64,000 nt of DNA from contig CM035358.1 of assembly GCA_020137815.1 (NCBI GenBank), forward strand, positions 1,860,001 through 1,924,000, given 5' to 3'. Made by a program: the position numbers and the translations under genes. The notes beneath the pieces were generated by a model. It was not told where the DNA came from, ran no database searches, and saw nothing but the letters and a program-made list of their open reading frames with translations. Position 1 is the first letter of the stretch, and every line of letters begins with the position of its first letter. Shown here one piece after another: positions 1-64,000 of this stretch. The DNA is from Hormiphora californensis. Lineage: Eukaryota > Animalia > Ctenophora.

Positions 1-2220
1 TGAACACTGAACAGTGCAAGGACTGGGATGGTTAAGCGATATTCAGACTTTCAATAGCTTATTCTAATCCCTAGTTTTTTGAAAAATTGTTTTTATTTCT
101 TTCTGATTATTGCTGACAGTATGAGAGTAGTTATGAAGTAGTAGTAGTTATAACTACATAATCACCTGATACCTATCCTGCTGTCAGTGCAGTATATGAC
201 AAAACAATTATTGTGTAATTGCTCGCCTCAATAGTATAATACTACAACTCTTTGTTCAGTGTCCACTTGTGGCTCCATTGGTGTGTCACCGGATCAAAAT
301 GTGTTTTAACACGGTGTCCCTTAAGGAGGTGAAACCTCGGCTAGAATAAGTTTTTTGGAGACCGGACCTAGGTTACGTATTTTTGACCGAGGAATCCGAA
401 AAACATAAAATTAAAATCGAAAACGTAGCGGTTTTTGCGTAAAACGGCAAAAACTGTCATTTTTCAGCGATTTTCGACTTTTTACGCTTTCTAGAGATTT
501 AAAAAGTATTTCCTTACAAGATATGATCTTGTGCTTCTAGACTAATAAAATACAATCGATTTGCTACAAATTGGTCCCGGGTTTGTGTGATTTGGTCAAA
601 AGCTCTCTTTACTGTGGCCCATCAAAGATGGCCACTCTGCAAATATGTATTTGGCTCCTGTGGCTGCAGATGTAAACCAAAAGAAGATTTATTATACACT
701 AAAATTTGCGTCTTCTCAAGGCGAACAACCTGGTTTTTACGGCATTCCATTTCATGCAGGCGTTGAGGAGTTACAGCTGAAAAACTGGTACAGTGGATTT
801 TGGAAATACCCCTACTTCAACAAACCCTAATCCAGATAAGATTTCGAAAAATATACATCTGCATACATGAAAATAAAGCTCAGGGAAATGCCAACGTGAT
901 GCAAAAAACGGGAAGTGTCTAACTTATTTCGTTTAGAAGCTATAGCCAAAGTAAAAGTGCTTATATTTGCCTTGAAAACACCCTCTAAAAGCCCTGAAAA
1001 ACAGCAAATCTGTCTAAAAATGCAATACGAATAAAATGTCACCTCCAGTGCACCAACTTAGCCCCCTGTGGACAGAATTTGTTTGAAATTGTCAGAAATT
1101 GTCCAAAAGTATGGTTTTTAGAGGGTGTTTTCAAGGCAAATATAAGCACTTTTACTTTGGCTATAACTTCTAAACGAAATAAGTTAGACACTTCCCGTTT
1201 TTTGCATCACGTTGGCATTTCCCTGAGCTTTATTTTCATGTATGCAGATGTATATTTTTCGAAATATTATCTGGATTAGGGTTTGTTGAAGTAGGGGTAT
1301 TTCCAAAATCCACTGTACCAGTTTTTCAGCTGTAACTCCTCAACGCCTGCATGAAATGGAATGCCGTAAAAACCAGGCTGTTCGCCTTGAGAAGACGCAA
1401 ATTTTAGTGTATAATAAATCTTCTTTTGGTTTACATCTGCAGCCACAGGAGCCAAATACATATTTGCAGAGTGGCCATCTTTGATGGGCCACAGTAAAGA
1501 GAGCTTTTGACCAAAGCACACAAACCCGGGACCAATTTGTAGCAAATCGATTGTATTTTATTAGTCTAGAAGCACAAGATCATATCTTGTAAGGAAATAC
1601 TTTTTAAATCTCTAGAAAGCGTAAAAAGTCGAAAATCGCTTAAAAATGACAGTTTTTGCCGTTTTACGCAAAAACCGCTACGTTTTCGATTTTGATTTTA
1701 TGTTTTTCGGATTCCTCGGTCAAAAATACGTAACCTAGGTCCGGTCTCCAAAAAACTTATTCTAGCCGAGGTTTCACCTCCTTAAGGGACACCGTGTTAA
1801 ATTACGTCTCTTTAGATTAGAATTTGATTGATTGCAAAATGGGTGCAAAATGTTAATTTTGAATTTACGTGATTGTTATTACATATAATATGTCCAATAG
1901 CCGAATAGCCGAATAGCGATTTGCAGTGTGAGCAATGAGTATTCAACTTTTTACGGGTAATCTCTATTATAATTCACAGGTCTGCTTCTCTTTGAATTAT
2001 TGTTCCTCCGCCCAACTGTTGTATCTTTAGCTGAGCTGTAAACAGAAACCTATTAAATAGGATGCTGTCATTTTGTGGCATTTTAATTGTTTTTTTTCTG
2101 ATCAACCTCATGCATTCAAGTTGTCATGCTGAAAAGAAATAAATGGGGAATATATTCCCCTTCATTACGTTTTCTCGCCATACTTTTGTCTAGCAAGTTC
2201 ACTAGCGCCCATCTCCCACT
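1..2220 (+). repeat. Segmental duplication copy 1 (paired with ~3427-5689)
   Basis: 1-150 matches ~3427-3578, 153-309 matches ~5156-5311, and 1801-2220 matches ~5312-5689. The copies differ mainly by transposon insertions. Confidence 0.9.
310..1796. mobile_element. piggyBac-like palindromic MITE with TTAA TSD
   Basis: TTAA at 306-309 and 1797-1800; termini CACGGTGTCCC...GGGACACCGTG. Near-perfect inverted arms of ~680 bp (310-990 and 1116-1796). The empty site gtgttttaaattacg is present in the duplicate copy at ~5303-5317. Confidence 0.9.
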
Positions 2221-2330
2221 CATGCATACATGACAACATCCTCTGATGATTCTACTCCTGCCTGCTCCCTCTCTCTCTATCACCTCACCTCTTGATGTCA
2301 CTTGCTCTCTTTCTCACCCTTTGTCTACTA

Positions 2331-2377
<47 letters not shown>

Positions 2378-2390
2378 ATAACCTATAATA

Positions 2391-3254
2391 GGTAACCATG
2401 GCAACCGTTTTCCTGCCAATGGTAAGTTACCACCCATTACAATTATAAGTGGTGTCTGCCGTCTGCCGTCTGTCTAATGTCATTATACAGTTAATAATAA
2501 TTATTATCTGTGACTTGTGAGGTCACGGACAGCAAACGCATATATCTAAAAGTGTTAACTGTTTGGCCTATACTTCGTTGTGTCTTTCACCCCGTGATGG
2601 TTTTAGGTTTTGTGGTTTATTGATCGGTTACCATGGCAACATGTGTATTTTCAGGAGTACTGCCTCCCAGGATGATGATGGGCTTGTGAGTGAGAAATTG
2701 AGAAGTTCTGTTACTATCCTCCTCATGAATCTTCCTCACTTTATCACCGCTGGTATGTTATACTGCTATTATAGGTATTTATAAGTAGTTGAATGTAGTT
2801 AATTGTTTGAATAAATCAAGACAGTCGATAAAAGCCCTCGCCGCTAACAAGAAGATTGGTATATGAATATTGAATAGTTTTGTTGAGTTACTCAACAAGA
2901 ATAAGTAGTTTGGTTCCTCGATCAATGATTGTACTGCACACACTAATCTCTGTTGCAACTAAGAATGCTATACTTTCTCCCTTGTTTTCAGGCTGCATCT
3001 TCACCTCGCTCGTCCTCCATTACCCAATGTCCTGGTTTGACATTAACTTCATTTTCTGTCCCATCCTGACCGCCACCCTGAATCCAATCCTGATTGTGAG
3101 CCGGGGAAGTGCCATCCGGTGTATGATCGCCTCCAAAATCCACCTGGCCAAGGCGAGGGTATTGGGCATTGAGGATACATCGGGTGCATCTGGTTACCAC
3201 GCAACCAGTGGGGGAAGAACGGCGTCAAGCGTCCTTGGGAACAGCAAGATATGA
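2391..3254 (+). pseudogene. 5'-truncated 7TM GPCR-like gene (3' exons only: ~2391-2421, ~2655-2752, ~2991-3254)
   Basis: SVTILLMNLPHF and MSWFDINFIFCPILTATLNPILIVSR are homologous to the complete gene at 5744-9139. No upstream exons are visible before the duplication junction at ~2220. Confidence 0.6.
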
Positions 3255-3578
3255 TCAGTGAGGAAAGTCGAGGAATTCACTTGGCGTTGATTTATTGTGT
3301 GTTTCTCTTGGTTTGCTGCTTCTTGTTTTCTGTAAGAATATTTCAGTCCTGAGAAAACTCTGAGATTTCTGAGATTAGGTGTTGAGTTGAATAATTCACG
3401 CTGCTTCACACAGTTGGTTAACAGTATGAAGACTGAACAGTGCAAGGACTGGGCTGGTTAAGCGATATTCAGACTTTCAATAGCTTTTTCTAATCCCTAG
3501 TTTTTTGAAAAATTATTTTCATTTCTTTCTGGTTATTGCTGACAGTATGAGAGTAGTTATGAAGTAGTAGTAGTTATA

Positions 3579-4202
3579 CAGGGTGTTCATTTTGGATCTT
3601 TACAAGCGTTGGGCTTCACTCAGGAAAAAGTTGACAAGATTAGGTCATGAAACTTCATATTTGGACTATTCTATACCCTCATTCAAGGTTCTTGGGGGTT
3701 TCGGAGCTCTAGCACCCCGGGAAGTGTGTTTTTGGCATCAAAACTACCAGAAGGAATTTTTTGCTGGTGCTGAGACTTTGCTAAAATGTTTTTTGGGTAT
3801 TTTCTATGTCAATCCTAAAGTTTCATGGAGATTGGATGTGTTTTCCGACTCAAAATTTCGAAAAAAGTGGCTGGAAAGGCTAGAGAACGGCTCAAAAACG
3901 GCAAAAATTGAGTCTTTCCAGCCACTTTTTACGAAATTTTGAGTCGGAAAAACACATCCAATCTCCACAAAACTTTAGGATTGACATAGAAAATACCCAA
4001 AAAACATTTTAGCAAAGTCTCAGCACCAGCAAAAAATTCCTTCTGGTAATTTGATGCCAAAAACACGCTTCCCGGGGTGCTAGAGCTCCGAAACCCCCAA
4101 GAACCTTGAATGAGGGTATAGAATAGTCCAAATATGAAGTTTCATGACCTAATCTTGTCAACTTTTTCCTGAGTGAAGCCCAACGCTTGTTAAGATCCAG
4201 GA
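3579..4202. mobile_element. Tc1/mariner-like palindromic MITE (TA TSD, right TIR damaged)
   Basis: TA followed by CAGGGTG start; inverted arms centred near 3905; TA at 4203-4204. Absent from the duplicate copy (gttataactaca at ~147-158). Confidence 0.75.
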
Positions 4203-4208
4203 TAACTA

Positions 4209-5155
4209 TAGTAGAGTCGATAAGCAAACTCACCTCCTCTGATTTCGATGAAACTTCTTCCATGCTAAAATATGGTAATGGGGGTACAAATACCGCTTAT
4301 TTTGAGTCCGGAAAACTTTTGGTTCCTTAATTATCACTAATTGAAAAACGCCAAAAATGGCCTAAAATTGCCCTTAACATGGTTTTGAAATTTTGGAGTT
4401 GGAACTCCAGACTTCGTAGAGATGTCCGCTAGGATGCCAAAATGCACCAAAAGTGGGCTCAGGCCCAAATTCGTCCGAATTTTTGCGTAAGACCGGATGG
4501 ACTGAATTTTGGTCACGTGAATTGGCTCCAAAATCAGTTTTTTGCTATTTGTGCCTTTCATGCACGTCGGAGATGAAAAAGAAGGTCATTTCGTCTCATT
4601 TTTTTTTCTTTCTGCATCTTTTAAGCCCCCTATGAATATTCCTTACTCCAACGGTTCAGAAGTTAGAGTTTTGAAAAAAAAGAGCGGGAGACTAGATGGC
4701 GTCAATTTTGTTTTGCCATTTTTGCCTTTCCTGTGCGTCGGAGATGAAAAATAAGGTCATTACGTGTCATTTTTATCTCTTTCTGCATCGTTTAAGCCCC
4801 CTATAAACTTCTCTTACTTCAATGGTTCAGAAGTTAGCCGAAGTCACGTGACCAAAATTTAGTCCATCCGGTCTTACGCAAAAATTCGGACGAATTTGGG
4901 CCTGAGCCCACTTTTGGTGCAATTTGGCATCCTAGCGGACATCTCTACGAAGTCTGGAGTTCCAACTCCAAAATTTCAAAACCATGTTAAGGGCAATTTT
5001 AGGCCATTTTTGGCGTTTTTCAATTAGTAATAATTAAGGAACCAAAAGTTTTCCGGACTCAAAATAAGCGGTATTTGTACCCCCATTACCATATTTTAGC
5101 ATGGAAGAAGTTTCATCGAAATCAGAGGAGGTGAGTTTGCTTATCGACTCTACTA
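4209..5155. mobile_element. Palindromic MITE, TIR TAGTAGAGTCGATAA, 3-bp TSD (CTA)
   Basis: CTA at 4206-4208 and 5156-5158; inverted arms of ~310 bp; empty site in copy 1. Same terminal 15 nt as the element at 31956-32748. Confidence 0.85.
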
Positions 5156-5743
5156 CTACATAATCACCTGATACCTATCCTGCTGTCAGTGCAGTATATG
5201 ACAAAACAATTATTGTGTAATTGCTCGCCTCAATAGTATAATACCACAACTCTTTGTTCAGTGTCCACTTGTGGCTCCATTGGTGTGTCACCGGATCAAA
5301 ATGTGTTTTAAATTACGTCTCTTTAGATTAGACTTTGATTGATTGCAAAATGTTAATTTTGAATTTACGTGATTGTTATTACATATTGTCCAATAGCCGA
5401 ATAGCGATCTGCAGTGTAAGCAATGAGTATTCAACTTTTTACGGGTAACCTCTATTATAATTCACAGGTCTGCTCCTCTTTGAATTATTGTTCCTCCGCC
5501 CAACTGTTGTATCTTTAGCTGAGTTGTAAACAGAAACCTATTAAATAAGATGTTGTCATTTTGAGGCATTTTAATTGTTTTTTCTGTTGTTGTCATGCTG
5601 AAAAGAAATAAATGGGGAATATATTCCCCTTCATTACGTTTTCTCGCCATACTTTTGTCTAGCAAGTTCACTAGCGCCCATCTCCCACTACCTAAACTAA
5701 CTACCAACATTTAACTAACCCTCTCTCCAGTTCCCTAGCAACC

Positions 5744-8700
5744 ATGATTCTATTTTGGAACAACACCTACTTCTACGGAATGCTTTCTGGGAACCTCGAC
5801 ACGTCAGTGTTCGAACCCCTTCCCACTTACTACTACGTTATCAATTACATCATGGTGTTAATCTTTCTGGCAAGCTTCTGTATTGGGGTTGGGGTGAACC
5901 CCTTCATTATTGTGTACAACTGGAAGAAGAAGGTCCAGGCTGTTCCTATTTTGTTTATTCTCAACGCAGGTATGACATATCATATCATATATGTTGATGT
6001 TTCAGCCTACCTGTGTTACTATTTAGGATAGGGTACCACATGTGCTAAAGGTACATAGTAGTAGTAATAATTCTATGTTGTCTGGCGGCCCCCGATACTA
6101 TGTTGCTATTACACTATATGTACTGTGTTGCTCCTACTACTAATGTTTTCCGTAGCTAAACTGTGCGCTAAGCTGTGTTGACCGTCCATCCTGCATGATA
6201 TTGTGCACAATTATTTGTGTCTCTCTACCTCTTGCTGTATAATCTGAAGAGGTAAGCTTACAATTTGCTATCAGCTTATGTCCTGAATGTTTTTTATGAT
6301 TTTTCATCATTCGTAAAATGAAATGAGTAAATAACATTGATTACGCTGTTCGTCTGACTAATTTATTCCCATCCTCAGTTGCAGATATGTTTGCATGTGC
6401 TCTGGTGACGCTATTTTACGTGATCATCATGATCCAGCCCCGTGTGGTTGTCTTTCACCGGGATTACGAGCTGTATGTGATTGGAATCATGTGCACATTC
6501 GGGTGTACCTCCCAGGTAACCACCAATCACCATGGCAACAACCATAGTCCATAAACCATGGTTACCTTGATAACCCATGTAACAACGATGGTTGCCTTGG
6601 TAACAACGATGGTTGCCTTGGTAACAACCAACTGCATTTGGCATTATCTGATCATGGTCACGATCTAGATAGAGCTACCGCTGCCTTGAAAATCATATAT
6701 CACTGAGATCACTAAAGTAGTTAAGTATATTTTCAAACAACTCACCCATTACTCTACAGGTTTGTACGACATTGCTGGGTGTATCCAGGTTCATTAAGGT
6801 GTGGCGGCCATTCTACCAGATATCAATAAAGAAGTTAACAGCATACATCACCGTCCATTTTATCTACATGCTAGGATTGGTGAGTATAATGTATATTAGT
6901 TATTTGTAGATCTAATTTACATCCTATGCACTGCATAGGACGTAAATTAGATGAATGCAGTCTATCGTTCGAGCAATGAATATCGCTTACGCTCGCCCTT
7001 CGGCCCAGTGTGAGAGCCGGCAGACTGGGAACATGTCAAAGATCTAGTTGACAAGTAGTTGGCAATTTCTCATTTGCGGCATACGGCGTCTATATATATA
7101 CCGTCTGGACGGGTTTCGGTGAAATCAGCTAAAAACGGTACCGAAAGTGCTTGAGACGGGTTATAGACGGTATCAGACGGTCTCTAGACGGGTTATAGAC
7201 GGTATCAGACGGTGTTGCGACGGTATCAGACGGTCTCTAGACGGTGTCTAGACGGTACCGTCCCGGCGTCTGGACGGCGTCTGGACGGTGTCTAGACGGT
7301 ATCCGTCCGAAATTGAGACGGCACGTCTGAAAATTGTACCAGACGTTGAGACGGACTTTTAGAACTCCGTCTGTATTTCAGACGGAGTTTTAAAAGTACG
7401 TCTCAACGCAGTCTAAAGGAAAATCGATGAAAGTACCGTCTAGACAACGTCTCAACTGAAACCGGTCAAAATACCGTCTAAACAACGTCTAGACAACGTC
7501 TAAACAGAATCTCGCGATTCAGTTTCAAATACCGTCTAGACAACTTCTCTAGCAATTTCGATACGAATACCGTCTAAACAACGTCTAGACAACGTCTTAA
7601 GCGAATCCGATACAGATACCGTCTAAACAACGTCTCATAGTATCAGCCATAAACAGTATCTCACAGTTGTATTACAACGCGATAGCTGGATGTAAGAGTG
7701 AATGTGGAGATACCAAAACAGTTTGGCTGAATGTAAGAAGAAACAGCAACCCGCCATTGTCGTCTCATGAATGTAAGGCGCGAAGTTTAATTCTTTAGAC
7801 TGCCTACCACACATCTACCACTAATTCCAACTGGCATGGGTAATCCAGAATGGTCTTCGAAAACGGTCGAGTCTAGACATCATTATTTGAGACGTTGTCT
7901 AGACGTTGTTTAGACGGTATTCTTATCGAAATTGCTGGAGAAGTTGTCTAGACGGTATTTGAAACTGAATCGCGAGATTCTGTTTAGACGTTGTCTAGAC
8001 GTTGTTTAGACGGTATGTTGACCGGTTTCAGTTGAGACGTTGTCTAGACGGTACTTTCATCGATTTTCCTTTAGACTGCGTTGAGACGTACTTTTAAAAC
8101 TCCGTCTGAAATACAGACGGAGTTCTAAAAGTCCGTCTCAACGTCTGATACAATTTTCAGACGTGCCGTCTCAATTTCGGACGGATACCGTCTAGACACC
8201 GTCCAGACACCGTCCAGACGCCGGGACGGTACCGTCTAGACACCGTCTAGAGACCGTCTGATACCGTCGCAACACCGTCTGATACCGTCTATAACCCGTC
8301 TAGAGACCGTCTGATACCGTCTATAACCCGTCTCAAGCAATTTCGGTACCGTTTTTAGCTGATTTCACCGAAACCCGTCCAGACGGTATACCGTCTAGAC
8401 GGCGTTGCGACGCCGTCTAGACGCCGTATGCCGCAAATGAGAAATTGTCCAAGTAGTTGTCAGTGCGATGCCTGACGACTATTTGCACTTGGCCTTCGCT
8501 CAGAAGAGTGAAGTGAGCCGAGCAAGGAGAGTGAAAAGTGCGATGCCCGACAGATAAAAACAACAAGCTTGCTGTTCATTGACAGACGACGATTAATTTC
8601 TTATGTTTTGGGACTGGCGAATTTCGCAACAACTCTCAATAACCCCGTACCGTTCCCTACAGATTCTGACAGTGATACTGGTACTATCGGGGAACATAAC

Positions 8701-9139
8701 AGTCAACATGATCGATCACATGGCAACATGCTGCTTTGCAGTTTCCTTTATTCACTGCGTCCTTGGGACGGCCTCCTCCGCTATCACCAGCGTGCTCCTC
8801 TACAAGATCTCAACCCGACAACTTGAGGAGAAGCTGATGAGGGAGAAAAGGAGGAGCGCAACATCCATCCTCCTGATGAATGTCCCCCATTTGTTCACCA
8901 GTGTCATGGTCTTCATGTACCTTGTGGCAGATGGGCCGATTGCCTGGTTTGATATTGGGTTTGTGTTTTGCCCCATTCTCACGGCAACAATGAATCCAAT
9001 CATTATTGTCTCGAGGAACCCCGCAATGAGGAGAAGTTTCTCCCATAATGTTTCATCCAAGGCGTTCATGAGCGGGTATGCTCAGAAGAAGAGCAAGTCG
9101 ACGTCGTACAATAATACGTCTTTTGTTACGCCTCTCTGA
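5744..9139 (+). CDS. Divergent rhodopsin-like 7TM GPCR, ~319 aa; exons 5744-5969, 6379-6515, 6760-6879, 8663-9139
   Basis: Exons join in frame via GT-AG. TM1 GVGVNP, TM2 NAVADM, TM3 end GVSRF...RPF (DRY-equivalent position), TM7 TATMNPII; seven hydrophobic segments. Confidence 0.8.
7061..8449. mobile_element. Foldback/Mutator-like element with 9-bp TSD in GPCR intron 3
   Basis: TSD CAAGTAGTT at 7052-7060 and 8450-8458; TIR GGCAATTTCTCATTTGCGGC. Long inverted arms built from (t)ctagacggt-like subrepeats. Confidence 0.85.
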
Positions 9140-9200
9140 TGTAATGAGCGGTAGAAACTTTCAAAAAGGACTGAATCGATGCGGTGTCAAAAAACTATTA

Positions 9201-9371
9201 CAGTCGGACCCCGATTTAGGGCCCCCCGATTTAGTGGCACCCCGATTTAGGGACAGGATTTTTCACCCCGATATAGGAAATTAACCTTATTTGACCCCGA
9301 TTTCGTGGACACCCCGATTTAGTGGACAAGAGCCTTTCCCCCGAGGGTGTCCCTAAATCGGGGTCCAACTG
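9201..9371. mobile_element. Small pogo/Tc1-like MITE (TA TSD)
   Basis: TA-CAGTCGGACCCCGATTTAG ... CTAAATCGGGGTCCAACTG-TA; internal ccccgatttag repeats. Confidence 0.8.
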
Positions 9372-10504
9372 TAGTTTCAAAATATTAAAAATTGTGTTTA
9401 CAGTTTACTAAAATCTAAACTGAAATTCTTAAAAATTTGGACACGTATAAATAAATCATAATTATTGTTACAGATTACTATTGAATTCTAAAACCTAAAC
9501 GGAAGTGACTTCCGGGAAGTTGGGGCGAATGTTTAATGTTTATCTCAGCGTCTAATAAATCTTGAATTGGCAATGGGATGCATAAGCATAATGTATTATT
9601 TGAACATTTATTTAATTTAATTTTTGTTCTAAATTCGGGCTATTTTACTATCTTCATGAAAATCGAGACTTCCGCGAAAGCAAGATGCTCATCACGATCG
9701 CATGGTTCGTTGGTTGAACGATCCATGAACTATGAAGGACGGTCAGATAAACAACATAGGATTGCTCTGAAGTATAACCTGAGAGATCAAGCCATCATAT
9801 CCGGCCACCGGGGCTTGCAGCCCCTGGCCCCTGCTCGCGGGAAACCCCGGCCCCCTTACCCCTGACCTTGGCCTAGCCCCGGATGTACAGGGACAGTGAG
9901 ACACGCAGCACGCTGGGGTCAGCTCCATCCATGTGTTGGCATTATATGCTACAGGCGGACAGGCCCCTCTGACGAGGCCTATTCAAGTCAAAATGAAAGC
10001 AGACGCAAAACTTTTGTCTGGAAATTTTATAATTTCATTTTCATGTTTTTCTGTCCGGAAAACTAAATCATGAGCATATTGTGCGGCGCGGTTCCTCATT
10101 GCGCGTGATTACTGCTGACATTGCGTGCTTTCCACACAATGAAGTTACCGCGCGTTACAATTTTGTCCAACCCCAATTCAGATTTAGGATCTGAATCCTC
10201 GTATCCTCGGAAATCGCAGTTCACTGCCCGAATCCAATGAAATCAATAAACTTTAGAACACACTTTTTTCTCAAAAAGAAAGCAATAAAACATTTACATA
10301 AGTTCAATAAATTTATCGGCATATGAAAGATATTGGTGACGGAGCATGCATGGGGAAAAAGAAAACACGCTTGTCAAAATTAATAGCGCTTAGTTTTTTT
10401 GTTGGAATAGAAATGTCTTAGAAACCATTTTTATCTTTCCTAAATAATATCACACACAGATGACAGAGAGATGAAACACAATATATTAAGTCCGAAACAC
10501 ATCT

Positions 10505-11176
10505 CTACTTTCGACCCTTCTTTCCATTAGCCTGTTCAGCGCTGAGTCTTTGGACCTCGGCAATGGTTCTCTTTACTTCAGCCAACTCCTCATTCTAAAA
10601 GAGAGTTGTATTTGAGGTTAACTTGATTTACCACACTTTGTTTGTCAAAGATGGATAGCCACACACAGAATAATTAAGTGACTTACCACTTTCTTCTTCT
10701 CTTCCTCAAGCTTGTCTCTCTCTTCGTTGGCTGCTTTCCTGAGACCATCATATTTCACCTGCATCTAAAAACGTAATATTATGGTGGTTATAATGGGATC
10801 ATAAAAAGTGCAAAAACACAACAAAAAATATGTACATATAACCAAAATAAAACGAAAAATAACAATTTTGAAAATTATCTCCTCTTTCCCTACCTCATTT
10901 AACTTCTTCTTTACTTCGGCATCTTTTCTGCTAACTTTTTGCAAATAACTACTCCTCATCTCGTTCTCAATTGTCTTCAGATCCTTCAGATGCTCCGCCC
11001 TTTTTTGTTCGTACGTCTCTTGCAGGCTGGAAGGAAATGGTGAGTCTGTGTGTAAGGAGATTGTATATGATGAGAATGACACTAATGTGCCATATGCATA
11101 TGACTCATGAGCTGATTCAGGAAGTTGGTGGAAAACAAAGGGAGACAAGAGTCGGCTTTAATTTTGGAGGTACATG

Positions 11177-11244
<68 letters not shown>

Positions 11245-11270
11245 GAGAGTGAGAGAGAGAGAGTGAGAGA

Positions 11271-11352
<82 letters not shown>

Positions 11353-11363
11353 GAGAGTGAGAG

Positions 11364-11405
<42 letters not shown>

Positions 11406-14400
11406 GCGTGTGAGTGTGTAAGGTTGTGTGTAGGGTTTCGAATGCATATTAGGGTGTGCTAAGTGAAAATTTTGTCGACTTGGCCAATAGTTTAAGGGTA
11501 GATATGAAACTATGGACAATTGTCTACTACATCCTGAAAACGGAATTGGGGTAGTGTATGTCAATTACGTGGGCCAGGCGATTAAAAAAGTTTACTTTTT
11601 TACCGAAAAAAGGAAAATATATGTGTTTTACACCAGTGTTTGGCATGTTCTTGATATCAACTTTTTATGGTCAGGGTCGTGTTCAGCGGTTTGATACCGA
11701 TCAGAATGGATGTGTATCTTGAAGGTTAGCCAAAGTTCATTTTTGACCTGAAAATGTTCATTTTGGACCAAAAATGTTCATTTTTGACTAAAAATGTTCA
11801 TTTTGGTCATTTTCTTCAAATTTGAGAGCTTTTTCATGAACGGGATCGTGTTCAGCAGGTCAAAATTAGTCGGTTACAACCGGAATTTGCTTTCCGACAA
11901 ATAAAATCTCAAAAAGTTAAAATTCGTCTCCACTAATACAGCAAAGTAGGAAAATGTGCAAGAAAAAAAGACGGAAAAAAATAAATTTTTTATTATAAAA
12001 TGGAGTTCTGAAGGTGCAGGCTGGAAATAATGGTTGTACTGGTTCTCATGAGGCGATTCATGTGTGTGGTTTTTTCGAAATAACGCCCCAAAAAACATTT
12101 TTTGATATGAATATGCCCATATATGGGCATACATCGGCCCACGTAATTGGGCCAGGGTAGGACTAAAATTTTTTTACCAAATGTTTTAGAATGATCGTAG
12201 GAACTCATTCTAGGGGTAACTTATGTGAAAATTGGATTTGATTTATGAGTTGGGAAAAATAGCACACCCTAATGCATATCAACACCCTTCATAACCCGAC
12301 CATCCCATATCGAGTTACCAACACTACCGTTCAGTAGGCAGTGCCGCCTTTTCCAACTTATCGAACGATATCGAAATGAAAGGGAATAAGATTGAATGAT
12401 GATCTGAGTACTGCATCATGGTTACCAAGGTTACCAAGGTTACCATGGTCACTAGACAATGGTTACCAAGGTTACCATGGTCACTAGACAATGGTTACCA
12501 TGGTCACTAGACAATGCTACTAAATGTTTCTTACCTAACTGGACCGTGGGCACCATCATCAGCGATGCCCATCTGCTTCAGCTTACCACGTCGGTACATC
12601 TCGTAGTGTCTCTTGTGGGTAACCTGGTGAGGTTGGAGGTGAGGTTGGAGGTTGAGGTAACCTGGTGAGGTTGGAGGGAGTGGTATCTTTAGCGCAACGA
12701 CCTCTTTATTTTGAGAAAATATGATGACCTAGCCTCGTAATAAATCTCCTTAGGCTAGTCTAATTATAGGTACTACATGATACACACACCTAAAATCATA
12801 CTACTTAGCCAGCCATCTTTACCTCGCGAAGATCTTCCATGTTTGTTCGGATCAACATTTCCCGTAGTTTAACAAAGTCACAATGTGCCTCATTCTCTAT
12901 CTCAACAACTCCCCAGGGGTATTCCCGGCCTCGGACAACTCCCTCTCCCACCTTTACGTCCTCACGGGATCCAACAACTGCCGGGGAAGGAAGGGTAATT
13001 TAGGGGGTCGTTGAGAACTTTTCAAAAAAGTTTTTGAGCCTATCTGGTAGCGGGGGAGAATGTTGGTAATGTGGCAATTGTGGCGACACAAGCGAGGAAC
13101 TACATGATAACTTTGCGGGGAAGGGGTTGATAAGTACATCCAGAGTATGAAGGGAACTAAAATTATAACGGTATTGCAGATTTCCTAGTGTTTGTCTGGT
13201 TTGACTGATGAAATATACCACATACCAGCAAATGGCATCATATCATTCATTTCCTTGTTGACCTCTGCCACCGTATCATCATCAGTTGGAAAGGTGTAAA
13301 TCTCAACACCGTTACGTTGCATCTCCTCCATTATCTGATAGGGAGGGAGAGGGGTTAGGTCACCGGACAGAGGGGGGTCTGTGGTAGGGAGGGAGAGAGG
13401 GGTTAGGTCACTGGACAGAGGGGGGTCTGTGGTAGGGCACTTTAGATGTTGTGGATATTGTTAGGTCACTTTGCTACGGTATGAAGTATTGCCAAAGAAA
13501 TGGGGGGGGGGTACATCACTTTCTCAAAGAAGTACAGTTACAACTAATGTACACATTACACTAATGAATTGTACATAATTATATATTTAGTCTGCTGGTG
13601 ATCCTCTGCACTATAATACACACAGATCCATTACATGTGGACCACAAAGAGAACGCACTAGATCTATCCAGTCTTAAATAGTTACAAACTAACAGAAACA
13701 AACCATACAAAGAGGATACAGTATCTATGCAGTACAAACAGACAAATCTCTTACAATCCCTTACGTTAGCTTTAAAGTTGTCCAACTCGGACTTGCTGAT
13801 GGTGTCGCTCTTTGCGATAATTGGAATGATATTGCACTTCTTGTCAAGAGCTTTCATCGTCACAAGATCAAGAGATCGGATTCTGAGATAGGGAAGCATG
13901 GTTAGTTGGGAGGATTCTGGGGGGAGAAAAGTCGGTACTTTGTTGAAATTAAGGGTTTCCGCAGTTTTATTGTATCTCTCTCTCTACCCTCCCCTCTTTT
14001 CATCTCCCTCCCTCCCACCCCTCTTTTTGTCATACACCTCCTTTCAACACTACGATTGTGGATTCCTCACTCGTAGTGTTGAAACACTGTGGAAACTACT
14101 AGATGTACAGCTAGGCAAGTGTGTAATTAGTGAGCGAGATTTATTGTGTCCGTGTGTGTACAAAGCAGTGAGGGCATCTCCCGCACTCACACTAATACAC
14201 ACAAGTATTATATGACGTGTAACGAACCATGATCTCTCTACCTGATATCTCCTCTCTCTCTATCCTGACTTGTGGATCACTTCTACTGATACAGAACCCC
14301 ATACCTTATTTGGTGTAAGATTAATACCCCATAGTCCATACCATATATGGTCATATACTATGTATCTCACTTACGAGTGTCCAGTAGGAACGAGGAAGTA

Positions 14401-16806
14401 GAGGCACACGTGTATTCGGGTATCATGGAAAGTCACCAGATTCCTCTTTATCTTCAGCTCCTCCTGGAGATACGTCTCAAATTGTTCATCAATGTACGCC
14501 ACCAGAGGATCGTAACTGGGGAAATTAGGGGTCATACTCATAGTAAGTAAAGGGAGTTTTCTGGGGGTTATAGCTGGGAACTTTCTAGCTCTAAGGGAAG
14601 CTCCCTTTCGAATAGTAGAAAGGGAGTTTTCTTCATTAGGGACAAAGACTCTTTGATAGTCGAGGGTATGTATTTGTCATTCGTTACACTCTAGACTACT
14701 CACTAAAAACAACATCCCTCCCCTCAATTCTCTAAATATCCCATGCTCAGTGGTCTCATTAATTTACCTGTTTTCCTTGTTAATCTGGTCTCCATATCCA
14801 ACACTATCTACCAAGGTTAGTTTTAGTTTCACATTTCCCTCCTTCAGCCCGTATACCCTCTGGGAGACCTCGACACCGGGCTGGGTGTGGGTATGGATCT
14901 CATCTGGAGAAGAAAGTATTAGTCTCGTCTGCAGAAAGTATCAGTTTTACAGAGAGTTCAAGTCTAGAGAGTCAGAATTCAGAATTCAGAGATTGGGGTG
15001 TGAGGTTTGCTGTTAATGAGGAATACAGAGGGTAATTAGAATAGGAAGTTGGGGAGGCATTAACATTAAATCTGTCGAGGGGCATCAGACAAGATGGTGA
15101 TATATATAACGTACCATCAAAATCTGCTTTGAACAGACAATCCATTAGGGTGGATTTTCCAATACCGGTCTCCCCCACACACAGGATGTTCATATCGAAC
15201 CCAAGGTTGACACATTTGTTGACCAACTGATCAGGAAGGGAATCAAACCCGACATGATCTTGGAGGGTTAGGGTCCTGCCATCGGATCCCTGCGGGAGGG
15301 GGAATGTTATAAGAATGTATTATATATTTAGAGCAAAAACTAATTGAAATTAGTTCGCCGGAAAGGTGGCCCATTTTGTTCTTACTCCTTCATTTCCGTC
15401 ACCTTTGAGTTGAGGCTTCAAAGACATTGAGGTATCCGTATACTTTTCCGCCTTCAACTCAAAGGTGACGGAAATGAAGGAGTAAGAACAAAATGGGCCA
15501 CCTTTCCGGCGAACTAATTTCAATTAGTTTTTGCTCTAAATTTGTACTCTTTTTTTGGTCGTTTGAGGTCATTTATGACCTCAAACAACTAAGCTTATTG
15601 TCAACTAAAGTGTTCAAATGTAATTCAAATTTATCCTGGGTTGTAGGAAACTGATTTGACGAAATTTAAAAAATTCGACGTCGTTTTGACGTCGTGACGT
15701 CACACGTGACGTCACGACGACGTAAAAAATTATGACAGACTATTCAGCCAATGAAGCACTAAACGTGTGAAAAGTTTTAAAGGCCATGGTAGTGAAGAAC
15801 TGAAGTTATTGCACGAAATGTGAGTTTTTATGTGGATTTTCACATCAAATTTTTGAGTTCCGACGCGTTTTAAGGTCTGAAAATGAGAAGTTAGAGAAAA
15901 TCGCTATATAGTATCTGAAAGTTCAGACAATTTGCCACTAACGATTTTTAGTCAAATCAGGAATCAGATTACGTCTTGATGGTGTTAGAGGCGTTTGAAA
16001 ATATTTGGTCTGAGATTTTTCAATGACGTCACTTTGTGACGTCATTACGGTCGTCATAGTGAACATTTTCACTCGAAACCTGAACTAATACATGCCCCGA
16101 ACGATTTCCTAACGGATAAAACTTGGTTCAAGTCTCTAGCTAGTATGGTTCAGGCTACAAGTGTTACACAGTGAAGCGTCTATATCTATATATATATATA
16201 TATATACCTATCGCCACACTGAATTTTCTGTTTTGGGGGTGGTGTCATAACTTGCGACCGGAGTCAGCTAGCTACTTGAAATTTTTACCGTCAGTAGAGG
16301 TCTATGTGAAGCTTCTTAGTACCAAATTTCAGCCTCCTAGCTCATCTGGTTCCGGAGTTAGGAGGGGTTGAAAAGTGCCAAAATGGGCTAAAACTTCAAA
16401 ATTGTTATATCTACGCTGTTGGCAAGCGGGCCCACTTTTTCGGGAAAATGTTTAGGGGGGGGGGGAATGGGGCCACCTTTGCGCTTGCCAGCGCAGTGAT
16501 AGAGCAACTTTTGTTGTTCTAATCCTCCTTTAGATTTGTGCGAGGTGTAGTGAAACAGGTTCGAGGAAGGCAAAGAGCAACTTTGTAGCCATGTCATCAG
16601 AAGTTACGTAACACTTTGATGACGTCATCAGAAGTTACGTAACACTTTGATGACGTCATCAGAAGTTACATAACACTTTGATGACGTCATCAGAAGTTAC
16701 GTAACACTTTGATGGCGTCATCAGAAGTTACGTAACACATCATCACACTTACCAAGACACGTTCCACCTTCACGTGGGTCGATTGATTCGTTGTTCGTAC
16801 CACCAT
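10505..16806 (-). CDS. SEPT6: Septin, SEPT6/8/10/11 group, ~11 exons
   Basis: [22 protein letters not shown]1 [25 protein letters not shown]...[23 protein letters not shown] and a C-terminal coiled coil. Stop TAG at 10505-10507; proposed first exon 16753-16806. Confidence 0.92.
11450..12271. mobile_element. hAT-like MITE in a septin intron
   Basis: 8-bp TSD ATGCATAT (11442-11449 and 12272-12279); TIR TAGGGTGTGCTA. Confidence 0.85.
15327..16500 (+). mobile_element. Helentron/DINE-1-like non-autonomous element, copy 1
   Basis: Inverted repeat of ~85 bp at one end (15327-15540), subterminal aaggtggccc motifs, internal (TA)n, terminal hairpin tgcgct-tgcc-agcgca. Diverged inverted copy at 27940-29140. 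Confidence 0.65.
16590..16745. repeat. 30-bp tandem repeat (~5 copies) next to the septin first-exon donor
   Basis: gacgtcatcagaagttacgtaacactttgat repeated. Confidence 0.9.
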
Positions 16807-17105
16807 TGCAATACCTAACCTACAGCTACTGCATAGTTCTTGTTTTAGAATTTAGAGTTTACTTTTGAAATTGGGGATCAAAACCATTAGATGTGAGTTG
16901 TGACTTCAAAACTTGGGTATAAATATGACTAAAACGTCAACAAAACAATTCAATCAATTATCATAAACATGTTTCTGATGGCTTCACAGCTGAGGGTCAG
17001 CGCTGAGAAACCTCCCGATCCTAAAATGCTACCAAATGTTATCCTATTTCCATAGTTCTTGCTAGATGTTCTCTGTACATTTCCTGTAGTTCTTGTTACA
17101 TGACT

Positions 17106-18169
17106 CTAAGAAGCTGGCACTGGCTCCCCCTCTGTTGCCGTCTGAACCTCCACATCCAAATGGGTTGTGTCGCAGAATGGAGGGGTTTTCGTCTGTTTGC
17201 ACATACACAACCACCTGGAGAAGATATATATTCAGTCACAACTGAACTCAACTTTAGTGGAGGCGTGTCAAAAAGACCCTGTCTTCAAGAAATCATACTA
17301 CTTACTAAGCAAATTGTGTGACAGAGATCACCTAGCAACTACACTTGCACGTGCAATTATTAGAGTGACCTGGAGATCTCTCTCCCGGTTGAAGCTGGCT
17401 ACCAAGGGGAAATTCAATTCTGCACGTGCATTTACTTCTGTCCTTATGTCTAGCTCTTCCACCCCAAGCGCTATTCGACAACGGTTATATGTGTCCGAAG
17501 ATCTGCTGCTGTCAGAGAGCAGGCTAGAGAATATGACAGATTACGCCAACGTGTTCAAGCGAGCCAATCAACCACTGAGGATAGCTTTAGCCAACGTCGC
17601 CCAAGTAAAGAGTGATTACTCCAGTCGAATATAGAAATCTCCGAATCGGCTACATAGCGGTCAAGTTTTCACGTGCTGAGTTTCTGGAACAGCACTGCAC
17701 CTCCATGACATTGATCTCTTAAATTCGGACCTTGACATTACATTGTCAGGAAGCCCAGAGCGTACAACAACATGAGTAGGGAAAAAGTGAGAGATAGGCT
17801 AGGAACGGATGGTGCAGGTGATGTCAGCGTTCCCTAATCAAGCTACAATTTCCCCGAAATTCGCCCGTAGGGCGAACGGGCCTACTAGTTGTTAATTAAT
17901 GGATTTGTTAATTACCTTGATTTGGTTTTCTCTGCAGTAAAGGACACCGGTTTAATGGATCCACTACTGTGTGATCCATCACAGAACGGCTGTGTCTTGC
18001 TAGCCCCACATGCACACCACAGGTAGGTCTTGCCCTCGGTAAGAGGCTGGTAGGTCGGTAATCGTGCAGAAACTAGGGGAGCATCCCCTGCTTCAAGAGT
18101 TTTTGAGGACCGGAACCTTCCCACGGTGTTATCCATCAACACCTGGCGGGAGAGAGGTGAGGGAGAGGA

Positions 18170-18203
<34 letters not shown>

Positions 18204-18506
18204 GGAGTGGGGAGAGGGAGAGAGAGAGATAGGGAGTGTGGGGAGGGAGAGGAATAAAGGAACGCGTAGTGGCATGGTAGTGAATAGAAGGTTGTTACAC
18301 TCTGGAAAACGTGACAGTATCCCTTTACTTCTAGGGGGGTTAGGGCCGGAGAGGTTAGGGCCGGAGAGAGAGAGAGTGTGGGGAGAGGAGAGAGATGAGA
18401 GAGTTTGGGGAGAGGAGAGAGATGAGGGAGAGGAGATGAGAGGTGAGAGAGTTTGGGGAATGGGGAGAGGAGAGAGAGAGATGAGGGAGAGAGAGAGGGA
18501 GAGAGG

Positions 18507-18581
<75 letters not shown>

Positions 18582-19315
18582 GGAGTGTGGAGAGGGAGAG
18601 AGATAGGGAGTGTGGGGAGGGAGAGAGATAGGGAGTATGGGGAGGGAGAGGAATAAAGGAACGCGTAGTGGTAGTGAATAGAAGGTTGTTACACTCTGGA
18701 AAAAGTGACAGCTATCCCTTTACTTCTACTCTCACACTTTCTTACAAATCAGAGTTTCTACCTTAATATGAGTCATGTCACAAAGAGGCCCATTGTTAGT
18801 GTTCTTACAGCAGCACATAAGTGCCGTCTTGCTTTCCTCTGCTACGAACTTTATTGGTACAAAACCTGTGGGACATTATATCTGGTCAGTGGTAATTTCG
18901 CAAAGGCGGATTGCACTTTTTATAATTTTGTTTGAATTCATGAAAAACAAATACCTGAACCGCGGTGTGACCCATCACACATAGGCTGTTTGCTGCTCTG
19001 CCCACATGTGCACCAGGCGTACTTTTTACCTTTCTCCAACTAATGATGGGGTTGTCAGTCATTAGTGGACAATTTACAATGTCATACAATGCCAGATAAC
19101 GTGCAATTCATGTTTCAAAATGTTGCAAAAATAAAACCACAAAATACCTTGAAGGGTTTAGGTAGGTTCCTATTAGAAATAACTGTGGGTCTGGTGGTCA
19201 TTTGTCGGACAAGAAGCAGCTGGAACGCTTTCATGGCTACAAACATGAAACAATGAATATGAAAATAAAATGATATTTATATGATGGAAATGATTCCCTT
19301 ACCTTCAGCAGACAT
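17106..19315 (-). CDS. CISD3: CISD3/MiNT-like CDGSH iron-sulfur protein with four CDGSH-type motifs, 6 exons
   Basis: Spliced translation gives WCTCGQSSKQPMCDGSH, MCCCKNTNNGPLCDMTH, WCACGASKTQPFCDGSH and LCMCKQTKTPPFCDTTH. Basic N-terminus resembles a mitochondrial presequence. Stop TAG at 17106-17108. Confidence 0.85.
17300..17888 (+). mobile_element. Helitron-like non-autonomous element (3' end clear, 5' end approximate)
   Basis: Hairpin ttcgcccgtagggcgaa followed by CTAG; related inverted copy starting at 57186. Confidence 0.6.
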
Positions 19316-19359
19316 CTTATGATATGAGGAAGCTACTTAGTGGCGACTCGCCTCCCAAG

Positions 19360-19429
19360 GTCTTTTTGTTCCCCTTTTTGGGCCCCCCCCTTTTTTTTTT
19401 TTCCCCCCGGGGGGGGGTGGGGGGGGTTT

Positions 19430-19460
<31 letters not shown>

Positions 19461-19616
19461 GGGTGGGGGGGGGGGGGGGGGCCCCCCCCCCCGGGGGGGG
19501 GGGGGGGGGTTTTAAAAAGGGGGGGGGGGTCGGGGGGGTGGGGGTTTTTTGGGGGGGGGGGGGGGGGGTTTTTTGGGGGGGGGGTTTTTTGGGTTTGGGG
19601 GGGGGGGGGGGGGTTT

Positions 19617-19663
<47 letters not shown>

Positions 19664-20070
19664 GGGGGGGGGGGGGGGGGGTTTTTGTTTTTTTTTGGGG
19701 TTTTTTTTTTAAAAAAAAATTTTGGGGTGAAATTTTGGGTTTTTTTCCAAAAGGCAAAAAAAAAAAAAAAATTAAAAATACCGGGGGTTTTGGGGGGCCC
19801 CGTTTTTAAAAAAGGGGTTTAAAAAGGAAAAAAAAAAACACAAGAAAAATAATTAAGTTATTTAGAAATTTTAAAGCCCTTTTTTTAACCAAACATTAAA
19901 AATAAAAATTTCCTCCTTTGGGGGGGGGGGGGGCCGGTCCCCGGTTTTGTCTCTCCCCCCCCCCCCCCCTTTTCCCTTTTTTTTGGGTTTAAAACCCCGA
20001 CCTAAAAAGGTTTTTTTTCACAAAGTTTTTTTTTTGGGGAAAATCAGCATTTTTTGGGGGGAAACAAAAA
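19360..20070. other. Probable low-quality or artefactual sequence (homopolymer-rich)
   Basis: Long G/T/A/C runs. The part at ~19930-20070 reads as a garbled version of the MITE arm seen cleanly at 31980-32120. Confidence 0.75.
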
Positions 20071-20704
20071 CCTGACTAAATTTTTTCAACTTGGGGCAAA
20101 ACCATGGGTGTCAAAAGTTAGCTCTAGGTCCCCTGAGTAACCATCCGGAGACTCCAAGAGATATTTCAAGCCGTTCTCCCGTAATCATTAATCCCGGTGG
20201 AGAAAAAAATACAATGCGGACGTACGTGAGCGCTGGCAGGCTGTTTACATGTTATTGTATCTCTCTCACTCTCTCTGGAAAAACCGCACGTGCGGCTGCG
20301 CCGCGCGAGATAACTCTTTCTCAAGGGGGAGAAAAGAGAGAGACGCACATTAACGTTATACATTAAAGTTGAGGTTGTAGGCAATTGCACGTACGTCCAT
20401 ACTCAAATATGTGCTCTACCGGGATTAATGCTTACAGGAGAACGGCTTGAAATATCTCTTGGAGTCTCCGGATGGTTACTCAGGGGACCTAGAGCTAACT
20501 TTTGACACCCATGGTTTTGCCCCAAGTTGAAAAAATTTAGTCAGGTTTTTGTTATGATCAGCAACATTTCAACTGCTGATTACGCCAAGATGAAAACAGT
20601 TTGTGAAAAAGTAACACCTGTTTAGAGGTCGTGTCGAGGCTCCAAACAGATGTGACAAAAACTGGAACAATTGGGAGAGGTCGATGTAGTTATCGACTCT
20701 ACTA
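19910..20704. mobile_element. MITE of the TAGTAGAGTCGATAA family (inverted copy of 31956-32748); left end garbled
   Basis: 20065-20704 is near-identical to the reverse complement of the 31956 element; right terminus ...TTATCGACTCTACTA. Confidence 0.85.
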
Positions 20705-21240
20705 TATAGTGTTTTTTGGATTCTTTGAGCTGCCGTGCCTTCTCCAGCAGCGCCAAAAGGGTTGCTCTCTTCTCAAGAGATACCAAGAGCGGCCTAGGGC
20801 GTTCTTCGTTCCTCTCACCGATACGTTTCATGTTATCAATTTTCGATTTTTCGTTCAATTCTTCAAATAGCTCATCCAGATTGGTTCTCTCAGCATTCTC
20901 AGTTGTTTCTGGGAGCCCAAATATTACCAAGTTCTTCTCTCAATTTTCCTGGGGTACTACTGTAGCAGGAGGAGGCTTAGAAGTTGGTGGCTTAGGAGGA
21001 GTTGGTAGCTTTTTCGCCACAGGGGAGGCTGCAGCATAATTTTGAGCTAGGACTGTCGAGTAGGCTTTCACCTTCTGCACTGACGTTTCCACTGCGCTCA
21101 GTTGACATAATGTCAAGAATCTTCTGTTGTGAAACAACGGAGCGGCTCTGCGTGGTTAATTGGAATCTTTTTACAGCATCTAACGTCGAGTTTACACGCT
21201 TTACTTCAATTCAAGAGACGTCCGGTGTTTTCAAAGGAAC
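20705..21240 (-). mobile_element. Decayed LINE ORF1 fragment related to the ORF at 50179-51141, interrupted by the MITE
   Basis: NLVIFGLPE...FEELNEK...RIGERNEERPRPLLVSL...LLEKARQLK parallels NLMVFGLPE...FAELGEK...RPVIVKL...LLQKAKQLK; contains an in-frame stop. Confidence 0.75.
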
Positions 21241-21764
21241 ACGACTGTGCGGGTGTGCCATTATAGTGTTGTGTTGGCACACGGAGAATATGGGAGTGGC
21301 AAGAGTGGCTTCACAATCCACCACTCCTGGTACACCACGCACGTGTTTTCAGAACAGAATTTAGAGAAAAAAGTTTAGCTAAATTTTTTGTCGGCGCGGC
21401 GGGTGTGATCCGCGCACTGCTGCACATGTCAAGCCGCGCACTCAGCTCAGTCTCAAACGAAATTGAAAACGCGAACGGTCCGAACGTTCGCGAACTCAAG
21501 ATGGCCGTTTTTTTAAAAAAGCGGAGTTTTGTTTTAGCCTTTTTCGGCGTCGTCCAGCGTCCGTCCTCGTAATCTCTTTGTGCTACTATTGCAGAGAAAC
21601 TGATTATGAAGCAATTGTTAGACGTGCTCGTTGCTCCACCAAAAGTGCATCTAGGTCCTTTAAAATTCTAGAGTCTGGACCGTTAAAACTTAAAATTGAA
21701 ATATATGTGCTTGATTTAGACTAATAAAGTAACCTCAACTCTAATTACCGATAACAAAGGCACT

Positions 21765-23330
21765 ATGGCACGATTTAACTTAACCCTGATGACTTCCTTC
21801 TTCTCTGCCCTCTTTCTATCCATCATCTTCGTTTCTGGACTCTACCTCTGGCCACAAAAGTATCACCGAAACCATCCAACTTGCATCAAGCAGCGGTAAG
21901 AAACGGAGGAGTAATGAGAATTGTAGTTTGAATTATTTGGTTACACTGGTATAATAGTCGAGTCTTTGTTTATCAATTTATCTAAATCCACCCAATCCAC
22001 AGAATTGTGAGTGCCCTGCTGGCTACTCTCTTATCGCCGTTATTCCTGGTAGCCATGGTAACGGATTTAGATCAGAGCCCTTCACTACTTCAACTCATTG
22101 GAATTTCAGTTCAACCTGTAGCTGTTGTAGCTCCTCTTATTCTTTCTATCATGCTTTTTACAGGTAGAGTTACCCAAACCAACAATCAATGACTAATTTG
22201 TTAAATCTGTTTTAAAGATAATATTATTTCCGCCTTTTCAGGCCCCCTGATACAATCGTATTTGGGTGGTCAGCCCCTTATTGACTTGGATAGTAACCTG
22301 TTAATTCTAAGAAATCTAATCGTGGCACCTCTCACGGAAGAGTTAGGTAAGTTCACTTGGTTTTCCCTTTCCTCACAAATCACAATTAACTCTTGGAAAC
22401 GCAATTACCCCTACCTTGCGGGCACGCGAAAACGTGCCTTACTATCGCAATGCCCTAGTTAGTTTCTGTAGAGGGGTAATTTCGTTTTAATTTCCGCGTG
22501 TTCACAAATTGTTTTGTCCTAATTTAGACTTAGATAGCTACTATAATTGTTTGCTAACACTAATCCCTTAGTATTTAGAAGTTACCTCACGCCATTGCTC
22601 TACCCCACGATGGGTTGGTGGGGAGTGGTCATCTTTCAACCACTGTTCTTCGGGGTCGCTCATCTCCATCACGCGGTATGTGAGACGATATTTTATCTGA
22701 GACGACTTACTATGTGATATACCACGGAGAAGTATATGATATTTAATACCTACACAGGTATACCCTTAAACAGATTTGATTTTAGGTTGAATTACTGCGA
22801 AACGGTACACCCTTCCTCACTGTAGTGATCTCCAAGACCTTCCAAATTGCCTATACTAGTGTTTTTGGGGCATTCTCATGTTACTGCCTTCTGGCTACCG
22901 GTTCGGTAAGTCATATTTACAAACAATCTAACCACTTTGTGGGCACTTGATTATTACATTATACCGTGCAAACTATCCGTACTGTTTCCGCTTTTTCCGA
23001 TTTGAAACGGAATTATTGATTGAAAACACTACTTGGATAACCACAAACCCTTGCCCATTACATTCCGATCGGATATTCGCCCATGGTATACGCTACAAAC
23101 TAACTGTTCATTCCTGAAAGTTACACTTCTCTACGTGACAGGTGATTGGCGTTATCCTGAGTCACAGTTTTTGTAACATGATGGGATTCCCTGACTTTGC
23201 GGGCATTCAACGATCCAGTCATCCAATAACCATTACTCTGGCATACATTTTCGGACTTGTCATGTTTTGTTGGTGTGCCCCTATTATACTGGACTGTAAA
23301 TTGTTTACTGGGGTTTATTGTGATAAGTGA
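21765..23330 (+). CDS. RCE1: CAAX prenyl protease 2 (Ras-converting enzyme 1), ~6 exons
   Basis: GLYLW...RNHPTCIKQR, RNLIVAPLTEEL|VFR, PLFFGVAHLHH and HSFCNMMGFPD catalytic motifs. Confidence 0.92.
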
Positions 23331-23635
23331 TTGAACTGATTTATAGTTACTTGACTTGTTCCCTTTATTTGAAGTCTTCTTCTTCTACAATTCACTTGGT
23401 TATTATGAAGTTCTTACTTGAAGTAGTGAGAAAGAGTGTCGACAGTCGAGCAAGGCAAAGAAGTTCCTGCCATTACAAAAAACTTATTTTTAGTTTGGAA
23501 ACGATTGGAAATAATAAAACACGAGTTTTATAACAAACAGTATTTACAATTGAATATGAATTATGTTTGCATATTATGTAATACCAAACTTTATACACAA
23601 TTGAGTTTTGTACAGTGTGCGTGTTTTATGTTTGT

Positions 23636-26600
23636 TTACTGGGGATCCAGAGGGATCTCACAGACGAATTCACGTCTCTCGCTACAGTTCTGGTGATGGA
23701 ATCGGAATGTCCAGCTCCCTGAAAGTATTCAGCTGTTAGGAGGCATACAATTTATAACCATAAAAACATGTAATATTAGTATTGGTGTATTGTTTCATGT
23801 CTGTGTGTGTAATATGTGTATTGTGTGTGTGTATTGTGTGTGTGTCCCTGTTTCATGGGCATAACTGATAACGTCACGGTGAAAACTTACTGTCTCTGTT
23901 CATTCCCTGGTTCATATAACAGGCGTTGTCATGGTGATGGAGTGGATGGGCGCCACGGGCAGGCAGGTTCTTGTGGATGGTCCTGGTATCCTCACGGGTT
24001 ACAGTCCTCCATTGATTGACATCGTGACTGTTGCCGGTGGAACAGAAGAATCCAAGCCAATGCCAATCTCCTCGCCTGTATACGTTGTTGGTTACCCAAA
24101 GCATCTCTTCCCAGTCGTTTGGCACGAAAAGATGTCCGTTCATGTTGTTACATCTGTGAAAAAGGGGAGGAAGGGAAGGGTTAGCAATGCAATTATTACG
24201 AATTTCTGTTTTTATTTCAAAGCTTAAAGTAAGAGTGGCGCACCTTGTTTTCTCACAGAACTTAGTGGATGAACGGGGAGTACCACCAGGACCATTGGTA
24301 CGGTATCGAAAATTTCCAATTCTGTCTCGTTCATTAGTTATGACGTAATATGTTCATTATTTCAACTTTCATAAAATTGCTCTACAGAAAAATCTGTGCA
24401 TTGTGGATTGAAATGGATGCTTGCATCGTTTTGAGCGTCATATATGTACTATACTGTACATACTATAATATCGTATAGCTCTACAAATGGAGTCTTATTA
24501 GACAACTCATCAGATATACCGGCTCACGTATCAGTGCACAATTACATAGAAGCAGGCATGGCAACTGGCAAATGCCAGATCACATGCTTGGCGGGGAAAT
24601 CAGGCGGTATGGTACCATACCGCAAGTATTCTTGTTATCGTAAGAAATAAATAAAAAAATAAATAAATAACTAAATACAAAAACTTACTCCTGTTCGGCA
24701 TCGGGGAACCTGTTTGGCCCCATACTCTCCTTATAACAGATACCCTTCTTAGCCCAAAGCTTGGCTCCAGCAGGACAAGCGTTGTTCTTGCCAGCTTTCT
24801 GTAAGAGAGTTGTTTAAATAACTAGCTCAAATCGAGCTAGAGCTACTGTTTCCATGACAGTACAATTAGCTGCTTTCACTCACCACTTTGTAGGTAGGCT
24901 TCCAGTTACCGGCGTGCCTAGCGCGGCAATGACCGAGAAGAGGGTATTTGTAGTATCGCTTTTGCCAGTCCTGTTCGGGCAAAAAGAATTGCTTACACGT
25001 GAGTAAAGGGTTAACAATGGAGTAAATAGGGGATTGTTGAGTTTCCAGGATAGCTAATCACGGCTGCTAATGAGGGATCAATATGTTGAACAGTCACGAG
25101 ATCTACTATTTAACATCGTCATCCCTCGATTTTTCGTTAACAACAATTTAATAACTCCTATCATACTTACACTTCCGGAGGTGGACATATCGCCACCGCC
25201 GCCACCACCGTTGGTACCATATACGTATGTATCAGTACAGAAAGAACCACCCGAGCTTGTGGTAGTCTTCTTTTTGGCAGCAACGGCCACGGCCACCAAA
25301 ACTGGGGGAGAATGTTGTTGGAGTTGACTGATATTAGGGGGGGGGTGACACGTAACACTTTGTAACACTTTGTAACATGTAACGTGCACAAAAAGTTTTC
25401 TGCACATGTTACAAAGTGTTACATAGTGTTACAAAGTGTTACAAAGTGTTACATAGTGTTACAAAGTGTTACAAATTGTTACAAAGTGTTACAAAGTGTT
25501 ACAAATTGTTACAAAGTGTTACAAATTGTTACAAAACACAAGGATTTGTAGCGAAGCAAATTTTCAACGGTTGGTGAATAAGTAATTTGAACGACTTTGG
25601 TGTCTTTCTAGAACACATCTAAAAGTTTTAAATCATTTCTAGGGTTAAAACATACACTTTTTTACTAATTTGCGGATGTTTTGAGCCTCCGATGTCATCG
25701 ACTGTGGAAATCAGGGCTGAAATAGTCCATTTGGTAAAGAAAAATATGAACTTTAGACAACGGTAAAGTTTTTAGAGTGATATTAGAAGTATTGTGCCTC
25801 TCATGTGCTGAGTCACCTGTGAGTTGTGACCCAATCGACTTTTTTCATTGGTAATCGATTCTTTGTACTTAATAAGATGATATACAACGTTTCTGTTGGA
25901 AAAAGAAATAAAATTTTTCCAAAATCAATTTTTTGGTCAAAGATTGAAAATTTGCTTCGCTACAAATCCTTGTGTTTTTGTAACAATTTGTAACACTTTG
26001 TAACAATTTGTAACACTTTGTGACACTATGTAACACTATGTAACACTTTGTGACACTTTGTAACACTTTGTAACACTATGTAACACTTTGTAACACTTTG
26101 TAACACTTTGTAACACTATGTAACACTTTGTAACACTATGTAACACTATGTAACACTTTGTAACACTATGTAACACTTTGTAACACTATGTAACACTATG
26201 TAACACTATGTAACACTTTGTAACATGTAACGTGCACAAAAAGTTTTCTGCACATGTTACAAAGTGTTACAAAGTGTTACGTGTCACCCCCCCCGATATT
26301 AGCCCTCACGATTCACTATTATAGGTACAGTATCCTATGTGATCCTATTTGGCCCTGCTATACATATGATTGAAAAGGAGCCCGGACACAAGACATTGCG
26401 AGGAAGTAACACTAGCATGCCAGTACTCATTTTTTCCCCACCTGGGTAAATGTCGAAAGCATTCGCCCAGATGCCTTAAGCCTTTTGCAAAAAGGCATAG
26501 GGGTTAAGAATTCGACAATTTTACATACTAGTGAGATGTCACGCTTTTTTGTCCTGTAAAGTAACCTCTTCCTTAAGAAATCCTTCATCTCACACACACA

Positions 26601-27263
26601 CACACACACGCTTCGTTGATGCAACAAAGGCGATGATTAACACGCATTGGGGCACGCAATTACTGACTAATAGCACTTCCTACTTTCACCTGAAATCACT
26701 TTGGGCGCCCTACAGCCATGCCATGAAGTGATAGCAAGTCTTCCAATCATACAACTACTATCACACAATTGCAAGTGACTCAAGTTAAGATTAGGTTAAA
26801 GTTGAAGCACTTGGTAACTAACTAGGGTCTCCTAAGCAACTGCCTTGCATACCATAGCAACTACTTTGGTTACCATAGCAACTACTTTGGTTACCATAGC
26901 AACTAACATCGCATCAGCCAAAAAATGCCCTTTGAACACAAAATTCATCACTAAATCTAGTTTTGAAGCTTATTCATCAACTTTACACCCTTTGTGGCGG
27001 GGAAACACTGCATCATGAATGCATAATGTAATAATTCTTGTTATCACTTTCTCAGCAAAAGGAGTACTGGATCGAAATATTATTCTTGATTTGATAGTCA
27101 CTACACTAGTCACTATAAGTTGGTAAATAATACAGAACTCATATTCATCAATTGTTTGGTTTTCCAGCTTGATACGACTTTAAAAAATCCGACTTTATTA
27201 TCTATATCTCATTGCTTTAAAAACATAATTTAACTTACCGGCGACAACAATCAGGGTCTTCAT
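23636..27263 (-). CDS. Secreted C-type lectin-domain protein, paralog A (6 exons)
   Basis: Signal peptide MKTLIVVAVLVAVAVA; CPAGAKLWAKKGICYK...FPDAEQECNNMNGHL...EEMLWV...WHWLG...C...NCSERREFVCEI gives the CTLD cysteine and WLG pattern. Confidence 0.8.
25338..26294. mobile_element. Foldback-type element with 8-bp TSD and 10-bp tandem subrepeats
   Basis: TSD GATATTAG (25330-25337 and 26295-26302); TIR G8-TGACACGTAAC; arrays of tgtaacactt in both orientations. Not seen in the matching intron of paralog B. Confidence 0.85.
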
Positions 27264-27939
27264 TCCGCCCTTCTAAAGAAATAGAATGGAAATTTAGCTA
27301 ATTGTACGAACTGCATCGAGGACGCGAGGTCGAGCAAGGTACTGGCAACGAGAAAGAGGGTGTGATCTGAGAAGGTCAATTCTTTATTCTCAGTGGAGTA
27401 ATTGATACGAGAGTGAACGGAATCGGAAGATATTTTGGATGAGAATCACGGTTTTTTCACTAACAACATCTGTATAAAGCTAACTGCATAAGTTTTTTCT
27501 CAGAATCATACCCACACACAACTAGACTGATATCGCTTTATGTGCTATAGCGACTGTATTGTCTATGGATTATGTATCGTCCTCACATGTCACATATATA
27601 CCGGTAAATAACAATTAGTTCTCATCGAGGGGGTGTGTGAACCTCTGTATGTTCACGTTCTCCCTTTCGGGTAGTCTATAGATGGTGGGATGTGGCAGTG
27701 AGATAGCTAGCTTGGTTAGGGCTTTGTCAACATTCAACAAGCTATTTATATTGGGAGGAGGGAACAGTCCCTAACATGCATTTTCATGTACACAAAATAA
27801 ATCACTGTCACATCCTGCCATCTATAGACTACCATCCCAGTGCTTGAGTGCCCCCCCCCCCCCCCCCCCGCTTGAGTCCCGATCGTTGGAGAATGTGAAA
27901 ATAAAGAGGTTCCCAACTCTTGGTGAAAACAATTAATTA

Positions 27940-29140
27940 ATCACTGCGCTGGCAAGCGCAAAGGTGGCCCCATCCAACCCCCTGAAAAAATTCCCCCAAA
28001 AAACGGCCCGCTTGCTCACAGCGTATATATAGTTAATTTCATACTTTTAGCCCATTTTGGCACTTTTTGACACGCCATAACTCCGGAACCAGGATGAGCT
28101 AGGAAGCTGAAATTTGGTACTCAGAAGCTTCTTGTAGACATCTATCGATGGTAAAAATTTCAAGTAGCTAGCTCATTTCTGTTCAAAGTTATGAACACCA
28201 CCCCCAAAACAGAAAATTCAGTGTGGGGATAACTAGGTTGATACATACATACATAGATGTATAGACGCTTTGTTACCTTCCGTTTGGTCCCTGTTTGAGA
28301 CGAACCAGACATCGTACGACCTCAAACCAAGCGGCATTCGACAGATAATTGTCTCGTGCATGTACCCATTTGGGTGGCGACTCTCCATCTCACCTATGAC
28401 GCGTGCAATGACGTCACGAGTGACGTCATTGCGGGAGACCGACTAACTTTTTTCAAACACCTCTAGCACCCTGAAGACGTGTTCCGATTTCTGATTTGAC
28501 GAAAAATCGTTACCGGCAAATCGTCTGAACTTTCAGATACTATATTGCTAATTTTCGTAGCTCATCATTTTGAGCCCTTAAATCGCGTCGGAAGTCAAAA
28601 ATTTGACGAAAAATCCAGTAAAATGAACTTTTTTCGAGCAAAAACTCCCTTTCCTGACCACTGTGGTCAATGATACTTTACAAGCTCCTTCAGGGTACTC
28701 AATAAAAATATATTGTGATGCAATTACGTCGTTACGACGTCATTAATTACGTCAGCTGACGTCATAATGACGTCAAAATTACGATTTTCACAGAAATTCG
28801 TCTCGTTTCTCATATAACACATCATTTTAACAACTTTACACCATGAAATAATGTCATACTGACATTAGAAACCAAAAAGGGACCTAAATTAAGCCAAAAA
28901 CTAATTGGAATTAGTTGGCGGGAAAGGTGGCCCACTTACACCTTTGCCTGATGCCGGGTTTTATTTTAAAATGTATCAGGGATATAAGAGGTGAGTGAAA
29001 TAGAGAAAGAGAAAGGGTGAGAGAGAGATTGAGATACTGACGTGACGAAGAGAATGACAGTTCGTGGTACCCGGTAGCAGCAAAAGGTGTAAGTGGGCCA
29101 CCTTTCCCGCCAACTAATTCCAATTAGTTTTTGGCTTAAT
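27940..29140 (-). mobile_element. Helentron/DINE-1-like element, copy 2
   Basis: Same hairpin end (cactgcgctggcaagcgcaaaggtggcccc), (TACA)n microsatellite, and terminal inverted repeat 28890-29140. Confidence 0.65.
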
Positions 29141-29420
29141 AATATAATAACAATTTAAGGCATTAAAAATTAGTAATTCAACCAGGTTTTTTACTTGCAA
29201 TAACAATGGAAAGTAGGACAATAAAGTGTATGAAACAGCAGCGGAACAATGAAACAATTAATTTGAAAAGAACTAATAAACTATACTTGCTGTGTGTCAA
29301 CTGTCAGAGTGGTGCAAAACAAATCAAGGTAAAGAGAAAATAAACGAAATGTGGAGACTTTTTAGATGTCAACCCAGGTACAATAGTAGTGTGTAGATAG
29401 AGGCAGAAAGAGCGAGAGAT

Positions 29421-29526
<106 letters not shown>

Positions 29527-29541
29527 CAGAGAGACAGAGAC

Positions 29542-29574
<33 letters not shown>

Positions 29575-30278
29575 TTTTGGTTTTGGTTTGAAAATATTAA
29601 GTTGAACTCAAACAATAAAATAAAACAAAGGTTTTGAGTCCGGCCCCATGCGAGGAACATTAATCACTACCAAACACACAAATAAATCACAATAGTGTTC
29701 CACATGCTTGTAGGGCGGGTGGTTCCGTAAAACAGTTGATGGGTCCCATGGAGTGAAGTGTGGGAAAGGAAAGGGATAAACCTGAAAAAGCTAGATTGAG
29801 AAGATTACTCAGATTGAGAAGAACCTGTAGGGGAGTAATGCTGCATTCTCGGAAGGTGTAACAATCACGAGCCGCGGGTTCTCTTGTAGCTCGCTCAGTC
29901 GTGATAGTGGACATGCTAACAATTATAGTGAACTACATTGTAAATATGACATCACACGTATGTAATTTCACTATTGTCCACTCATGACTGAGCGAGCTGC
30001 AAGAGAACCCGCGGCGCGCGATTGTTACACTGACACCTTTCTCGGGAGCATTAGCTAAGAGAGAGAGACACAGACACAGACAGAGACACAGACACAGATA
30101 GAGAGAAAGAGGGACAGAAAGAAAACTTATTTTTATTTTGGAAACGATTGGAAATAATAAAACGCGAGTTTTGTAACAAACAGTATTTACAATTGAATAT
30201 GAATTATGTTTGCATATTATGCAATATCAAACTTTATACACAATTGAGTTTTGTACAGTGTGCGTGTTTTATGTTTGT

Positions 30279-35373
<5,095 letters not shown>

Positions 35374-35948
35374 TCCGCCCTTCTAAAGAAATAGAATGGA
35401 AATTTAGCTAATTGTATGAACTGCATGGAGGACGCGAGGTCGAGCAACGAGAAAGAGGGTGTGATCTGAGAAGGTCAATTCATTATTCTCAGTGGAGTAA
35501 TTGCTACGAGAGTGAACGGAATCGGAAGATATTTTGGATGAGAATCACGGTTTTTGCGATAACAACTGTATCTTGCTATATTGAATGCAGATTTCAGATC
35601 CCTCTACAAACAATTTCCAGTTTCTAGACTCTAGTTATCCAAAATTAATAATCCATGCAGGTGTTTTTTGTCTTGCAGTGGAAAGCAGGGCAATATAGTG
35701 TATGGGTTGTTATTAAAATCAACTAAACAGCGGAACAGTGAAATAATCAACTTGAACAGAACTAATAGACTATACATGCTGTGTGTCAATTGTTAGTATG
35801 GCGCAAAACAAATCAAGGTAAAGATAAAATAAACGATATATGTGGCTGACCCTATTCTCATTTGCTTAAGGAGATGAATATGGAGACTTTTTAGAAGTCA
35901 ACACATGCAGGGACATTAACATAAAATATAGTTATGTGTAGAGAGGCA

Positions 35949-35998
<50 letters not shown>

Positions 35999-36359
35999 AG
36001 AGATATCAGATGAGTTCCTGTACCGTGACCCGTGTTCCACTAACAGCACAATATATTGTCAATACTGCGGAACGGTCTACTCAGAAAGTGTAACGGAGCG
36101 CGCGGGTATATTTCTGAGAACAATTCCGCGCGAAAGTGACCAGGAGTTTCAGGACCGTGGGAAAATTTGTATTGTCCCCATCCCTGATTTTCCGCAAACT
36201 CGTTTTTGGCTGTCAGAGCATTGGACTGACAGTTTTTTGGCTAAATGGCCGGCCAACAAAGTTTCAAACAACTATTTCAACATGATGAAGACCGGTAAAA
36301 GAGATAATAAGTTAGTTAAAAATAAACCCTTACGTTAAAACACACACACCGCTCAGAGT

Positions 36360-45851
<9,492 letters not shown>

Positions 45852-46558
45852 CGCTACAATTGTTATTAGTTGCATATTAGTTGAGTTAATTTGGAATTTA
45901 GCTGATATTTTGGCGAAGTAGTGCACTGTTTAGTTATCAGCGTCGTGTTTTGGACAAAAGGTAAGGGGGAAGCAAAGCAGGGTAAAATTGGATGTAGAAA
46001 ATAACACATGTTTTAACACAAAACCGAAAGTTATGAGTGAGTTTGCAGAATATACATTATTATTCAGTTTACAATTGTCAGAGATTTAGCCCTCCTTCTT
46101 TTTAGAAGTTGGGATTAAATGGGTGAAAAAATAACAGTGTATGGGGGAGAGAAACAAACAAAAAATAACTTGTGGCCACAGCAAACTCGCACACAAAACA
46201 TACATACACAGCTTCACACAACCATCATGTCACACTACTACACAAATCACTGCTCTTGTCTGTCAGGCCAATGCTCTGACCGCGGTTCTCACACACTCCG
46301 AAATGAGAGTAGGGTCAGGTTGAAATACTCTGACAGTCTCTTGTCCTAAGATGACTAATGAGTTCAACCACACAAACCACCCCTCAAACCACACCTCACT
46401 GATTTAATTAACTCGTTCCCACAACCAGGGGTACACACACACACACACACATGCACATATTAAACACACAAAAAACCTACATGTTATATAATACAACAAA
46501 ACAAAATACAAAATCCCTAAAAGATGACACATTGTCCATGGTGGTGGAGAGGTCTGCC

Positions 46559-48712
46559 TCACGTACAACATTTGTTCTCTCTTACTGGGGGCGGGGCACT
46601 GAAGGAGAGATATATTGGGAGAGATATAGGGTAGAGAGAAAGAGGGGAGAGAAAGTAATATAGAGGAAGAAAGTAAGAGAATGATTGACTAACCTGATTG
46701 GTGTAGCTTGAATCTCTGGAGCTGGCGTTGGTTGTTTGTTTGCTAAGTAACGCTTGTAGATTTCCCTCGTCAAGTTTTCAAAAACCTGTGAAATTGACAA
46801 TCAGTAATAGAATCATAATCAGAATAAGGGTTAGACGACTGTGTGGGCTTCCAGCTTCCTGAAAAACCAGGAGCAAAACATTTTGAATACCAGGTCCATG
46901 CCGCGCGACGGTACGTGCGGGAAGCGCGCGAACTTGAGTATTTGTGTGGTCTGGCGCGTTCCAGACATGATCTCCTAACAAATGTGTCATTGGCAAAATC
47001 ATGGAAGAGAGGGGGAATCACACCCTCTCAAAAAGTTTCCATTTTATTACACACATCTCTGATATACATCATAGCACTTAGTCTGGAGATTTTAAATGTA
47101 TCTCAGTTTTTAAATGATTCAAGTGGGCAGATATACAACAACTGCTTACAATTAGTAATTCTCAGAATCGAGAAACTCTTCCCTTACCTTATCAACATTT
47201 TCACCACACTTTGCACTTGTCTCAAGGAACTCAATACCATAGTTAGCCGCTAATTCAGCACCTTTCTCGTGTGATACCACCCTTTTAAACTGCTTATCAG
47301 ACTTGTTGCCGACCTGAAAATGTGTGATCAATTTTAGTTCTGTTTGTGATATAATACGGCGATTTGATTGTACAAAAAAAACAGGCTACATAACAAGAAG
47401 AACAACCTCAGTCAGTATAAACTATAGAGCTGTAAATAAATATTAGGACTTTCGGAGTGGTCGCCCAAAGTTTAATACTCAGTACTATACGAACAATAAC
47501 GCAGTTGGACAGTTGTTAACCAAACTTACCAAATATATCACGACATCATTTGGTGCACTTTTCCTAACATTATCCACCCACCCAGAGATTCTCTCAAAAG
47601 TTCTCAGCTGAGTTATATCGTATACAAGAACAAGACCTGTAGCATCCCGGAAATACCAACTTGCCATGGAGTGAAACCTGAAAATATGTATGGGATTCTT
47701 TTTATCTACTGTAATGAGTAATCTATGTATCATTCCTTCTCTTTTGCTCGCTATTTCCTCCCTTTCTTCTCTTTTCTTTCTTTCTCTCACTCTCGTTCTC
47801 ACTTCCCAGGCACTCAGCTTATATTGGCGTTGATACAATGTGTGTGGGATACAGTGTGTGGGTGATGACAGACGGGTGGGAAGAAAATCAAATAAAAGAA
47901 GAGAGATACGCTTGGACTGTAGGTGTGTCTTTGGAAGAGTAATAAAATGGGATAGAGAGAGAAAGTATACGCTGCACATGTGTGTATGATAGGCCATATC
48001 TAGTGATAATGAAATCAGTCGACTCTAAAACAATCCCAGTAATCTATTCAGTAATTAACACAAGTTAATAATAATTAAGGTTAACATTCAAGTTTGGTGA
48101 CGCAGCCACCCCTAAGTACACTAGCTGCGCGCAGTGCGGCTAAACGAAGCCCGCGAAGCAGGCTGAGTGTATTATAAAATAATAGGGGATGTCATCACCA
48201 ACATTCAAGTCACCTTTCCTGTCCAGCAGTATCCCAAATTTGAAGCCGAATTGTTTTGTCGTCAATATTAATATTCCTGAAAGAGAAATTCTCGTTACAA
48301 GAAAAAAAAGAAGAGAGACCGGTCATGGATGGTGGTCCCCCTTTGTCTCTCCTATTTAGCCGCGATTCAAAGAGCGTACTCCGAATAAGTCGTAATTTGA
48401 ACTACAATCATGGAGTCATGAAAATTTGACGACAAGAAATTCTAGGACGCTATGAATCTCTCTAATTCCCTACGTACGAAATGGCATTTCTACATTGATT
48501 AGGTACTGATTAAAAAACTACGAGACAGTCTAAATAATAAGTTATGGATAAAATTAAACTTACCTGCATTTGAAATCTATTCCAACAGTACTTAGCAGAC
48601 TATCACTGAAAGTACTCTCTACATACTGAAGCAACAAACTCGTCTTACCAACTCCACTCTCCCCAACTGTCAATATCTTAAACGATAGATCAAACTTCTC
48701 GTCTGCTCTCAT
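46559..48712 (-). CDS. Rab family GTPase (Rab8/10/26/37-like clade), 6 exons
   Basis: [43 protein letters not shown] and a C-terminal ...NKCCT* prenylation motif. Confidence 0.9.
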
Positions 48713-48829
48713 GCTATAGATATAGTTAAATTAGTTATTGATCTACCTTAAATATCGGAGTTTTATCACGAAACATCAAGCTATATCATGATACAGGGTA
48801 TTACTGGAGGGGTTAAAAGTTAAAATGTA

Positions 48830-49250
48830 ATGAGTGTTATCTAGATGTGTTATGAACTATGTAATACTGCTGTGATGGGCCGGACAATGCAACTGTTGTA
48901 CAGCCGTGAGCCGAGCACTTTCACATCTTTTATCGCAGAACATTCAAACAATTTGTGGGATGTTGAATCTGGGAGTTGGCCACATTCAAGACAATTGGGA
49001 ACTGTGAGTGATCGCTCGTATCTCAGGTAACTGAAGCTGAAGTCTTGAAAACGTAAGGATCTGCCATGTACAAAGTCTAAGACCTGAGAGGAGTTCTGTC
49101 GGGACATGTTTCTTGGAACTAAGGGGAAATCCAAAATGGCTCCTGAGTTTATAATGCTGGCTAGCTCTTCTTGAGAGCGAATAGGAAGTATGCTGAAAGG
49201 GTCTTCTCGAGTCAAATCTGTCAATCTACCTATGAATGGTTATTTTACCT
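48830..49250 (-). mobile_element. Non-LTR retrotransposon 3' fragment (C-terminal CCHC region)
   Basis: CLECGQLPDSTSHKLFEC resembles the C-terminal Cx2C...Hx4C motif of LINE ORF2 proteins. Confidence 0.55.
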
Positions 49251-50178
49251 TAAAGAATATTTAACATTTTTTCGTGGACTGGTTTTTGGAGCTTCTAGCG
49301 AAAGTGATGCTTTCTTGTTTCTTGACCAATTTCGTCAAACAAAAACTTTACGGACTCACAAAAATATGCTCTTTCCGATGATATGTGGCTTTTTGCCGAA
49401 AAGTGAGAGCAAGTGGGGACTGTCGCGGCTCGTGCGCAAATACGACGCCGTGCGTGAAAAGGGGGGTGACAACTTCAATAATCCGTTAGGGTCTGGTTAG
49501 GGTTTGGTTTCGACTTTCGGGTTTTCGGTAAGGGGCGGGCTATTGATTTATCGTTAGTTTATCAATTTCTTAAAATCTTAAAGCAGAATTTCGAAGCATC
49601 CAACACTCAATATTAGGTATCGCTTGTGCTTTCAAAACTTCGCAAACTTCAGTACTTTTAACTTTCTAATTTTGTTTTGTCTTATGGTTTTGTCTTTTGA
49701 TTGACACCATTTAAAGCTACGTTTTCTGCTGGCCCAGTGCTGGGTTTGAATCCTTATTTTGCCATTATCTTGCTTTCAAATGTTTTGGCAATAAAAGCTA
49801 TGTGTGTCCAAGAGTCAAATTGAAATAGCCACCTTTTGTCCCTCTTTTATCGCACTGTTAGGGTATTTGACCCTTGAACACAGCTTTTAGGGCAAAAGCA
49901 TCTGAAAGCAAGATAATTGCAAAAGAAGGATTCGTTTTCAGCAGAAAATGCAGCCTCAAAAGACTTCCATCAAGACTTGAAAAGTGTCAAGAACAGTTGG
50001 AAAAAGTTGTAAAGTAAAATTTGGAGAAGTTTGCAAAGTTTAGAAAACACGCGAGACCTGATTATTATTATTATTATTAAATCTATATAATTTACACAAT
50101 TTAATTGTATAAATAAGCCCCTTTTTTGTGGGCAAATACGGGTTACCGATAGATATTAAAGTTCATTGAAGATACCCA

Positions 50179-51141
50179 TTATGAAAAGTCTATCACCCCC
50201 CTCCGTACCCGGAATTGGCCTCCAGGATTCGAGTCCCTCAACTCCTTCAACGTTTGGTGGAGTTCTCTCCTCTCACTTCTCTCTGCGAAGGACATATCCC
50301 TTGCAAGATATACACCGCAGTACGATTCTAACTGTTTTAGCTGCTTTGCCTTCTGGAGAAGGCTTAGCAGCATTTCCCTACTCTGTAGCTTCACAATCAC
50401 TGGTCTCTCCCTTCCTCCCCGTTTCAAACCCACCCTTCTAGCTTCTATGGTCGGTTTCTCGCCTAGCTCAGCAAAAACATTTTCCACTTCACCCTTTAAC
50501 ACAGATTCAGTTTCATCCTCACATTCCGGTAGACCAAACACCATCAGATTTTTCGATCTGTCTGGGCCGGTATCAACTGGCTTGTGCGTGACCTTTTCCA
50601 CGGCTTTCTGGATCTTTTTCGATGCAAACGCAGTCTTACAATTCTGTGTGACGACTGCAGAGAAAGTACGCAAATCTTTCTGTACCGTCTCGGTAACTCG
50701 ATTCAGTTGCTCGCCCTGAAGCTCAATAACCTGCTCTTGTAACTTGACAGTTCTTCTCAAAAGATCATCACACTCCACTTTCAACTTCTCCTCCTGCTCC
50801 TGCAACTCGAGAGATTTTCTCAACAGTTCATCTCGCTCCTCTTTGAGTTCATCTCGCTCCTCTTTGAGTACCATCTCAGGGGATTTCTCGGCAAAGATAT
50901 GACGCTCAAAGTGTTTTAGAACAATAAACGTTGCAAAGCTCATTTCTTCAATCAGTTGCTTTAGCTCATATTTCGTGTGTACAGAGTTGATTTTAACTGA
51001 TGACGGTATTTCAGCATCGTTGAAATCTGGACTGCTCCTGCACTTTTTTAAGACATTGCCAGCGACAGAGCTCTCTCCACTTTTGGCCAGCGTCAGAATC
51101 CGTCTTACAGCAAAGTCCAATTCTCGTTGTTCGTCTGCCAT
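50179..51141 (-). CDS. LINE (CR1/L2-group-like) ORF1 protein, 320 aa: coiled coil plus RRM-like/C-terminal domain
   Basis: Heptad EERDELK repeats, then RSKNLMVFGLPE, RVG...RPVIVKL and GVYLARDMSFAERSERREL, typical of LINE ORF1p. Confidence 0.8.
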   Translation of the reverse strand: MADEQRELDFAVRRILTLAKSGESSVAGNVLKKCRSSPDFNDAEIPSSVKINSVHTKYELKQLIEEMSFATFIVLKHFERHIFAEKSPEMVLKEERDELKEERDELLRKSLELQEQEEKLKVECDDLLRRTVKLQEQVIELQGEQLNRVTETVQKDLRTFSAVVTQNCKTAFASKKIQKAVEKVTHKPVDTGPDRSKNLMVFGLPECEDETESVLKGEVENVFAELGEKPTIEARRVGLKRGGRERPVIVKLQSREMLLSLLQKAKQLKQLESYCGVYLARDMSFAERSERRELHQTLKELRDSNPGGQFRVRRGVIDFS

Positions 51142-51190
51142 TATCTTACGTTCTGCCCTTTGGGGCCGTTACATCGCCATGTTGCTGAAA

Positions 51191-51223
51191 CTCAAATTAA
51201 TTTGTTTAAAGTAGTGCTGAAAA
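51191..51223 (-). other. Spliced-leader-like sequence TTTTCAGCACTACTTTAAACAAATTAATTTGAG
   Basis: 32/33 identical to 56385-56417. Resembles the ctenophore SL exon 3' end from memory. Not followed by GT, so it is not an SL RNA gene. Confidence 0.75.
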
Positions 51224-52678
51224 AAATCTGTAGGTATTGAGATGCTTTTTGGGGTGGCGCGCGGCAGGGCTATTGTTGGTTGGGTTTGCCTTTAATTCAA
51301 AGTTTATCTGGTAGGAAATGTCAAGGCCTAACCCCAACCCAAACCCCAGCCCTAACCCTAACCCCACTTTAGCCCTAACCCTAAAAAACCGTTTGTCAGC
51401 ACTCACGAAACACCCAGATTTTAACGCTGGCCGTCATTTGGGGGTGACAACTTCAAAAAATCCGACTAGGAGGCAAGACACTGTGTTGAGACGCGCACCA
51501 TTGCGACGCGCATTTTGGCTTTGCGACGCGCATTTTGGCATTGCGACGCGCACATGAGATAGAGACTTGAAATTTGGAGGTTACGAAGATCTTGCTAAGT
51601 TCTTCCGAACCTCCAAATTTCAAGTCTCTATCTTATCAGGAACCGGAGATATGACAAATTTTGTTATTTCAGGGGGGTGACAGTTTCAAAAAATCCGACT
51701 TTAACACGCTTCGCCGAACGGATTTTCTATAAGGAAACGTGCACGGCTTTGTGGTTTCTGTCACAGTTAGCGCCGCACACAGATTTGAGAAATAAGCGTC
51801 CTGACATCATATTTCATCAAAACAGTTATTTGATTTGATGAAGGAGCGCACTCGAGCGTTGTCAGGCGTTGTCCGTGACGGACGGACATTTAGTTAACCC
51901 CCACGATCTGCTGATTTCTAAACCCTGAATGATCTTTTTAGCACGTGCGTGCTAAAAAGATCATCCCGGGTGGATGCCCTTCGGGCATCCACCCGGGCAG
52001 GGAAAAAATCGTGTCATTTTTATTTTTTTCTTCTTTCATTTGAAAAGTGCTGCCTTATCGGGGGCCAGCAGCCTGCAGCGTTTGCCAATTCTTTCACTGG
52101 AATGGGGCAAATGATCGAACCCAATGTGAATGAGACTCATCGCGATTAACTCTTCATACGGTTACCCCCTTTCGCTCCTCAGCAGCTTCTCCTTGGCTGC
52201 TTAAAAGTGATGCCAATCGGTGTTGGGGTTGTTTTATTTCACTGGAGAAGTGGTTCCTGGACCCACTGGAGTCTGGACCCTGAATTTCTTCATCCATATG
52301 AGGTCTAGGACCCTCTTTTCCGGAGAAAGAAGCGAGAAAAATGGAAACTAGCTAAAAAAGGGAAAATGACACGATCCGATTTTTGATTGAGATTGCCGAC
52401 AATAAAAAGTTTAGAACTTTTAATAATTAATTTATGGGTTCGGAGCTAGTGCAAGCGATCTTGTTACATGAGGAACCTCGAAAATGTTCAGGTCTACACC
52501 GCGTGATCTGTTCTAACCAATCACAGATTACAGAACAGCTCTTGCGTTCACACGTGACACTCTCGCCATACGAGCTGTTCTGAGCAAACCTGAATATTAT
52601 TTTTACCTATGCTGATCTTGATAGCCGATAGATATTCATCCAAGCACTAACCCTGTTTAGGAAAACGATGTAGTTACA

Positions 52679-55600
52679 ATGGCGGGAAAACGGTTCAGGG
52701 TTTCCTGGAAAGGAAGGCCTGGTGAAAGCAAGATGATCCAGGCAATAGAGTTGGTAAATGATGACTTTGAGCAGCTTCTTGGGCAGCTGAAAGAGAAAAT
52801 TCGGAAAAAGTACAAAATAGATAATGAACGGGAGTTCTCACTCAGCTACCAACCAGAAAGCACAATCCATCAATCCATCAACCTAACAGACATAGATGAC
52901 GAAGATGACATGATGGATGTGTGGAAAGGGGATGTTGAACAAAGGATTTTTATAAAATTCATAGAGGACCCTTTTTTACAAAGTGGAAGGTCATCCGTGC
53001 TGAGTAATCCAAGTTGGAGTGGTACTGATGTAACTGGGAGGAGTAGCCCCTTCCAGCCAATAGAACATCCTTTTCCAGGAGGCAGTAGTTTCTCTCCCGT
53101 TATACCAACTAACAAGGTGATTCCGGAAATACCGGTAACAACACAACACCCAGTACAAGTTCCTACACCTCAGCTAGCCGGTGCTCACCCAGTACAACCT
53201 AGTTATAATCTCCACGGAGTTCCTACACCTCAGCCAGATCACGCAGTACAACCTAGCTATGATCATCTCCACGGAGTTCCCCAGCCAGATCGCCCAGAAC
53301 AAGGTGGTGATGTGAGCATGGTATGCGAGGAGGATGCAGCCCATCTTTCTGACATTGAAGTTATACCTGATACTGACGTACCTGGCGATGAAATACCTGG
53401 CGATGAACTAACTGAGGCAGCCGGTAACTCATATTTGATCAAGTCCTTTTTTCCTACTTTTTCCCAGACTTGCAGGAAAAGGGGGTGTGAACACTTGAAA
53501 AAAATTGACTTTGCATTTTTAGGAACTACAAACCCGACCACTGACGAATTGTTATCAAATTTTCAGGGGAAACTGAAATGGATGCCACTGATTATGTTAC
53601 TGATGCTGTTACTGATGCTGTTACTGATTCTGTTACTGGTTCTGTTACTGGTTCTGTTACTGGTTCTGTTACTGGTACTGTTACTGGTTCTGTTACTGGT
53701 TCTGTTACTGGTACTGTTACTGGTACTGTTACTGATTTGGTGAGTAACAAAGAACCAGTGACTGATGATATGGAGCCTAATGCAGCGACAGAAGAACTAG
53801 AGGAAGAAAAGAAGCGTGATCCGGACTCACTGAATGATGGCTTGGATGACTGCGAGACACGTGTGGATATTGTTGATGATGAAGGTGACCAATTCCATGG
53901 TAAGAATGTTTCCTGAGCATCAGTTAGCCATGTTGTTCCAAATATGATGCAAATAAATCCATTGGAAAGAAATAATTACGGCGTTGCACCTTCCGCTGAC
54001 GTCCCCCAGAGATATCGCAGCTAAGTGGTCATGATTTGATTTGAAAAAGGATAAAAATCGATATACAATATATAAAGACAATATCCCGGTTGGCTCCTAT
54101 TGACGGAGTGTCAATATAGACGGAGCGCTTACACCTCAAAATACTATAAAAATTCACACACAGACAGTTCTCGCACACTACGGACAAACAGACTAATATA
54201 GTATACTTTTAATAGCTAAATAAAAATAGAAATAGCTATAAGGCTATTCACATTAGACTAGTTGGTTAATTTTAATTCACTCATTAATGATAAAAATAAT
54301 TACTTACCCTTGCCCATTGTTCCTAGTCCCCCACCCCTCCCCCATGATCCCCATCCAAAATTTAGTATACCGTCGGCTGTTGGTAGAGATTTATATCAGA
54401 TAGAATTCATATCTGTGGTGGGGGCGCCCGTCCTGTTTCAAACTGTTCAACACCACTCCAAACCTCATATTTGAGTACAATGTAAAGAATGAGCTATGTG
54501 TGGAGGTGGGAGAGATACCGCAGAAATAAAGGAAGAGAAAGGGACCCCCCACCACAGAGGCGAATTAAGTTGTGTCATGTAAGGCGTTCCAGAGATGGTC
54601 TTTCAGTTTGGAGGAAAATAAATTGTGTTCGGTTGTATTTCTCAGTTCTTGAGGCAGTAAATTCCACTCAAGGTGGCAGCGGTAGAAGTAACAGTTTTTG
54701 AACAGGTCCACTCTGGGTTGTTCAATGCATATAATGTTCGTTCTGTCTCGTTTCGTTTGTTGTCTGGTGGTGCGTCTGAAATGTGATTCCGGATCGTATT
54801 TTTGTAGGAAAGATGGAAATTTTATAGGAGATGTTTCATAGAATATTTTATGGAACAACTTAAGATCATTATATTGAAATTTTTGAGTCATTGGGAGTAC
54901 GTCAATCTCCCTGAGTTTCTTTACATACGTTTCTAAATTATAACTAGTGTCTGTTTCACCTAATATCCATTTTGTGGCACGTTTCTGCAAACTTTCAAAC
55001 TTAAGCAGACTTGAATCACTTACTGGTCGCCATATTTGGCTACAGTGTTCGAACAGGGATCTAACTAGACTAATGTAGAGGTTCTTCTTCTTTAGGGGGC
55101 ATTTAACTAATACTCCTACACGCTTCACCAGTCCTAATCTTTGAGAAGCTTTGGAAACAAACGATTTCAGTTGTCTTCCCAAACATGTTTCTAATTTCCC
55201 TAACGAGGTCTACATACGCATTATAAATATCATTCTTACCACTATGAGACCTAACAAATTTAGCCCACCTCCTAATGTCGTTCGTACCGAAAGCCACTAT
55301 AACTTTTCTCACTTCCAATTCAGGTTGGCTCTCTCTAAAGCCTTTCAACATGTCTATTGCAAGACTTCCCTCCCAATCTCTGAATGGCTTGCATAGCCTC
55401 GCACCCGATACCGACACATTTATCAGATCCAGGTCCTCGTTCACCCACTTCGTCATGGAAGTTCCCAGGAGTAGAGTCCTTGGAGAATTTGGTGCCGATT
55501 GTGGAGCGGCGGTAGAAAATCCAGAGACATCTGGCTGGTATCCATCAACCATAGGGGGTACAGGCGAAAATGTCATCTGAGACACCACAGGGGACACCAC

Positions 55601-58553
55601 AGGGGATACCATAGGCTGAGGAACCACCGACTGAGCTAGTGGTGGTGGTGTAGGAGCGATAGGTGATGTAATAAGCCTCTTCCGGAATGAGAGGGCATAC
55701 CTAACCCCTTGCTCAACCTTGTTGGCCCGATGCTTGAAGTGCTCCTGGCACCCTTTCATCATGGTGTAAGCCTCTCCGTCTTTCAGATTGATGGACAGTG
55801 ACGGTCTCATCCTTCCGTCCCCAAGGTAGGGGATGAAGTCCACTGTCCCTGGCGACCCGAGATTAACGACTGTTATAGAGGAAGAGTCGTCCAATGTGTC
55901 CTCAAAATCAGAGTGGTAGTGCACCCCTTCTCCTCTCCTATACCTGGTTACCAGACACGAGTTGTATCCGCAGCCCAACTCACTGTTCAATTTCCCCATT
56001 AATCCCATGATGTTGGGGTACTTGGCTATATCCACAGGAGGCAGTTGAACTTTACCCCATCCATACCCGAGTCCTGTGTTTGACAACCAGGTATTTTTTT
56101 GGTCAAAGTCTTCGACCTCCCAATGTAACGATTCTGAGTCAACTTCAGGGACTCCCCTCCCATGAAACGTAACATACTTGCTGGGATCCTTTTTCGGAAC
56201 CCCAAACTTCTTTCTTCTCTCCAACTCCTGTTGCGCCAGTAGTATGATTCTCTCCAACACAGGGGACGACACACGAGTAAAGATTTGGTCGAGGGGAGTG
56301 TTGTCTAGGTCCATATTTGAGGTATCCTAGCAGCCCATCCTAAAATCCATGCTAAAACAGGCTGATTAACCCAAGGACATTGTCCTCAAATTAATTTGTT
56401 TAAAGTAGTGCCGAAAATAGATGCACTATCTGGGACGTCATGTACTCCCAAAGTGTGTCAGAACTGTCACCGAGAAACATTTCTGGCAGTACGTCTCGGG
56501 CGGTTCATCTATTATAATCACCCAGCTGGGACATCTCTGGAGGAGTGAGAACGTCCCCGGAAGATCTCCCGGAGGTGCGAGAGAGGCCGTAATTACCAAT
56601 TATATGCAATGCACTTTTGGTAAATGTACTTAGCTGATACTATTATTTATATGCTGACATATATGATGAGGTTTTGGCTAACGTTTAAACCTGTTTTCAG
56701 ACGCAGAATTATCCTTCTCTGATAATGAAAAAGAGACCGACAGTGAAAAAGAGACCGATGGTAAATTCCTTGATGACATTGATGAGGATATTAGTGGACA
56801 GGCGGAGGAAATCGGCGAAGGTATGAAGAAGAAAATCACGGTAGCATTTTAGGATGGGGCATTGCCACCACAGAATAATATAATTCGAATGGCTCATTTC
56901 CCCAAAACAATACACATCCTCAATAGATAGTTTTACGTAACATACTGTTTTAATGATTACATAAGTGCACTGCAAAATGGTAGATATTGAATTTTATCAA
57001 ATGTTATTACTGGGTTTCTGGTTTGTTTAACAGTATTTATTACAGTTGCAAGTCCAGATAAAATGCATGTCGTGGAGGTAAAAGAAATACCAAGAGAAGA
57101 GCCCAACCTGGATGAATGGTAAGCACTTAAAATAATTCCGGATTAGAATCTGGTTTGTCTACATGTCTTCATTGCATTACTAGTACTAGTAAACCCGTTC
57201 GCCCTACGGGCGAATTTCGCGGAAATGGTAGCTGGATTAGGAAACACTGACATCACCAGTCGAACTGTTGACATGCACTATCCCTACGGCAACGTAAAAG
57301 GAGCTCAGGCGGGATCGCTGCGAGTTTTAGAACTTCAGAAGATGATCAGGCGATCAAAATGATAAAAAAACTTGCAGATTCCTCGCATTTCGTCAGATTG
57401 TGGTCATCTGCCTTAATCTTTGAGATTGATCATCGGTTCTGTTAATCTCCAACGTCTTGTTCGTTCTCTCTGCACTTCTCTTGGTGTTGCTGCATTTTAA
57501 CTCCTCAGTGTATGGAAAAGTAGAGAACGGCGGTCGGATCTTGCATGAGTAACTCCAATTGTCGCTGTCGTATATCAGCAGTAGTTGAAGAAGGCATATA
57601 ATTAGCTGGAACAGTGACGCAATACAAAGCAAAATCAGATGCACGTGCAACTGCAGTACAATAGCAACAATCCTTGGTAACGGCTCCCACCCACTCCAGA
57701 TGTAGTAATCCACCTCTAAACCTGCACGTGCAAAATGCCATATTTGGTAAAAAACGTCACACAGGATTTCCCTATTTGCTTTAACTAGAAAGCCCATTGA
57801 AGTCCTACAACAGCTCCCCCCACCCGTCTCAACCCCTCACTCTTTGTCTCTCCATGTCGGGGTAAAGAATACGGAGGTTAGTACTTGTAAAGCGCTGGTG
57901 ATAAACATCAAGGGAAATCCCGCTGAATAACATGTAGAATCAGGTGATAAAGATCCGTAGAATTGTAGTAGCTGTGTAGAGAATCAATGGGGTACGTAGG
58001 TAGAAAAGCTTTTGCAATCATGGCGGCCCCAGCAGTAGATCACAAAACACCACAGGAAAACCACAGGAACACGAAACAAACAACCAACAACATGCACGTG
58101 CAGTATCCCCCCTCCAATACCCCTCCCAGGGCACCTCCTTGGCAACCCCCTCTATTTGCACGTGCTAGGATAGGTCATCATACTCCTCACCACGCCACGC
58201 ATTTGCATCTTTTAATTAAGACTAGAGAGCCCAGGCAAAAAACCCAAAACTCCTCTCGCCCCCTACTGAATCCTCCCACCCCTTTCGAATCCTCTCAATA
58301 TCTATTGACTGCTCTCGTCCCATATTATTCAGCACCCTCCCTCCCCCGCCCCCGGGCTATGTTGACCAACTCACCCCATAATCCCCTTACAGCCAGTTGG
58401 AGTCCTACAACAACCCCCCTCCCCCCCCCCCCCGGTCTCTATGTCTCTCTCTCCCCCTCTCCGTCTCCGTCTCTTTCCCTGTCCCCTCTCCAATGGATAG
58501 TCTTCATCTATCCCCTTCTCTCTTTATCCCTCTAACCCCATCATTCCCTCCCC

Positions 58554-58584
<31 letters not shown>

Positions 58585-61500
58585 TCTATCTCTCTCTCTC
58601 CCTCTCTCTCCCTCTTTCTCTCTCTCTCTCTCTCTCCCCCTCATATCGGGCTGGTGAATATAATGGAAGCTGGAATCAGGTGATAAAGATCCGTAGAACT
58701 GGAGCTGTGTAGAGTTATTAAAGCTGGGATACGTTGGTAGAAAAGCTGTGGCATTCATCGGGGCCGCAGCAGTAGATGGCCAAGCACCACAAAACACGAC
58801 AGGAACACGCAATAAAACACCCAACAACATGCACGTGCAGTATTAAACTCTTGCCCACCATCATGGCAACTCCCCAAACCCCCCACCAAACACCCCTAAC
58901 AACACGTCAATTTTCCACGTGCAAGCCCCAAAAAACCCCCTCCCCCAAATTTTGTCTTGCAAGCATCTCTGCTTTATAATATAGACTAGAGAGCCCAGGC
59001 AAAAGAACAAAAAACTCTCACACCCTATTGACTCCTCTCAATCCCCTACTTTGCTCCCTAGTCCCTACGGCGCCGCTTCGCGGCACCTCCGGTCGCGAGA
59101 TCATAATCCACGCCCCCTTCCCCCTGTTGACTCCCCTCAGTCCTCACCCCAGACCCCTCTTATCCCTATTGACTCCCCTCGGCCCCTATTGAATCATATC
59201 GTCTCCTATTCACTCCATATCACTCTCTGTTCACTCCCCTATAACGCCATAACAACATTTTCCTAACCCCTCTCTAAATCTGTGATCTGAAGCAGTTCAG
59301 AACCCCACATTTTCCCTCATTTTTCACTATTTCCCCCATTACTCAGTCATTTCTCAACCAATTTCGAAAATCTTGGGCTCATTAAAAAGATAATCTCAAG
59401 CTCTTTCCAGAGAGCTATTATCCCCCAAGATTAGAAAACCTTTACACACGCACGTGCACTCCCCAAACCCCCCACCAACCATCCCTAACAACACGTCAAT
59501 TTTGCACGTGCGAGCCCTAAAAACCCCTCCTCTCCCAAATTTTGTCTTGCAAGCATCTCTGCTTTATAATATAGATAGTATGATAATATATTTTTAGGGT
59601 GGACGTTATCAGACGTGGAATACAGCAAAAGATGACTCCAGTCACCTTTGTCGTGTTTGCCAAAGTGAATGATGATGTTTGTATTGATTTTGGACATGGA
59701 CCAGTGTATCTACCAAAGCTAAAGGGTAGATTGAACAGTGGAGTCTCCATTTACAGCCGAACTTTTACATTGGCAGTTTCACATCCTCTAGTTTACCGCT
59801 TTTTCATCTTTAACAAGTTTCTATCTGACCAAAGCGAGATTATAAAAACATCTGGTCACAAAACAACAGATAGAAGAAGCCTCGTGGTTCCAGAAGGTAG
59901 GTCTGTGCTGTCAATTCACAAGTGTGCTAAATAAATACGCATTGACCACTTACACTCACCAGTAAATAGTAATTTGAGTAACTTACCAGGTCAAAGTTTG
60001 CTACTACACAAATGTGTATTTGAATACTCATTGACCAAGCCTGATCCCTGCAAACTGTACATGGCATTGTTGCTCTACCTTTCTGAATCAAAACACCTTG
60101 TTTGGAGTGTAGACCAGTTCTTGAAACATAACTTTCCTACCAACGATGAGGATTTGCGGTCTCTCCTTGAGGTAATTTAGCATATAGTATGTGGTATTTG
60201 ACAATTTGATAAACACGTTTGATGTTGGATATTATCAATTATCATATTTTAGTTATAATGAATTTTTCTTTACAGGCCATCGTCGAGTTTCAATTTAAGA
60301 AAAATGATCTAGTATCGCATAATCTATTGACGGTACTACTCCTAATCATGCACAAACTTAAGTGTAAGCCGGAGTTTTTACGAGATACCGCAAAGATGTT
60401 ACTGTCCCTACTGGATCGCAGAGCACCAAAACAGGAAGAGAGGTAATTTTTTCCATGCTTGAGGTTTCCAGATTACGTTTTACCGGCACCTGGCTAAATC
60501 AAAATAGAAATTCGAAACAACCGTGGCCAAACGCCAAAGAAACCGAGATTAACATAGCAATTTGTAACTAAATTATCCCAGCTCAGTTTCTCCCTCCAGA
60601 CAAATTTTAAATTACTTTCAGCTTCGAACGAATACTCCATGCTTCGTACAATCTGGTTGAGATGCACAACCAAAAGTGTCGTGATTTTTTTGTACTCTAC
60701 TGTGGTTTGTGTGCGAAGTACGAAATTCCTCCCAAACAACTCAGCATTTTTGTGTAAGTGGGTTAAAAATCATTGTAACACACTTGTATGTGTCTATTAG
60801 GTCTGCTAATCCATATTTATTTTGAAAATTTAGAACAAACAATTCAATGGAAATCTACGAAAAAGATTTCTTTTTACTGGTACCGACATTACAACGGGAG
60901 GCATTGCGTTATGTCAGCCTGAGAACTCTTGTTAATTACTGCCAAGACTTCACTTCGAACACATCTGCTGCATCGTGGCTTCTCGATATAATGAGGAACA
61001 TGACAAAAGATCAAATTTTAAAGGTACATAGTATGTTTCACGGTGTATTAGAAAGTATGATGTTTCGCATCCAATTGGTCAATTGCCTAGCTAGACTGTG
61101 TTTTGTGCAACGTGCGCCCTGCCCGCGAAACACAAATGTAAAGGAGGGTTAGAACATAACAAGTGGTCAACTGGTCACGCTTCTCTTCAGGATAAGGGCG
61201 ATCAAGTTTACGTAGACACCATTTTCAACATTGCATCAAGGTTGCTTGTTAACTCTTATACTCCTGGGTAAGTTAGATCTCTCCCTAGTTAAAGTAACAA
61301 ACTCTCCCTCTCTCCCTAGTTAAAGTAACAAACTCTCCCTATCTCCCTAGTTAAAGTAACAAACTCTCCCTATCTCCCTAGTTAAAGTAACAAACTTTCC
61401 CTTTCTTTATACTCCTGGGTAAGTCATCCCGCCAAATTAAAGAAAGTTATATTACTACCTATTTCTGCCTCAACAGGGAGTCGCAAAGAGACCCTATGCT

Positions 61501-64000
61501 AACGCATCGAGACATCTTCACCTTATCTACTATTCTGGAAAGTTTGGAACCCGATGGATTTTTTGAGAGAACCACCAACTTTTTCACTCAATTAGCCCAA
61601 AAAAGTGCTGTGGTGAAGGATTTTCTAAGGTGTATGGTTACACTGTTCTTCATGGAGTCTGCCATTTGTTCCATGCATTTACATGGAATCGATCTACATG
61701 GAATATACCATTTTGATGTGAGTTAAACAGAAGTTCTATCTACATTCTACATGCACAGTGCGGGATAAATGATAATGTAGCGCTTTTCAAGGCATGGTAT
61801 TATATAGGTAATATAGCTAACTAGAGAGCCCAGGCAAAGACCAACAACTCCTCTCACCCCCTATTGACTCTTCTCAACACCTCCCACCCCTCCCAAACGG
61901 AGCAAATTGTTGCACGCTAGTGTTGCACGCTAGTGTTGCACGCTTCTTAGACGACGCGACATCTCCAAATTATAATAGAGATCCTTTTAGAGTTTTCATT
62001 CTTCCTTCCGCAACATTGTGTGTTACAACTATTCTCCCCTTCGTGATCTAGTTGGAAGATTGGTCGTTTATCTACCAAGCTGTGGAAGATCGGTTGCCAG
62101 CCAATTGTAGTGGTCGACATCATATCCTAGTGTGGACGTTGAATTTCATCAAAGACTACCTCTTCAAACTGGATGTTAGTTGTTACTCGCTAACTTTTAC
62201 CATTACAACACTACTCAACCAATTAAATTACAACCAGTAGGCAGCAATAATTCTAATATGCCACTTTTCCAGGATTCACAAAAGAGAGATCTGCTGCGTC
62301 GATTTGAAGATGAAGACACCCTCAATTCAACAGTATATGACGAGGCCATTACTCTCCTACAACATTTCATCCTACAGTTGCTGCAAAAGCCATGGAAAGA
62401 GCTAGTGGTAATTATTAATTAATGAATTGGTGGTCCTATTTAACTGATAAACATACGACACAATGAATATAACGCTTCAGATTGAGCTAACTAGTGTACG
62501 GGGCCTTGTAAAGGCAACTAACAAGTTACTACATATCAAGTTCCCAAGTGAAGTTACTGCTGAAAGAGTTCTCTGTAATCCGAAATTCCCCTGGGCCACC
62601 ATTTTGCAGTCCAAAGGTACCAAGACCTGAAGTGTACAACTACCCAACGTTTAAAAAGTTCCCTATACTACAAGATTGCACTAAAAATTATACCTTCTTT
62701 TTGTTTAAAGTGATAGTTTCCATATGAAGCTTCACACTTCTACTTTCTTTCCTAGATCTAGCTGGACTTGCTAAAATCAAGGAGGGAAGAGAAGCAGTTA
62801 ACAAGTTCTACGAGGAAGTCGAGACAGGCTCGATATTATTTGGAAGTGTCCAACGGTTCCTTGATCCCCACAAGGTGTCCTGGGAACTGTTGTCCCTCTT
62901 CGACAAAGAACCTACGGAGATGATAAACATCCAGAAGTCCAGGGAGTTCAGCCAAGTTCTGTCCGGGGCCCTGAATGTCTTTAGAGAGATCCGATGGACT
63001 TCTCTCTTCCCTGGTTCAGAGGGTGCCTTCAAGCAATTCACCCTAGATCTGCTGTGGAGAAATGATGTTGAGAAGTTGCAACTGAAAACAATGTCAACAG
63101 GACCACTGAGAGGGCTGTCAGAGGATCACTTGAACCTTCTTACATTACTTGGCCCCTTGTATACTAGTACCCTCTTTCTAGACAGGTTGGAGAAGCAGGA
63201 GAATCCTGCCAACATTACAACAACGATACAAGTGTTTACAGAGGTAATGAGGGAGAGAGGGGGAGAGAGGGGGGGGGGGCAAACAATCTCAGACCCACTT
63301 GTGCCGGGGGTGCTTAGCTACACAATAGATCCGAAATATTTTCGGAATATTATCTAACAGCGCTATGTATCCTGACTGTATCCCAACTCCTAACTGTATC
63401 CCAACTCCTAACTGTATCCCAACTCCTAACTGTATTCCAACTCCTAACTGTATCCCAACTCCTAACTGTATCCCAACTCCTAACTGTATCCCAACTCCTA
63501 ACTGTATCCCAACTCCTAACTGTATTCCAACTCCTAACTGTATCCCAACTCCTAACTGTATCACAACTCCTATACCTGTATCCCAACTCCTAACTGTATC
63601 CCAACTCCTAACTGTATCCCAACTCCTAACTGTATCCCAACTCCTAACTGTATCTCAACTCCTAACTGTATTCCAACTCCTACCTGTATCCCAACTCCCA
63701 GGTGCTCATGCCTGTAAGAGATGGCCTAAAGACGCTGGTAAACAGTTTCATCGACGAAGAGATCACCCAGAATGAGCTCTTGGCACTTCGGGCAAGTTTG
63801 AATTACGAGTCCGACGAAGCATTTAGTGAGGACCTTGCTCGCTGCTGTGCTCTTTTATCACCTGAGAAGAATCTCCGTGACAGCACGAGAAAGAAGGTCG
63901 GGATTGTCTGTGGGGATCTGGGGACGGCGCTATCCGCCATAAACCGATTACGGGAAACCCTACAACTGACTGAACGATGGCGGGAACTGGAGAAAATCGA
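52679..64000 (+). CDS. Large multi-exon protein, 5' part: PB1-like N-terminus, Pro-rich and acidic linker with VTGS repeats, then beta-rich and helical regions (possibly RNF213-like; unverified)
   Basis: GT-AG exons at about 52679-53422, 53567-53899, 56701-56840, 57045-57118, 59598-59897, 59990-60171, 60275-60442, 60833-61023, 61191-61267, 61476-61630, 62273-62407, 62481-62616, 62756-63243 and 63702 to the end. FSLSY...DIDDEDD resembles the PB1 acidic motif. Confidence 0.6.
53594..53737 (+). repeat. 12-bp coding tandem repeat (gttactggttct; VTGS/VTDA)
   Basis: About 12 copies within the exon at 53567-53899. Confidence 0.85.
54565..55160 (-). pseudogene. C-terminal remnant of a CR1/L2-type ORF2 (post-RT region)
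   Basis: KASQRLGLVKR, LYISLVRSLFEHCSQIWRP, ESLQKRATKWI and WNLLPQELR; no endonuclease or RT core. Confidence 0.85.
55103..56314 (-). CDS. LINE ORF1-like protein: AlkB-family 2OG-Fe(II) dioxygenase plus truncated SGNH esterase
   Basis: YNSCLVTRY, HSD (HxD), QEHFKH and RYALSFR (RxxxxxR); then LLLGTS, SVSGA and AFGTND (SGNH blocks I-III, block V missing). Confidence 0.8.
   Translation of the reverse strand: MDLDNTPLDQIFTRVSSPVLERIILLAQQELERRKKFGVPKKDPSKYVTFHGRGVPEVDSESLHWEVEDFDQKNTWLSNTGLGYGWGKVQLPPVDIAKYPNIMGLMGKLNSELGCGYNSCLVTRYRRGEGVHYHSDFEDTLDDSSSITVVNLGSPGTVDFIPYLGDGRMRPSLSINLKDGEAYTMMKGCQEHFKHRANKVEQGVRYALSFRKRLITSPIAPTPPPLAQSVVPQPMVSPVVSPVVSQMTFSPVPPMVDGYQPDVSGFSTAAPQSAPNSPRTLLLGTSMTKWVNEDLDLINVSVSGARLCKPFRDWEGSLAIDMLKGFRESQPELEVRKVIVAFGTNDIRRWAKFVRSHSGKNDIYNAYVDLVREIRNMFGKTTEIVCFQSFSKIRTGEACRSIS
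56385..56417 (-). other. Spliced-leader-like sequence TTTTCGGCACTACTTTAAACAAATTAATTTGAG
   Basis: Lies at the 5' boundary of the insertion, 70 nt upstream of the ORF1 ATG. Confidence 0.75.
57186..59575 (-). mobile_element. Cluster of Helitron-like fragments in an intron
   Basis: CTAG plus hairpin end at 57186; repeated actagagagcccaggcaaa ends (~58221, 58985 and also 61820); tgcacgtgca motifs; internal duplications. Confidence 0.5.
63368..63700 (+). repeat. 18-bp tandem repeat (~18 copies) running up to a 3' splice site
   Basis: ctaactgtatcccaactc repeated, ending in ...ctcccag|gtgc. Each unit contains a branch-point-like CTAAC. Confidence 0.9.

What the first reader, a model, noticed from the sequence alone, without database searches (positions are those of the whole stretch)
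50061..56417. Two unrelated LINE retrocopies both start with a spliced-leader sequence: SL trans-spliced retrotransposons
Seen: the inserts at 50061-51226 and 54036-56417 have unrelated ORFs and different tails ((TAA)n versus TCAAA). Both begin on the minus strand with TTTTC(A/G)GCACTACTTTAAACAAATTAATTTGAG (32/33 identical), exactly at their 5' boundary and 49 or 70 nt before an ORF1 ATG. Identity stops right after ...TTTGAG, as expected for a splice junction. Recalled knowledge: ctenophore mRNAs carry a trans-spliced leader ending ...CACTACTTTAAACAAATTAATTTGAG. Inference: these LINE RNAs were SL trans-spliced and reverse transcribed almost to the cap. Elements could then ride host read-through transcription and use trans-splicing to get a defined capped 5' end, rather than an internal promoter or ribozyme.
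Basis: partly seen in the sequence, partly recalled or inferred. Interest (0 to 1): 0.92.

Follow-up and report, generated by a model that had tools for sequence, protein, structure and literature searches.

The report
Comb-jelly LINEs headed by spliced leader
Two incomplete jumping-gene (LINE) copies in a comb-jelly genome begin with the short leader that these animals splice onto their messenger RNAs, as do relatives from three distinct LINE lineages, so these elements were likely copied from leader-spliced RNA and likely use the host's leader in place of a promoter of their own.

Summary
Observation confirmed. The 33-mer occurs twice, heading two unrelated non-LTR inserts: B, an ORF1-only element whose model best matches L1 ORF1p, and A, an internally deleted LINE (AlkB+SGNH ORF1 fused to the end of an APE-RT ORF2). 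It is the ctenophore spliced leader: 32/33 and 31/33 to the published Hormiphora leader, it heads unrelated host ORFs, and its 5S-linked SL RNA gene was found. Empty alleles in two runs lack it, so it lies inside insertion A. In two genomic-looking assemblies 10 of 11 leader loci are LINE 5' ends, 1 is the SL gene, 0 are host retrogenes; 8 of 11 flanked LINE loci keep at least 40 of about 43 leader bases without change. Copying from trans-spliced RNA is well supported (about 0.9). That leader-headed copies are the propagating, promoter-less form is inferred (about 0.55). The basic idea is in print in passing for flatworms (PMC12582326), Hydra TE transcripts carry leaders (PMC12220107), and this scan noted the same before in dinoflagellate, Perkinsus and Euglena DNA.

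The parts
51191..51223 (-). Last 33 nt of the host spliced leader at the 5' end of element B (one difference from the published Hormiphora leader)
51142..51190 (-). B 5' UTR: TTTCAG directly behind the leader, a 3-codon uORF (51169-51180) and a 4-bp hairpin (51155-51166); motif shared with L007, L049, L057, L086, L091
50179..51141 (-). B ORF1, 320 aa, intact; predicted coiled coil + RRM + CTD like L1 ORF1p
   Evidence: 11 of 11 matches at E<=0.001 are L1 ORF1p
50061..50178 (-). B 3' UTR and (TAA)6 tail; no ORF2 (half-LINE layout)
56385..56417 (-). Last 31-33 nt of the host spliced leader at the 5' end of element A (two differences from the published leader; 56416-56417 shared with the target site)
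56315..56384 (-). A 5' UTR with short upstream ORFs
55160..56314 (-). A ORF1: AlkB-type 2OG-Fe(II) oxygenase + SGNH hydrolase, cut at about residue 379 of 460 by an internal deletion (frame runs on to a stop at 55103)
54565..55167 (-). Last 200 aa of an APE-RT ORF2 (94.5% to residues 935-1134 of P0042)
54033..54564 (-). A 3' UTR and (TCAAA)2 tail; 3' edge set by the empty allele
52661..57120 (+). Plus-strand multi-exon gene of unknown kind, interrupted by A in antisense orientation (extent approximate, read from sequence)
47185..48712 (-). Rab-like host gene starting about 1.35 kb downstream of B, same strand (context only)

Best explanation
Both inserts are LINE-derived copies that carry the host's spliced leader as their first bases, and they were likely reverse transcribed from RNAs that had received the leader by trans-splicing; leader-headed copies are likely the form in which these LINE lineages propagate. 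Shown: leader identity, its position inside insertion A, its fixed junction with family-specific 5' UTRs in three lineages, near-complete retention in relatives. Inferred (about 0.9): trans-splicing, then target-primed reverse transcription running to or near the cap, with 5' attachment by microhomology (here at the leader's T run). Inferred (about 0.55): a leader-headed copy is transcribed by read-through from host DNA and re-spliced at the AG that ends its own DNA leader, which would replace the worn leader with a fresh capped one at the same junction and leave no stacked relic, so no element promoter would be needed. A and B themselves are non-autonomous passengers (A deleted, B ORF1-only) that need an ORF2 protein in trans.
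For: Leader identity: 32/33 and 31/33 to the published leader; in run X18 (RNA by guess) two leader-holding bins have depth 2116 and 1608 while 26 of 30 bins have none, and loose ends lead into unrelated sequences and into the missing 5' part of the leader; 83 of 85 loci from mRNA-like assemblies have the leader at a contig end with no LINE hit; L062 is an SL RNA gene with GTAAG donor in a 778-bp 5S rRNA repeat. Inside the insertion: X5 joint 54007->56416 and X4 record 21 give the empty allele. Generality: 10 of 11 leader loci in two genomic-looking assemblies are LINE 5' ends (9 by protein hit, L086 by UTR motif only), 0 host retrogenes; three lineages whose ORF2s share 23-27% where alignable at length. 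Renewal: the 17-18 leader bases not fixed by my search pattern match the SL gene without a break for 14 or more bases in 8 of 11 flanked LINE loci, while the next 60 nt differ by 3-39% between relatives; the junction is held at the same base in L016, L028, L088 and L095, although L016 and L028 ORF1s are only 59% alike; A and B share a G leader variant while B's relative L091 (53% ORF1 identity, same UTR) has the A variant, so the leader follows the host rather than the element; X1 contigs run unbroken across the leader/UTR junction for B (50821-51211, 0 differences) and A (55427-56410); 0 of 97 leader matches have a stacked second leader.
Against: The leader ends in GAG, a poor acceptor by the general YAG rule (recalled), and B, L049, L057, L091 carry a better TTTYAG right behind it that is kept rather than spliced away. 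My locus sample was fetched by the leader, so masters without it could not appear; contigs drop rare variants, so an unbroken contig does not exclude a single outron-bearing master. A is antisense in a host exon and B lies outside any gene I could identify on its strand. No transcript of A or B was shown. No empty allele was seen for B among the 15 joints listed (33 more not shown). The host-tracking argument rests on three copies. DNA or RNA origin of the assemblies was judged from content only. No whole genome was held.
Confidence: 0.55

Rival explanations
1. Dead-end by-products: each family has masters with their own promoter and an outron ending in AG; most of their RNA is trans-spliced, so most full-length daughters are leader-headed but inert, and the lineage continues through rare unspliced RNA. 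The leader is still acquired by trans-splicing.
For: Fits every shown fact on leader identity, fixed junction and fresh leader sequence; needs no GAG acceptor; C. elegans Cer1 makes both SL1-spliced and unspliced RNAs (PMC3315495, passages); both window copies are defective.
Against: No branch at the junction in X1 contigs, including the low-depth A subfamily (depth 155 against about 70-100 for neighbouring low-copy contigs), and a second A-like variant also aligns into the leader (insertion behind 56381). Three lineages would each have to keep an outron that most cycles remove.
Confidence: 0.3
2. Captured leader as inherited part: the leader was gained once per lineage and is transcribed as part of the element, working as an internal promoter, without new trans-splicing.
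For: Proposed for dinoflagellate retrogenes (PMC5585692, passages); nematode SL DNA as internal promoter is recalled, not confirmed; would explain why TTTYAG behind the leader is kept.
Against: Copies lose 0-15 nt at the 5' end and could not restore them; the leader is invariant while the adjacent UTR diverges; the leader variant follows the host in A, B and L091.
Confidence: 0.1
3. Target site: the elements insert into SL RNA genes or dispersed leader copies, like NeSL, CRE, SLACS and CZAR.
For: SL-specific non-LTR elements exist (PMC4640811, passages); L044 and L060 have GT behind the leader.
Against: The empty allele of A has no leader; upstream flanks are all different and unlike the SL gene; no SL intron follows the tails; relatives encode APE, not a restriction-like endonuclease.
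Confidence: 0.02
4. Chimera by template switch or RNA ligation between LINE RNA and SL RNA during reverse transcription, like U6-L1 chimeras (recalled).
For: SL RNA is abundant and such chimeras put a small RNA at the 5' end.
Against: The joint is exactly at the splice donor, with no GTAAG intron part, and at a fixed UTR base in each family.
Confidence: 0.03

Closest known systems
Partial leader loci beside LTR and LINE elements in parasitic flatworms (PMC12582326; section 6 read)
   Same: 597 discarded leader loci were tied to mobile elements, and the authors suggest integration of trans-spliced retrotransposon RNA: the same first step.
   Different: A filtering remark: partial leaders within 500 bp of repeats; in the section read there is no junction, empty-site or family analysis and no life-cycle proposal.
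SL-bearing TE transcripts in Hydra (PMC12220107; passages)
   Same: About 30% of TE Iso-Seq reads carry a leader, so TEs use host trans-splicing in an animal.
   Different: RNA-level only in the passages seen; no genomic copies headed by the leader.
Dinoflagellate SL-relict retrogenes (PMC5585692; passages)
   Same: DNA-encoded leader marks a reverse-transcribed, trans-spliced RNA; re-splicing at an AG within the leader is discussed.
   Different: Host genes with stacked, decaying relics; here the tagged loci are the LINEs themselves, leaders are single and unchanged, and 0 of 11 genomic-looking loci are host retrogenes.
SL-gene-specific non-LTR elements NeSL, CRE, SLACS, CZAR (PMC4640811; passages; details recalled)
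   Same: Leader DNA adjoins a non-LTR retrotransposon.
   Different: There the leader is the target and the endonuclease is restriction-like; here it is cargo, flanks are diverse and the endonuclease is APE.
HAL1 (half-L1) elements (PMC5753468; passages)
   Same: B is a non-autonomous element encoding only an ORF1p of L1-like fold.
   Different: B ends in (TAA)n, its partner LINE is unknown, and no L1-clade ancestry was tested.
CR1-group LINEs with esterase ORF1 (recalled)
   Same: A has SGNH ORF1, APE-RT ORF2 relatives, a short-repeat tail and no clear target duplication.
   Different: A's ORF1 also carries an AlkB-type dioxygenase; clade assignment rests on recalled motifs, no reference tree.

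Membership tests
Ctenophore spliced leader | Sequence match to a published ctenophore leader | tested here: met
   32/33 and 31/33 to the Hormiphora leader quoted in PMC8527503, compared by eye
Ctenophore spliced leader | Sits at the 5' end of many unrelated mRNAs | tested here: met
   83 of 85 loci from mRNA-like assemblies; loose ends in X18
Ctenophore spliced leader | Encoded by an SL RNA gene with GT donor and structured intron part | tested here: met
   L062: GTAAG, fold z -3.71, 5S-linked 778-bp repeat; from another sample, with the A variant; Sm site not identified with certainty
APE-type LINE (element A) | ORF1 plus ORF2 with APE and RT domains | tested here: met
   For the family: ORF2 remnant 95% to P0042 (PF03372 + PF00078); this copy has lost most of ORF2
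APE-type LINE (element A) | Discrete insertion with 3' simple-repeat tail and an empty allele | tested here: met
CR1 or L2 clade | RT phylogeny with reference elements | not tested
   No named references fetched; motif resemblance is recalled
ORF1-only non-autonomous LINE (HAL1-like; element B) | LINE ORF1p fold, no ORF2, tail directly after ORF1 | tested here: met
   L049 has the same layout; dN 0.31, dS 1.07 on 75 codons against L091
ORF1-only non-autonomous LINE (HAL1-like; element B) | Empty allele or target duplication; shared 3' end with an autonomous partner | tested here: inconclusive
   Possible 3-bp CAG duplication by eye; no joint listed; partner not found
SL-gene-specific retrotransposons (NeSL/CRE) | Leader present in the empty target | tested here: not met
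   Empty allele of A lacks it
SL-gene-specific retrotransposons (NeSL/CRE) | Restriction-like endonuclease | tested here: not met
   APE families in relatives
Dinoflagellate-type SL-relict retrogenes | Host gene retrocopies with stacked or decayed leaders | tested here: not met
   0 of 11 genomic-looking loci are host retrogenes; 0 of 97 matches have a second leader
Promoter-less, trans-splicing-dependent LINE | Leader-headed copies are transcribed and receive a new leader | not testable with these tools
   Needs long-read or nascent RNA and a genome
Promoter-less, trans-splicing-dependent LINE | No master with promoter and outron | tested here: inconclusive
   Unbroken contigs across both junctions in X1; contigs show presence, not absence

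The most novel reading that the evidence does not exclude
Several unrelated ctenophore LINE lineages have given up their own promoters: a copy's DNA leader acts as its own trans-splice acceptor, so each round of host read-through regenerates a capped, exactly defined 5' end. Most of the hundreds of dispersed leader copies counted in Hormiphora (718) and Mnemiopsis (491) are then 5' ends of full-length LINEs, and each insertion plants a ready-made trans-splicing site that could seed nested intronic genes.
Probability: 0.45. Interest if true: 0.86.

Novelty: new variant of a known kind. Interest (0 to 1): 0.68.

Why it matters
How a LINE keeps a working 5' end through reverse transcription is solved by internal promoters or ribozymes in the known cases (recalled). 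Use of the host's trans-spliced leader would be a further solution, reached by at least three lineages in one animal group. It also gives a directly testable origin for the 718 and 491 genomic leader copies that PMC8527503 counted in two ctenophores without classifying them in the passages read, provides a 26-nt tag for full-length LINE insertions, and may bear on the many parallel nested genes of these genomes.

Tried and rejected
No whole genome was held, so no genome-wide classification. Viral contigs had 0 matches. The records behind five short loci could not be searched further, so L086 rests on its UTR motif. Pfam and PDB sequence searches did not identify B ORF1; only the fold search did. 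Whole 5' ends of B, L091 and L049 fold no better than shuffles (z 0.82, 1.32, 0.73; A -1.91): no sign of a 5' ribozyme-like structure, only a 4-bp hairpin. Run X18 has no cover over B's body and only depth 4.69 in one bin of A: this says nothing on expression. No stacked leaders. Assembly artefact rejected: leader-LINE junctions occur in contigs of independent runs and in other assemblies. Target-site and template-switch models rejected as above. Derelle 2010 and Moroz 2014 were not held; the Hormiphora supplements could not be read and may bear on how the 718 leader loci were classed. The sequence look-up in earlier findings and one word look-up gave nothing.
Full report
OBSERVATION. The 33-mer lies at 51191-51223 and 56385-56417 on the minus strand, 32/33 identical, and identity ends after ...TTTGAG. 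Its 27-nt core has 2 matches in 64 kb with up to 3 mismatches; none of 100 shuffles reached 2. No genome was held. Close protein relatives include Pleurobrachia bachei gene models (89% to A ORF1; accessions naming the species), so the window is from a pleurobrachiid comb jelly (inference).

THE MOTIF IS THE SPLICED LEADER. PMC8527503 (passages) gives a 44-nt Hormiphora leader, found on 56% of Iso-Seq reads and 718 times in the genome (491 in Mnemiopsis); B matches its last 33 nt at 32 and A at 31 positions. In run X18 (RNA by guess) the two leader-holding bins have depth 2116 and 1608, 26 of 30 bins have none, and loose ends lead to unrelated sequences on the 3' side and to the missing 5' part of the leader on the other. 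A scan of metagenome contigs with the 26-nt core gave 97 stretches, held as 96 loci with 97 matches. 85 loci come from assemblies that look like mRNA (leader at a contig end before an ORF such as Rho, G-alpha, 14-3-3; names read from the translations by recall); 2 of 85 hit LINE proteins (L007, L057). L062 is the SL RNA gene: leader + GTAAG, folding z -3.71, alternating with 5S rRNA in a 778-bp repeat. The leader begins about 43-44 nt before the donor.

ELEMENT A (54033-56417, minus). ORF1 has an AlkB-type dioxygenase (PF13532, E 1.4e-10) and an SGNH hydrolase (below cut-off here, above it in the intact relative P0014). It matches P0014 for 379 of 460 residues, then joins residue 935 of a 1134-aa APE-RT protein (P0042, 94.5%): an internal deletion of roughly 3 kb (estimate). 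Two runs give the empty allele: X5 joint 54007->56416 with 30 letters between, and X4 record 21. Against the window the insert runs from 54033 to 56415-56417, with a 2-nt T microhomology and no or at most a 3-bp duplication. The leader is therefore part of the insertion, and the insertion is polymorphic. A lies antisense within an exon of a plus-strand multi-exon gene.

ELEMENT B (50061-51223, minus, plus up to 4 ambiguous bases). One intact 320-aa ORF, about 100 nt of 3' UTR and (TAA)6. Sequence searches did not name it, but the model (pLDDT 73) has L1 ORF1p in all 11 matches at E<=0.001. 13 relatives at 30-100% identity lie mostly on contigs of 1-1.8 kb, L049 has the same ORF1-then-tail layout, and dN 0.31 against dS 1.07 on 75 codons suggests selection. 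B is a half-LINE in the sense of HAL1 (PMC5753468, passages). No empty allele was among the 15 joints listed (33 not shown).

GENERALITY. Two assemblies look genomic (leader with foreign flank upstream; judged from content). Of their 11 loci, 10 are LINE 5' ends (L016, L025, L028, L044, L060, L088, L095; L049, L091; L086 by UTR motif only), 1 is the SL gene, 0 are host retrogenes. L025, L028 and L044 have ORF1 and APE-RT ORF2; L016, L057 and L060 have ORF1 and the start of APE. Tandem SL genes collapse in assemblies, so this counts loci, not copies. Three lineages are involved: the A family, the B-like group, and the L025 group, whose ORF2 is 23-27% identical to A-family ORF2s over long alignments. 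Leader retained in the 11 flanked LINE loci: 28, 35, 38, 40, 41, 41, 41, 42, 42, 42, 43 nt, so 8 of 11 come within about 3 nt of the cap (L028, L044 and L086 have only 1-6 nt of flank). The window copies stop at the leader's T run, where A shows microhomology with its target, which may explain their identical start.

MECHANISM. The joint is exactly at the donor site, without SL intron, and at a fixed UTR base per family: the signature of trans-splicing, followed by reverse transcription (inferred, about 0.9). Four observations favour leader-headed copies as the propagating form with a renewed leader. (1) Leader bases not fixed by my pattern match the SL gene without a break while the next 60 nt differ by 3-39% among relatives (short global alignments inflate identity). 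(2) The junction is kept across members whose ORF1s are 59% alike. (3) A and B share a G variant, while B's relative L091 has the A variant. (4) X1 contigs cross both junctions unbroken. An outron is removed from every spliced RNA, so a lineage that passes through such RNA needs an acceptor in the daughter; the leader's own terminal AG would supply one and leave no stacked relic (0 of 97). Against this: GAG is a poor acceptor (recalled); a stronger TTTYAG behind the leader in B, L049, L057 and L091 is kept; the sample could not show leader-less masters; no transcript of A or B was shown; neither window copy can be a master. L057 (351 nt of flank starting with GTAAG, in an mRNA-like assembly) and L007 (leader at the contig end) are weak hints of read-through and of expression. 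I put this step at about 0.55, masters with an outron at 0.3, an inherited promoter-like leader at 0.1.

WHAT IS KNOWN. PMC12582326 (passages and section 6) discards 597 flatworm loci with partial leaders near LTR and LINE elements and suggests integration of trans-spliced retrotransposon RNA. PMC12220107 (passages) finds leaders on about 30% of Hydra TE reads. PMC3315495 (passages): Cer1 makes SL1-spliced and unspliced RNA. PMC5585692 (passages): SL-relict retrogenes in dinoflagellates. PMC4640811 (passages): SL-targeting NeSL. PMC7986045, PMC3795323 and PMC4558846 (passages) added nothing on this point. The listings of searches showed no paper on leader-headed LINEs in ctenophores; the library lacks most subscription journals, Derelle 2010 and Moroz 2014 were not held and the Hormiphora supplements could not be read. 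Earlier notes of this scan report the same pattern in dinoflagellates, Perkinsus and Euglena; they are unchecked and were seen after my reading was recorded.

VERDICT. Real, and broader than the two copies: leader-headed LINEs are the main non-gene source of dispersed leader loci in the ctenophore DNA sampled. New variant of a known kind; interest 0.68; the promoter-less self-renewing cycle (probability 0.45) would deserve 0.86.

Noticed in passing
window 55700-56100 (-); P0014-P0020: LINE ORF1 with an AlkB-type dioxygenase ahead of an SGNH hydrolase, metal-binding HxD...H motif (recalled) visible in the five relatives read. No paper held all four terms non-LTR retrotransposon, ORF1, esterase, AlkB. 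May demethylate or repair element RNA (guess).
   Followed up: partly
P0042: The first 38 residues equal A's ORF1 start and run in frame into an APE-RT ORF2: a deletion derivative or a spliced ORF2 message.
   Followed up: no
window 51155-51190 (-); L007, L049, L057, L086, L091: Conserved 5' UTR motif in the B-like group: short uORF or stop, then a GCCC...GGGC hairpin shortly before the ORF1 ATG; it links ORF1-only elements with L057, which has an ORF2.
   Followed up: partly
L062:263-381, 692-835, 1041-1159: Ctenophore SL RNA gene alternating with 5S rRNA in a 778-bp repeat.
   Followed up: partly
window 20712-21104 (-): Fragment of an L007-like ORF1 element (76% nt over 229 bases) with no leader upstream, cut by another repeat at about 20705.
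   Followed up: partly
L016, L025, L028, L088, L095; window 56337-56352 (-): A TTTTAG acceptor-like site directly before an ATG in the 5' UTR, a possible second trans-splice acceptor.
   Followed up: no
window 51293-52200: Very high-depth composite repeat with TTAGGG-like units and short inverted repeats next to B.
   Followed up: no
window 52661-64000 (+): Long multi-exon gene with low-complexity acidic repeats and no Pfam hit in the two ORFs scanned; possibly part of a large DNA transposon.
   Followed up: no
window 10768-13983 (-), 36363-37178 (-), 47185-48712 (-): Exons resembling a septin, an RNA polymerase second-largest subunit (both by recall from translations) and a Rab GTPase.
   Followed up: no

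Follow-up and report, generated by a model that had tools for sequence, protein, structure and literature searches.

AlkB-type dioxygenase domains joined to SGNH esterase domains in ORF1 of ctenophore LINE elements

Why would a LINE retrotransposon encode an AlkB-type dioxygenase? The question is raised by an open reading frame of 403 amino acids (55103..56314, minus strand) in a window of 64,000 nucleotides of Hormiphora californensis (contig CM035358.1, positions 1,860,001 to 1,924,000), for which a first-pass annotation had proposed an ORF1 carrying its own nucleic acid demethylase. An AlkB domain in a LINE ORF1 was not found in the literature searched, outside of which Repbase lies; the word "AlkB" has no occurrences in the main text of PMC12477816 and PMC6338049, and neither AlkB, 2OG nor oxygenase occurs in the main text of PMC4120745. 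Within that literature, the domain is an addition not found described for LINEs.

The reading frame lies in a discrete insertion with a 3' repeat tail, no LTRs and a known empty site, which is the anatomy of an APE-type LINE. The empty-site contig, from run X5, passes from 54007 to 56416 through 30 letters that resemble the left flank, and loose ends at 54032-54034 (ends of other copies) and at 56417 mark the insertion edges. No target-site duplication was seen at 54033..56415. The parts of the insertion are the following.

54033..56415, minus strand: whole LINE insertion, 2,383 bp, 5'-complete and internally deleted (empty-site contig and loose ends)
56385..56410, minus strand: ctenophore spliced leader at the 5' end of the element (26 nt match)
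56315..56384, minus strand: 5' UTR of 70 nt, from leader to ATG (sequence)
55103..56314, minus strand: ORF1 in its present form, 385 genuine codons followed by 18 read out of frame in the ORF2 tail (P0003 residues 1-379 match 56314-55160 at 89%)
56204..56314, minus strand: N-terminal helices, residues 8-37 (predicted helices H8-14 and H17-37)
55670..56194, minus strand: AlkB-type 2OG/Fe(II) dioxygenase domain, residues 41-215, all ligands intact (Pfam, PDB profile search, fold)
55484..55669, minus strand: Pro-rich disordered linker, residues 216-277 (pLDDT under 50; conservation lowest in most pairs)
55160..55480, minus strand: N-terminal part of the SGNH esterase, blocks I-III, block V deleted (Pfam, alignment, family profile against 4c1b)
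55160..55161, no strand: deletion junction (at least 3,078 nt lost; 0-1 nt microhomology)
54565..55160, minus strand: ORF2 tail, last ~198 codons plus stop of a CR1-type APE-RT protein (95% to P0178, with APE and RT by Pfam)
54046..54564, minus strand: 3' UTR with a long stem, arms 54404-54437 and 54533-54566 (inverted repeat I2)
54033..54045, minus strand: short pentanucleotide-repeat 3' tail (sequence; loose ends at 54032-54034)

The 3' UTR stem has a predicted folding energy of -57.3 kcal/mol, a value without shuffle control. In each of the three runs labelled by organism, the ORF2 tail has a greater summed contig depth than ORF1, which fits 5' truncation of copies but gives no copy number. 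In the RNA runs, coverage of the element was too low to show expression (best share 0.06).

The AlkB catalytic residues first noticed in the letters (NxxLVxxY, HxD, distal H and RxxxxxR) are all in place, at N118..Y125, H134-x-D136, H195 and R205..R211, and residues 73-203 score 42.2 bits (E 1.4e-10) with Pfam 2OG-FeII_Oxy_2, whose cut-off is 31.2. With Lipase_GDSL_2, residues 291-385 reach E 1.4e-4, under the cut-off of that profile because the SGNH domain is cut: the Pro-rich linker and blocks I-III are present as annotated, but block V (Asp-x-x-His, with the catalytic His) is deleted, hence this copy holds no complete esterase. ORF1 ends at codon 385, codons 386-403 being an out-of-frame read of the ORF2 tail, and homologues extend 81 residues past that end. 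The position directly upstream of a CR1/L2 ORF2 tail also needs qualification, since the APE-RT tail does adjoin (frame 54565-55209, 88.5% to P0252 residues 942-1141) but only through an internal deletion of at least 3.08 kb. Past 55160/55161 contigs continue ORF1 in four of four runs and ORF2 in three of four, and no contig among the pieces listed for the four runs bridges the junction. An origin of the deletion by splicing was rejected because its ends, as deduced from loose ends, do not read GT..AG. The window copy is non-autonomous and cannot move on its own, but its AlkB domain is intact. The N-terminal helices are likely the multimerising coil typical of esterase-type ORF1, by analogy with the available text of PMC3905857.

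The architecture recurs well beyond the window. AlkB and SGNH are both present in 124 of 161 related proteins, all labelled relatives being ctenophore, and five contigs and one gene model, from two LINE lineages with 30-37% RT identity between them, have APE-RT behind an AlkB-SGNH ORF1, which bears out a link to RT-bearing elements elsewhere. At the family level, an ORF2 with APE endonuclease and RT stands behind ORF1 in P0178, P0210, L002 and L004 (Pfam), the window keeping the tail only, while RT in L005, L009 and L010 was recognised by RT motifs. The window lineage and the L002 group separate at 100/100 support in a tree of these RTs without reference clade RTs; from their motifs, they are tentatively named CR1 and Crack/Daphne-type L2, respectively. 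One family member, P0178, has an ORF1 start (34 of 35 N-terminal residues identical) fused to a matching ORF2, with AlkB and SGNH lost. Of ten metagenome loci, three (L006-L008) are bacterial AlkB genes, which were dropped or served only as outgroups. AlkB is retained across more than 100 divergent clusters and tandemly duplicated in five long ORF1s, the second lineage carries PHD fingers in ORF1, and no RRM was found in these AlkB-SGNH ORF1s. The family SGNH columns show Ser in 98%, Gly in 96%, Asn in 96%, Asp in 74% and His in 95% (110-127 rows per column), so that blocks I, II, III and V are present, and the family profile matches the ZfL2-1 ORF1 esterase 4c1b (E 2.7e-19). None of 28 candidate stretches in viral contigs and none of 5 in prokaryote genomes proved to be a relative; phage and plasmid collections yielded only AlkBs 25-30% identical, hence no donor was found. 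As a lead only, the ESM Atlas feature neighbours of the AlkB domain alone are phage and giant-virus AlkB clusters.

Concerning the type of dioxygenase, Foldseek gives a match to ALKBH2 at 2.2e-11, and the model of P0003 (mean pLDDT 87.4) is predicted to adopt the 2OG-oxygenase fold expected of such an enzyme, with a double-stranded beta-helix and a nucleotide-recognition lid (Z 21.9, rmsd 2.3 over 167 residues to ALKBH2). The top folds are ALKBH2/3, although FTO, at Z 18.6, is not far below, and fold alone thus leaves the substrate unfixed. In a viral fold library viral AlkBs lead, including plant RNA-virus and picorna-like virus domains, and no TET/JBP resemblance appears among the matches listed from fold and profile searches. 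Against the PDB, the family profile finds ALKBH3 (2.3e-24), ALKBH2 (2e-23), E. coli AlkB (3.9e-7) and an N6-methyladenine demethylase (0.008), with ALKBH5 and FTO absent among its 59 hits at E<=0.01, where ALKBH2/3 entries range from 1e-21 to 1e-24; a profile was required, the single-sequence search reaching only E 0.1 to ALKBH3. The acid of the HxDx(D/E) motif is Glu in 96% of 163 domains, and its equivalent D135 selects A and C in E. coli AlkB and is Asn in FTO (available text of PMC2800194). Lid Tyr84 is kept in 91% of the family and an aromatic at 86 in 97%. Profile proximity, the A/C-selecting acid and the lid aromatics make the domain ALKBH2/3-like, unlike the ALKBH5-like enzyme of orchid Gypsy elements. 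Several positions depart from this pattern: the 2OG-binding Asn of ALKBH2/3 is mostly Thr/Ser (Asn 9%), the Asn after the first Arg pair position is Ser in 93%, and the window subfamily has Phe137 where ALKBH3 has Asp and Gly156 where 93% of the family has an Arg, whose equivalent helps E. coli AlkB bind damaged bases (PMC2800194, same part).

Conservation points to the active site. All five Fe/2OG ligands (H-D-H-R-R) are kept in 151 of 157 spanning AlkB domains and are invariant in 86 full-length rows at ~20-60% identity; the metal and 2OG ligand columns are the most conserved, at 97-99%, far above surface positions, in counts biased to conserved motifs since proteins were gathered by similarity to the query. 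Between L002 and L005, AlkB is 62% identical (pN 0.25, pS 0.91 saturated), the RT region 64% and the pre-AlkB region 30%, with the Pro-rich linker lowest in most pairs compared; dS is saturated in nearly all comparisons, hence no dN/dS ratio is given. In the AlkB tree each LINE lineage is supported (98/97 and 100/99), and their joint separation from the outgroups, only four bacterial/phage sequences, is weak (88/64, long branches), thus the tree fits one or two acquisitions.

At the 5' end of the insertion, 26 nt reproduce without mismatch the 3' part of the Hormiphora leader (leader per PMC8527503), a match that arose by chance in 0 of 100 shuffles. Summed depth is very high over this stretch, which loose ends flank on either side, and a ctenophore leader starts the window copy and five of seven LINE loci. 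A leader-capped LINE-like element without AlkB lies at 50179-51215 of the same window. Leader-capped copies suggest how ctenophore LINEs are expressed, and ctenophore genomes, for which hundreds of leader copies have been reported, may owe some of these to such elements.

We consider it somewhat better than an even chance that the AlkB of this coil, AlkB and SGNH ORF1 removes base-pair-blocking methyls from the element's RNA or single-stranded cDNA, letting the ORF2 RT copy it. This explanation builds on the observed architecture, cis-linkage to APE-RT, retro-insertion anatomy, ALKBH2/3-type fold and long-term active-site conservation. By known LINE biology, ORF1p would assemble on its own encoding RNA, holding the enzyme on its substrate; AlkB, judging from its homologues, may then strip 1-methyladenine and 3-methylcytosine, and the cleared template could be copied by the reverse transcriptase, with the esterase perhaps targeting membranes or lipids, a role that has been suggested for ZfL2-1. 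It counts against this explanation that retrotransposition needs no AlkB in most LINEs, as do the 50179-51215 element, the FTO fold score, the replaced 2OG-binding Asn, the Ser in place of the Asn after the first Arg, Gly156, Phe137 and the loss of AlkB and SGNH in P0178.

Of the two functions suggested at first, protecting or unblocking the template fits the ALKBH2/3-type sequence features, whereas countering methylation-based silencing (m6A or 5mC) is less supported. A bolder and rather unlikely formulation is that two deep ctenophore LINE lineages share an ancient, possibly virus-derived ORF1 module, whose catalytic, sometimes doubled AlkB would counter host methylation of the base-pairing face of retrotransposon RNA; if host defence is indeed involved, an early-branching animal lineage would have a new mechanism of restriction at the RNA level, and reverse transcription would come with its own enzyme for cleaning the template. 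It is unlikely that the enzyme erases a host-written mark (m6A, or programmed m1A/m3C) from the LINE transcript and so evades epitranscriptomic surveillance, the role put forward for the enzyme of orchid Gypsy elements: that m6A demethylase is a precedent (PMC9289625, available part), broad retention and tandem duplication suit host conflict and the FTO fold score is high, but the family profile gives no ALKBH5/FTO hit at E<=0.01 and keeps the A/C-selecting acid, and the ALKBH2/3-like sequence makes m1A/m3C repair on element RNA likelier than m6A erasing. We also find it improbable that AlkB is mainly a nucleic-acid-binding or chaperone module with catalysis secondary; AlkB folds bind single strands, these ORF1s showed no RRM, and esterase-type ORF1s lack a structural RNA-binding domain according to the available text of PMC3905857, but the ligand columns, conserved above surface positions, point to selection on catalysis. 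Equally improbable is that the enzyme works on DNA, be it the target site, the newly made second strand or methylated genomic copies, to repair alkylation or lift DNA-methylation silencing. The best structural match, ALKBH2, is a dsDNA repair enzyme and the PHD fingers suggest chromatin contact, but the profile scores the ssDNA/RNA-preferring ALKBH3 as high, TET/JBP resemblance is absent among the listed matches and the host should have its own nuclear repair. Very improbable is demethylation of the spliced-leader cap region or of host tRNAs, aiding RT through the leader or tuning translation: the leader is frequent at LINE starts and ALKBH3 acts on tRNA and mRNA (PMC9401043, available part), but the leader-capped 50179-51215 element lacks AlkB, and base methylation of ctenophore leaders was not found in the literature searched. 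A single-copy chance chimera or assembly artefact deserves almost no credence, since, although the unbridged window junction may be private or a misjoin, the fusion recurs before APE-RT in relatives, which already refutes a chance chimera, P0178 pairs the same ORF1 start with a matching ORF2, and the empty site exists.

These elements show that the fold of a nucleic-acid demethylase can persist in a non-LTR retrotransposon under selection no weaker than that on RT, and they bring within reach of a simple assay the standing question whether methyl damage or host methyl marks on the RNA template limit retrotransposition. Human ALKBH2 and ALKBH3 (m1A, m3C repair), the best profile and fold matches, share the Fe ligands, Arg pair, lid Tyr and HxDx(D/E) acid with the LINE AlkB, but are stand-alone host genes with 21-23% identity and keep the 2OG-binding Asn mostly replaced in this LINE family. 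The esterase-type (type IV) ORF1 of CR1/L2/RTEX LINEs, e.g. zebrafish ZfL2-1, is described in the available text of PMC3905857 and PMC4120745 with the same N-terminal coil, loose linker and C-terminal SGNH (Ser, Gly, Asn, Asp, His) before an APE-RT ORF2, esterase ORF1 being found only in vertebrate subgroups (PMC4120745); ctenophore LINEs add one or two AlkB copies before the esterase and, in one lineage, a PHD finger, so that an enzymatic ORF1 architecture (coil or PHD, AlkB, esterase) joins the known LINE ORF1 types. Phalaenopsis Ty3/Gypsy likewise retains its own AlkB-family dioxygenase, an ALKBH5-like protein that demethylates m6A in vitro, but as a separate ORF of an LTR element recently captured from a host ALKBH5 homologue (PMC9289625, as far as its available text goes), whereas the ctenophore element is non-LTR, with an old, ALKBH2/3-type AlkB fused inside ORF1 and spread over two RT lineages. 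Plant RNA viruses (Flexiviridae, Closteroviridae and one potyvirus) also carry a compact ALKBH2/3-like AlkB with its lid aromatics, of a kind that repairs RNA, within a larger protein of an RNA-replicating element; in the available part of PMC2553587 it sits in the replicase polyprotein with no esterase partner, in contrast to a LINE ORF1, and the comparison drawn is one of likeness. In keeping an AlkB, the LINE converges with orchid Gypsy elements and with RNA viruses of plants.

The ORF at 55103-56314 on the minus strand encodes a protein of 403 aa (P0001) whose residues 73-203 match Pfam 2OG-FeII_Oxy_2 over the curated cut-off (E 1.4e-10) and whose residues 291-385 give a weak Pfam match to Lipase_GDSL_2. 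The AlkB metal triad H134, D136 and H195 and the pair R205 and R211 are all present, which together with the Pfam matches bears out the AlkB dioxygenase fused to an SGNH esterase described in the first-pass annotation. Its description of the domains stands, although the ORF is truncated, departing from the homologue alignment past residue 385, while the SGNH domain is complete in the 7/7 homologues aligned (37-89% identity to P0001).

Among contigs from public sequencing runs aligned to 53800-56800, one from run X5 connects 54007 and 56416 across 30 letters resembling flank. This empty site places the insertion at ~54033-56415, around which no target-site duplication is visible. Its parts are:

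Spliced-leader sequence: 26 nt at the insertion's 5' end, minus strand, a perfect match to the 3' portion of the Hormiphora leader in the available text of PMC8527503
5' UTR: 70 nt, from leader to ORF1
ORF1 part: codons 1-385 kept
ORF1/ORF2 junction: 55160/55161
ORF2 tail: last ~198 codons
3' UTR: carries a long stem
3' end of insertion: short repeat tail

At the junction, contigs carry on from the ORF1 side with residues predicted from P0003, a close full-length homologue, in 4/4 runs, and continuations are found on the ORF2 side in 3/4; none of the contig pieces listed bridges it. At least 3,078 nt are missing there, hence the full element should measure ~5.5 kb or more, and the junction may be private to the sequenced genome, or a misjoin. 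A different internal deletion is seen in X5, spanning 55113-55908 with 28 letters on its short side; as P0178, a related database protein, derives from yet another, such deletions are recurrent in the window family. The LINE lies within a palindromic element that may be a MITE (~53975-54032 and 56416-56600; arms 54002-54035/56511-56544 and 56416-56438/56491-56513), and both look to be within an intron of a plus-strand gene with coding stretches near 52661-53916 and 56640-56820.

The window ORF2 tail shares 95% identity with P0178, of 1,134 aa with APE and RT domains, and 88.5% with P0252, an ORF2 that has an N-terminus of its own. The N-terminus of P0178 matches the window ORF1 start at 34/35 residues, which ties ORF1 to ORF2 on an independent contig. 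On that ENA contig (3,894 bp) the first 36 ORF1 codons run in-frame into an otherwise intact ORF2, AlkB and esterase being dropped, and P0178 is possibly an ORF2-only derivative. P0210, which clusters with a Mnemiopsis leidyi protein, is one gene model with two AlkB domains, SGNH, APE and RT. A metagenome scan yielded 98 candidate stretches, resolved into 10 loci, 3 bacterial and 7 LINE-like. Five of the latter (L002, L004, L005, L009, L010) have an ORF1 with long N-terminus, AlkB and SGNH (plus a PHD-type finger in 4), followed by an ORF2 of 1,140-1,285 codons; in L003 (family of L002) and L001 the sequence stops within the ORF2 start. In L004 the ORF2 (2377-6231) has a Cys-rich N-terminal region, and its C-terminal tail is interrupted by two PHD fingers (Pfam 1.8e-12).

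A ctenophore-type leader starts 5/7 LINE-like metagenome loci, with none seen in L001 and L004 cut by the contig end. Such a genome-encoded leader forms the start of full-length ctenophore LINE copies, at these sites:

Window: 56385-56415 and 51191-51221
Metagenome: L002 1-34; L003 ~20-56; L005 ~150-193; L009 ~125-164; L010 ~45-81

LINE RNA was likely trans-spliced before it retrotransposed. The AG that ends the leader could act as an acceptor, through which transcripts from any promoter upstream would regain an identical 5' end. A second leader-capped LINE-like element lies at ~48850-51221 (minus strand), with an ORF1 of ~320 codons carrying a coiled-coil and no AlkB, which we take from its motifs to be RRM-like and for which Pfam gave no match; its ORF2 survives as a decayed tail fragment of zinc-finger-like character, and the element adjoins what are presumably, again by motif, Rab-GTPase-like exons (about 47150-48400). 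PMC8527503 (available text) reports 718 and 491 leader copies in genomes, some of which may be explained by leader-capped LINE copies.

HMMER screening of 1.84 billion representatives recovered 143 proteins at E<=1e-10, a total that rises to 532 when the threshold is E<=1e-3; the best 150 of the 532 were considered, and the weaker tail may include unrelated AlkBs. AlkB was found in 158/161 proteins, SGNH in 127/161 and both in 124/161; the 34 AlkB-only proteins (193-466 aa) are mostly too short for two domains. Six of the 161 (P0088, P0098, P0112, P0145, P0170, P0210) carry tandem AlkB stretches with ligands intact in both; one member of this subfamily is labelled Mnemiopsis leidyi, and in the tree, which includes three of these proteins, the duplicates fall into separate clades. 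The active site is spanned by 157/164 AlkB domains and all five ligands are kept in 151/157, a retention inflated by gathering proteins through similarity; two of the 6 exceptions resemble alignment-end gaps. Columns adjacent to the motifs are far less conserved than the motifs. Between L002 and L005, whose synonymous sites are saturated, identity is 62% in AlkB, 64% in the RT region and 30% before AlkB, hence AlkB is constrained about as RT is.

The RT tree shows two groups (30-37% identity, support 100/100), which we take from their motifs to be CR1-type (window) and Crack/Daphne-type (L002 group), and the AlkB tree splits in the same two ways; its window side holds 28 rows, with ORF2 linkage only for the window family, P0088/P0210 and L001. 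CR1-type ORF2s (P0252, P0178, P0180-P0186; L001 1910-2464) begin with ~150 hydrophobic residues, then NPGP, then APE. LINEs have 2A-like ribosome-skipping peptides, of which this NPGP is reminiscent, although the usual upstream acidic residues are absent.

Eukaryote-labelled members come from P. bachei (2 proteins) and M. leidyi, and Ctenophora is named in four Atlas clusters (1-3 members each); most records carry no taxon, but the family is likely restricted to ctenophores. The AlkB-SGNH ORF1 is a real, conserved and widespread ctenophore LINE architecture, of which the window holds a deleted copy. Full-text literature searching returned, as precedent for AlkB in retrotransposons, only an orchid Gypsy paper (PMC9289625, available text), and none for AlkB in a LINE ORF1, which Repbase, subscription papers or ctenophore genome supplements may contain; AlkB goes unmentioned in the available main text of PMC4120745, a survey of ORF1s.

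Concerning the type of AlkB, a profile from 86 full-length ORF1s matches ALKBH3 (2.3e-24) and ALKBH2 (2e-23), next SGNH proteins, among them the esterase of ZfL2-1 ORF1 (2.7e-19), and then E. coli AlkB (3.9e-7). Neither ALKBH5 nor FTO is among its 59 matches, and a role as eraser of m6A or of host marks seems doubtful. The predicted P0003 model (mean pLDDT 87.4) gives fold Z values of 21.9 for ALKBH2, 20.3 for ALKBH3, 19.9 for SGNH esterases and 18.6 for FTO. Two positions past the metal Asp, where E. coli AlkB has D135, the acid selecting adenine and cytosine that is Asn in FTO (PMC2800194, available text), 96% of the family have Glu; the lid Tyr is kept in 91% and the next aromatic in 97%. 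The 2OG-binding Asn position is mostly Thr/Ser. The window subfamily has Gly in place of an Arg that 93% of the family keep; E. coli R161A leaves the rate unchanged and weakens damaged-DNA binding ~fivefold (same text). Both substitutions count against a simple ALKBH2/3 assignment. Among other readings, a binding module and action on a DNA substrate are equally unlikely, leader or tRNA substrates are rather less probable still, and an artefact is scarcely credible.

For the architecture, ORF1-ORF2 linkage, insertion anatomy, fold and conservation observed, the best explanation, which we hold with a slight lean in its favor, is that the AlkB domain strips m1A/m3C that would stall reverse transcription of the element RNA. 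LINE ORF1p multimerises and loads on its own RNA, and m1A and m3C prevent base pairing. Here the N-terminal helices would drive multimerisation, ORF1p would load on the element RNA (general LINE knowledge; PMC3905857, available text), the AlkB domain would demethylate m1A/m3C, modifications that would halt reverse transcription along the 5-7 kb template, and the SGNH esterase would act as proposed for ZfL2-1. For viral AlkBs, repair was predicted from lid residues and RNA-preferring repair was then demonstrated (PMC2553587, available text), and lid residues of that kind are kept in the present family.
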